This document shows positions 1-64,000 of a stretch of DNA of 64,000 nt, piece by piece (the first letter of the stretch is position 1; every line of letters starts with the position of its first letter). Made by a program: the position numbers and the translations under genes. Source of the stretch: Mobula hypostoma (taxonomy: Eukaryota); assembly GCF_963921235.1 (NCBI RefSeq), contig NC_086097.1:122762001-122826000 (forward strand). Reading direction: 5' to 3'. The notes below the pieces were generated by a model. That model was given only the letters and a program-made list of their open reading frames with translations. It was not told where the DNA came from and ran no database searches.

Positions 1-29
1 TCTTGAGCAAGGTAAATAGGTTCTAACTT

Positions 30-470
30 CCCGATTTTTCTACCAAATTGGATGACCCCATGTTTCTTCACATTGCCTTCCATTTGATGCTGTAGCCTCT
101 CTACATCCTCCTTCCTACAGCCCACACTGTCGCCTAGCTCTGTATCATCACCAAAATCAATATTACACTTCATCATTTTATCCAAATAGTTAATATAATA
201 TAGCTTAACATCAGTCCTAGCAACAACCTTATGATTATTGCAGCTGACTTATTGTAAAGAATCCATTTATTCCTATTCTCCTTGTTCTATTCATTAACTA
301 CACCCCATTCAATAACAATATATTATTCTCAATACTTTGAGCTATGATTTTTTTAATGACCTCCCAGGTGGCAACTTACCACCTTTATCTATTCCGCAAG
401 TTACACCAGATCTATCAAATGATTACTCCTTCATAACTCCCTGTTGATTCCACCCAATCCTATCATAGTT
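30..470 (-). mobile_element. Highly decayed CR1-type LINE RT fragment
   Basis: Weak resemblance to the antisense RT region of better-preserved CR1 copies in this window (e.g. tgtatcatcaccaaaat, atccatttattcctattctc); no ORF. Confidence 0.35.
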
Positions 471-475
471 TAAAA

Positions 476-574
476 ACGCAAACATGAGGAAATCTGCAGA
501 TGCTGGAATTTCAAGCAACACACATAAAAATTGCTGGTGAATGCAGCAGGCCAGGCAGCATCTCTAGGAAGAGG
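476..574 (-). mobile_element. Penelope-like pseudo-LTR fragment
   Basis: aaatctgcagatgctgga...caacacaca...ggccaggcagcatct motif, shared with the copies at 16697, 18490, 24187, 44572 and 47037. Confidence 0.6.
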
Positions 575-1035
575 CCCTATTCTGGTCTCTGCATTACAGA
601 CAAGATGTCGAGGCTTTGGCAAGGGTGCAGAAGAGATTCACCAAGATACTTCCTGGATTGGAGAGTATTACAATGAGAGATTGGACATGTGAATATAGGA
701 GGCTGAAGAGTGGTGTCTTTCCTTTTGTTTAGCTTTCTCTTTTTTAAGAATGCCTTGGTCATCTTTTGCAGAACTCTGAAATTTTGCTAATACTCAAATT
801 CTTTATGCATTTTTGGCAATGGTATATGCCTTTTTTCCCCTGATTGTCTTTATTTTCTCTTTGGAGCCACTTTTCCTGATTTCTTTTGGCTTAAAGGGAT
901 GAACATACATTAAGAAACCTATATATCAATTCATTAAAAAATTGCCATTGCTCATTTACTGTCACAATCTCAATCTACTTAAACCCAATTTATGCTACAT
1001 GTCCTTGTAGTTTGCCTTATTCAGTTTAAAGACCC

Positions 1036-2175
1036 ATAAGATCATAAGATATAGGAGTAGAACTAGGCTGACCAAGTCTGTTCTGACAGTCATGACTGAC
1101 TTTTCTTTCCATCTCAACCCCGTTCTCTTGCCTTCTCCTCTAACCTTTGATGTCTTTACTAATCAAGAATCTATCTACTTTAAATATACCAAATGACATG
1201 GCTGTCTGTGGCAGTAAATTCCACAATTCACAATTCTCTGGCAAGAGAAATTCCTCCTCATCTCTGTTCTAAAAGGATGTGATTTTATTCAGAGTCTGTG
1301 CCCCCTGATCCTAGACTGTCCCACTACTGGAAACATTCTCTCCGCATCCTCTCCAACTGGATCTTTCAAAATTTAGTATGTTTCAATGAGATCCCCCTCA
1401 TTCTTCTAAACTCCAGTGAGCACAGGCCAGAGCCATCAAACACTCACTATACATTAACTGTTTGATCCCCAGATCATTCTTGTGAACTTCCTCTGGACCC
1501 TCTCTAATGTCAGCATGTCTTTACTTTCATATGGGGCCTAAAACTGCTCATAATACTCAAAATGTGGTCCGACCAATGCCTTATAAAGCCTAAGTATTAC
1601 ATCCTTGCTTTTGTATTTTAGTCAACCCAAAAAGAATGCTAACATTGCATTTGCCTTCCTCATTACCAACACAATCTGCAAGTTAACCTTTAGGGAATCC
1701 TACACTAGGACTCCTAAGTTTCTTTGTGCCTTTCAGTTTAGATTTCTCTCCCCATTTAGAAAATAGTCTACACTTATTCCTTCTATTAAAGTGCATACAC
1801 CTCCCTACTCAATATTTTATCTGCCGCTTCTTTACCCATTCTCCAAACCTGTGCAAGTGCTTCTGCAGACTCCTTGCTTCCTCCTACCTGCCTCTCTACC
1901 TATCTTTGTATCACCTGCAAACCTGGTCACAAAGACATCAATTCCATCATCCAGATCACTAGCATATAATATGAAAAGTAATGGACCCAATACTACCCAC
2001 TGGGGAAAACCACTAGTTCACTGGCAGCCAACCAGAAAAGGACCCCTTTATCCCCGTCTTTATCTTCTGCCAGTCAGCCAGTCTTCTGCCCATGCTAGTA
2101 TCTTTCCTGCCTTGTTTATCAGCATCATATGCAGCACCTTGTCAAAGATGTTCTGAGAATCCAAGATCCAACAGT
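1036..2175 (-). mobile_element. CR1 LINE 3' part (RT C-terminus, 3' UTR, tail), decayed
   Basis: Tail cataagatcataagat at the left end; antisense of RT/C-terminal CR1 sequence homologous to 5626-7067. Confidence 0.8.
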
Positions 2176-2199
2176 ATGCATTATGATCAGAGATGAAGG

Positions 2200-2592
2200 G
2201 AGCTAGGGCTTTACTCTTTGGAGAGAAGGAGGATGAGAGGAGACATGATAGAGGTATACAAGATATTAAGAGGAATAGATAGAGTGGACTGCCAGCGCCT
2301 CTTCCCCAGGGCACCACTGCTCAATACAAGGGGACATGGCTTTAAGGTAAGGGGTGGGAAGTTCAAGGGGGATATTAGAGGAAGGTTTTTTTTACTCAGA
2401 GAGTGGTTGGTGCGTGGAATGCACTGCTTGAATCGGTGGTGGAGGCAGATACATTAGTGAAATTTAAGAGACTACTAGATAGGTATATGGAGGAATTTAA
2501 GGTGGGGGGTTATATGGGAGGCAGGGTTTAAGGGTCGGCACAACATTGTGGGCCGAAGGGCCTGTATTGTGCTGTACTACTCTATGTTCTAT
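2200..2592 (+). mobile_element. CR1 LINE 3' end inserted into the preceding CR1
   Basis: ORF 2218-2457 ERRRMRGDMIEVYKILRGIDRVD...TRGHGFK is the CR1 ORF2 C-terminus; tail tctatgttctat. Confidence 0.8.
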
Positions 2593-2593
2593 A

Positions 2594-3065
2594 ACAACTT
2601 CCACTGACTTTCCTTTATCTATCCTGCCTGTTATATCATTGTCAGGCAAGATTTCTCCATGAGAAAACCATGCTGACTTTGGCCTCTTTCATCAGGTGCT
2701 TCCAAGTTTCCTAAAACCTCATCCTTAATAATTGTCTCTAAAATTCTACCAACTGGCCTATAATTACCTGTCTTTTGCCTCCTTCCCTTTCGAAAGAGTG
2801 GAGTGCTTGGGAGCCAAGAGTGATAGGGCTGAGGATGGGGTAGTTGGTATACAAGTTGGTGAGTCATGGCTGATAGAAGAATTCTTTGGAGCTTAAACGT
2901 TCAAGGATACACCTTGTATCTAAGGACAGATAGGTAGGCAGAGGGTATGGGATGGTTCTGTTGGTGAAAAAATGAAATCAAATCCTTAGAAAGAGGTGAT
3001 AGAGGATCAGAAGATGTAGAATCCTTGTGGGTGGAGTTAGGAAACTGCAAGAATAAAAGAAAACC
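2594..3065. mobile_element. CR1 fragments: minus-strand RT (~2594-2810) joined to plus-strand endonuclease piece (~2820-3062)
   Basis: Minus ORF PLFRKGRRQKTGNYRPV...SQHGFL..KSCLT; plus strand encodes EDVESLWVELGNCK. Confidence 0.6.
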
Positions 3066-3082
3066 TCCAAGAAGACCATAAC

Positions 3083-3365
3083 CACGTTGTGGTTTGGAGG
3101 CTTGCATGCCTCAATGACCTGGACAGCTATGTTGACTGGAGTCAGGGCCTTATGCTTTGGCTCTTGGTATGGTCACTCTTGCCAAATAGGTCAAAGGGTA
3201 GAGCCCAGACCAAGAGTGGTCCACTCCTAGTCCAGGTATAAGGTTTCAGCTCAGAGCCTAACAATCCTGACCAGTCAAACAAAACTGTTAGGGAAACAGC
3301 AATGAAGAATCTTTCTACATCTGCGTGCGACAGTATTCCTGATTCTCCACCTGGGACTTGCATGT
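3083..3365 (+). mobile_element. Interspersed non-coding repeat, possibly the 5' region of an RTE-clade element
   Basis: gcttgcatgcctcaatgacc...aaaactgttagggaaac resembles RTE 5' UTRs as recalled; not verified. Confidence 0.3.
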
Positions 3366-3369
3366 ACTC

Positions 3370-4430
3370 TCATGCCTCAGTTGTTAACTTTCCTCAACTG
3401 TAATAGCAATACATCTGATTTTACCTTCTCTAACTGCAGGCCAAATTCTATCATACTAGAATCACTGACTCCTAATGGTTCCTTTACCTTCAGCTCCATA
3501 ATCAAGCCTGGTTCATTACACAATACCAAATCCAGAATTGCCTTTTCTTTAGTGGGATCAGCCACAAGCTGCTGTAAAAAGCCATCTCATAGGCATTCTA
3601 CAAACTCCTTCTCTTGGGATCCAGTCCCAACCTAATTTTCGCAATCTATCTGCTCATTGAAATCTCCCGTGACCATCGTAACACTGCCCTTTTTACATAT
3701 CTCTTCTATCTGTTGTACTTTGTACCCTACATCCTGGTTACTGTTCAGCAGCCTACATATAACCCCCATCGGGATCTTTATCCCCTTGTAGTTTCTTAAC
3801 TCTATGCACAAGGATTCTACATCTCCTAATCCTATGTCACTTCTTGCTAAAAATTTGATTTCATTTTTTACAAACAGACCTACCCCACCCCCCTCAGCCC
3901 ACCTGTTTGTCTTTTCGATACAATGTGTGCCCTTGCATACTTAGGACCTGGCATTTGACCTTCTTTCAAACACAACTCTGTGATGCCCACAACACTTAAC
4001 CTACCAATCTCTAACTGTGCTGTGAGCTCCACTACCTTGTTTCATATATATCACACACATTCAAATATAACACCTTCAACCCTGTGCTCACCACCTCTCT
4101 TCTCTAATTTCTCTCCACGTTGCCTGAAACTAGATTCCTATCTTTTTCTAAACTTTCTGTCTTATTTTCCTTTTATTCTGAAGACTTTCCTAACCTCTCC
4201 AGCACTCTTTTTTTCCTTTCATTTTATGCATACTTTTTCCAATCTGTTGAACATACCATCCCCTTCATTGTTTAGTTCATGCACAGCTCTTGTTAGGTCA
4301 TTGGCCATGACCCTGGTCCCAGCATGGTTGAGGAGGAACCCAGAGCATCTGAATACCTCCTTCCTTGCCTGATACTGGTGTTAATGTCCCATAAGTTTAA
4401 GCCCACTTCTCCCACACCAGTCTCCTGTAT
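3370..4430 (-). mobile_element. CR1 LINE endonuclease domain and ORF1 end, decayed
   Basis: ORF 3377-3565 DPTKEKAILDLVLCNEPGLI...PLGVSDSSMIEF is an APE motif; homologous to the endonuclease region of 53188-56219. Confidence 0.65.
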
Positions 4431-4696
4431 TTCAGACTGAGCAAATATAATTTCAACTTTTATAATAACTTCTTTCATATTATGTTCTCTGAAGTTTCCT
4501 TGACTATCAATTAACCAATTATCATTAACAATAATGGCTCTGAAATAGCCTGGTTGCTCACTGGTTCATTTCACATACTGATCAGGAACCATTGATTATA
4601 CTGATCATGAATTCATAGTCATTGCTACATGGTTAATTTAATTTTGCCAGAATATATATAGCTTATAGAACTGGAGGTCATAGAGGCCATTGAGCA

Positions 4697-4955
4697 GGAC
4701 GGTAGCATAAAAGGTTAGCACAGCGCTTTACAGTACCAGCGACCCGGGTTCAATTCCACTGCTGCCAGTAAGGAATTTGTACATTCTCCCCATGACGATG
4801 CGGGTTTCCTCCAGGTGATGCAGTTTCCTCCTACAGTCCACAGACGTACCAGCTGGCAGGATAATTTATCCTTATAAATTGCCCCTTGAATGGGCTAGGA
4901 TTAAATTTAGGAGACTGTTGGGCAATATGGCTCAAAAGGCCAGAAGGGCCTTTTC
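4697..4955 (+). mobile_element. V-SINE (HE1-like, tRNA-derived)
   Basis: B-box-like gggttcaattcc; V-domain tgtacattctcccc...gggtttcctcc...tttcctcctaca. Confidence 0.7.
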
Positions 4956-5625
4956 TTCAATTACAATAATTAATTAATTAAAAGTGAATGGTGAATATCT
5001 GAGGGGGATCTTTTTCATCCAGAGTGTGAAGCGAGCTGCCCGTAGAAGTGTTGGATGCAGGTTCAATTTCAACGTTTAACAGAAGTTTGGATAAGTTCCT
5101 GGATAAGTGGGGCATGCAGGGCTGTGGTTCAAGCACGGATCAATGAGACAAGGCAGAACAAAAGTTTGGGATACATTAGATGGGTTGAATGGTCTCTTTC
5201 TAGGCTGTAGTGCTTTACCATTCTATGAGTCTGTTGTTTGTCTAATGCAGCATGCACTCCACTTCTCTGCTCTAAGCCCTTGTATTTAGTATTTGTGGGA
5301 CTTCATATATTTTCACATCAATATTTTTAGGCCCTTCCTATTTCTGAATTCCATCCAGACTGATCCTACTTCTTGATCTAAGATCCTCCATCTCTATTAT
5401 CTATACCTCACTCTTAAAATTAGAATTTTCCATATTGCATATCTCATTCAAATGTTAAGTATCCTAGAATATCTCATTCCCAAAGATGGTCATATTGCCA
5501 CCATCTCCATAATAGACATTGGATTATAAACACAATGAACAACGATTTCTCGAAATTCTAGTATTTTCTCCTCCCCCTCTTTTCCCATTCCCCATTCTGT
5601 CTTCCCAATTATCCCAACTCTTCTC

Positions 5626-6975
5626 CCACTTTTTAAAAAAGGAGGGAGAGAGAAACCGGGGAATTATAGACCGGTTAGCCTAACGTCGGGGGTGGGGAAA
5701 CTGCTGGAGTCAGTTATCAAGGATGTGATAACAGCACATTTGGAAAGCGGTGAAATGATCGGACAAAGTCAGCATGGATTTGTGAAAGGAAAATCATGTC
5801 TGACGAATCTCATAGAATTTTTTGAGGATGTAACTAGTAGAGTGGATAGGGGAGAACCAGTGGATGTGGTATATTTGGATTTTCAAAAGGCTTTTGACAA
5901 GGTCCCACACAGGAGATTAGTGTGCAAACTTAAAGCACATGGTATTAGGGGTAAGGTATTGGTGTGGGTGGAGAATTGGTTAGCAGACAGGAAGCAAAGA
6001 GTGGGAATAAACGGGACTTTTTCAGAATGGCAGGCGGTGTCTAGTGGGGTACCGCAAGGCTCAGTGCTGGGACCCCAGTTGTTTACAATATATATTAATG
6101 ACTTGGATGAGGGAATTAAATGCAGCATCTCCAAGTTTGCGGATGACACGAAGCTGGGTGGCAGTGTTAGCAGTGAGGAGGATGCTAAGAGGATGCAGGG
6201 TGACTTGGATAGGTTGGGTGAGTGGGCAAATTCATGGCAGATGCAATTTAATGTGGATAAATGTGAAGTTATCCACTTTGGTGGCAAAAATAGGAAAACA
6301 GATTATTATCTGAATGGTGGCCGATTAGGAAAAGGGGAGGTGCAACGAGACCTGGGTGTCATTATACACCAGTCATTGAAAGTGGGCATGCAGGTACAGC
6401 AGGCGGTGAAAAAGGCGAATGGTATGCTGGCATTTATAGCGAGAGGATTCGAGTACAGGAGCAGGGAGGTACTACTGCAGTTGTACAAGGCCTTGGTGAG
6501 ACCACACCTGGAGTATTGTGTGCAGTTTTGGTCCCCTAATCTGAGGAAAGACATCTTTGCCATAGAGGGAGTACAAAGAAGGTTCACCAGATTGATTCCT
6601 GGGATGGCAGGACTTTCATATGAAGAAAGACTGGATGAATTGGGCTTGTACTCGTTGGAATTCAGAAGATTGAGGGGAGATCTGATTGAAACGTATAAGA
6701 TCCTAAAGGGATTGGACAGGCTAGATGCAGGAAGATTGTTCCCGATGTTGGGGAGGTCCAGAACGAGGGGTCACAGTTTGAGGATAGAGGGGAAGCCTTT
6801 TAGGACCGAGATTAGGAAAAACTTCTTCACACAGAGAGTGGTGAATCTGTGGAATTCTCTGCCACAGGAAACTGTTGAGGCCAGTTCATTGGCTATATTT
6901 AAGAGGGAGTTAGATATGGCCCTTGTGGCTACGGGAGTCAGGGGGTATGGAGGGAAGGCTGGGGCGGGGTTCTGA
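5626..6975 (+). CDS. 5'-truncated CR1 ORF2: uninterrupted RT domain and C-terminus
   Basis: Open frame from PLFKKG through YLDFQKAFDKV, GVPQGSVLGP, FADD, RPHLEYC and RLRGDLIETYKI to the stop; no genuine start codon. Confidence 0.85.
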   Translation, partial: PLFKKGGREKPGNYRPVSLTSGVGKLLESVIKDVITAHLESGEMIGQSQHGFVKGKSCLTNLIEFFEDVTSRVDRGEPVDVVYLDFQKAFDKVPHRRLVCKLKAHGIRGKVLVWVENWLADRKQRVGINGTFSEWQAVSSGVPQGSVLGPQLFTIYINDLDEGIKCSISKFADDTKLGGSVSSEEDAKRMQGDLDRLGEWANSWQMQFNVDKCEVIHFGGKNRKTDYYLNGGRLGKGEVQRDLGVIIHQSLKVGMQVQQAVKKANGMLAFIARGFEYRSREVLLQLYKALVRPHLEYCVQFWSPNLRKDIFAIEGVQRRFTRLIPGMAGLSYEERLDELGLYSLEFRRLRGDLIETYKILKGLDRLDAGRLFPMLGRSRTRGHSLRIEGKPFRTEIRKNFFTQRVVNLWNSLPQETVEASSLAIFKRELDMALVATGVRGYGGKAGAGF

Positions 6976-7067
6976 GTTGGATGATCAGCCATGATCATAA
7001 TAAATGGCGGTGCAGGCTCGAAGGGCCGAATGGCCTACTCCTGCACCTATTTTCTATGTTTCTATGT
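5626..7067 (+). mobile_element. Young 5'-truncated CR1 LINE (subfamily A)
   Basis: Near-identical to 54871-56317; (tttctatg)n tail; flanked by TTCTC at 5621-5625 and 7068-7072. Confidence 0.95.
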
Positions 7068-7172
7068 TTCTCACCTGCCCATCACCTCCCTCTGGTGCAC
7101 CTCCTCCTTCCCTTTCTCACCTCGTCCACTCTTCTCTCCTGTCCGATTCCCTCTTCAGCCCTTTACCTTTTC

Positions 7173-10100
7173 CACCTATCACCTTCCAGCTTCCCACTTC
7201 ATCCCCCCCGTCCACCCACTTCCCCCTCAGCATCTTCACCTATCACCTGCCAGCTTCTCACTTCCTCCTCCCCTCCTCCACCCACCCACCTCCCCCCACA
7301 GCATCTTCACCTATCACCTTCCAGCTTCCCACTTCATCCCCCCCGTCCACCCACCTCTCCCTCAGCATCTTCACCTATCACCTTCCAGCTTCTCGCTTCA
7401 TCCCCCCTCCTCCATCCACCCACCTCCCCCTCAGCATCTTCACCTATCACCTTCCAGCTTCCCACTTCATTCCCCCTCCTCCATCCACCCACCTCCCCCT
7501 CAGAATCTTCACCTATCACCTTCCAGCTTCCCACTTCATCCCCCCTCCTCCATCCACCCACCTCTCCCTCAGCATCTTCACCTATCACCTTCCAGCTTCC
7601 CACTTCACTCCCCCTCCTCCATCCACCCACCTCCCCCTCAGCATCTTCATCTAACACCTTCCAGCTTCTCACTTCATCCCCCCTCCTCCATCCACCCACC
7701 TCCCCCTCAGAATCTTCACCTATCACCTTCCAGCTTCCCACTTCATCCCCCCTCCTCCATCCACCCACCTCTCCCTCAGCATCTTCACCTATCACCTTCC
7801 AGCTTCCCACTTCACTCCCCCTCCTCCATCCACCCACCTCCCCCTCAGCATCTTCATCTAACACCTTCCAGCTTCTCACTTCATCCCCCCTCCTCCATCC
7901 ACCCACCTCCCCCTCAGAATCTTCACCTATCACCTTGCAGCTTCCCACTTCATCCCCCCTCCTCCATCCACCCACCTCCCCATCAGAATCTTCACCTATC
8001 ACCTTCCAGCTTCTCACTTCATTCCCCCTTCTCCATCCACCCACCTCCCCCTCAGCATCTTCACCTATCACCTTCCAGCTTCTCACTTCATCCCCCCTCC
8101 TCCACCCACCCACTTCCCCCTCAGCATCTTCACCTATCACCTTCCAGCTTCTCACTTCATCCCCCCTCCTCCACCCACCCACCTCCCCCTCAGAATCTTC
8201 ACCTATCACCTTCCAGCTTCTCACTTCATCCCCCCTCCTCCATCCACCCACCTCCCCCCTCAGCATCTTCACCTATCACCTTCCAGCTTCTCACTTCATC
8301 CCCCCCACCCACCTCCCCCTCAGCATCTTCACCTATCACCTTCCAGCTTCTCACTTCATCCCCCCCTCCTCCATCCACCCACCACCCCCCTCAGAATCTT
8401 CACCTATCACCTTCCAGCTTCTCACTTCATCCCCCCTCCTCCACCCACCCACCTCCCACCTCAGCATCTTCACCTATCACCTTCCAGCTTCTCACTTCAT
8501 TCCCCCTCCTCCACCTACCCACCTCCCCCCTCAGCATCTTCACCTATCACCTTCCAGCTTCTCACTTCATCCCCTCCTCCATCCACCCACCTCCCCCTCA
8601 GCATCTTCACCTATCACCTTCCAGCTTCCCACTTCATCCCCCCATCCACCTCCCCCTCAGCATCTTCACCTATCACCTTCCAGCTTCTCACTTCATCCCC
8701 CTCCTCCATCCACCCACCTCCCCCTCAGAATCTTCACCTATCACCTTCCAGCTTCTCACTTCATTCCCCCTTCTCCATCCACCCACCTCCCCCTCAGAAT
8801 CTTCACCTATCACCTTCCAGCTTCTCACTTCATCCCCCCCACCCACCTCCCCCTCAGCATCTTCACCTATCACCTTCCAGCTTCTCACTTCATCCCCCCT
8901 CCTCCATCCACCCACCTCCCCCCTTAGAATTTTCACCTATCACCTTCCAGCTTCTCACTTCATCCCCCCTCCTCGACCCACCCACCTCCCACCTCAGCAT
9001 CTTCACCTATCACCTTCCAGCTTCTCACTTCATCCCCCCTCCTCCATCCACCCACCTCCCTCCTCAGCATCTTCACCTATCACCTTCCAGCTTCTCACTT
9101 CATCCCCCCCCACCCACCTCCCCCTCAGAATCTTCACCTATCACCTTCCAGCTTCCCACTTCATCCCCCCTCCTCCATCCACCCACCTCTCCCTCAGCAT
9201 CTTCACCTATCACCTTCCAGCTTCCCACTTCACTCCCCCTCCTCCATCCACCCACCTCCCCCTCAGCATCTTCATCTAACACCTTCCAGCTTCTCACTTC
9301 ATCCCCCCTCCTCCATCCACCCACCTCCCCCTCAGAATCTTCACCTATCACCTTCCAGCTTCCCACTTCATCCCCCCTCCTCCATCCACCCACCTCTCCC
9401 TCAGCATCTTCACCTATCACCTTCCAGCTTCCCACTTCACTCCCCCTCCTCCATCCACCCACCTCCCCCTCAGCATCTTCATCTAACACCTTCCAGCTTC
9501 TCACTTCATCCCCCCTCCTCCATCCACCCACCTCCCCCTCAGAATCTTCACCTATCACCTTGCAGCTTCCCACTTCATCCCCCCTCCTCCATCCACCCAC
9601 CTCCCCATCAGAATCTTCACCTATCACCTTCCAGCTTCTCACTTCATTCCCCCTTCTCCATCCACCCACCTCCCCCTCAGCATCTTCACCTATCACCTTC
9701 CAGCTTCTCACTTCATCCCCCCTCCTCCACCCACCCACTTCCCCCTCAGCATCTTCACCTATCACCTTCCAGCTTCTCACTTCATCCCCCCTCCTCCACC
9801 CACCCACCTCCCCCTCAGAATCTTCACCTATCACCTTCCAGCTTCTCACTTCATCCCCCCTCCTCCATCCACCCACCTCCCCCCTCAGCATCTTCACCTA
9901 TCACCTTCCAGCTTCTCACTTCATCCCCCCCACCCACCTCCCCCTCAGCATCTTCACCTATCACCTTCCAGCTTCTCACTTCATCCCCCCCTCCTCCATC
10001 CACCCACCACCCCCCTCAGAATCTTCACCTATCACCTTCCAGCTTCTCACTTCATCCCCCCTCCTCCACCCACCCACCTCCCACCTCAGCATCTTCACCT

Positions 10101-10980
10101 ATCACCTTCCAGCTTCTCACTTCATTCCCCCTCCTCCACCTACCCACCTCCCCCCTCAGCATCTTCACCTATCACCTTCCAGCTTCTCACTTCATCCCCT
10201 CCTCCATCCACCCACCTCCCCCTCAGCATCTTCACCTATCACCTTCCAGCTTCCCACTTCATCCCCCCATCCACCTCCCCCTCAGCATCTTCACCTATCA
10301 CCTTCCAGCTTCTCACTTCATCCCCCTCCTCCATCCACCCACCTCCCCCTCAGAATCTTCACCTATCACCTTCCAGCTTCTCACTTCATTCCCCCTTCTC
10401 CATCCACCCACCTCCCCCTCAGAATCTTCACCTATCACCTTCCAGCTTCTCACTTCATCCCCCCCACCCACCTCCCCCTCAGCATCTTCACCTATCACCT
10501 TCCAGCTTCTCACTTCATCCCCCCTCCTCCATCCACCCACCTCCCCCCTTAGAATTTTCACCTATCACCTTCCAGCTTCTCACTTCATCCCCCCTCCTAC
10601 ACCCACCCACCACCCACCTCAGCATCTTCACCTATCACCTTCCAGCTTCTCACTTCATCCCCCCTCCTCCATCCACCCACCTCCCTCCTCAGCATCTTCA
10701 CCTATCACCTTCCAGCTTCTCACTTCATCCCCCCCACCCACCTCCCCCTCAGCATCTTCACCTATCACCTTCCAGCTTCTCACTTCATCCCTCCCTCCTC
10801 CATCCACCCACCTCCCCCCTCAGAATCTTCACCTATCACCTTCCAGCTTCTCACTTCATCCCCCCTCCTCCACCCACCCACCTCCCCCTCAGCATCTTCA
10901 CCTATCACCTTCCAGCTTCTCACTTCATCCCCCCCCCCACCCACCTCCCCCTCAGCATCACGTATCACCTGCCAGCTTGC
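7173..10980 (+). repeat. C-rich minisatellite, 69-bp unit (some ~60-bp variants), roughly 55 copies
   Basis: Unit cagcatcttcacctatcaccttccagcttctcacttcatcccccctcctccatccacccacctccccct; starts at 7501 and 7570 give period 69; 23-aa periodicity in the ORF track. Confidence 0.97.
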
Positions 10981-11199
10981 ACTCCATCCCCTCTCCCCAT
11001 CTTTTTTTCCTGGCTTCTTCCTCCTTCCTTTACTGTCCTTGTGAAGGGTCTTGGCTCAAAGCTTCAACTGTTTTATTCCTCTCCATAGCTGCTGCCTGAC
11101 CTTCTGAGCTCCTGCAGCTTTTTATGTATGTTGCCTTGACCTCTACTTCCTTTTAACCAGACCAGAGCCCTGTTTTTCACAGCCCACATTCCTCTTTTT

Positions 11200-13195
11200 T
11201 AGATTATGAGAACACTTAGTCCTCTTTTATTGTCATTTAGAAATACATACATGCATTAGTCATAGTCATAGTCATAGTCATACTTTATTGATCCCGGGGG
11301 AAATTGGTTTTCGTTACAGTTGCGCCATAAATAATAAATAGTAATAGAACCATAAATAGTTAAATAGTAATATGTAAATTATGCTAGTAAATTGTGAAAT
11401 AAGTCCAGGACCAGCCTATTGGCTCAGGGTGTCTGACCCTCCAAGGGAGGAGTTGTAACGTTTGATGGCCACAGGCAGGAATGACTTCCTATGATGCTCA
11501 GTGCTGCATCTCAGTGGAATGAGTCTCTGGCTGAATGTACTCCTGTGCCCACCCGGTACATTATGTAGTGGATGGGAGACATTGTCCAAGATGGCATGCA
11601 ACTTAGACAGCATCCTCTTTTTAGACACCATCGTGAGACAGTCCAGTTCCATCCCCACAACATCACTGGCCTTACGAATGAGTTTGTTGATTCTGTTGGT
11701 GTCTGCTACCCTCAGCCTGCTGCCCCAGCACACAACAGCAAACATGATAGCACTGGCCACCACAGACTCATAGAACATCCTCAGCGTCGTCCGGCAGATG
11801 TTAAAGGACCTCAGTCTCCTCAGGAAATAGAGATGGCTCTGACCCTTCTTGTAGACAGCCTCAGTGTTCTTTGACCAGACCAGTTTATTGTCAATTCATA
11901 TTCCCAGGTATTTGTAATCCTCCACCATGTCCACACTGACCCCCTGGATGGAAACAGTGGTCACCAGTACCTTAGCTCTCCTCAGGTCTACCACCAGCTC
12001 CTTAGTCTTTTTCACATTAAGCTGCAGATAATTCTGCTCACACCATGTGACAAAGTTTCCTACCGTAGCCCCGTACTCAGCCTCATCTCCCTTGCTGATG
12101 CATCCAACTATGGCAGAGTCATCCGAAAACTTCTGAAGATGACAAGACTCTGTGCAGTAGTTGAAGCTGAGGTGTAAATGGTGAAGAGAAAGGGAGACAA
12201 GACAGTCCCCTGTGGAGCCCCAGTGCTGCTGATCACTCTGTCGGACACACAGTGTTGCAAGCACATGTACTGTGGTCTGCCAGTCAGGTAATCAAGAATC
12301 CATGACACCAGGGAAGCATCCACCTGCATCGCTGTCAGCTTCTCCCCCAGCAGAGCAGGGCGGATGGTGTTGAACGCACTGGAGAAGTCAAAAAACATGA
12401 CCTTCACAGTGCTCGCTGGCTTGTCCAGGTGGGCGTAGACACGGTTCAGCAGGTAGACGATGGCATCCTCAATTCCTAATCAGGGCTGTTAAGCGAACTG
12501 GAGGAGATCTAAGTGTGGCCTGACCATAGGCCAGAGCAGCTCCAGAACAAGTCTCCCCAGCGACTTCATGATGTGGTCTTAATAAATGATACAATGTTTC
12601 TCCGGAGTGATATCATAAAAAACAGGACAGACCAAAGACTAATACTGACAGAACCACGTAATTATAACATATAGTTACAGCAATGCAAAGCAATACCATA
12701 ATTTGACGAAGAACAGATCACGGGCACAGTAAAAAAAAGTCTCAAAGTCCTGAGTCGATCGACTCCCGAGTCCCCGATGACAGGTGGCAAAAGGGAGAAA
12801 GTACCTGCCATAAACCTGCAAGCACCGTCAACCTTGGAAGCAGCCGACCACAGCCGACACTGAGTCTATCCGTCCGAAAACTTTGAGCTTCCGACCAGCC
12901 CCGCCGATACAGCCTCCCGAGCGCCATCCACTGCCGAGCGCCTTCGACCTCGCCCCGGCTGCTGAAACACGCAAAGCCGAGGATTTCGGGGCCTTCAGCT
13001 CCGGAGATTCTGGTTACCACACAGTAGCAGCGGCAGCGAAGCGGGCATTTCAGAAGTTTTCCAGATGTTCCTCTGTGCTCCCACGTCTGTCTCCATCAAA
13101 TCAGAATTGTTCACGGTCCCCTACTTGACAGATAACAGATATTCTTCACCAAAGTGGCTGTGCGCGCTGACGTAGCGCCGCCATCTTCTCCCCCC
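11200..13195 (-). mobile_element. Non-coding CpG-rich retroposon (AAGATGGCGGC start), split by Rex1
   Basis: 11200-11258 plus 12579-13195 is the reverse complement of a homologue at 35210-35892. Confidence 0.75.
11258..12578 (-). mobile_element. Rex1/Babar LINE, 5'-truncated, frameshifted RT
   Basis: MFFDFSSAFNTI, GAPQGTVLSPFLFTIYT, LQKFSDDSAIVGCI, LNVKKTKELVVD, FYESVVASAI; (atgact)n tail at 11258-11282. Confidence 0.9.
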
Positions 13196-13506
13196 TCCCG
13201 GGAGGATTAAACTTCTGTTCTCAGATTAGTAGAACTGTGAGGCAACAATTCCTCTTGTCTCACCACATGGATATTCACCTCCCTGTTCAGAACCTTGAGC
13301 ACAAAACCGAGAGTGGCTCTGAAAGTGTGCTTCACTGTTTAAGATGCTGACTTTCAAAAAAATCAAGCATCTGTCTTCCCTCTCACATGGACACAAAAAT
13401 CTAATATTCCCAGAAAGCAAGCAGTGAAACTTCATGGCTAATACAATTTCTTCAAATGCCATCAATTAAAGCAGACTATCTGGGCATATGACCTTGCTAT
13501 GCAGTC

Positions 13507-14010
13507 TGTGGCCACTTTATTATGTACACCTGTACACCTGCTCGTTAATGCAAATATCTAATCAGCCAATCGGCAGTTGAATCCATAAAAGCATGTAGAC
13601 ATAGTCAAGAGGTTTGGGTGTTGTTCAGATCAAACATCAGAATGGGGAAGAAATGTGATTTAAGTGACTTTGACCGTGGAATGATTGTTGGTGCCAGATG
13701 GGGTGGCTGGTGTATCTCAGAAATTGTTGTTTTCCCAGGATTTCCATGCACAATAGTTTCTGGAGTTCACAGAGGATGGCATGAAAAACAAAAATCATAC
13801 AGCGAGTAGCAGTTCTGTGGGTGAAAATGCCTTATTAATGAGAGAAGTCTAAGAAGAATGATCAGACTGGTTCAAGATGACAGGAAGGCAAGAATAACTT
13901 AAACAGCCATATATTACAACAGTGATTTGCAGAAGAGCATCTCTGAACACACAACACATTGAACCTTGAAGTAGATGAGCTACAGCAGGAGAAGACCACA
14001 TACATACACA
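13507..14010 (+). mobile_element. Tc1-like DNA transposon remnant (left TIR and transposase N-terminus)
   Basis: TIR gtggccactttatt..gtacacc; MGKKCDLSDFDRGMIVGAR is a Tc1 N-terminal helix-turn-helix start. Confidence 0.75.
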
Positions 14011-14031
14011 AAGTATCATTACACCATGAAT

Positions 14032-15395
14032 ATTAGATTGAATTGACTTTATCACCTACATCCTTCAAATACATGAGGAGTAAAAATCTTTATGTTACGT
14101 CTCCATTCAAATGTGCAATGTGCAATTATAGTAATTTGTCATAAATGTTATGTACAATAGGATAATCAATATAACATAGAAATACAGTAGCATCAGCATG
14201 AATTAATCAGTCTGATGGCCTGGTGGAAGAAGCTGTCCCAGAGCTTGTTGGTCCTGGCTTTTATGCTGCGGTACCATTTCCCGGATGGTAGCAGCTGGAA
14301 CAGTTTTTAGTTGGGGTGACTTGGGTCTCCAGTGATCCTTCGGGCCCTTTTTACACACCTGTCTTTGTAAATGTCCTGAATAATGGGAAGTTCACATCGC
14401 CGGGCTGTCCGCACCACTCTCTGCAGAGACCTGCGATTGAGGGAAGTACAGTTCCCATACCAGGCAGTGATGCAGCCAGTCAGGATGCTCTCAATCATGC
14501 CCCTATAGAAAGTTCTTAGAATTTGGGAGGCCATACCAAAATTCTTCAATCATCTGAGGTGAAAGAGGTGCTGTTGTGCTTTTTTCACCACACAGCAAGT
14601 ATGTACCGACCACATGAGATCCTCGGTGATGTTTATGCTGAGGAACTTAAAGCTGTTCACCCACTCAACCCCAGATCTATTGGTCTCTATAGAGTTAGCC
14701 TGTCTCCATTCCTTCTGTAGTCTACAGACAGCTCCTTTGTTTTTGCAACATTGAGGGAAAGGTTGTTTTTTTGACACCACTGGGTCAGGGTGATGACTTT
14801 CTCTCTGTAGGCTGCCTCATTATTATTTGAGATTAGGCCAATCAGTTAAGTGTCATCAGCAAATTTAATTGGCAGATTGGAGCTGTGGACAGTGATACAG
14901 TCATGGGTATACAGAGAGTAAAGGAGGTGGTTTAGTACACAGCCCTGAGGGGCACTTGTGTTGAGGGTCAGAGGAGCAGTGGTGAGGGAGCCCAATCTTA
15001 CCACCTATTGGAGACCTGACAGGAAATCCAGGATCCAGCAACACAAGACAAGATGAAGGCCAAAGTCTCTGAGTTTTTTGTCGAGCCTGGAAGGAATTAT
15101 GATGTTGAATGCTGAAATGTACTCTAAGAACAGCATTCTCACATAAGCATCCTTCTTCTCCAGATGTGTAAGGACAGTGTGTGGAGCTGTGGCTATTGCC
15201 TCATTTGTCAATCGGTTGGTTGGTAGGCGAATTGTAGGGGCCAGTTTGGGTGGCAGCATGCTGCAGATGTAATCCTTGATCAGCCTCTCAAAGCATTTGC
15301 TTATTATTGATCTGAGTGCGACAGGACCAGTCGTTCAGACGTGTTACCTCGGTCTTTTTAGGTACAGGGTCAATGGTGGATGTTTTGAAGCAGGA
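14032..15395 (-). mobile_element. Rex1/Babar LINE fragment (second subfamily)
   Basis: AYVRMLFLEYISAFNIIIP, SFKFLSINITEDLMWS, FYRGMIESILTGCITAWYGNC. Confidence 0.85.
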
Positions 15396-15989
15396 GGGCA
15401 CTCTACATATACAAGTGTATATAAGAGAAATAAAGTGAGTGAAAGAGACAAGCAGAAATAAAAGATTGGAATCTCTTAAGCTAAAAGACCAGATGGTGTA
15501 TTGATATTGAGACTATAGAAGCCAGTTGAAAAATCTTTGTGCATAATCAGAACGGAGTTAATGAAGGGAAAAGGTTTATGGATTTGTTTGGTTTTCCATT
15601 CCACTGGAGCATATTTTGCAGCTGATGCCAGCTCAGAACACTTGGGCAAGAGCCACAAAGTAAAACAGATGGTGGACTAAAACTAATATCTGAACTAAAA
15701 CAGAAAATGCAAGAAATTCTTAGCAGGTCAGGTAGCCTCTATGGAGAGGGAAACTTTTATTGTTTCAGACCAAAAACCTTTCATTAGGGGGCCAGAAAGG
15801 TTAGAGATACGTCAAGTTCTAAGATACCTAGAAAAGGGGAGGGAGAAAGCAACTTCTCAAAAAGATTTGTGATCGGGCGGTAAGCAAGAAAAGTTAGCAG
15901 CAGATTGAAAAGTGGAACTGGGTGAAAGGTGATGGTAGAGGTATTTTAGTGAATAGAAACAAATAGGCCCTGGAGAGATTAAAAAATCT

Positions 15990-16440
15990 GAAGTTGCCAT
16001 AAGATCCCAGGATTGAATCAGAAGTCTGGAAGTCCAGGCCCATTGGCCGGAGTCTGCGGTCTGTGAATCTCTGTGAGTCCATCTGATGGTCAAAGGCCTA
16101 ATGTCTGCGTCTGAATCCGTGTCCACTGGAGGCCGGAGGGTGAAGAAGACAGACTGCCTTGGGAGTTAGAGGACTGTGTATGTGTGTGGATGGGTAGGAG
16201 AAATGGGACTTGTTTTGTTGTGTTGCTTTGTTGCTTGTTGTGTTCTGGCGTGCCGTATTCTGTGATGTTCTGCCGAGTATGGTGGGCATGCTCCTCTATG
16301 CGAGCACTGGACTGTGTGGCGACACTTGTGGGCTGCCCTCATCACAGCCTTGTGTGTGTTGTTTTGTTAATGCAAATGATACATTTCACTATAAGTTTTG
16401 ACATACACGTGATAAATAGTCTTGAATCCTGAACCTTGAA
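15990..16440 (+). mobile_element. Non-coding retroposon (family also at 19070, 26485, 27485, 50555)
   Basis: Shared gttgtgttg-rich block and catttcact...gtgataaata...gaatc tail. Confidence 0.6.
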
Positions 16441-16469
16441 TCTCAAGTATAGGTCATGTTGTAGACGAT

Positions 16470-17420
16470 GAAAAATTAGTTGTTAGTTTGGTACAAGGGC
16501 TGAAAACAGTCAAATGGCTTTCAACTAAGATAAATGTGAGGTATTGCACTTTGGGAGTCAAACCAAGGTAAGACTTACATAATGAATGGTGGGGCCCTTG
16601 GGAGTGTTACGGCACAGACGACTTCTGAATGTAAATGCATAGCTCTCAGAAAGTCGTGACGCAGGTATATAGGGTGGTAAAGAAATCGTTTAGTATCACA
16701 AACACAAGAAAATCTGCAGATGCTGGACATCCAAAGCAACACACACAAAATGCTGGAGGAGCTCAACCGGACAGGCTGCATCTATGGAAAAGAGCAAATA
16801 GTTGACCTTTCAGGCTGAGATCTTTTGTACACTACCCTTCATCCGTCAGAACACTGGGAATAGAGGTGAGAATCTGCTGCAGTTAAGTAAGATATTCTTG
16901 AGGCTGCACTTAGAGTACTGTGTATAGTTTTGGTCAACCTATTGTAGGAAACATACTTAAACTAGAGAGAGTGTAGAAAAGATTAACCAGGCTGTTACCT
17001 AGTTACAAGGACAGGTTATGTATGCTAGGGCTTTATTCCCTGAAAATAGGATATTGAGAGGTAACCTGATGGGGGTATATAAGATCAAGAGGGACACAGG
17101 CAGGGTGAAAGCACAGACTTTTTCCTAGGGAGCTGTTGCTGAAACAAGAGGGTAGCAGAGGTAGGAGGTTTAAAAGTGACATCAGGGATAGCTTCTTCAT
17201 GCAAAGGGTGTTGCATATTTGTAATGAGCTGCCAGAAATTGTGCTTGAGACAGGCAAGTCAGCAAAGTTTAAAAGCCAACTCAATAACTATATGTTAAGA
17301 GAGGTTTAGAGGCCTATTGACCAAATGCAGGTAGATGGGACCAGTTCACTGGGCAACACAGTTGGCCTGGATGAATTGGGCCAATTAACTTGTTAAAATG
17401 CTGTATATCTCCATGTCTAA
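16470..17420 (+). mobile_element. Old CR1 3' region with a Penelope pLTR fragment inserted at ~16697-16825
   Basis: gataaatgtgaggtattgcactttgg (DKCEVLHF) and ttagagtactgtgtatagttttggtc (LEYCV.FW); inserted aaatctgcagatgctgga motif. Confidence 0.65.
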
Positions 17421-17539
17421 TCTGGATGCTAGAAATGCAAAATATAAAGGCTGCGAATGCTGGTTCTCCCAAATTTTCACATGAGGTGCGAAGAAGAGGT
17501 TGCTTTCCTTCATCTGTGTTTCACTTCAGCATGTTTGGC

Positions 17540-18480
17540 CTGCTGAAAGTAAAGAGGTTGGGGTGGGGCCGAGATGGAGAACTAATCTGGCGGGAATTGA
17601 AATGTCAGGACCATCCTTGAGGAGAGGTGATCAGCAAAATAGTCACTGTTTTTGTGTTTCCCATTGTAGTGGAGCCCACATTGCAAGCCTTGAAGGTTAG
17701 ACCATAAGACCAGAAGGCTCAGGGGCAGAATTAGGCCATTCAGTCCATCAAGCCTGGTCTGTTATTTAATCATGGCTGATTTACTATTCCTCTCGACCCC
17801 GTCCTCCTGCCTTCTCTCTGTAACCATTGACGCCTTTACTGATCAAGAACCTATCAATCTCCACTTTAAATATACCCAATGGCAGCCATCTGTGGCAATG
17901 AATTCCACAAATTCACCACCCTCTGGCCAATGGAATTCCTCCTCGTCTCTGTTCTAAAAGGACATCCTTGTAGTCTGAGGCTGTGCTCTCTGCTCTTAGT
18001 CTCCCCCACTCATGGAAACCCCGGCACTTATGTTGTACTGCACATTAAGCTGAAAGAAGATGCCCTGCAAGGTGGAATGGAAGGGTGTAAAAGTGCAGAT
18101 ATTGTACTCCTTGTACTTAGATTGGAAGGTACTTTGCGAAGGAGCAGCGATGATGGTGGAGGTGGAAGCTTAGGCCAGGATGCTGTGGAGGCAATAGTCC
18201 CTATAGAATTCAAGAAGAGATGGGGAAGATGGGTTGGTGATGGCATCATATTGAGGGTGTTAGAAAATACAGAGTATGATCTGAATATGGAAGTGGGTGG
18301 AGGAAAAAAGAGGAATCCTCATCAGGCTGTGGGTGGGCGAGGACAGAAAGGAAGGAAGTGGAACAGACATGCTTGAGAGTTCTGTCAACTACAATAGAGA
18401 GAAAACAATGGTTGAGGAGAAAGGAAGACAGTGGAAGCAGAGATTTGGGGGCTGGTGTGCTCAGAAAAGATGTGAAAAAC
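17540..18480 (-). mobile_element. Very decayed Penelope-like ORF remnant (GIY-YIG region), with a CR1 3' end inserted at ~17697-18020
   Basis: Antisense C..CGLHYNG...DYFADHL loosely resembles the PLE CxxCxxxYIGET...RFxEH motif; CR1 tail cataagac at ~17700. Confidence 0.4.
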
Positions 18481-18587
18481 AGAGGTTTTTGCACATGAAC
18501 GTCTGCAAATGCTGGAACTCCAGACTAACAAACACAACATGATAGAAGAACTCATCCTGTCAGGCAGTATCCGTGGAGAGAAATGAA

Positions 18588-18623
18588 CAGTTGACGTTTC
18601 GGGCTGCGACTCTTCATCAGGAC
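18588..18623 (-). ncRNA. Minimal type-I hammerhead ribozyme core in a Penelope pLTR (host ~18490-18625)
   Basis: Minus strand gtc-CTGATGA-a-gagtcgcagccc-GAAA-cgtc-aactg: intact core with mismatches in stems I and II. Confidence 0.65.
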
Positions 18624-18774
18624 AATGTTTGGATAGAATGGAATGTCTACACCAGCACTGTGGCAATGGGAGCTACTGCTGCAGATACTATTCAATGGTT
18701 TAATGATATGTTCTCTGAAATAGAGACAGAGAAGGTGAAGAAGAAAGGAAGAAAGTCAAACATTTTTTGTATTT

Positions 18775-19050
18775 AATTTAGGTGTTTGGTGCAGAACAGG
18801 CTCTTCCTGTCCAGCAAGCTGCATTGCCCAGCAACCCACCTATTTAACACTCGCCTAATCACAATGACCAATTAGCTTTCTAACTAGTACATCTTTGGTC
18901 CTTAGGAGGAAACTGGAGCACCCAGAGGAAAACCAAGCAGTCATGGGAGAACTTACAAATTCCTTACTGCACCAGAATTGCACTCTGGACTCCTGAATGC
19001 TCCAAGCTGTAGTAGTGTCATGCTAACTGCTATGCTGCTGTGGTACCCCT
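18775..19050 (-). mobile_element. V-SINE (HE1-like)
   Basis: Antisense V-domain ggaggaaactggagcacccagaggaaa...gggagaacttacaaa; tRNA-like head at the right end. Confidence 0.7.
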
Positions 19051-19069
19051 GCTAACCTGCGATGTGGAG

Positions 19070-19440
19070 CAAGTTAAGGTAAACTCTAGGTGGAAGTTGG
19101 CAACAATGGTTCTGAAGGTCGATCAAAAGTCTGGAAGTCGAAGCCAGATGGCCAAAGGCCAGACTGGTGGCATGTCCTGGAATTGGAGGACTGCCCATAT
19201 GTGTGGGTGGATGGAAAGGAAAGTGGGAGAGAGGCAAGGGGCTTGTTTTGCTGTTGTTGTTATGTGGCACATTGTGTTTCTCTGCTGAGCATTTTGGCCA
19301 TGCCCTGTTGGTGGCAGAACATGTGGCAACACTTACAGGCTCCCCCTACACATCCTCAGGTGTGGTGGCTGTTAACGCAAACAATGCCTTTCACAGTAGG
19401 TTTCCAGATACATGTGATAAATAAATCTGAATTTGAATCT
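19070..19440 (+). mobile_element. Non-coding retroposon, same family as 15990-16440
   Basis: Direct similarity; tail acatgtgataaataaatctgaatttgaatct. Confidence 0.6.
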
Positions 19441-19489
19441 GGTGATGCCACTTTGTAATTCAGTGTGTGTGTGCAGACACAGCCATCAA

Positions 19490-20150
19490 TAGAATGGTGA
19501 GGTCTAATTTGGGGTATTGTGTAGATTTCTGGTCACGCACAGTACCTACAGGAAAGATATTAGAATTGAAAGAGTGCACAGAACATTTACAAAAATTTTG
19601 CTGGGACTTGAGATCCTAAGCGTTAGGGAAAGGTTGAAAAGGTTAGGAATGAAGGAAAATGAGGTGAGATTTGATGGGGGTATACAAAATTATGAAGGGT
19701 ATAGAGAGGGTAAATGCAAGCAGCCCTTTCAGCTGAGGTTTGGTGAGACCAGAACTTGAGGTCTTAAGTTAAGGGTAAATGGTGAAATATTCAAGCAAAA
19801 TCTGAGGGGGATCTTCTTCACTTGGAGGGTCATGACACCGTGGAATGAGAGTGCAAATGGTGGATGTGGGTTCAATTCCAACACTTAAGAGACATTTTGA
19901 TATAAACAGGAAAGATCCTGGTGCTACAGGAAAGATACCGGCATGGACAGCAGAATGGCTGACAGGCAGAAGGCAGTGAGTGGGAATAAAGGGGCTTTTT
20001 CTGGTTGGCTGCCAGTGGCTGGTGATGTTTCTCAGGGGTATGCAGGGCTATGGTCCAGTTGCAGGTCAGTGATACTGGGCAGAATAATAGTTCAGGGTGG
20101 ATTAGATGGACTAAGGGGTCTGTTTCTGTAGTGCTCTCTTACTCCATAGT
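19490..20150 (+). mobile_element. Old CR1 3' fragments
   Basis: YRKDIRIERVHRTFTKILLGL; embedded RT piece (WLTGRRQ-like). Confidence 0.6.
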
Positions 20151-20755
20151 TCAATTACTCTAATGAGCCAGAAGAAGATCTCAATCTGGTGGGGGAAGCC
20201 TGTTCAGGATCAAATGAATACATTTTTATTAGACTTTGCATCTGTGCATACGCTCAAACGCAGGAGATACTGTAGATACTGGAAGTCAGGCAGCATCCAT
20301 GGAAGTGAATAAGCAGTTGACGTTTTGGACCAAGACACAGCTAGAGTGCCTAAGCCTTTTTGTCAATGTGAGGCAGAGACTGAGTTTGTAAATCTGCTGG
20401 GAGCAAAAGATGTTGGGAATGTTGAGGGTGGAGCGCCGCCGGATAGGAGTGGGATGGATAGCAGAGAAGGAGTGCCAGGGAGGGGATGTGTGGCATGGGT
20501 GCAGACACACCCAATCCTGTGACACCAGGCAAGGTCATTTGATTCCAAACAATTGGTTTATTGATCATTAGAGAATGTATCTCTGGTGCTTCCCGCTCCA
20601 TCCCCGCTCTCTTCCTCTTTTCCCCAACCATGATTTTCCTCTCCCTGCCCTCTTCCCACACTCAGTCCACAATGGAGACCCATATCAGAATCACTCACAT
20701 ATGTCATGAATTTTTTTTGTGTGTGCCAGCAGTACAATGCAGTACAAAAAATTAC

Positions 20756-20826
20756 TACAGTACTGTGCAAAGGTCTTAGGCATCCCAGCTATATATATGT
20801 GCCCGATATTTTGGCATAGTACTGTA
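20756..20826. mobile_element. Tiny Tc1/mariner-type MITE
   Basis: TA-cagtactgtgcaaaggtcttaggca...tgcccgatattttggcatagtactg-TA: imperfect terminal inverted repeats with TA flanks. Confidence 0.65.
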
Positions 20827-23088
20827 TATGATTGAACTTTGCATATAGATGGAGGATGAAATAGTTAGATCTAAAACTAGTGTATTATGCTTGAACAAGG
20901 GAGACTACAACGGGATGGAGGGAGGAGTTGGCTAATTTGGATTGGGAGCACAGGCTATTTGGAAGGACAGTTGAGGAACAGTGGAATACTTTCAAAGAGA
21001 TTTTTCACAGTGCTCAGCAAAAGTATATTCCAGTCAAAAGTAAGGACAGCCAGTGTGGGGAGAGCCAGCCTTGGATAACTGAGGAAATAAAAGATAGTAT
21101 CAAATTAAAAGCTCATTTGTACAAAGTCACAAAGAATAGTGGGACGCTGGAGGACTGGGAAAACTTTAAAAAGCAACAAAGAACAACTAAGCAAGAAATA
21201 AGGAAAGGGAAGATAGAGTATGAAAGTAAATTAGCACAAAATATCAAAACAGATAGCAAAAGTTTTCATAAATATATAAAGCAAAAGAGGGTTGCTAAAG
21301 TCAACGTAGGTCCCTTGGAAGACGAGAAGGGAAAATTGATATTGGGTGATAAGGAAATGGCTGAGGTATTGAACGACTATTTTGTGTCCGTCTTCACAGT
21401 GGAGGACACATCTAATATGCCAAAGAATGATGTTATGGACGAAATGGGAGGTGAGGACTTAGATAAAATCACTGTTACTAAAGAGATAGTGATGAGAAAA
21501 CTAGAGGGCCTGAAGGTAGATAGGTCCTCTGGTCCTGATGGGATGCATCCCAGGGTGCTGAGGGAATTGGCGGAGGTTATAGTAGACGCGTTGTTAATCA
21601 TTTACCAAAACTCTCTAGACTCTTGCAGGTCCCGGTAGATTGGAAGACAGTAAATGTCATGCCACTTTTTAAAAAAGGATGTAGGCAAAAGGTGGGCAAC
21701 TATAGGCCAGTTAGCTTAACATCTGTAGTCGGGAAGATGCTTGAAGCTGTCATTAAGGAAGAAATAGCAAAACATTTAGAAAGGAAAGGTTCCATTAGAC
21801 AGATGCAGCATGGATTCAGAAAGGGCAGGGCCTGCTTGACAAACTTACTGGAGTTCTTTGAGGACAGAATGGGTGCAGTGGATAGGGAGAAACAGGTGGA
21901 TGTCGTATACTTGGATTTCCAGAAGGCATTCCTATAAATAAGATATGGATGCATGGAGTTGGAGGAAGTGCATTGGCATGGATAGTGGATTGGTTAACCA
22001 ATAGAAGGCAGTGAGTTGGTATAAATGGATGTTTTTCCGGTTGACAATCTGTGGTGAGTGGGGTGCTGCAGGGGTCGGTGCTGGGCCCACAGTTGTTTAC
22101 CATTTACATTGAAGACTTGGAAGAGGAGACTGATGTAGCGCAGCAAAAGTTGCTGATGACACTAAACTGAGTGGAAAAACAAATTGCACAGAGGATGTGG
22201 AGAGTCCACAGAGGGATATAGATAGGTTAAGTGAGTGGGCCAAGGTCTGGCAGATGGATTACTATGTTAGTAAATGTGCGATCATCCACTTTGGAAGGAA
22301 TAATAGAAGAGCAGATGATTATTTAAATGGTGAAAGATTGCAGCATGCTGTTGTGCAGAAGGACTTGGGAGTGCTTGTTCATGAATCACAAAAAGCTGGC
22401 TTGCAGGTACAACGGGTTATTAAGAAGGTAAATGGAATGTCGGCCTTCATTGCTAGAGGGATTGAATTCAAGAGCAGGGAGGTCATGCTGCAACTATACA
22501 GGGTACTGGTGTGGCCGCACCTGGAGTACTGGGTGCATTTCTGGATTCCATACTTGAGGAAGGATATTCTGGCTTTGGAGGCAGTGCAGAGGAGGTTCAC
22601 CAGGTTGATTCCAGGGATGAAGCGGTTAACCTATGAGGAGAGATTGAGTCGCCTGGGACTATACTCTCTGGAAGTCAGAAGCATAAGAGGGGATCTTATA
22701 GAAACATACAACATTTTGAAAGGGATAGATAAGATAGAAGTAGGAAAGTTGTTTCCATTGGTAGGTGAGACTAGAACTAGGGGACATTGCCTCAAGATTC
22801 ACGGGAGAAAATTTAGGACGGAGATGAGGAGAAACTGTTTTTCCCAGAGAGTGGTGAATCTATGGAGTTCTCTGCCCAGGGGAGCAGTTGAGGCTTCCTC
22901 ACTAAATATATTTAAGATACAGTTATAGATTTTTACATAGTAGGGGAATTAAGGATCATGGAGAAAAGACAGGTAGATGGGGCTGAGTTTACAGACAGAT
23001 CAGCCATGATCTTATTGAATGGCGCGGCAGGTTCGATGGGCCGGATGGCCTACTCCTGCTCCTATTTCTTATGTTCTTATGTTCTTAT
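20827..23088 (+). mobile_element. 5'-truncated CR1 LINE (subfamily B) with disrupted ORF2
   Basis: ORF pieces 20928-21638, 21623-21937 and 22197-22928 (SGPDGMHPRVL, NYRPVSLTS, YLDFQKAF, PHLEY); (ttcttatg)n tail. Confidence 0.92.
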
Positions 23089-23089
23089 A

Positions 23090-23740
23090 TCTCTAACAGC
23101 ACATAAACTAATAGTAACAAAATAATATTAACAGATTTTTTAAAAAATCTGTAAATGTACAGGTTGACATAAAGTGCAAATTCAGCATATAGTTAAATAT
23201 ACTGTCAGTATAGGGCTATTGGTACTATCATAATTAGTGTGTACTGGGTAGTAACAGGGCATTCAGAAGTCTCACAGCCTGGGGGAAGAAGTTGTTACCC
23301 CGCCTAATAATCCTTGTTGTTATATATAGTGCAGCAATTTCAGCCTGGTGGTAGGTTGTGGGGCTGATGGAAGAGGTCTTTGACAATACTGAGTGCTTTG
23401 CAAATGTAGCACTTCTGGTATGTGTCCCGGATGAAGGGGAGAGAAATCTCAAGTGATTCTCACAGCAGTCCTTACAATCCCTTGCATGGCCTTGCCGTCA
23501 GGTGCCTTGGAATTGGAGTACAGCTGGTCAAGACACTCAATGGGGCTCTGGTAGAATAAGGGGTGAAAGAGAAGGCGCTGCTGAGCTTTCTTGGCTAAAG
23601 AGGCGAGATTGATGGACATGGTGAGATCATTTGTGATGTGCACCCCAGGAAACTTGGTGCTTCTAATTCTCCCCACAGAGTAGCTGTTGCTGTGCAGTAG
23701 GGAATGGTCAGTCTGCAGCTCCCAGAATCCACAATCATCT
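23090..23740 (-). mobile_element. Old Rex1/Babar 3' fragment
   Basis: KFPGVHITNDLT, AKKAQQRL, NNFFPQAVRLLN. Confidence 0.65.
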
Positions 23741-24186
23741 CTTTGAGAATATCTGAACACATGAACAATGATTAGTTTCCATACTATGATAATGAAAGCC
23801 AATACAGTTTCCTCATTTGCTCACAGTGATACGCATATAGTCATACAACAAGCAAACAGGCAATTCAGCCCAGCTTACCCGTGCCCATTGTGTTGTCCAG
23901 CACGCTAGTCCCATTTGACCACATTTGCTCCATAGCCCTCAACGTGATGAGTAAGTGGTCTCTTAATGGGGTGAACATCCACTGCATTTCTGGAATCACC
24001 CTTAACAAGATCATTGTTGTCCAAGTAAACCAAAATGCAAAGTGACAAAGGTACAAATATGAACTAAGATCAAAATTCAAAGTTTAAAATAAATTTATTA
24101 TCAAAGTATGTATACCATTTTCTTGCAAGCACCCACAGGGAAATAAAGAAATAGGATCGAGCCCATGGAAAAACATACAAAACCTA

Positions 24187-24352
24187 ACAGTGCAAACATG
24201 AGGAAATCTGCAGATGCTGGAAATTCAAGCAACACACACAACATGCTGGTGGAATGCAGCAGGCCAGGCAGCATCTATTGGAATAGGTACAGTCACCTCT
24301 GTACCTCTTCCAATAGATGCTGCCTGGCCTGCTGCGTTCCACCAGCATTTTG
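24187..24352. repeat. Fold-back Penelope pLTR: 50-bp inverted repeat with 6-bp spacer
   Basis: Arms 24243-24292 and 24299-24348, 2 mismatches. Confidence 0.9.
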
Positions 24353-24779
24353 CAGTACCTAACAATGCCAGAGTCTCTGAAGGTGAGTTTATGGGCTGTG
24401 AAGTCAGTTCGGTGCTGAGGGACAAAGTCATCCACACTGGTCCAGGAGCCCGATGGGTGTAGGGCAACAAATGTTCCCGAACCTGGTGATGTGTGACCCA
24501 AGACTCCTGCACTTCCCACCCAATAGTAGTGGCAAGAAGAGAAGGGGTTGGGTCAAACACAGGCAGATGGGATGGGCTCAGGTGGGGGATCTTGGCTGGC
24601 ACCTACAGTTTCTCAAACAAAGAGCAGTAACCGCATTAATTAGGCCATGCAGTGCATTGCACACTGCACTACACCTGTTGATGCAGCACAGAACCTGCAG
24701 TGACAGAGCTGCAAAAAGGAACAAAGTTCAGAACTGCTGCTAAGTGTTTCTTTTGTTTTTCACACTATCGTTCGTAAAT

Positions 24780-24932
24780 TCTAGAGACTGCTGTGTGCGA
24801 AAATCCCAGGAGATTTTGACCATGTCTGCATGCTCTTATGCATTGAGTTGCTGTCACATGATTGGCTGATCAGATATTTGCATTAATGAGCAAATGTACA
24901 GGTGTACCCAATAAAGTGGCCACTGAGTGTAT
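24780..24932 (+). mobile_element. Tc1-like right end (TIR)
   Basis: ggtgtacccaataaagtggccactgagtgTA is the reverse complement of the TIR at 13507. Confidence 0.75.
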
Positions 24933-25009
24933 GTTGACCTTCCTTAAAGAAAAATCCTAGTCATCATCAAGGGAACCAATTTTTACTTTGACTTGGGTAG
25001 GAGTAGGGA

Positions 25010-25320
25010 TTAAAGTGATTAGCTTTATTTGTTACATGTACATTGAAACATCAAACATGCAGCGAAATGCATTGGTTGTATCAAATCAAATCAGTGGGGG
25101 TTGTGCTGTAAGTCTTGCCATCTTTCCTGTGCCAACACACCATGCCCGCGACTCACTAACCCTAATTGCAAGTCTTTGGAAAATGGGAGGAAGTTGGAAC
25201 CCCACGTGGTCACAGGAAGAAGGCACAGCTCCTTACGTGCCGTGATGGAAATTGAACCCTGCTTGGTGATCACAGGCACTGCAGTAGCATGGCGCTAACC
25301 ATTCCGCTCATCATGCTGCC
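25010..25320 (-). mobile_element. V-SINE variant with Rex1-like tail
   Basis: Antisense tRNA head (gaaattgaaccc; gcgctaacc), V-domain remnant, tail gattagctttatttgttacatgtac. Confidence 0.55.
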
Positions 25321-25519
25321 CTCTGATATAAACCAACCCAAAGCAAAGTTCTGCAGACACCTGAAATCAGAGAAAAAAACTATGGGGAATACTTAGCAGG
25401 GAGAAAAGCATGGCTACATTTAGTGTCAAACCGTTCATGAAAGTAGATCCACCATTTGAATTTTACTGCAAATACTGCATGACTCATTTCCAAAATACCA
25501 TTCAACTGGAACTGGATTT

Positions 25520-26140
25520 CAGATGTAATGGAGTCATGTAGCACTATAGCACTGAGAAAGGCCCTTCTAATCCATGCTATTCTCTTATATTGCCTTGACC
25601 CATCAACCCTCATCTGGACCTTAGCCTTCCATACCCCTCCTATCCGTTTACTTCTCAAACTTTCTCTTAAGTGATGAAATTGAGCCCGCGTCCACCTATT
25701 CTGCCAGCAGTTCATTTCATACTCTCACCCCTCTCTGAATGAAGAACACACCCCCTCAGGTTTCCCCTTAAATATTTCACCTTTCTCCCTCAATCTGTGA
25801 CTTCTAGTTCTGGTTTCAACCAACTTCGGTGGAAAAATCCTGCTTGCATTTACCCCACATAATTTTGTATCATTATTATCATTATGTGCCGTGTTGTATG
25901 AATTGGGCAATCACGGTCTATGACCATAATTGTTCTTAGCAAAATTTTTTTACAGAACTGGTTTGCCACCGCCTTCTTCTGGGCAATGTCTTTACAAGTC
26001 AGGTGACCCTAGTGGCCTAAACCCCAGTAGGACTTCAGAAGAAGAACGTCTTATACAACTTCAACATAACATCCCAAATCCTGTACTTAATACTTTGGTG
26101 CAATGTGACAAAAGCTCTCTTTACGACCCTATCTATCTGT
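25520..26140 (-). mobile_element. CR1 3' fragment with an RTE-like tail inserted at ~25865-26020
   Basis: TRTRSHRLREKG; antisense gaagaaggcggtggcaaaccagttctgta resembles the SINE tail at ~41430. Confidence 0.5.
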
Positions 26141-26484
26141 AGCACTGAAGTATCGGTTTCCAGCATAATGGGTTTCATTATGTGTGATTTTGACCCTGCA
26201 AATATCTCCATAGAGAAAGCAAAATAACTTAGCTATTTTTTTACTGCAAGTGCTGAGTGCCTTTCAAAGTTTTGTCCTCTATCAATACTTTGGGGGCTCC
26301 CATTGTTCAGAAACTGAGCTGGAGTAGTCATATGCACAATTTGGCTTCAAGAGTAATCAGAGAGTGGGACTTCTATGGAGTATAACTCACTTCCTGACTC
26401 TCCAAAACCAGTCCACCACCTGCAAGGCTCAAGTCAAGAGTGTGATGGGATACACATACCTGAGTTTGTGCAGCTTTAAATTAA

Positions 26485-27330
26485 CTCAGAAGCAGACTTA
26501 TTTGCCGCATGTACACTGTGAAATGCATTGTTTGTGTTAATCACCAGCTCACCCAAGGTTGGGGAGTGGGGGTCAGCCCACAAGTGTCACCTTACATTCC
26601 ATCGCCAGCGAAGCAATGCTTAGTAGAACAACACAGAACACAACAAGCAACAAAACAACAAAAGCAAAAGAAGCCCTGCTCCTTCCTTCCAAAGGCACAC
26701 GCACGCCCAGCACATGTCATCGTCAGCCTCCAGCCTCCGGCGGGCCCACACTCACAGACATTGTGCCTTCAACATCCCTAGCAGACTCTCAGAAATTCAC
26801 AGGCTTGGGGCTCCAGCCATCGGCTAGACCTCAGAACTTCTAATTGACCTATGGGCTTCGATCTTCAACATCTACCCAAGCATTCACCAAGGACAACGAA
26901 TGAAGACCGTGGATGAGGACTTAATTCAAGGCCTTGAAATCCAAGCTTGCTGATGACAGGACCCTGAACGCTAGGCCGTGAACTTCAGTCACATCGACCC
27001 ACCTATGTAGGAGATCACCAGACCTCATGCTTCCTGCTCACACAAATCTTTAATCCCAGAAACATCTGATGATTCACTGGCCTGATTGTTCACCAGCCTT
27101 CATCCTCACTGGTCTGCTCTGATTGACGTCCAATCAGCAATGTCTTTTGTCTCACATCCAAGTCTTCAGACTTCGAACATGGAGCAGAGGCCTAGGTTCT
27201 GCCCTGACTTCTAACTACCCCATAATCCTGTCCCTAAACCATAACCTGACCCCCGAGCACCACTCCCTGTCCCCAAAGCTATCCCTTTAACAAGCCACAG
27301 GAAGCTCAAGCATGAGGGACATAGCAGCCA
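26485..27330 (-). mobile_element. Non-coding retroposon, inverted copy of the 27485 family
   Basis: Reverse complement of blocks in 27485-28195 and 50555-51350 (cctgtccctaaacc vs ggtttagggacgggg). Confidence 0.6.
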
Positions 27331-27484
27331 TCATTTCATAGGCACTTATCCACAACCAGTTACTGACTTCATCACTAATACACAGTAGCAGCAATTTTAT
27401 GTAATCCCACCAGCAGAATGCACAATAGCAACTTGGCAAGACTGATTAGATGCTACCTTCTAAAGCCACAACCTTTGTTTATTT

Positions 27485-28195
27485 CAAGATGGCACACAGA
27501 CGCAATCTCTGTCGAGATCGCAGTTCAGACTTAGTTGTTTTATAAGTTTATAGGGGACAGTGATGTGGGGAAGTTGGAAGTCAGGTTAGGGTTTAGGGAC
27601 GGGGATATGGAGGAGTTAGAGGTCAGACTTCAGCTCTGCATTCCATATTCAAAGTTGAGCAAAAAGGACAGGCGACAAAGGACAATTGCAGTCTAGGCCT
27701 CCACTCTGCTCTCAAAGGAGAGTGACAAGGTCGGGCGGTGAAGGAAATCCGCAGTCTAGGCTCTGCTCTGCTCTCGAAAGCCTTGCAAGCAGGAGGCATG
27801 ATGGCCAGTTAGTCGACACACCCAGAGTTCACCTGCAGTTTGGGGTCGCATCATCGGCTAGTCTAAGGATCGATACCAAGGAATGGAGGAATGCTTGATC
27901 GGAAGTTCAGAAATCAAAGCCTGATGGCTGAAACCTGGACACTGGAGGCTGGAGGCCCAGGGACCTGTCCTGGAGTTGGAGGACTGTGTGTGGGAGGGAA
28001 GATAGGGGCCTGATGTGCCATTGCTGTTTTGTTGTTTGCTGTGTTCTGTGTTGTTTGCTGAGCAAGGCAGGCATGCTACGTTGGCGCTGGAATGTGTGGT
28101 ACACTTGCAAGCTGCCCCAGCACATCCTTCGGTTTTGCTGGTTGTTAACACAAATGGCACATTTCACTGCATATGTGATAAATAAGCCTGAATGT
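27485..28195 (+). mobile_element. Non-coding retroposon starting caagatggc
   Basis: Colinear with 50555-51350; catttcactg...gtgataaataa tail. Confidence 0.65.
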
Positions 28196-28871
28196 GAACA
28201 CCACTTCCAGCTTGAAGGACAAGGGCAGCAAAGTTATAGGAATGCTGTCCCCAAGCCACATATCATCCAAACTGAGGGATGCATCGTCTTTCTTTCAATG
28301 TCTCTGGGTCAGAATCCTGGAACTCTCTCCCTTGTGGGTCCCACACCTCACAGACGGCAGTAGTTCAAGAGGTACCTCATCACCACCTTCTCAAGGGCAA
28401 TGAGGAATGGCCAACTAAATGCTGGCTCAACCTACAATGCACACATCCCTTGAATAAATATAGAAAAATATTGTGGCAGATCATCCGCCATCCACGGTAA
28501 ATTTCAATAAATGTTGGAATCTTTGTTGTGGAACAAATTCTTACCCTCCACTATTGTAAATATACAGCATTACTTTGCACTGTTGTGTTTGAAATGCTGG
28601 TCAATGGGACTAGGCAGAATAATGGTTCAGTACAGGTAGATGGGCTGAAGGGCCTATATCCATGCATAGCGCTCTGTCTCTCTACGTCTCACCGCCTGGT
28701 ATGGGAAATGCAATACATCAGATCTGTAGACCCGGCAATGAAGAGTGAGGACTGCCAAAAGCATCATCAGGGTCTTTCTCCGACCCATTCTGTATCAGAG
28801 GTGCTGCATATGTAGTGCTTCCAGCATTGTCAAAGATACTTCCCATCCCTCCCACAATCACTTTGACCTCA

Positions 28872-29292
28872 ACATAAAAACATAGAAACATAGAAAATAG
28901 GTGCAGGAGTAGGCCATTTGGCCCTTCGAGCCTACACCGCCATTCAGTATGATCATGGCTGATCATCCAACTCAGAACCCTGTACCTGCCTTCTCTCCAT
29001 ACCCGCTGATCCCTTTAGCCACAAGAGCCATATCTAACTCCCTCTTAAATATAGCCAATGTACTGGCCTCAACTGTTTCCTGTGGCGGAGAATTCCACAG
29101 ATTCACCACTCTCTGTGTGAATAAGTTTATCCTCATCTCGGTCCTAAAAGGCTTCCCCTTTATCCTCAAACTGTGACCCCTCATTCTGGACTTCCCCAAC
29201 ATCAGGAACAATCTTCCTGCATCTAACCTGTCCAATCTCTTTAGAATTTTATATGTTTCAATAAGATGCCCCCTCAATCTTCTAAATTCCAG
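28872..29292 (-). mobile_element. CR1 subfamily-A-related 3' end inserted in an old Rex1 3' region
   Basis: ORF 28972-29277 closely matches the C-terminus of 5692-6975; (catagaaa)n tail. Confidence 0.9.
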
Positions 29293-29829
29293 AACTGTAA
29301 TGTTGGGTAACAGCTTCCTCCCCCAGGATGTCAGACTTCTGACTTGTTAACACCTTGCTGCTCCACTCCCTGACTCACAGGCACACTGTCATCCTGCACC
29401 AGTCACTTTGTACATTTTCTCATCGTTTATTGCTTCTTTAGTTGTGGTTTGGAATGGAAACACTTATGTCCTTTTATGGAAAAGCGTAGAGAAAGTAACA
29501 GACACGGCCAGTCCATCATGTGTGAGACCTCCCCACCATTGAACGCTGTTGCAGAAATGCAGCATCCATCATCAAGGACCTCCACTATCCAGACCATGCT
29601 CCCTTCTCACTGCTGCCATCAGGAAGAAGGTTCAGGAACATCAGGACCCACACCAGTTACTGCCCCTCAACCATCAGGCTCTTGAACCAGAGGGAATAAT
29701 TTCACTCAACGTCACTCAATCCATCACTAAACTGTTTCCACAATCTATGGACTCACTTTAAAGGACTCTTTATCTCATGTTCTCGATACTTATTGCTTAT
29801 TTATTATTATAATTACTGTATTTTTATTT

Positions 29830-30545
29830 TTTCTCAGCTCTTTCAGTTCTTATTTTTCTTCGTAAATTTTCCAGATCGGTTCTGGATTAAGATATTATGC
29901 TCAAACAACATATTGATATGGGTATGGCCAAAGTGTTTATTGCTTTTGTTATATTTTTACTATTGAACTCTGGCAGATTTTCTTAAGCCTTGAAATAAAT
30001 CCTGTTGGAAGATTTCCCTTTACCACACTATGATCTATTTTGTTTGCTTACTGATATCCCCGATACTGATATGTTTGATATTCATCCATCAGTGGTACTG
30101 TATCCTGCTGCTCTGTTTTATATTCCACTAGCTTTATTGCACCTTTCTTTATGTTTAATGTTAGGCACTTATCAAGTCCAAAGTTCATGTTTTTATCTTT
30201 AGAAAATAGTTCTACTATTTGAATGAATTGTTTTAGCTTTACTGATGAAGGAGCATATAATTTCAAATTGTCCATGTACAGAAGCTGTGTCAAGGCATAA
30301 TTAATTTGGCTTTCTCTGTCTGATACCCTTTTTTCATCCGGTTCAGTAAATTAGAGAGTGGGTTTAAAGCTGGACAAATCCATAGTGGGATTAGAGAGTT
30401 GCCATGGAAAATGCCTCGGTTTATTTTGACAACAGTGGCTGTTCTTTTTTGGTTGTTAATAGATAGGGAGATGGTAGTACGTCAATACTTCACCAGATGT
30501 TGTAGGACTTTCACAAGTATTGTGTGTAGTTTATATAGATGTAAG
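29830..30545 (-). mobile_element. R4/Dong-clade non-LTR retrotransposon RT fragment
   Basis: Antisense RGIFHGNSLIPLWICPALNPLS, QLLYMDNLKLYA...MNFGLDKC and KAINTLAIP match R4/Dong motifs (QGDSLSPLWF.LALNPL, LYMDDLKL, FGLDKC). Confidence 0.75.
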
Positions 30546-30549
30546 CATT

Positions 30550-31215
30550 CTGCAGGTTGCTCAGGAGTGGAAAATGGATGTGGACTTGGAAAAAAAGCTT
30601 GTGTTTCCCCCAGACATTCTGGCTACAACACTCCGGCCAGACATGGTCCTGTGGTCCACAACAGCCAAGCTGGCATATGTTGTGGAATTGACAGTACCAT
30701 GGGAAGATGGTGTCGAAGAAGCTTATGAGAGGAAAAAGACCAAGTACTCTGAATTGGCAACTGAAGCTGCCCAGAATGGCTGGAAGACCAAGATTTTCCC
30801 TGTAGAAGTGGATGCAGGCGATTCCTTGCTACATCTACGACCAGTCTATTGAAGAAGATGGGGGTGAGGGGTCACTCCCTCCAACAAGCAATCAAGTCCT
30901 TGTCAAACACAGCAGAAGAAAGCAGCAATTGGATTTGGATTAAAAGGGAAGACAACAACTGGGCTGCAAGATGAAGACAGGAGGGTATGGATCTGACCGG
31001 GGTGTATCTGTGGCACCAGGTAGCACTGTTGAGCCCTCTGGAGACGTCGTGGGCTTATCAATAAAACATCAAAGGAGGAGGGTGCCCACCTGATGACCCT
31101 GATGACGTACCTACTCTCCCTCCTTGTCACCACTCCAAGCCCACTGCCAACATCGACAGTGCCGACTTACCATAGGGATTGAAACATCAAGTCCTAGTAG
31201 CTCTGCTACTTAAGA
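30550..31215 (+). mobile_element. HERO-clade non-LTR retrotransposon 3' end (restriction-like endonuclease and 3' UTR)
   Basis: LRPDMVLWS...VELTVPWE...AYERKKTKY...GW...PVEV; after a frameshift AEESSNWIWIKR. Confidence 0.8.
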
Positions 31216-32634
31216 GCTTCTAATAACTATGAGTGTGGGACAGAAACAAATGCTTTTTGGTAGTCAATAAGACTACATGTAAGATTTCAGCTTTTCTGCC
31301 AGGCTTAATTTATAGTTACAGAATTTATTATCAGTTGTTCTTTACATCATTTCATAACCTTATGACATCCTTTCTGCTCTTCTGTAGGTACTATATACTG
31401 TGGTTATCTAAGTGATTCTGATTATCCTCTGCTCATTCACGTTTCTCTAAGGTCGGATATGGTCTTTCATTGACTCTATTCTGTTTCTTGTACTTGCTGC
31501 AACGATTGCCCACAAGAAAATGAATCTCAAGGTTCTATGTGGTGACATATATGTACTTTGATAGTAAACTTTCTTTGAAATTGAAGCTTTGATTTTTACA
31601 ACTGCTTGTATTATTATAATACTGCCAGTAACATTATACTGTCTTACATAAACATACCCTCACACTTTATGTCAACCTATCATTCTTCAGGCCATGCCAC
31701 TCGGGGACTTGTGCTGATATTATTTTGTAACTGTATGTGCTGGATTGTAACTATATGTCTTGTGGGTGACTGGATGTACTGTGTTTGGTATCTTGGCCCC
31801 AGAGGAACGATGTTATTTTTGTATACATGTGTATGGTTGACTGACAATAAATTTGAACTTGACTTGGCTCTATAACTTCATACAACAGCATAAGAAGCAC
31901 ACTAATGAAAATTTTTAAAAAACTCTATCCCAATAGTGAGATAAAATCTTGAAATCTCTTTGCCTTATTATCTTTGTAAGCGCAACAATTGTATAACATA
32001 GATCATGTATTGCAATGATTCGCGTGAGGTATCTGGTTTTTTGCATGCATTCCTGGTTCAGGCAATGTCAGGCAATGCACCAATGCTTAATGGTAGATGC
32101 CAATTCTGAATTGACTGTAGATAAAATGTAATTTCCTTTTGAAATGGAAGTGAAGACATTAAGATGAGCCTCAACATATTAACAGCATCAGAAATGAATG
32201 GTTATGTTAATTGATGAAATAGACTCTCTTCTGTATTTCTGCCTGGTGATTTATATGAACGATTACATACTTATCTGAAGATCTTTGCAAAATCAATATT
32301 GATTTTAAGTAATCTTCTAAGATAAACAAACTATGATTAAGGTTTCGTCTATTGCTCATTTTCTGCATGAATATTGATGGAGGATAAGATTTGACATAGT
32401 GAAATTGCAATTAGAAATAAATATACAATCAACATTTTTATAAGCAGTTAATGAATTCCCCATAAAAAGAAACAATTCTAAATGATGCCTTTAAATTCTT
32501 CTTTTTATAACTCTGAACTAGCGGCTGAGGCTTCCATTCTCGGGTAATATCAGAATTAGAATCAGAAGCAAGTTTCTTATTGCTGATGTATGTTGTGGAA
32601 TTTGTTGTTTTGTTGTAGCAGTGCAGAGCACTGC

Positions 32635-32890
32635 CACAAGAACAAAAGACATGGGAGCAACATGAGGCCATTTGGCCCATCGAGTCTGCTCTACCATTCC
32701 ATCACGGCTGATTTATTATCCTTCTCAACCCCATTCTCCTGCCTTCTTCTGTAACCCTTGACACCTTTATCAATCAAGAACCTATCAAACTCTGCTTTAA
32801 ATATACCCAATGACTTGGCCTCCACAGCCTTCTGTGTCAATGAATCCCACAGATTCACCACTCTCGGGCTAAAGAAACTCTTCTTCATTT
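32635..32890 (-). mobile_element. CR1 3' end nested in a Rex1-type tail
   Basis: FFSPRVVNLWDSL; 3' hairpin and tail. Confidence 0.75.
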
Positions 32891-33449
32891 CTCGTTCTAC
32901 AATGCATTAAAAATACATCAAATTACAGTAAGAAACATATATAGAAATTAAATAAGTTGTGCAAAAGTAGTGAGGTAGCTTTAAAAGAAAAGGTATTCAA
33001 ATGAACTTGAGGCAAAAGACTCAGATGACACTTTTTGTCTATAAGGAGAAGAACAACTTAAGCAAAAAACTTGGGGTAGAAGTTCAGTGCTGGTGAAAAG
33101 CCTCTTGCACCTTCTCTCAACATTTGATTCCTTTACAATCATTTCCTTCTCTTTACATTTATATAGTGCCTTATATAAGGCCACTTGCTACCGTTAAAGA
33201 GGGGGTACAGGAACTTGAAGACACAGAATTAATGTTTCAGGAACAGCTTCTTCCCCTCTGCTTTCTGAATAGTCAATGAACCCATGAATACTTCCTCAGT
33301 ATTTTCCCCTTTCTTTTTGCGTTTAATTTAATCTTTTTATATATACTTCTTACTGTAATTTATAGTGTTTCTTATTATGTATTGCAATGACACAACAAAT
33401 TTCACAACATATGCCAGAGATATTATACCTCATTCTAGTTATACTATAA

Positions 33450-33932
33450 ACCTGCTTATTAATGCAAATTTTTAATCAGCCAATGCACAAAAGCATGAAG
33501 ACATGCTCAAGAGGTTCAGACCAAACGTCAGAATGGGGAAGAAAAGTGATCCAATTGACTTTGATGGTGGAATGATCATTGGTACCAGAAGGGGTGGTCT
33601 GTATATCTCTGAAACTCCTGATCTCCTGGAATTTTCATGTACAACAGTGTCTAGAGTTTATGGAGAATGATATGAAATAAAAAGTATCCATTGTGTGGCA
33701 GTTCCATGGGTGAAAATGTCTTGTCAGAGGAGAATAGCCCAGACTGGTTCAAGTCGACAGGATGGTGACAGTAACTCAAATAACTATGCATTACAACAGT
33801 GGTGTGCAGAAGAGCATTTCTGAATGCACAACATGTTGAACCTTCAGGTGGATGGGCTACGGCAGCAGAAGACCACGAACATACACTCAGTGGCCACTTT
33901 ATTGGGTACCAATTAAAGTGGCAACTAAGTGT
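33450..33932 (+). mobile_element. Tc1-like remnant ending in paired TIRs
   Basis: Homologous to 13507-14010 (MGKKSDPIDFDGGMIIG); imperfect palindrome at 33883-33932. Confidence 0.7.
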
Positions 33933-34029
33933 TGGTCATTGATTCTGATTCTGAATCAGGAACAGAACGTACCATAAATGACTCCTTCTCAATAAGATTA
34001 TGTAACTTGTGATCGCTCTTGACTCCCGT

Positions 34030-36460
34030 CTATATTTCAAGGTTAAGAGGATAAGATGTGAGAGAATAAGAGAATTGAACCAATCAAGTGTGGCAGTGGA
34101 ACAGTGCGTATGGAACTGGAGGAGATAGCAGAGGTGATTAATGAATACTTTGCTTCAGTATTCACTATGGAGAAGCATCTTAGCGATCGTAAAGATGACC
34201 TACAGTGAACTGAAAAGCTTGAGCATGTAGATATTAAGGAAGAGGATGTTCTGGAGCTTTCAGAAAGCATCAAGTTGACTAGATGAGATGTACCCCTGGC
34301 TACTGTGGGAGGCGAGGGAAGAGATTGCTGAGCCTCTGGCGATGATCTTTGCATCATCAATGGGGACAAGAGAGGTTCCGGAGGATTGGAGGGTTGCGGA
34401 TATTGTTCCCTTATTCAAGAAAGGGAGTAGAGATAGCCCAGAAAGTTATAGACCAGTGAGTCTTATTTCAGTAGTTGGTAAGTTAATGGAGAAGATCCTG
34501 AGAGGCAGAATTCATGAACGTTTGGAGAGGCATAATAAGATTAGGGATAGTCAGAATGGCTTTGTCAATGCAGGTCATGCCTTACGAGCCTGATTGAGTT
34601 TTTTGAGGATGTGACTAAACGCATTGATGAAGGTAGAGCAGTAGATGTAGTGTATATGGATTTCTGCAAGGCATTTGATAAGGTACTCCATGCAAGGCTT
34701 ATTGAGAAAGTAAGAAGGCATGGGATCCAAGGGGACATTGCTTTGTTGATCTAGAACTGGCTTGCCCACAGAAGGCAAAGAGTGGTTGTAGACGGGTCAT
34801 ATTCTGCATGAAGGTCGGTCACCAGCAGTGTGTCTCAGGGATTTGTTCTGGGACCCGAATTCTTCGTGATTTTTATAAATGACCTGGATGAGGAAGTGGA
34901 GGGATGGGTTAGTAAATTTGCTGATGACACAAAGGTTGGGGGTGTTGTGGATAGTGTGGAGGGCTGTCAGAGGTTACAGCAGGACATTGATAGGATGCAA
35001 AACTGGGCTGAGAAGTGGCAGATGAAGTTCATCCCAGACAAGTGTGAAGTGGTTCATTTTGATAGGTTAAATATTATGGCAAAATATAGTAATGGTAAGA
35101 CTCTTGGCAGTGTGGAGGATCAGAGGGATCTTGGGGTCCGAGTCCATAGGTGTATTGGCCTTCATCAATTGTGGAATTGAGTTTAAGACCCAAGAGGTAA
35201 TGTTGCGGTTCAGAGGAAGGCAGATGGAGAAGATGGCGGCGCGACGCAGCGTGCGCGCCCTCTCCGGTGAAATGAATTCGTATTTGTTAAATAGGGGGCC
35301 GTGCACAATTCTGATTTGATGGAGACAGACGTGAGAAGCACAGAGGAACATCTGGAGAAATTTCTGAAATGCCCAGTTTGCTGCTGCTGCTGCTGTGCAA
35401 TCGAGAATCTCCGGAGGGTAGGTCCCAAATCCTCAGCTTTACCTGCTGCTGGCGGCCAGGGCTGGGGTCGAAGCACTCGGCAGAGGTGGTGCTCGGTGCT
35501 CGGTGTCGGAGGGCTGGTTGGAGTCTCAAAGTTTTCGGATGACTCAGAGTCGGCTGTGGTCGGGTGCTTCCAGGATGCTGCATCGGCAAGTTTGTGGCGC
35601 TGGTGGATGGCAGGGAGAGTTTTCTTCCTTCTCCCATCTGCATGAGATCATAGGACTTTCAAGAGACTTTGAACTTTTTTTACCATGCCCATGGCCTGTT
35701 CTTCATCAAGTTATGGTATTGCTTGCACTGTTGTAACTATATGTTCTAATTATGTGGTTTTGTCATTTTTTCAGTCTTGGTCTGTCTTGTGTTTCTGTGA
35801 TATCACACCGGAAGAACATTGTATCATTTCTTAGTGCATGCATTACTAAATGACAATAAAAGAGGTCTGTGTGTCCTCATAATCTAATCTAATATAGGAG
35901 CCTGGTCAGACCCCACTTGGAGTACTGTGTTCAGTTCTGGTCACCTCACTACAGGAAGGATGTGGAAATTATAGAAAGAGCGCAGAGGAGATTTACAAGG
36001 ATGTTTCCCGGTTTGGGGAGCATGCCTAATGGGAATAGATTGAGTGAACTTGGCCTTTTCTCCTTGGAGCGACAGAGGATGAGAGATGACCAGATAGAGG
36101 TGTATAAGATGATGAGAGGCATTGATCATGTTGATAGTCAGAGGCATTTTCCCAGGGGTGAAATGGCTAGCACGAGAGGTCACAGTTTTAAGGTGCTTGG
36201 AAGAAGGTACAGAGATGTCAGGGGTAAGTTTTTTACGCAGAGAGTGGTGAGAGCATGGAATGGGCTGCCGGCGACGGTGATGGAGGTGGAATCAATAGGG
36301 TCTTTTAAGAGGCTCCTGGATGGGTAAATGGAGGTTAGAAAAATAGAGCATTATGGGTAAACCTCGGTAATTTCTATGGTAAAGACATGTTCGGCACAGC
36401 TTTGTGAGCCAAAGGACCTGTATTGTGCTGTAGGTTTTCTATGTTTGTATATTCTATGTT
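34030..36460 (+). mobile_element. 5'-truncated CR1 LINE (subfamily C), interrupted
   Basis: VPEDWRVADIVPLFKKG, SKFADDTK, EYCVQFWSPHYRKD; tail ttttctatgt. Confidence 0.9.
35210..35892 (+). mobile_element. Non-coding CpG-rich retroposon inserted in CR1
   Basis: Starts ...ggagAAGATGGCGGCg and ends aataaaa...(aatct)n; CR1 sequence resumes after it; homologue at 11200-13195. Confidence 0.8.
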
Positions 36461-37512
36461 TTGATAGGTCTTTGGCTGTTATCACTCAACTGCCATCCAT
36501 TGAGTTGCCTCATCTTTTCCATCAGCAAATACAGGAATATTGATTCCAGGATATCCCAATCTCTCATCTGAATTCCAACAAATATGCTCTTTGTCATCTT
36601 GTCCTCCTTGGATACTGGGAGCACATATTATTGATTAATTTATTAATTTACTAACACATTTTTTATCCTTGTGGTGTGGTCTTTCATTGATTTTATTGTG
36701 TTCTTGGATTTACTGAGTGTGCCCTCAAGCAAATAAATCTGAGGGTTGTATATGGTTTCCTGCATGTACTTTGATAATAAACTTACTTTGAACTTTCAAC
36801 TTTGATTGAAGAGCACTGCTAAGACCAACTTTGGCAGGAGTTAGTACAGTGATTGCTGCTGTCACACCTTTCTGGCCTTCCTTGTATGATTGTAGAATCC
36901 CAGCACAGAGACAGACCCTTCATTCCATAGTGTCCATGCCTGCCAACAATACCTATCAAGGCTATCTCGTTCCGTGGCCTACCATGCCTTCGTTCATCCA
37001 GATGGTTCTTTAAATGCTGTCTAAGAGTCCTCTTGGATTACAATTTCTTACCACTATTATTGTACTATGCAGTTAACATTTTTGTACAATTATATTTTCA
37101 AGCACCTGTACGTCCCTGCACTCTCTACCTGACTGCCCACTCTCTGCCCTGCTAACTTCTACCTCAGGTCTGGGCCTAGTCCTTGTTCTTTTCACCTTCC
37201 TGCCTTCCACACTGATGTCAGACATAGTCCTCATTCTCCTCCCTCCCTCTCTTCACTGATGTTAGACCACTTTCACCTTACCCGCTTCCAGGCCTGGCCC
37301 ACAGGACCTTTACTCTAACATTCACCACTGACAGCCTTCCACCCTCTTTCCTCTTTCCTGATTTCTGTTGATTTTCCTGGTTGAAGTAGCGAAACCCTCT
37401 GAACGATAATGTCATATGGCAGGTAAAGCTCTTCTTATGAGAACCTAATTACTGCTTCTCTGTTTATATTTCTGGCAGGAACCAGAATTTGGATCAAGGT
37501 GGTATTGTGTTT

Positions 37513-39240
37513 AGATTCAGAATCAGGTTTATTATCACTGGCATGTGTTGTGAAATTTGTTAACTTAGCAGCAGCAGTACAATGCAATACATGATAATAT
37601 AGAAAGAAAAAAATAAATAAATCAATCAATTACAATAAGTATATATGTATATTAAATATATTAAAATAGTGCAAAACAGAAATAATATTTAAAAAGGGGA
37701 AAAAAGTGAGGCAGTGTTCATGGGTTCAATATTTGTCTAGGAATAGGATGACAGAGGGAAAGAAACTGTTCCTGAATGACTGAGTGTGTGCCTTCAGGCT
37801 TCTGTACCTCTTCCTGACAGTAACAGTGAGAAGAGGGCAAGTCCTGGGTGTTGGGTGTCCTTAATAATGGAAGCCGCCATTTTGAGGCGTAGCTCCTTGA
37901 AAGTGTCCTGGATATTACAGATGCTAGTGTTCGCGATGGGGCTAATTAATTTTACAACTCTCTGCAGCTTATTTTGATCTTATGCCGTCCCCTCCCTCCC
38001 CCCACTTCCCCATACCAGATGGTGATACAGCCAATTAGAATGCTCTCCACAGAACATCCGTAGATACTTTCAACTGCTTCAGCTGACAAACCAAATCTCT
38101 TCAAACTCCTAATGAAATATAGCCACTGTCTTGCCTTCTTTATAGCTGCATCGATATGTTGGGACCAGGTTAGATCCTCAGCGATATTGACACGCAGGAA
38201 CTTGAAATCGCTCACTCTCTCCACTTCTGATCCCTCTACGATGATTGGTTAATGTTCCCTGTCCTACACTTTCTGAAGTCCACAATCAGTTCTTTGGTCT
38301 TACTGACATGAGTGCAAGGTTGTTGTGGCAACACCACTCCACTAGTTGGTATATCTCGCTCCTCTATGACCTCTAGAGTCCATCTAAGATTCTGCAAAAA
38401 TTGGTTGTATCATCAGCAAATTTATAGATGGCATTTGAGCTATGCCTAGCCACACAGTCATGGGGAGAGAAAGTAGAGCAGTGGGCTAAGCACACAGCCT
38501 TGAGGCTCTCCAGTGTTGGTCAAAAGCAAGAGGAGATATTATTACCAATCCACACAGATTGCGGTCTTCCAATTAGGAAGTCGATGATCCAGTTACAGAG
38601 GGAGGTACAGAGGCCAGGTTCCGTAGCTTACCAATCAGGATTGTGGGATGATGGCACTAATGCTGAGCTACAATCAATGAACAGCATTCAATAGAGGTAT
38701 TTGTATTATCCAGGTGATCTAAGGCTGCATGAAGAGCAATTGAGATTGCATAGCAGATCTAGGTCCTTGCTGAAGCAGGAGTTGATTCTGGCCAAGACCA
38801 ACCTCACAAAGCATTTTATCATCGTAGATGTGAGTGCCACTGGGCGACAGTCATTAAGGCAGCTCACACTATGATTACTTCCACCAGCTGGTTGGCACGA
38901 ATTTACAGAGCCTTATTAGGTACTCCATCAGAGCCTGCTCCCTTGTTCATCCTCCTGAAAGACAGCCTCACATTGGCCTCCAAGACAGAGTTCATAGGGT
39001 CATCAGGAAAAGGAGGGATCCTCACAGCTGGAGTTACATTCTCCCTGACAAAGTGGGCATGAAAGGCGTTGAGCTCATCTGGGTAGTGAAACATCGCTGC
39101 CATTCATGATGTTAGGTTTCGCTTTGTGGAAAGTAATCTCCTGTAAATCCTGCCAGAGTTGACGTGCATCCGATGTCACCTCCAACCTCTTTCAGAATTG
39201 TTGCTTCGCTCCTGAAATAGCCCTCAGCAAGTCATACGTG
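37513..39240 (-). mobile_element. Rex1/Babar LINE fragment
   Basis: FKFLRVNIAEDLTWS, KKARQWLYFIRSLK, PDELNAFHAHF, KGAGSDGVP. Confidence 0.85.
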
Positions 39241-39299
39241 GTTTGGGGGTCACAATGATGGTTTTGGACAGCGTGGGGAGTTATGCATTAGGTTAGCAT

Positions 39300-40050
39300 T
39301 TAGGGTTCATTTTCCTGTGGGCATACTCAGCAAATCTATAGAATAGTAACTATAACAGGATCAATGAAAGATCAACCAGAGTGCAGAAGACAACAAATTC
39401 TGCAAATACAAATATAAATAAATAGCAATAAGTAACAAGAACATGAGATGAAGCGTCCTTGAAAGAAAGGGTAATTATTAGTTGTGGGAACATTTTACTG
39501 ATGGGGCAAGTGAGTGTAGTTATCCCCTTCTATTCAAGAACTGATGGTTGAGGGGTGGTGACTGTTCTTGAACCTGGTGGTGCAAGTCCTGAGGCATTTG
39601 TACTTTCTACCTGATGGCAGCAGTGAGAAGAGAGCATAACCTGGGTGGTGGGAATTTCTGATGATGGATGCTGCTTTCCTGTGACAACGTTTCATGTCGA
39701 AGTGCTCAATGGTTGGGAGGGCTTTACTTGTGAGGCACTGAGCCGAATCCACTACCTTTTGTGGGATTTTCTATTCAAAGGCATTGTTGTTCCCATATCA
39801 GGCTGTGATGCAGCCCGTCAATTTACTCTGAACCACACACCTATAGAAGTTTATCAAAGTTTTTGATGTCATGCGGAATCTCCACAAACTCATAAGGATG
39901 TAGAAGCACTGCTGTGCTTTCTACACAATTGCTCTTACGTGCTGGATCCAGGACAAGTCCTCTGAAATAGTTACACCAAGGAATTTAAAGTCGCTAATCA
40001 TCCCCACCTCTGGTCCTCTGATAAGAACTGGGTCATGGACCTCTGGTTTC
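39300..40050 (-). mobile_element. Rex1/Babar 3' fragment
   Basis: KAASIIRNSHHPGYALFSLLPSGRKY...TTRFKNS. Confidence 0.8.
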
Positions 40051-40594
40051 TGACTTGAGAACAAATTTGTCAGTTTGGAGCACACACTGGACTACGTTGA
40101 AGATGGTATCAAGCCATTTTTGGATAGTTTAATTGTATCATAAAGATAGGATCCGCATCAAGAACCAGCTATTAAGGTGAGTGTTTGTGGTTTTTCTGTA
40201 AAATAAGGCCCCATTGACAACCTTTATGGAAAAACTGGCCATTCCATATTTTTACAAATGCCATAAAAAGTGCCCAGAATGTGAAAACTATGAAAATTCC
40301 AAGTGCCTAATATTGAGGAATTTCATAACTGATGACCTTTCTCCACTTTCCCAATTAGACTGTTAGCTCTTTTCATTTAGTCTCAGATTTCAATCACGCA
40401 ACTAATTAATTTCTTAAGAGCCTGTAATCCAGCATTACATTATTTATTCTCTTAAAGGCTGAAAGTCATGAGGTAATTTTGACCTGAGAACAAATTTGTC
40501 AGTTTGGAGTGCACATAGGCCACATTTAACATGATATCAAGCCATTTTTGGGATTGTTTAATTGTATGATTAAAATGGGATGGACATCAAGAAC
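40051..40594. repeat. Diverged ~115-bp direct duplication (40051-40165 and 40480-40594)
   Basis: Shared tgagaacaaatttgtcagtttggag (25 bp exact), tatcaagccatttttgg, gtttaattgtat, catcaagaac. Confidence 0.85.
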
Positions 40595-41292
40595 TAAGAG
40601 TTATGGAAAGTGAATTCCATAATTATGCAAGGTTTGTACTACTCTCATATTAGTCGTTGGTTCCTCATTTGATGTTTGATCAATGTACAGAAACAGTATG
40701 GGAAGTGTTCATCTTCTCATCAGAGATCATGCATTGCTAGCTCCTTCAGTGTCAGAGGGGGCAGACAGTGGAGCTACTCCTCACAGCTTCCAGAAATCTG
40801 GGCCTCCTGACCTTGGTGCTGTCTGTGCGGAGTTCGCACGTCCTTCCTCAAGAGCATCCAGTTTCTTTCCACATCGAAGCATACAGAATGGAAGCAGGCC
40901 TATTGGCCCTTAGCCATATAAACCTTGCCTATTTATGCACCTGTCCAAGTGTCTTTTAAAAGTTGTTACTGTACCTGCCTCACCCACTTCCTCAGGCAGC
41001 TGGTTCCATATACATATCACTCTTCGTATAAAAATGTTGCCCCACAAACTTATATTAATTATCCTTCCTCACCTTAAACTTATATCCTCTAATTCTTGAT
41101 CCCTCAAACCTGAATGCATTCACCCCATCTATGCCCCTTGTGACTTTATTCACCTCCATAAGATGAGCTCAATCTCCTTTGTTCCAGAGAATAAATGCCT
41201 AGACTTCCCAACCACTCCCTATAACTCAGTCCCATAAATCCTAGCAACATAAATCTTTACTGCACTCTTTCTAGTTTTAACATATCTTTCCC

Positions 41293-41556
41293 GGCTGGTG
41301 GCGTAGTGGCATCAGCGTTGGACTTCGGGATGAAAGGTCCCAGGTTCGAATCCAGCCAGCTGGCTCCCCTGCACACTTTCCATCCGTGCTGGGTTACGAG
41401 CTGGTGACCTCTTTGGAAACTCACCCGGCAGAAGGCAATGGCAAACCACTGCTGTAACTTGCCTCATGGGCAATTTCCCACTACATCAGCGAGGTGTGGA
41501 GGGAAATCGTCCGCTAACCAGAGAAACTCCGGATGCGACGTACCTTTCCTTTCCTT
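41293..41556 (+). mobile_element. tRNA-derived SINE with RTE/BovB-like tail, inserted in an old antisense CR1 (~40875-41620)
   Basis: A box TGGCGTAGTGG 41299-41309, B box GGTTCGAATCC 41343-41353, gaaggcaatggcaaaccact, (ctttc)n tail, TSD tttccc. Confidence 0.85.
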
Positions 41557-41906
41557 TTTCCCTTAGCAGAGTGACCAAAATTGAGCACAGCATTCCAAGT
41601 GCAGCCTCACTAGCATCTTGCACTCCCACTCACTAGCAGTATCTCAATGCTGAACTGACTGCACAGCTTATAGACTCATGTTTAAGGACTTTACAACTCA
41701 TGTTCCTAGTATTATTCATTTGCTTTTACTTTATTATTTGCACAATTTGGCTTCTTTTGAACATTGCTGTTTGTTAGCCTTTGTTTCTATATGGCTTTTC
41801 ATAAATTCTATTGTATTCCTTTATTTTCTTGTAAATGCCTGCAAGAAAATAAATCTGAAGGTAGTATATAGTGACATATATACTCAGTGGCCACTTTATT
41901 AGGTAC

Positions 41907-44345
41907 ATCCTTTGTACAATTTGTTTTTCCACTCAGTTTAGTGTTATCAGCAAATTTTGCTATGCTACACTCAGTCCCCTCTTCCAAATCATCAATGTAA
42001 ATGGTAAACAGCTGTGGGCCCAACACCAACCCCTACGACACCCTAATCACCACCGAATGCCAACCGGAGAAACACCCATTTATACCAACTCTCTGCCTTC
42101 TATCAGATAACCAATCCACTATCCATGCCAATACACTTTCTCCAACTCCATGCGTCCGTATCTTAATTATAAGTCTCTTGTGCAGCAATTTATCAAATGC
42201 TTTCTGGAAATCCAAGTATACGACATCCACCTGTTCCCCTCTATCCACTGCACTCATTATGTCCTCAAAGAACTCCAGTAAATTTGTCAAACAGGACCTG
42301 CCTTTTCTGAATCCATGGTGTATCTGTCTAATGGAACCCCTCCTTTCTAGATGTTTTGCTATTTCTTCCTTAATGACAGCTTCAAGCATCTTCCCGACTA
42401 CTGGTGTTAAGCAACTGGACTATAGTTGCCCGTCTTTTGCCTACATTCTTTTTTAAAAAGTGGCGTAACATTTGCTGTCTTCCAGTCTGCCAGGACCTGC
42501 CCAGAGTCTAGAGAGTTTTGATAAATGATTACCAACACGTCTACCATAACCTCCGTCAATTCCCTCAGCACCCTGGGATGCATCCCATCAGGACCAGGGG
42601 ACTTATCTACCTTCAGGCCCTCTAGTTTGCTCATCACTGTCTCTTTAGTGACAGTGATTTTATCTCGGTCCTCACCTCCCATTTCGTCCATAACATCATT
42701 CTTTGGTGTGTGGCGCGTGGCCAAGTGGTTAGGGCGTTGGACCAGCGATCTGAAGGTCGTGGGTTCTGGCCTCAGGTGAGGCAACATGTGTGTCCTTGAC
42801 CAAGGCACTTAACCACATAATGCTCCAGTCTACCCAGCTGAGATTGGGCACTGGCAAAAATTCTGGGGGTTAGCTTCGCGATAGACTGGCATCTTATCCG
42901 GGGTGGCGGGGGGGAGTCTCATACTCTCAGTCGCTTCACGCCATGGAAACCAGCATAAGCACTGGCCTGATGGGCCACAAGGCTCGTGACAGACTTTAAT
43001 CATTCTTTGGCATATTAGACGTGTCCTCCACCATGAAGACCAACACAAAATAGTCATTCGATGCCTCAGCTATTTCCTTATCACCCAATATCAATTTCCC
43101 CTTCTCGTCTTCCAAGGGACCTACGTTGACTTTAGCCATCCTCTTCCGCTTTATATATTTATAAACACTTTTGCTATCTGTTTTTATATTTTGTGCAAAT
43201 TTACTTTTATACTCTATCTTCCCTTTCCTTATTTCTTGTTTAGATGTTCTTTGTTGCTTTTTAAAGTAACAATCCACTACTCTTGGGCGACTTTGTACAA
43301 ATGAGCTTTTAATTTGTTACTATCTTTTATTTCCTCAGTTATCCAAGGCTGGCTTTCGCCACACTTACTGTCCTTACTTTTGACTGGAATATACTTTTGT
43401 TGAGCATTGTGAAAAATCTCTTTGAAAGTATTTCACTGTTCCTCAACTGTCCTACCAAATAACCTGTGCTTCCAATCCAAATTAGCCAACTCCTCCCTCA
43501 TCCCATTGTAGTCTCCCTTGTTCAAGCATAATACATTAATTTTAGATCTAACTATTTTATCCTCCATCTGTATGCAAAATTCAATCATACTCTTTCCAAG
43601 AGGATCCCTGACTACAAGATTGTTAATCTTACCTGTCGCTTTGCACAGGACTAGTTCTAAGATAGCATTTTCCCTTGTAGGTTCACTAACATGCTGCTTA
43701 AGGAAGCCATCATGGATGCATTCTATGAAGTCTTCCTCAAGACTTCCTTGACCAACCTGATTCACCCAATCTATGTGGAAGTTAAAATCCCCCATAACAG
43801 CTGCCGTTCCGTTCTTACAAGCCTCAGTTATTTCTTGGTTAATCGCCCCTGCCACTGCAATATTTTTATTAGGTGGCCCATAGACAACTCCCACCAATGA
43901 TTTTTTCCCTTTACTATTCTTAATCTCTACCCAGATGGACTCAACATTCTGCTCCATAGATCTTATATCGTCTCTCACAATCACCCTGATGTCATCGTTA
44001 ATTAAGAGCGCCACCCCACCTCCTTTGCTTTCCTGCCTATCTTTCCGTATTACCTGATACACTTGGATATTTAATTCCAAGTCATCTCCATCTTGCAACC
44101 AGGTTTCTGTAATGGCCACTAAATCATATACCTTGGTACTGATCTGTGCCACAAGTTCACTAACCTTGTTTCTAATACTATGGGTATTTAGATTAAGTGC
44201 CCTTCCATTCATTGTCCTTTTAGAATCTAGCGACCTATTCGATTTTTGCTTTTTACTTTTATGCATTCTACTCTTACGTTTTTCTTCACTAACTCTAGCT
44301 TTGGTCTCTGTGTCACTTCCCTCTTCTTTTCTGTGTGGGTTCCCA
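41907..44345 (-). mobile_element. CR1 subfamily B, endonuclease to mid-RT, 3'-truncated
   Basis: AITETWL, GDFN, SPGPDGMHPRVL, YLDFQKAFDK, FADNTK; highly similar to 20827-22200. Confidence 0.92.
42707..42998 (+). mobile_element. tRNA-head CORE-type SINE with 12-bp TSD
   Basis: TSD atcattctttgg at 42695-42706 and 42999-43010; A box tggccaagtgg; CORE-like tgtgtccttgaccaaggcacttaacc. Confidence 0.85.
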
Positions 44346-44571
44346 CTTCAATGATGTTGTGCACTTCAATAAGGGAAGAGATGAGGTGCCCCCACAGCAG
44401 AATCACCAGACTCAATAGCAGTTACTTTGCACAAGTCATCAGGTTCATTAAAAGCTCCACCCAATAACCTACCCAACTTTATCTTTTCCTGTCAAGGTCA
44501 CTTAATGTACAGGTACTCTTGTACTTAGTGTCACTTTAAGTACATACAGTCTATGCAATAGAAGCTGACCT

Positions 44572-44970
44572 TAAGCAACACACACAAAATACTAGAGGAA
44601 CTCAGCGGGCCAGGCAGCATCTATGGAAATAAATAAACAGTCAATGTTTTGGGCCAAGACTCTTCTTTAGGACTAGAAAGAAAGGAGGAAGATGCCAGAA
44701 TAAAAAGTATGCGGTATGGGAAGGAGGGTATCCAGAAGGTGCTGGGTAAAGTCAGATGGGTGGGAAAGGCAAAAGGCTGGAGAAGAAGGAATCTGATAGG
44801 AGAGGAGAGTGGGCCATGAGAGAAAGGAAAGGAGGAGGTGAACCAAGGGGAGGTAATAGGCAGGTGAGAAGAGGTAAGGATAGCGAGGGGAATAGAAGAA
44901 ACAGGGAGAGAGAGGGATAATTTTTTTTACCGGAGGAGAAATCAATATTTATGCCATCAGGTTGGAGGCT
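44572..44970 (-). mobile_element. Penelope-like element 3' end: ORF terminus and pLTR with decayed hammerhead
   Basis: Antisense SLQPDGINIDF resembles the PLE C-terminal L.P.GLN motif; ctagtc-ctaaaga-agagtcttggccc-aaaa-catt-gactg. Confidence 0.7.
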
Positions 44971-44971
44971 A

Positions 44972-45800
44972 TTAGAGCAGAATTAGGCTATTTGGCCCAT
45001 CAAGTCTGCTCCACCATTTTGTCTCAACCTCAATCTCCAGCCTTCCCCCATATCCCTTCATGCCCTGATCAATCAAGAATCTATCAACCTCTGCCTTAAA
45101 TATACAAAACGACTTGGCCTCCACAGCTGCCTGTGGCATCGAGTTCCTCAGATTCACCACTCTCTGGATAAAGAAGTTCCTCCTCATCTCCATTCTAAAA
45201 GGCCACCCTCTATTCTAAGACCAAGTCTGAGTTTCTTATGGTCTTAGACTCTCCCACATCCACTCTGTCAAGGCCTTTCACCATTCAATAAGCTTCAATT
45301 AGGTCACCTCTCATTCTTTTGAATTCCAGTGAATACAGGCCCAGGCATTAAATGCTCTTCATATGACAAGCCATTCAATCCTGAAATCATTTTCATGAAC
45401 CTCCTTTGAACCCTAGGGTTACGATGAGAGGGCAAGTGTATGGGTTGAATAGGATCTGGAATGAAATGGCAGAACAGACTCGATGGGCTGAATGACCTAA
45501 TTCTGCTCCTATGCCTTATGGTCTTATGTTCTTAGGGACATAATTTTAAGGTAATTGGGGAAAATAGGTGCAGGATGTCAGATGTGAGATTTTTCCACAG
45601 AACAGTGGGTGCATGGAACACCCTACTGGGAGTGGTGGTAGAGGCAGATACATTTTGGGCATTCCTTAGATAGGCACATGGATGATAGAAAAATGGGAGA
45701 TGATATAGGAGGGACGAGTTAGTTTGATCTTAGAATAAGTAGAAAGCTTGGCAGAAGATCGAAAGGCCTGTACTGCATTATAGTGTTTTATGTTCTACAT
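44972..45800. mobile_element. Cluster of CR1 3' ends in both orientations
   Basis: EMRRNFFIQRVVNL on the minus strand; tails cttatggtcttatg and ttatgttcta on the plus strand. Confidence 0.7.
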
Positions 45801-46595
45801 TCTTAAAACAAGGTTGTGGCTGAACTTTGTCCTTTAAGGAAGCTTATTTATTTTCATCAAGACTACCATGTGCACATGACTGCAAACACAGTCCTTATAG
45901 AGAACCCAAAATGAAGGCACAAAAAATTCAAACGAGTGACCCAATATAAGGCCCTAAAAGCACTGTGACTCATGCTGTCTAAGAGGAGAACAGCCACCAT
46001 TTGTACACACTCAACTATATACAACGTGTGTTGTTACAAAAATCATAAACATTAAATATTATAAAGGATATTGTGGATGACACCGAAATGAAGACAGCTG
46101 AGAAAAAGAACCCATTTCATAATAAGTGAAGTAAACATCCAAATGTCTAATTAGTGGGACATATGATAGGACTACAAAATGCATTGAATGTTTGCTTACA
46201 TGGCAACAGGGAATAAACGTAGAGCATTGGACCTGTACTTGATGGAGATTAGAATAAAATAGAGAGCAATATATATGGTATTCTCGCTGATAAAAATAAC
46301 CAGAATGTGATGGTGGTTTAAGGAAGAAATAGTTCTGGTTTCAAAGTTGTGATCTTCCATGATGACATTCAAACTGGTTCGAAGAAGGAGTATCATGAAG
46401 GACATCCACCATCAGATTTCCGAATGGACAATGACCCCATGTACGCTAACTCACTATTTTTTCTTCCTTTTGCTCTCTTTTTGCATTACTTATTTTTAAA
46501 TATATCTCTTGCTGTAATTTATATAATTTTTAAATCATTGTGTATTGTAAAATGTGGCTGCCAGAAAACAACAAATTTCACAACATACACTATGT

Positions 46596-46650
46596 CAGTG
46601 ATTATAGACATAATCACTGCCTATAGTGATTATGTCTATAATCACTATAG
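46596..46650. repeat. Nested perfect palindrome
   Basis: 22-bp arms at 46597-46618 and 46625-46646, each itself a hairpin. Confidence 0.9.
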
Positions 46651-47036
46651 ACTGATTCTGATTCTGGTTAAAATCATTAAATGCTTCTTTGATATCAATA
46701 CTGATCGGAACTTTAGCTGTATCACTGCTCTGTGCTACATTACAAAGTACTGAATGTTTAGAGCACATATCCAGATGTGCCATGCTCCGTGTGGTCTGTA
46801 GTCAGCCTCAAGTCAAAGGAAATGTTTTCTAGGTACTTAATGTACAATTCCCTTTGTAGACTCTGGGAAATGTGTTGGTAATTGCTTTTAATAAACCTCT
46901 GTCAACTGAATGTGAGCAGCATAGAAGTTACTACAATACATGATTTATAATAGAGTGATAGAACATGATCAATCCTGAAATGATCAAAGAATTTTCAACA
47001 TGTAACCAAAAAGTCTGGTCAAAGAAGGAAATGGAT

Positions 47037-47173
47037 AAACATTAGAGATTCTGCTGATGCTGGAAATCTAGAGTAATACAGACAAAATGCTGGAGGAACT
47101 CAGCAGGTCAGGCAGCATCTGGGGAAGGGAATACAAAAACAACATTTCAGGTCGTGACCCTTCATCAGGATTC
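47037..47173 (-). mobile_element. 137-bp Penelope pLTR unit with hammerhead core and 14-bp TSD
   Basis: agaaggaaatggat at 47023-47036 and 47174-47187; minus strand CTGATGA-a-gggtcacgacct-GAAA at 47168-47145. Confidence 0.8.
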
Positions 47174-47899
47174 AGAAGGAAATGGATGTGGTTCATCGAA
47201 CTCTGAGGTGTTAGTACTAGTAATCACGGTATTGTAGAGAAATGTACACGGTTAGAGAATTGGCAGAGTTGAGATAAAGACTGACAGCCTGGCCAGATCT
47301 TTACTTTTAGCCTGTGCTCTGTAATGGAAGTTACCTTTCTCAGTCTTTCCACTCATGATTTTCATGGCCTAATGAAAAATGCAGATTCCTGCTTGCAGGT
47401 ATCTCAATGTTAGGAGAATCAGTTAACAAAGAAACTGGTAACTGCCCCGAAAAGCACATTACTCAGTTGATCACTATGGGCCAATTAATTGATTTTTATA
47501 TCGTCCTTTATTAATTATAATTGTTGAACATTATTGGTTTTCTTTGCTCATCATACCCTGACCAACACACCACTGCAAATAACTAATTCATGTAAACATA
47601 TATGGTGAATAACATTGATCCTTGATTCCTGATCCTCGAATTCTACAAGGTCCAAAGGAGTGTAGTGTTACTCATCTTGCCTCGCACAAGTCAAGACATT
47701 ACCTTTGCACACTCAACCATTATTGGAGATCAGGCTTGTTCTGGGGCCAAGGTTAGTGTATGTTGTGGGCTGAAAACCCAATACAGGGAGCATTGGAGGG
47801 AAAGGGATTGGGGCCGGTTGACAAGAAGAGTTGCCAGCTGCTCGGCAAATGGCAGTGATGGGAATGGTAGGTTAAAGGTTTGGCACAACATCATGGGTT

Positions 47900-48725
47900 A
47901 CTGCAAAGAAGATGAAGATGGAATACAGTACAGGGAAGTGCATGATCATGCACTTTGGTAAAAGGAACGAAAGCATAGACTATTTTCTAAATAGGGAGAA
48001 AATTCAAAAATCTGAGGTGCAAAGAGACTTGGGAGTCCTGAACAAGATTCCCTAAAGGTTAATTTGCAGGTGAAGAAGGCAAGTGCGATGATGGCATTCA
48101 TTTCAAGAGGACTAGAACATAAATGCAAGGATGTAATACTGAGGCTTTATAAGGCACTGGTGAGGTCTCATTTCGATGTTGTGTGCAGTTTTGGGCCCTT
48201 ATCTAAGAAAAGATGTGCTGATATTGGAGATGGTTCAAAGGAACTTCAAGAAGATGATTCCAGAATTGAAAGGCATCATACGAGAAGCTTTTGATGGATC
48301 TGGGCCTGTACTCACTGGAATTCAGAAGCATGAGGGAGGATCTCATTGAAACCTATCAAGTATTGAAAGGCCTAGATAGAGAGGATGTGGGGAGGACGTT
48401 TCCTATAATGTGGGAGTCTAAGACCAGATGGTAAAACCTCAGAATAGAGGGACATCCACTTAGAACGGAGATGAGGAGGAATTCTTGAGCCAAAGGCTGG
48501 TAGATCTGTGGAATTCTTTGCCACGGGCAGCTGTGGAGGCCAGGTGATTGGGTATATTTAAAGTGGAGGTTGACAGGCTCTTGATTAGTCAGGGCATGAA
48601 AGGTTATGGGGAGAAGGCAGGAGAATAGGGTTGAAAGGAAAATGGATCAGTCATGATCAAATGGCAGAGCTGACTCGACGTGCCAAGTGGCCTAATTCTG
48701 CTCTAATGTCTTATGGTCTTATGGG
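47900..48725 (+). mobile_element. CR1 3' region, decayed
   Basis: KKASAMMAFISRGLE...LYKALVRSH; tail tcttatggtcttatgg. Confidence 0.8.
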
Positions 48726-50554
48726 TCGAAGGGCCTATTTTGTGTTGTGCTATTCTATGTTCTCAGACTTCTGCACATATCAATTAGCTTGTGGGTCACA
48801 GAATTTGGACTTAAAATTGCATACGTTTTGCACTGATATGAAGTCTCCAATTATCAATAACTTCTGTGCTTCAGTTCTCATTCATTAACATAGTGATGCG
48901 TGTTCCAATATTTAGACTGGAAAGTTGTATGGATGAGGCACAGAGATTGCAAGGGAACACAGATTAGCTGAGCAGGCAAAACTCTCACAGATGGAGTTCA
49001 AAGGGAATTTATTCACTTTAGATCCAAGGAAGTGAAGGAAGAATATTGTTCAAAATGAGACCAGGAGTTAGATGAGGAAGGAGGCACTCTGAACTAATGA
49101 TCTAAGTTCAAGTTCAAGTTTATTGTATTCAACCATACTGATGTATACAACTAAATGAAACAATATTCCCCTGGGACCAAGATACCAGTGTAAATATATC
49201 TCACATACAGTACTTAAAATATCGTTAAAACAATAATATTAACAGATAATAATAAAATGTTCTGCAGATGTTCAAGTTCACATAAAGTGCGTGTATGACA
49301 TGATTAAACATACAACTGTATAATGCTATTGTTGCACTCATAAGTAATGTGAATTAAGTGTATTATTATTATTATTCTATCATTGGAGCAGAATTAGGCC
49401 ATCGAATCTGTGCTGCCTTTTGATTATGCCTTCTCCATATTTCTATTTATTATAATAAGCAAATCCTGTCAGCCCTCAAGCCACTTCTGCTTCTGAATAA
49501 GAAATGGCTGATATGGCCTAAGCTTAATTTCAAAGTTCATTTATGTAAATTTATGAGGTTCATTTTCTTGCAGGCATTCATAGTAAGTACAAAAAAACTA
49601 GAATGAATGGAAAACTCCACACAAACTTGGGCAATCAGTGTGCATAAGAAGATAAAATGCAATTACAAAAGAAAGAATAAAAATAAATAATAAATAAGTA
49701 AATTATAAATAACATTGAGTACATGAGTTGTAGAGTCCTTGAAAGTGAATCTATAACTTTCCCACCTCATTTCCGTAACCACTGAATCTCCTGTAGTCCA
49801 CAATGACCTCAGCCTTGTTGTGACTCCAGACTGCAGCATCCACAGTTTCCCAGAGAAGAGAATTTGAAAGATCCACAAGCCTCTTAGAAAAGATCACTGA
49901 TTCCAGACTCACTAGCCAAGAGAGGAAAAAAATATTCCACACTTACTTAACAAACCTTAGAAAAACAGAGGGCTATGTGTAACCCTAGGTAATTTCTAAG
50001 GTAAGGTTATGTTCAGCACAGCTTTGTTGGCTGAAGGGTCTGTATTGTGCTGTAGGTTTTCTATGTTCTATGTTCTAAACGATATAACAATTTCGTGCAT
50101 TTCATTGAGATTGTTCTTCTGAACTCTAGTGAGCATACAGCCAAACTACTTAATCTCTCCTCATGTAATCATCCATAAATCCAAGGATACGGTGCAGTGG
50201 AGATTCACCAGGACGTTGCTTGGGATCAAGTGTTATAGTTCTGAGGAGAGAGCTCAGTTTAGTCTTCCTTGCAGTGAAGCAGAGGTTCTGAGTGAGATGT
50301 ATAAAATTATGAACAGCACAGACAGGAAAAACAGTAAGAAGCTTTTCCTTTTGGCAAAAGTGTCTAAAGTTAGAGAGCCGTGTTTATGATAAGGAGGTAG
50401 AAGGTTCACAGGGGACTTGATCACATATTTTTCACCCATAGGGTGGTTGGAACCTGAAATATGCTATCTGAGTAGGTGGAGGAGGCAGAGATTTTCACAA
50501 CCTTATTGAGTACCTAAAGAAGCACCTGGATCACCAAGGTATCGATTTTTTTCT

Positions 50555-51350
50555 TCAAGATGGTGCCAGTCTCCTTTGAGATCATGGTTCAGACATAGTT
50601 GTTTTTTTTTAAATTCGTAGGGATGATTTTGAGGACAGAGGGTGGAGTTAGAGGTTGGGATAGAGTTTACAGACAGTGCTGCTTGGAAAGCAGTGATTAG
50701 ATTATGGTTTAGAACAGGAATGTGGAGGAGTTAGAGCTCAGGCCTTCATTCTGTACTCTGTGTTCTGTATTCAACATCTAATAATGTGGATGTGTGTGAT
50801 GAAGGACGTCCACAGTCCAAGCCTCTGCTCCAAGCTGAACGGCCAGCGATGTGGGTGGGTGATGAAGGACATCCATGGACAATCAGCTGTCCCAGGATCG
50901 GATGTCTGAGTGAACAGGGGGTACAAGGGCCACTCAGTCACCGTGGCCTAGAGTTTGGTGTCCCTTCATCGGGTAGTCCAGGGGTTGATATCAATGATTG
51001 AAACCCAGGGGTCGACTGGTAGTTCAGAAGTTAAAGACAATGTTCGAAGCCTGGAGTCTGGACATGGGAGGCCTGTCCTAGAGTTGGAGGACTGTCCACA
51101 TATGTAGGTGGGTGTGAAGGAGGGAGGAGGGAAGAAAAGGGCTTGTTTTGCTGTTGTTGGTTGTTGGTTGTTGCGTTCCGTGTTTTTTCTGCTGAGCATC
51201 GTGGACATGCTATGTTGGAACTGGAATGAGTGCTGACACTTGTGGGCTGACCCCTGCACACCCTTGGGTGTAGTAGTTGTGAACACAAATGGTGCAATTC
51301 AGTATTTGTTTTGATTTACATGTGATAAATGAACTGAATCTGAATCTGAT
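50555..51350 (+). mobile_element. Non-coding retroposon starting caagatgg (27485 family)
   Basis: Colinear with 27485-28195; (ctgaat)n tail. Confidence 0.65.
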
Positions 51351-51499
51351 CTCAGGGACAAGTGCAAGAAAATGGGATGAATCTAGATGGGCAATTGATG
51401 GCAAAGACATGATGGGCCAAAGGGTCGGCTTCTTGGTAACATAACTCTCAGAAGTTCCCATCATCCCTATCATAAAATGTACGACCTTGTATCCTGAGG

Positions 51500-51995
51500 T
51501 GAATGAGTGGGAGGAGTGTGCAAATGATGGGCAGATGGACAGGTTATAGAGGGGAAAGGCATAGGGTGGGGATAAGAGAAAGAGATTGGCCTTTCCCTTC
51601 CCCCCAACCTGTCCATCTGCTCAGCAGCCACATGCTTCTCCCATTTTCTTCTCCCCAGCTCTTTCCCTTTATTCCACGTTCTCTCTCCTCTCCTACCAGA
51701 TTCTATCTTCTTCCGCCATTTCACCTATCACCTACTATTTCTGGCAACATTTCCTCTTCTCTCTCTCGCCGAACCCTTCCACCCCAACCTGGATTCAACT
51801 ATCATCTGCCAACTCTTGCTCCACCTCTTCCTCCACCTCTTTTCTGGCTATCTCCCATACTTGCTCCAGTCCATCTGAAGAGTTCTGACCCGAAACATCA
51901 GTTATCTCATCCCACAGTGCTGACTGGCCCATTGAGTTCCTCTAGCACCTTTGGGTGTTGCTCAGAATTTCCAGCATCTACATTCTTTTGTGTGT
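51500..51995 (+). mobile_element. Decayed Penelope pLTR with inverted 5' segment
   Basis: Homologous to 44572-44970; cagtc-catctga-agagttctgaccc-GAAAcatc; 15-bp inverted repeat at 51531-51545 and 51606-51620. Confidence 0.6.
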
Positions 51996-52099
51996 TGATT
52001 GGTAAATCAATCTCAAACAAAAAAAAGTAGTCTCAGGAATGGCATTTTGTCAACTACTCTCATGTTCTAAGGGATAGAGAATAAAGGCATACATCCACC

Positions 52100-52504
52100 T
52101 CTACACCAGCAGAGATAGGAGTGAGTTAGATTTGCTGTTTGAGTGGTATCATGACAAAAACCTTGATAGAACACCAGTAAGACCAAGGAATTGATTGTGG
52201 ACATTAAGAAGGGGAAGTTAAGGGAACAGATACCAGTCCTCATCAAGGGACCAGCAGTGGAAAGGGTGAGCAGTTTCAAGTTCCTGGGTGCCAACATCTC
52301 CGCTGATCTATCCTGAGCCCAACATGTTGTTGCAATTATGAAGAAGACACATGTATTTCATAAGGATTTCAGGAGATTTGGTACGTCACTAAGGATTCTA
52401 TCAAATTCCTACAGGCGCACTGCAGAGAACATTCTGACTGGTTTGCATCACTGTCTGGTATGGAAGGGCCACTGCCCAGGATCAGAAAAAGCTGCGTAAG
52501 ATTG
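52100..52504 (+). mobile_element. Rex1/Babar fragment, continuing at ~59470-59535 after the Gypsy insertion
   Basis: KTKELIVD, VSSFKFLG, CITVWYG..DQKKL, then aactcagccagctccatcatg resumes after the 3' LTR. Confidence 0.7.
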
Positions 52505-52681
52505 TGTTGTGTATTTAATATTTCAGTTATATTTGAGTAATATTGTAAATATATTGTTTGATTAAGCATTCTTTGTTTAAATAATTCATTAAGTGTTAGA
52601 TGTGAAAGTATAATACTCGAATAGCATACAGAGTCTGGCCCTGTAGCTCAGAAGGGTAGGGCAAGGAAGAGGAGGGCAGTT

Positions 52682-53182
52682 GTGATAGGGGACTCAATAG
52701 TAAGAGGGTCAGATAGGCGATTCTGTGGATGCAGTCCAGAGACCCGGATGGTAGTTTGCCTCCCTGGTGCCAGGGTCCGGGATATTTCTGATCGTGTCCA
52801 AGATATCCTGAAGTGGGAGGGTGAGGAGCCAGAGGTCGTGGTACATATAGGTACCAATGACATAGGTAGGAAAAGGGATGAGGTCCTGAAAGGAGAATAT
52901 AGGGAGCTAGGAAGGGAGTTGAGAAAAAGGACCGCAAAGGTAGTAATCTCGGGATTACTGCCTGTGCCACACGACAGTGAGAGTAGGAATGCGATGAGGT
53001 GGAGGATAAATGCGTGGCTGAGGGATTGGAGCAGGGGGCAGGGATTCAAGTTTTTGCATCATTGGGACTTCTTTTGGCGCAGGCGTGACCTGTACAAAAA
53101 GGACGGGTTACACTTGAATCCTAGGGGGACCAATATCCTGGCAGGGAGATTAGCGGGGGCTACTGAGGTGACTTTAAACTAG
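52682..53182 (+). CDS. CR1 ORF1 C-terminal SGNH/GDSL esterase domain (5'-truncated)
   Basis: SGNH blocks GDS, PGA, GTND and DGLH. Confidence 0.88.
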   Translation: MIGDSIVRGSDRRFCGCSPETRMVVCLPGARVRDISDRVQDILKWEGEEPEVVVHIGTNDIGRKRDEVLKGEYRELGRELRKRTAKVVISGLLPVPHDSESRNAMRWRINAWLRDWSRGQGFKFLHHWDFFWRRRDLYKKDGLHLNPRGTNILAGRLAGATEVTLN

Positions 53183-53187
53183 AATGG

Positions 53188-56100
53188 TTGGGGGGTGGGA
53201 AGCAAATTAAAGAGGCTAGGCGTGAGGAGGTTAGTTCACAACAGGGGGATGGGAACCAGTGCAGAGAGACAGAGGGGTGTAAAGTGAGGGTAGAAGCAAA
53301 AAGTACTAAGGAAAAAAGTAAAAGTGGCAGGCCGACAAATCCAGGGCAAGCATTAAAAAGGGCCACTTTTCAACATAATTGTATAAGGGCTAAGAGAGTT
53401 GTAAAAGAGCGCCTGAAGGCTTTGTGTGTCAATGCAAGGAGTATTTGTAATAAGGTGGATGAATTGAAAGTGCAGATTGTTATTAATGATTATGATATAG
53501 TTGGGATCACACAGACATGGCTCCAGGGTGACCAGGGATGGGAGCTCAACGTTCAGGGATATTCAATATTCAGGAGGGATAGACATGAAGGAAGGGGAGG
53601 TGGGGTGGCATTGCTGGTTAAAGAAGAGATTAACGCAATAGAAAGGAAGGACATAAGCCGGGAAGATGTGGAATCGATATGGGTAGAGCTGCGTAACACT
53701 AAGGGGCAGAAGACGCTGGTGGGAGTTGTGTACAGGCCACCTAACAGTAGTAGTGAGGTTGGAGATGGTATTAAACAGGAAATTAGAAATGTGTGCAATA
53801 AAGGAACAGCAGTTATAATGGGTGACTTCAATCTACATGTAGACTGGGTGAACCAAATTGGTAAAGGTGCTGAGGAAGAGGATTTCTTGGAATGTATGCG
53901 GGATGGTTTTTTGAACCAACATGTCGAGGAACCAACTAGAGAGCAGGCTATTCTGGACTGGGTTTTGAGCAATGAGGAAGGGTTAATTAGCGATCTTGTC
54001 GTGAGAGGCCCCTTGGGTAAGAGTGACCATAATATGGTGGAATTCTTCATTAAGATGGAGAGTGACATAGTTAATTCAGAAACAAAGGTTCTGAACTTAA
54101 AGAGGGGTAACTTTGAAGGTATGAGACGTGAATTAGCTAAGATAGACTGGCAAATGACACTTAAAGGATTGACGGTGGATATGCAATGGCAAGCATTTAA
54201 AGGTTGCATGGATGAACTACAACAATTGTTCATCCCAGTTTGGCAAAAGAATAAATCAAGGAAGGTAGTGCACCCGTGGCTGACAAGGGAAATTAGGGAT
54301 AGTATCAATTCCAAAGAAGAAGCATACAAATTAGCCAGAGAAAGTGGCTCACCTGAGGACTGGGAGAAATTCAGAGTTCAGCAGAGGGGGACAAAGGGCT
54401 TAATTAGGAAGGGGAAAAAAGATTATGAGAGAAAACTGGCAGGGAACATAAAAACTGACTGTAAAAGCTTTTATAGATATGTAAAAAGGAAAAGACTGGT
54501 AAAGACAAATGTAGGTCCCCTACAGACAGAAACAGGTGAATTGATTATGGGGAGCAAGGACATGGCAGACCAATTGAATAATTACTTTGGTTCTGTCTTC
54601 ACTAAGGAGGACATAAATAATCTTCCAGAAATAGTAGGGGACAGAGGGTCCAGTGAGATGGAGGAACTGAGCGAAATACATGTTAGTAGGGAAGTGGTGT
54701 TAGGTAAATTGAAGGGATTGAAGGCAGATAAATCCCCAGGGCCAGATGGTCTGCATCCTAGAGTGCTTAAGGAAGTAGCCCAAGAAATAGTGGATGCATT
54801 AGTGATAATTTTTCAAAACTCATTAGATTCTGGACTAGTTCCTGAGGATTGGAGGATGGCTAATGTAACTCCGCTTTTTAAAAAAGGAGGGAGAGAGGAA
54901 CCGGGGAATTATAGACCGGTTAGCCTAACGTCGGTGGTGGAGAAACTGCTGGAGTCAGTTATCAAAGATGTGATAACAGCACATTTGGAAAGCGGTGAAA
55001 TGATCAGACAAAGTCAGCATGGATTTGTGAAAGGAAAATCATGTCTGACGAATCTGATAGAATTTTTTGAGGATGTAACTAGTAGAGTGGATAGGGGAGA
55101 ACCAGTGGATGTGGTGTATTTGGATTTTCAAAAGGCTTTTGACAAGGTCCCACACAGGAGATTAGTGTGCAAACTTAAAGCACACGGTATTGGGGGTAAG
55201 GTATTGGTGTGGGTGGAGAATTGGTTAGCAGACAGGAAGCAAAGAGTGGGAATAAACGGGACCTTTTCAGAATGGCAGGCGGTGACTAGTGGGGTACCGC
55301 AAGGCTCAGTGCTGGGACCCCAGTTGTTTACAATATATATTAATGACTTGGATGAGGGAATTAAATGCAGCATCTCCAAATTTGCGGATGACATGAATCT
55401 GGGTGGCAGAGTTAGCTGTGAGGAGGATGCTAAGAAGATGCAGGGTGACTTGGATAGGTTGGGTGAGTGGCAAATTCATGGCAGATGCAATTTAATGTGG
55501 ATAAATGTGAAGTTATCCACTTTAATGGCAAAAATAGGAAAACAGATTATTATCTGAATGGTGGCCGATTAGGAAAAGGGGAGGTGCAACGAGACCTGGG
55601 TGTCATTATACACCAGTCATTGAAAGTGGGCATGCAGGTACAGCAGGCGGTGAAAAAGGCGAATGGTATGCTGGCATTTATAGCAAGAGGATTCGAGTAC
55701 AGGAGCAGGGAGGCACTACTGCAGTTGTACAAGGCCTTGGTGAGACCACACCTGGAGTATTGTGTGCAGTTTTGGTCCCCTAATCTGAGGAAAGACATCC
55801 TTGCCATAGAGGGAGTACAAAGAAGGTTCACCAGGTTGATTCCTGGGATGGCAGGACTTTCATATGAAGAAAGACTGGATGAACTGGGCTTGTACTCGTT
55901 GGAATTTAGAAGATTGAGGGGGGATCTGATTGAAACATATAAGATCCTAAAGGGATTGGACAGGCTAGATGCAGGAAGATTGTTCCCAATGTTGGGGAAG
56001 TCCAAAATGAGGGGCCACAGTTTGAGGATAGAGGGGAAGCCTTTTAGGACCGAGATTGGGAAAAACTTCTTCACACAGAGAGTGGTGAATCTGTGGAATT

Positions 56101-56219
56101 CTCTGCCACAGGAAACAGTTGAGGCCAGTTCATTGGCTATATTTAAGAGGGAGTTAGATATGGCCCTTGTGGCTACGGGGGTCAGTGGGTATGGTGGGAA
56201 GGCTGGCGCGGGGTTCTGA
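53188..56219 (+). pseudogene. CR1 ORF2 (APE endonuclease and RT) with one frameshift near 55470
   Basis: NARS, GDFN, SDH, QGSVLGP, FADD; gagtggcaaat here versus gagtgggcaaat in the 5626 copy; ORFs 53188-55557 and 55467-56219. Confidence 0.92.
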
Positions 56220-56446
56220 GTTGGATGATCAGCCATGAACATAATAAATGGCGGTGCAGGCTCGAAGGGCCGAATGGCCTACTCCTGCACCTATTTTCTA
56301 TGTTTCTATGTTTCTATCATTACACCATCACATCATATGTGCACACCTCGCTTAAAGTAAAAACGAATGAAGACTTGCAGTTCTCGGGTTCTCTGATTTT
56401 TTTTCATTTGATTGGCTTCATGTTTTGTATTTACAAAACATATGAG

Positions 56447-56469
56447 TGGTGACAAGGATGGGATTCAAA
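56447..56469 (+). promoter_or_regulatory. Primer-binding site complementary to the tRNA-Ser(GCT) 3' end
   Basis: tggtgacaaggatgggattcaaa versus TGGCGACGAGGATGGGATTCGAA (tRNA sequence from memory): three differences, all CpG transitions; directly follows the LTR. Confidence 0.75.
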
Positions 56470-56624
56470 ACAAACTACCTATCCGTTGAAGGGCAGCAGG
56501 ACTTCCGAGTTCTTTAAATCACGCAGTGAGATGTTCGAGTTAGAAAAAGGCAAAGATGAAATCGTGGCTTAAAAATTAGTGAGTACTGGCTGATAATAAT
56601 GATAAATAAAAATAAAGAGCAAAA

Positions 56625-57760
56625 ATGTCTGGCTACAGCAGAAAGATAGGCATGTTCAATTGCACAATGGATAACTGGCTGATGTACACTGAGCAATCGA
56701 GCTGTATTTTAAGGCAAATGAAGTAGCGAGTAGCTAGTTTTGCTGAGTGTATTGATTGGAAAAGCATACAACTTGCTTAGAAGTTTAACTGCTCCAACCA
56801 AACCAGCTGAAATGAGCTCTGCTGATATCTTGAATATAATGTGGGAACATTTAGAACTGAAACCGTTGATTGCAGAATGCTTAAGATTTCATAAGCAGAA
56901 TTGAAAGGAAGGGGAGTCTGTTTCAGTTTACATGGTTGAATTGAAGAGATTGTCCAAGTATTGTCAATTTAGTGATGGGCTTAATGATGCACTCAGAGAT
57001 CCTTTACTTTGTGGAATCCTACAAGCAAGAATTCAAAAAAGGCTCCTAACTGAAACACATCTAACATTGTGTTATCAGTGGAAAGAGCAGACAAAGACAC
57101 AGATAAGTTGCAGTCAGGAATAAAAGTGAGCATGAACAAAATTGGAATGTCTAAGAAAAAACCTGCCTGCCCTGGCTGACCAAATTGTGTTACCATTGTG
57201 GCAAAGCCTCACATACACCAGACCAATGCATGTTTAAAGGTGAAACTTACAGAAAACGCAACAAACTAGGACACATACTAAGATTACGTCAGGTAGACAA
57301 AAATAAATGGACTGCATAGGGAAAGAGAAAAAGATAAAAAGTCAAGTTGCAGTTTCATAAAGAGCACTAATCTGCATGTTGGATGGAAAATCTGATAATG
57401 ATGGGAATGACACAGGACTGTGTAGCTTTGAGATTTAGAATGCGAAAACTAACAAGAGACGAGCAATATAATTCATACCAGAACTGAATGGCAGATTAAT
57501 TAAAATTGATTTTGACACTAGCTTGGATGTTTCAGTCATTCCATAAGTTGTGTTTGAATAGCATTTCAAAGATACTGAATACAACTAAGAAGTTCTACTT
57601 GAGAAAAGATAACTCCTGTGGGAATAACATTACTATCTGTGAAATACAAGCAACATTGGGTTTGTATGTGTTAAAAATAATAGGAAGGCCAGCATTATGG
57701 AGATGTGATTAGCTAAAACAACTACAACTTGATTGGAGATCCACTCATCATTTGCATACC
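56625..57760 (+). pseudogene. Gypsy gag-protease remnant
   Basis: AYNLLRSLTAPTKP, ESVSVYMVELKRLSKYCQF..LNDALRD..LCGI; CX2CX4HX4C at 57188-57229 plus a decayed second knuckle; protease-site-like FDTSLDVSVIP. Confidence 0.8.
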
Positions 57761-57769
57761 ACATCCTTG

Positions 57770-58700
57770 CACATCTTTCCATTTTGAAAATCATCTACAC
57801 TTTTATTTCTTCCACCAAAGTGCTTGACCATAACACCTTCCAACACTGTATTCTATCTGCCATTTCTTTGCCCATTCTCCTAATCCATCTAAGTCCTTCT
57901 GTAACATCTCTACTTCCTCAAACTACCTGCCCCTCCACCTATCTTCCTAACACCTGCAAGCTTGGCCACAAAGCCATCAATTCTGTTATTCATGTCATTG
58001 ACATATAATGTAAACAGAAGCTGTCCCAACACATACCCATGTGGAACACCACTAGCCACCAGCAGCAAACCAGAAAAGGTTCTCTTTATTCCAACTCTTT
58101 GCCTCCTGTTAATCAACCAATGTTTTATCCATGCTAGTGTCTTTCCTGTTACACTATGGGTTCTTAACTTGTTAAGCAGCCTCATGTGTGGCATCTTGTC
58201 AAAGGCCTTATGAAAATCCAAGTACACAACATCCATCAATTCTCCTTTATCTATCCTGATTGTTATCTCTTCAAAGAATTCTAACAGATTTGTTGGACAT
58301 GATCTTCCTTCAAGGAAACCATGCTGACTATGGCCTAATTTTGTAAATATTCAAAGATTCAAAGTGCATTGGTAGGTGTGACTAGAAGTAGTGGACATAG
58401 CCTCAAGATTCCAGGGAGTAAATTTAGGATAGAGATGAAAAGGAACTTCTTTTCCCAAAGAGTGGTAAATTTGTGGAATTCTCTGCCCAATGAAGCAGTG
58501 GAGGCTACCTCAGTAAATGTATTTAAGACAAGGATGGATAGACTTTTGCATAGTAGGGGAATTAAGGGTTGTGGCGAAAAGGCAGGTAGGTAGAGAAGAG
58601 TCCAAGGTCAGATCAGCCATGATCTTATTGAATGGTGGAGCAGGCTCCATGGGCTAAATGGCCTACTCCTGCTCCTATTTCTTAAGTTCTTATGTTCTTA
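57770..58700. mobile_element. CR1 RT fragment (minus, ~57770-58340) and CR1 subfamily-B-like 3' end (plus, ~58366-58700)
   Basis: DVVYLDFHKAFDKMPH; EMKRNFFSQRVVNLWNSLP; ttcttatg tail. Confidence 0.85.
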
Positions 58701-59534
58701 TTATTATCAACAAATGTATAAATTATACAACCCTGAGATTTGTTTGCTTACAGGCAGTTGCAAAGCAAGGGTCCTGAAACAGCCCAATTAAAAAGACCTA
58801 CCCCCAGTGCCCACAGAGAAAGAGAAATAAAGAACAAAATAAACCATGCAAACAATAGAAGCCAGAAACAACAATAGGTTTCTGAACCAACTTGAGACCT
58901 TAGATCCGAATCCCTAGAGCAGCTCAGAATAGGCCCAAAGCCTTGGTATTCAGTTCATCATATTAGCAGGACATATTGCCACATTGTTCACAGCATGAAG
59001 CACAGCAGCCGGGGCAATCTCACAGCCTTAGCGTCACGGAGAGAGGAGCCCCCAGACTATCTAGACCATCATTTAAATTGTCCGAACCTCGCACCAGGAA
59101 CCAGGCCCTGTTGTGGCAAATCACTCTGGGCTTAGTTTTCACTGCTGGAGAAGCCATTCTCAGCCTCTTCAAACTAGATCAGCACATAGAGCGATCCAAC
59201 CTCACCCGGCTCTCGACACCCTGTCTTTCCAGTCTATCTGGGCTAGAACTTTGATTGCTTGATTAAACATCATTAGTTTGTTTAAATAATTTATGATAAA
59301 TATTATTACTAATTAATAATAATTCATAAATAATTCATAAAGTATGTGAATGGCATACGTTATATGTGCGTACCTTGCTTATGGTAAAAACGATCTAAGA
59401 CATGCATCTCTCAGTCTCCCTTGTTTTCCTTTCAATTACTTTTATGTTCTGGAATTACAAAACGTATTAGTTTCCAAACTCAGCCAGCTCCATCATGTGC
59501 AGCAGCTTCCTTAGCATCGAAGACATCTTCCAGC

Positions 59535-59710
59535 ACCAAAATAACATGCCCAAAACTCACTGACCCATACGAACGTGGCAGGAAGCAGGAACACCCAGAG
59601 GAAACTCCTTACAGACAGTGGCCAGAATAATCAAACCTCAGTCAGTTATCCCTGTCACTGTCAACTAATTGCACTAGCCACTGCATTACCGTGTGGCTGT
59701 ACCTTACCCA
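59535..59710 (-). mobile_element. Decayed V-SINE
   Basis: ggaagcaggaacacccagaggaaactccttacagacag. Confidence 0.5.
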
Positions 59711-59739
59711 AACAGACCCAATCTAAACCCATGTCAAAG

Positions 59740-59840
59740 TGGTTCACTCTTAACTACCCCAGAAATTCCCAAGCAAGCCATTCAGTTCAAGGGCATGATC
59801 GTTAAATGATGGCTTTGCCAGAAACACCTACATTCAGTGA
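59740..59840 (+). mobile_element. Possible Deu-SINE (SacSINE1/AmnSINE1-like) 3' remnant
   Basis: ggttcactcttaactacccc..gaaat..cc.agcaagcca.tcagttcaagggca...aaatgatggctttgccag; tail similar to 28390-28460. Confidence 0.45.
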
Positions 59841-60404
59841 AGGAACGAAACACTAAGACAGAAAGCTGAGGCACACGCATAAAAATTAATCAGAAAGATC
59901 AATGGAATGTCGGCTTTCATCTCAAGGGAGCTGCAGTATAAAGGAAAAGTCTTTTTGTTACAACTGCATGAAGCCCTCATCTGAGCCCTGATGGAGAATT
60001 GCTCAGAAACTGGTACACTACACTGAAGGAAGTAGAACACAGAAGAAGCAAAATAATGAGCATTAAGGAAGAGAGTATCTTGCAGAGACTTTTTTTATAT
60101 TTCTTTGAATATAGAAGAGGTGATCTGGCCTAGCTGTTTAGAACCAAATGATTTAACAAGATTAATGCCGAAAAATAGTTTTTCTATATACAAACTGTAG
60201 ATAGAAGATTAGATGTATTTGTTGCATGCACATTAAAACATACAATGAAAGGTATCGCTAGCTTCAAATCAACTCAGTGGTGATTGTGCTGGCCAGCCTG
60301 CAAGTGTCACCAAGCTTCAAGGAATTCTCTCATTAGAAACTTTTTTTTCTTTTTCTTTATTAACTACATTTTTTCTGTATTATTCCTGTTACATAATTTT
60401 TACT

Positions 60405-60690
60405 TGTTGTGCAGATCCTACTCTCTCCTTGGCATTACAGGGGCTGCAAAGGAAAGAGTCATCAGGACCACCACAGGGGCTGTCGAGTGAGCCTCCAGAT
60501 GGCTATGGATCAAGAGTTGTGACCCGTGGACCAATGCCCCTGGGACACAAGCCAGCGTCCGATCAAATCTGACTGGGCCACCTGGGCGAGAGTCCCTGAT
60601 GTAGAAGGATCAAAAACAATTGACGGCCCCAGGTTCCCTCACTGATGTGTCCTAGTGCATCCTGGGATGTATCTCAGCAACATTATAGTT
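60405..60690 (+). mobile_element. Second HERO-clade 3' fragment (different subfamily)
   Basis: CRSYSLLGITGAAKERVIRTTTGAVE*ASRWLWIKSCDPW parallels AEESSNWIWIKR at ~30910-30950. Confidence 0.7.
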
Positions 60691-61764
60691 CGAAGCAGCT
60701 AGGTTAGGATCATTTCTTTCATGTTTGATGAAATATAAGTAAAGTATTTTAAAATTAAACGCATAAATGCTACGAGAAATTTAAGCCAGTCTCTTCCAAA
60801 TAAATATTTTAGGTAGATGATGGTGCAGGAAAAAAACAGCGTGGTATTCCTTAGTGGAGTCCTTTACAGGCAGTAAGTAAGAGGAAGACATCTGAGAGTT
60901 GCCACCTGGCTTCAGCAAGGTAGGGATGTTCTACCAGACTACAACAGCACATCCCTTGCAGGTTTGATGGTGAGATTGGGATTGGTGCAGAGAGACAGGA
61001 GGGTAGTATTAAATGATCACCCTTTAATGTTTTAACTATGTTGCTGCCTTTTATAATGTCCCATTAATGTAAAAATTTTGAAGTCTACCTTGTCATGCCC
61101 TCCAAGGATATTTAGATCTAACCCTCATTCATCTAACCACCTGAAAAAGGGTCTAATTTTCTGAGACACTTGAGGTAAGACAATGCTTTAACCAAGGATT
61201 TAGCCCAGTGAATCTCTACTGGACTATCTCCAGTACATTCATTCTGAAACAAATGGATCAAAACTGTGCACTGTACTCTTGTTATGACCTTCTTAATGCC
61301 TTGTACAATTGTAACCAGACATCCCTTCTTTTAAACTGCAAACTTTTTGCAATATAGACTGTTTGGATTTTATATGTCATTTGTCAGAATTTCACATAGA
61401 AGCCCTGCATGTGTTCTGATGTTGCTCAACCCACTGAACTCCCATAGCAGATTGTTTGTTGCTCTGGATTCCAGCATCTGCAGTCTCTCGGCCTCCAGTG
61501 AGCCATTTGCCTTCCTCACCACTGGCTGTAGCTACCTGACCACCAGTTTTGTGATTTATGTATCATAACATGACAGAAGTAATTGTGCCTTTAGTGCAAA
61601 CTATCAATCAAAGAAACTATAATATGGAAACCCAGCAAAATGCAAAGCAATGTTGGACATTGAACAATTGACCCATCTTCATTCTTTGGTCAATTTTATG
61701 TGCTACTGAAACAAAAACAGTAAATAACTTTGATTCCGGTTAATTAGTATTATCTTGTGTATCT

Positions 61765-62076
61765 TGCATGGCCAAGTGGTTAAGGCATTCGTCTAGTAAT
61801 CTGAAGGTCGCTAGTTCGAGCCTTGGCTGAGGCAGCATGTTGTGTCCTTGAGTAAGGCACTTAACCACACACTGCTCTGTGACGACACCGGGCCAAGCTG
61901 TATGGGTCTTCATGCCCTTCCCTTGGACAACATCGGTGGCGTGGAGAGGGGAGACTTGCAGCATGGGAAACTGCTGGTCTTCCATACAACCTTGCCCAGG
62001 CCTATACCTTGGAAACCTTCGAAGGCGCCAAATCCATGGTCTCACGAGACTAACGGATGCCTATCTAAAAAAAAAA
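61765..62076 (+). mobile_element. tRNA-head CORE-type SINE with A-rich tail
   Basis: A box tggccaagtgg, B-box-like agttcgagcc, tgtgtccttgagtaaggcacttaacc; head shared with 42707-42998. Confidence 0.8.
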
Positions 62077-64000
62077 CTCCAGAAACTAATTGAAAGAAAA
62101 ACCCGGGAGCTCAGGATTAAATGTGTCCACTTTATTCTACTTTAGAGAGGGGCACACACATGACATGGTGGTGTAATAATGTAGGCCATTCACATACTTT
62201 GTACATAATGAGTTAAGTAAACACACAAAGAATGGTTAATCAAATAATTTATTTACAATATTACTCAAATAGTACTAACATATTGAATACACTACACTCC
62301 TTCCTGCTTGGCTATACACTCCAACTCAATGTGGAATGCATTTCAACTCCAACATGGAATGTATTGCTCTCTAGTCACCTATACCCAGAGATATATACAC
62401 AGTATACTAAATAATACAACCACTATACAGATATCCACAGCATAGTAAATTTTTAATTCTTCCATTCAAGCTTAAATATTTAATTGTTGTGGAGGATTCC
62501 TTACTCTTGTAGAATAAAGCCTTTCCTGACCGGGGGTGGTGGGGGTGGGGGGTCATTCTGCTTAGCAGATGAGACTTGTGATTGAGAAACAATCTCAGGC
62601 TCTGGGACCATCACCGTGGTGGTTATAGGAGATGACTCTGAGACTCCAGGAAGTGGTTCTGACAGCTCTGGACACTTCTAACAATTGACTCTGCTCTCTT
62701 CAACTGATCGATGTGACATCTCCTGATGACACCAGATGCAATCTTCACTGTGTAGGACAGTAGTCCAGTTCTTATCTTAATCGTTCCAAGTAACCACCTT
62801 TGATCACCACTGTAGACCCTCAGCAGGACTGCTTGTCCAGGAGTGAAACACTGAAGCTCTTTGTTTGAAGACCCCTCAATTTGTCTCAGCTGTTTGTCCT
62901 GCATACTCCTAGATCGGGTTTGAGAAGATCCAAGTGTAAAGACAAAGGATGACCCAAGAAAAGCATAGCTGATGAGTTGTTTGTTGTGGAATGTGTTGCA
63001 CTATGATATGCAAGACAAAATTGGTAAACTTCTAATTCAGTGTCAGTGCAGTGTGTTCTGCTGGCATTGTTCACAGTACATTCTTTAAACTCTGGACAAA
63101 ACTTTCTGCCAAACCATTTGTAGCTGGGTGGTATGGTGCAGATGTACGTAACATGTGTTATTCCATTTGTTTTCAGGAATGACTGAACCTGTGGTCCATT
63201 GTCACTGACTAAATGATCTGGAACAACAATCCTTAAGAAGAGGCTTCTCAACACATCAACAGTGTACGAGGCTGTAGTGGAGGCTATTGGGAATACTTCA
63301 GGCTACTTCCTTGCTGCATCCACTACTACGAAGAAATTTGTGCCTGTGAATGGTCCGACAAAATGCACATGAATCCTCTGCCAGGGCAATGCAGGCCATT
63401 GCCAGGGATGGAAAGGAATTGCTCTTAGAATCTTCTGGATGTGTTGGCATCTGAAAAAGCACATGACCTGATGATCTACCCCAGGCTACCAGACAAAGTT
63501 GACCACACCTCAATGACTGGCATGTAGCTTTTCCAACACTTTAGCTCTCAGCTCGACTAGTACAACTCTCAATTCCCACATAAGGCAAACCCCATCAAGG
63601 GCAGTTCACCATGGTGCTAGTAAAAATGGGGAAATGGATTTTCGGCTGCACATTGCAGCCATCTTGAGTTGCCATCTCGACCTGCTACACAGTGGTTTCC
63701 TTTTGATTCATCTCTGCTGTAATAGGGAGATTTTTGATTTACGCTACATTAGGTAGAATATATCAGGAGAAGTATCCTCTTTTGTAAATTTTTCAGTTAT
63801 TTCCTTTTCCAACAGTAAATGAGACAAGCCATCAGCATTTCCATGATTAGTTGTCCTCTTGACTTGAACCTTGTAATTGTACCCTCCAAGAAACAGTCCA
63901 TCTCCGCAACCGTGCTGCTGCTGTGAGTGGAACACCCTTCTGTCGATTGAAAATGGACACCCGTGGCTGATGATCAGAAATAAGGAAAACTCTCTCTCAT
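62076..64000 (-). mobile_element. Gypsy LTR retrotransposon 3' half: RNase H end, integrase, PPT, 3' LTR (decayed)
   Basis: SDHQP, NHGNADGLS, PWQRIHVHFVGP, LVSDNGPQ, HIDQLK; purine tract agcaggaaggag at 62308-62297; LTR starts TGTAGTG at 62296 and is homologous to the 52505 LTR. Confidence 0.88.

Follow-up and report, generated by a model that had tools for sequence, protein, structure and literature searches.

A conserved hammerhead-type fold with an opened core in the 3' UTRs of HERO retrotransposons

The 3' UTRs of HERO retrotransposons appear to carry a real and widely conserved variant of the hammerhead ribozyme, one that is apparently undescribed. Comparison of related elements leaves us nearly certain that the fold is conserved, and it suggests with good probability that the fold self-cleaves after a NUH triplet. 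The predicted wiring breaks an assumed rule, namely that CUGAnGA must lead directly into stem II. It would also represent a non-circularly permuted ribozyme that resides in animal genomes in hundreds of copies and is tied to an autonomous RLE retrotransposon. We consider it likely that the fold cuts RNA because its core is conserved and because the longest copies of the element run past their own start into their tail.

The HERO copy and its motif pieces

The window, a stretch of 64,000 nucleotides from Mobula hypostoma (NC_086097.1, positions 122,762,001 to 122,826,000), contains a retrotransposon copy of ~670 nt, and a first search of the 3.48-Gb genome returned 1597 candidates. The copy and the pieces in its 3' UTR, all on the + strand, are as follows.

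About 30538 to 31209, +: 5'-truncated copy of a HERO-clade RLE non-LTR retrotransposon, with no target-site duplication
30538 to 30974, +: C-terminal ORF remnant with the restriction-like endonuclease motif RPD..VELTVPWE..K and a frameshift near 30820
30972 to 30974, +: stop codon TGA ending the ORF remnant
31043 to 31048, +: GACGTC, stem III 5' strand with the GUC triplet; cut predicted after C31048
31049 to 31054, +: GTGGGC, stem I strand on the 3' side of the cut
31055 to 31060, +: TTATCA, stem II strand of the preliminary description
31063 to 31070, +: AAAACATC, GAAA core and stem III 3' strand; family majority GAAACGUC
31084 to 31089, +: GCCCAC, stem I partner strand
31090 to 31096, +: CTGATGA, the CUGAUGA core
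31100 to 31105, +: TGATGA, second stem II strand of the preliminary description
31171 to 31188, +: CATAGGGATTGAAACATC, region of an alternative near-type-III fold in the preliminary description
31174 to 31195, +: predicted 3'-terminal hairpin with a second GAAAC
31196 to 31209, +: fixed 3' end with a short stutter; ..CTCTACT in the family, joined straight to the 5' UTR in long copies

All of the pieces named in the preliminary description were present where it had placed them, and they lie, as it had supposed, in a HERO 3' UTR, being 3' of the stop codon at 30972 to 30974 in a copy of an RLE retrotransposon. This copy is a decayed, 5'-truncated product; the whole ORF is contained in another copy (L142). 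The family and its relatives share the HERO-type layout of a single ORF with an RT, a zinc knuckle, and a C-terminal RLE, and both CCHC and PD..E.K motifs were seen in the protein alignment (A1). RT-bearing protein relatives came from named fishes, lamprey, amphioxus, and bivalves. One of these (P0003, with RVT_1 present) is 75% identical to the window's family over 288 amino acids, and about 64 of 97 residues of its RT match HERO-1_BF, as counted by eye in a passage from the supplement of PMC5678591. The family was filed provisionally as HERO on the strength of this match. The endonuclease piece had no Pfam match, and no relatives were found in a search of viral contigs.

Three other features of the window are recorded here. 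Just upstream of the HERO copy, on the - strand at 30048 to 30350, is a fragment of another RT with an LLYMDNLK motif, which we take to be R4-like. A 69-bp tandem array occupies 7173 to 11001 (56.7 copies, 90% matches), and a near-perfect inverted repeat at 33879 to 33936 gave a weak match to a miRNA model, below the gathering score.

The window's copy lacks an intact GAAA, and the preliminary description had inferred that this block decayed from GAAACGUC. That inference was borne out: GAAACGUC is the majority at 31063 to 31070 among 30 aligned copies, which were chosen by their likeness to the window and include the window's own copy. Position 31063 is G in 22 of these 30 copies and position 31068 is G in 23, and of the first 100 copies listed among 802 pattern matches, 91 have GAAA. 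The window's copy has changed G12 to A and carries a second G-to-A change at 15.3 that creates a mismatch in stem III. It also has two changes in helix A and, at 31075, an A-to-G change in the k-turn. Because of these changes, the window's own copy is predicted to be inactive. A structure descriptor of the fold was passed by 24 of 53 inspected copies from the same genome, with the window's copy counted among the 53. An Rfam search at E<=10 returned no ribozyme match in the window's motif, and plain single-strand folding, a method that is uninformative for knots, did not recover the knot (z -0.29).

Architecture and conservation of the fold

From 5' to 3', the strands of the predicted fold run in the order helix A, hairpin B, helix C, helix P, stem III, NUH, and stem I, followed by the 3' strand of helix C, GAAA, stem III, helix P, stem I, CUGAnGA, and the 3' strand of helix A. 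The strands that complete the motif in the window are listed below.

30997 to 31000, +: helix A 5' strand, partner 31097 to 31100; family majority GGGG, CCGG in the window and thus broken
31001 to 31027, +: helix B hairpin, an arm of the predicted four-way junction; inner stem decayed in the window
31028 to 31032, +: helix C 5' strand GUUGA, assigned as the true stem II strand; G31028 is hammerhead position 10.1
31034 to 31039, +: helix P 5' strand, partner 31077 to 31082
31040 to 31042, +: GGA strand of the predicted k-turn that links helix P to stem III
31058 to 31062, +: helix C 3' strand, UCAAC in most copies; 31062 (U in the window) corresponds to position 11.1
31071 to 31082, +: k-turn 3-nt bulge and GA, then helix P 3' strand; A-to-G change at 31075 in the window
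31084 to 31096, +: stem I partner strand and CUGAUGA core
31097 to 31100, +: helix A 3' strand, immediately 3' of A9

The reversed strand order proposed in the preliminary description, with the cleavage site first, GAAA second, and CUGAnGA third, was found across relatives. The pseudoknotted character that it had suspected also recurs there, in the form of helix P and the crossing stems. Its stem II did not survive the comparison. The UUAUCA/UGAUGA pairing was formed in 47.5% of alignment cells, a value reached by 202 of 500 shuffles, and in 34 of 35 families the base that follows CUGAnGA does not pair with the one that precedes GAAA. The covariation indicates that the true stem II is GUUGA/UCAAC (helix C), with G10.1 located upstream. 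The alternative near-type-III fold fared no better: at GAAACAUC, all 30 copies have A instead of G at position 31181. GAAACAUC falls inside the predicted terminal hairpin, and relatives that share the terminal motif carry UAAC or CAAC at this point.

We assessed conservation on metagenome contigs, at the best 80 among 200 confirmed related loci, which are 31 to 74% identical to the C-terminal protein of the family. The structure descriptor scored >=27, a threshold set after inspection of the data, in 46 of the 80 loci (35 distinct) and in 44 of the 64 loci with at least 200 nt of UTR. Of 1750 shuffles in which the core letters were held in place, 6 reached the same score, and it was reached by none of the 64 reverse complements and none of the 57 ORF stretches. 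Among the 20 long-UTR loci that fell below threshold, roughly half look, by eye, decayed, partly deleted, or truncated where the contig stops, and the others have no clear motif. The loci that bear the fold are scattered across a deep protein tree.

Pairing was then scored in structure-blind MAFFT alignments, whose windows were trimmed at descriptor-defined ends and whose rows are kin and not independent events. Stems I and III, as proposed in the preliminary description, were 96.8% paired over 36 rows, and none of 500 shuffles scored as high. All seven helices together were 93.8% paired in a 10-row group, where 21 of 34 pairs were compensated, and helices A, B, and C were 94.1% paired in a 14-row group, where 14 of 16 were; here too, none of 500 shuffles matched either value. 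The slid controls for these alignments were 27 to 54% paired. Helix P by itself was 88% paired, with 3 of 6 pairs compensated. The core positions C3 to A9 (CUGAnGA), G12 to A14, and A15.1 to U16.1, which the descriptor required in the 46 of 80 loci, are near- or fully invariant in MAFFT alignment A2. The preliminary description was right about the hammerhead core.

In the predicted fold, the link between A9 and 10.1 is open, and a four-way junction seals the opening. Helices A, B, and C abut without a gap in all 35 families, in a search that permitted gaps of <=2 at a penalty. Pseudoknot helix P is predicted to be joined to stem III by a k-turn, a motif in which two helices are separated by a 3-nt bulge and the tandem G.A/A.G pairs that follow it. 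The k-turn pattern occurs in 23 of 35 families, compared to 233 of 7000 shuffles, and no k-turn pattern of any kind is present in 9 of the 35. Six divergent families (L107, L110, L115, L116, L117, and L123) keep the four-way junction and have a bulge or a near-continuous helix in place of the k-turn. The tandem G.A pairs, together with helices A, B, and C in a perfect four-way junction, would preserve the stacking of G12.A9 on G10.1-C11.1. Helix P and the k-turn would fold stem III back, and a three-way junction of helices I, C, and P would take the place of the contact between loop I and loop II. G.A stacking on helix C in the four-way junction may leave the core geometry intact.

Several features that the descriptor did not impose resemble those of active hammerheads. 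Position 17 is never G (35/35 families), although the descriptor allowed it, and 34 of the 35 families have G-C at 16.2-15.2. Helix C begins with 10.1-11.1, a pair that is G-C in 32 and G-U in 3 of the 35; G10.1-C11.1 is reached via the four-way junction and not covalently from A9. On the opposing side, 8 of the 35 families have a GUU triplet, which is associated with slow cleavage. At two loci (L100 and L114) the C3-G8 tertiary pair has become U3-A8, in positions where the descriptor permitted either letter per site, and natural hammerheads show this same covariation (PMC3088659). The core, H17, G10.1-C11.1, and U3-A8 persist on deep branches and point to constraints of catalysis.

Element ends and models of replication

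We compared the position of the predicted cut with the ends of genomic copies. The 3' end was inspected in 53 copies and is ..CTCTACT in every one, at a distance of 159 nt beyond the predicted cut, and no copy was found that ends at the cut. Contrary to the preliminary suggestion, the cut (31048) does not define the priming end. The 3'-terminal hairpin is likely an RT recognition signal and not a ribozyme strand. Copies that start at the cut were likewise absent (0 of 737 copies that have the 22-mer after the cut); these start and end tests detect about one-third of random junctions, so that the bound on pile-ups is roughly 1%, not zero. The cut site shows no excess of scars or indels: in the first 100 listed of 802 matches there were 5 one-base deletions in 14 nt, 2 of them near the cut, and no insertions, compared to 4 indels in 20 nt in the first 100 listed of 648 control matches.

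The long copies have a different structure at their 5' side. Thirteen of 30 N-terminal loci continue straight into the element's own tail, as do 24 of 25 copies that reach the start of the 5' UTR, a set that overlaps the 30 loci. The remaining copy (L194) begins at the joint. In 23 of the 24 run-on copies, the tail-to-start joint has no insertion or deletion. Run-on lengths range from 52 to >1500 nt, with a median of about 200 nt. Fourteen of the 24 pass the cut, 10 stop short of it, and none stops at it, the nearest stops being at 151 and 190 nt; 11 are long enough to contain the whole upstream ribozyme. With a loose pattern, the stutter was found at 0 of 24 internal joints and at 20 of 53 target-side 3' ends (Fisher p = 1.7e-4), and 5' UTR run-on occurred at none of those 53 ends. 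Clean run-ons and an unscarred cut site indicate an RNA template that passed through the tail-to-start joint without a break and was intact where the cut is predicted.

L141 and L142 are single insertions of 1.1 units, each with two whole ribozymes, and neither of these inspected unit-spaced pairs is a long array. Of 45 metagenome loci that extend >=500 nt downstream, 9 continue into a HERO N-terminus, for which assembly cycles are a possible cause. Ordinary short 5'-truncated copies have a median length of 715 nt in a set pre-selected for >=300 nt. A search of sequencing runs with a query that barely spans the joint found no RNA run among the matches listed.

Some copies differ from these in their flanks. 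Most copies lack a target-site duplication: words of >=7 nt were shared in 6 of 52 copies, compared to 199 of 2652 controls; L011 and L054 have apparent target duplications of about 25 to 30 nt. Inverted element pieces adjoin the 5' side of L193, L179, L145, L152, and L154, and the inverted piece at L193 (1.26 kb upstream) extends to the element 3' end, which places a tail at both ends. L143 (G000:C1:106725300-106728500) is a local tandem duplication of 515 nt, 98% identical, that comprises tail and flank and is not a head-to-tail unit.

We propose a model to which we assign an even chance, in which the hammerhead-type fold cuts unit-length RNA from longer transcripts, and this RNA becomes a circle that is copied from a fixed internal point. 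A copy of more than one unit would carry two ribozymes, and read-through RNA would be cut at both to leave 5'-OH and 2',3'-cyclic-phosphate ends. The refolded ribozyme may hold the cut ends together, to be joined by the ribozyme itself or by a host RtcB-type ligase; ribozyme cutting and RtcB circularization have a precedent in retrozymes (PMC7229834). TPRT would then prime at ..CUCUACU, 159 nt past the cut, cross the sealed cut, and copy the ORF, and a second lap by the RT would regenerate copies with two ribozymes. A circle made from cut-to-cut monomers would explain the continuous joint, the intact cut site, and the conserved catalytic core together, and we judge the case for a circular template as such to be equally balanced. 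Slightly short of that stands the full proposal, in which HERO is an autonomous LINE-type element that replicates via a ribozyme-made circle: the split-core hammerhead would cut and reseal, the RT-RLE would prime internally and roll round, and neither a fixed 5' end nor a poly(A) tail would be needed. Several points weigh against a circle. Run-on lengths resemble those of short truncated copies, as would also be expected if the RT had started anew by jumping templates, L194 begins at the joint, and the seamless joints and missing scars are explained equally well by an uncut linear concatemer.

An uncut concatemer is at the center of an explanation that we consider unlikely, though worth serious attention. 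Here the ribozyme is active, yet slow or switched, and removes a leader in aid of translation or turnover; the templates are uncut head-to-tail transcripts of tandem masters that are internally primed. The seamless joints, the 14 of 24 run-ons past the cut, and the lack of scars need only uncut RNA. Roles of ribozymes in translation have been reported (PMC13725137), a tRNA-like A/B box lies ahead of the motif in one clade, as in a leader, and a downstream strand could, by eye, pair with the helix P 3' strand as a putative off-switch. Against this explanation, efficient cutting would leave templates that start at the cut, and none was found; of the two unit-spaced pairs that were opened, neither revealed a long array.

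The A-box and B-box motifs just mentioned occur in L093, L095, and L111, 50 to 112 nt past the ORF match, between the stop and the ribozyme. We take them to be tRNA-like Pol III promoter motifs. The B-box pattern occurred 0 times in 62 kb of ORF, ARAGORN detected no tRNA in 27 loci, and the boxes of this clade could be a promoter for the next unit. The alternative pairing joins the helix P 3' strand (31073 to 31083) and a pyrimidine strand at about 31111 to 31122, and it was seen by eye in L065 and L096 as well.

It is rather improbable that the RNA is linear, either from the 5' UTR start to ..CUCUACU or as a nicked circle running from cut to cut, and that head-to-tail copies arise from precise end-to-end jumps of the RT. 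R2-type RTs do jump between templates, the run-on lengths are like those of fresh truncated insertions, and L194 begins at the joint. R2 jumps add non-templated letters, however, and this explanation requires ~96% of jumps to add none (23 of 24 joints are clean) and to leave no scar at the cut.

To a very similar degree, we doubt that the fold derives from a hammerhead that no longer cuts and now acts as a scaffold that is bound by the HERO RT. In favor of this, the site is intact in all genomic copies, and the A9-10.1 link is broken, contrary to the assumption made in PMC10085705. The core letters, the exclusion of G at position 17, G10.1-C11.1, and the U3-A8 covariation nevertheless persist across deep branches. 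We give almost no credence to the folds of the preliminary description (a UUAUCA/UGAUGA stem II or the near-type-III fold at 31171 to 31188, with the cut as the 3' priming end), whose letters are able to pair in the window's family alone, whose stem II lacks covariation, and whose cut lies 159 nt short of the 3' ends.

Comparison with known systems

The closest relatives of the HERO motif are the type-SGC hammerheads (HRIMA-1 and variants), which have the S-G-C order and were validated in vitro (Eckert et al. 2023, PMC10085705). The HERO motif shares with type SGC the block order of site, GAAA, and CUGAnGA, three mutually crossing stems, a short connection between stems I and II, and a fourth helix, which we take to be equivalent and in which the strand 5' of stem I takes part. 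Helix P may thus be the counterpart of the type-SGC 'I' interaction helix. In type SGC, a stem II strand directly follows A9 and block C is assumed to be unbreakable (PMC10085705), whereas the HERO motif has its 10.1 strand on the 5' side, a four-way junction with two extra helices, and a k-turn. The fold would thus correspond to a type SGC in which the connection from A9 to G10.1 has been broken and closed again by two additional helices. It differs from hammerhead types I to III in its S-G-C order, which is a knotted as opposed to an unknotted circular order.

As described in PMC10085705, SGC motifs come almost all from metatranscriptomes and none from the genome of a known organism, and a term search of its supplement for 'HERO', 'kink', and 'four-way' gave 0 matches. 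Neither this wiring nor a HERO ribozyme was described in the passages retrieved from the open literature searched, including PMC13725137, PMC10162972, PMC544870, and PMC7650587; subscription papers and Repbase lay outside this search.

Retrozymes resemble HERO in that ribozyme-flanked repeats give rise to cut-to-cut monomers, which become circles, in vitro chiefly through the action of RtcB (Cervera and de la Pena 2020, PMC7229834). They are non-autonomous, with repeats of about 170 to 400 nt and type I or III hammerheads (PMC7229834). In contrast, HERO is an autonomous RT-RLE element of 3.8 kb, for which circles are so far putative. The 1.1-unit copies L141 and L142 do present a retrozyme-like unit flanked by two ribozymes.

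Penelope-like elements carry a hammerhead of the small type I kind in their terminal repeat and encode a GIY-YIG endonuclease. HERO recalls their architecture in that the tail is repeated at the front and in its tandem or inverted 5' pieces, and differs from them in that their endonuclease is GIY-YIG and their RT is of another class. In R2 and other LINEs, a 5' HDV-like ribozyme frees the element from the host transcript and defines the start of full-length copies. HERO and R2 are both RLE-type LINEs with self-cleaving RNA, cleavage being predicted in HERO. Unlike R2, HERO has no copy that starts at the cut and carries a hammerhead behind its ORF. If the circle model is true, TPRT can begin inside a circular RNA, which would change the standard picture of LINEs and link them to retrozymes and Penelope elements.
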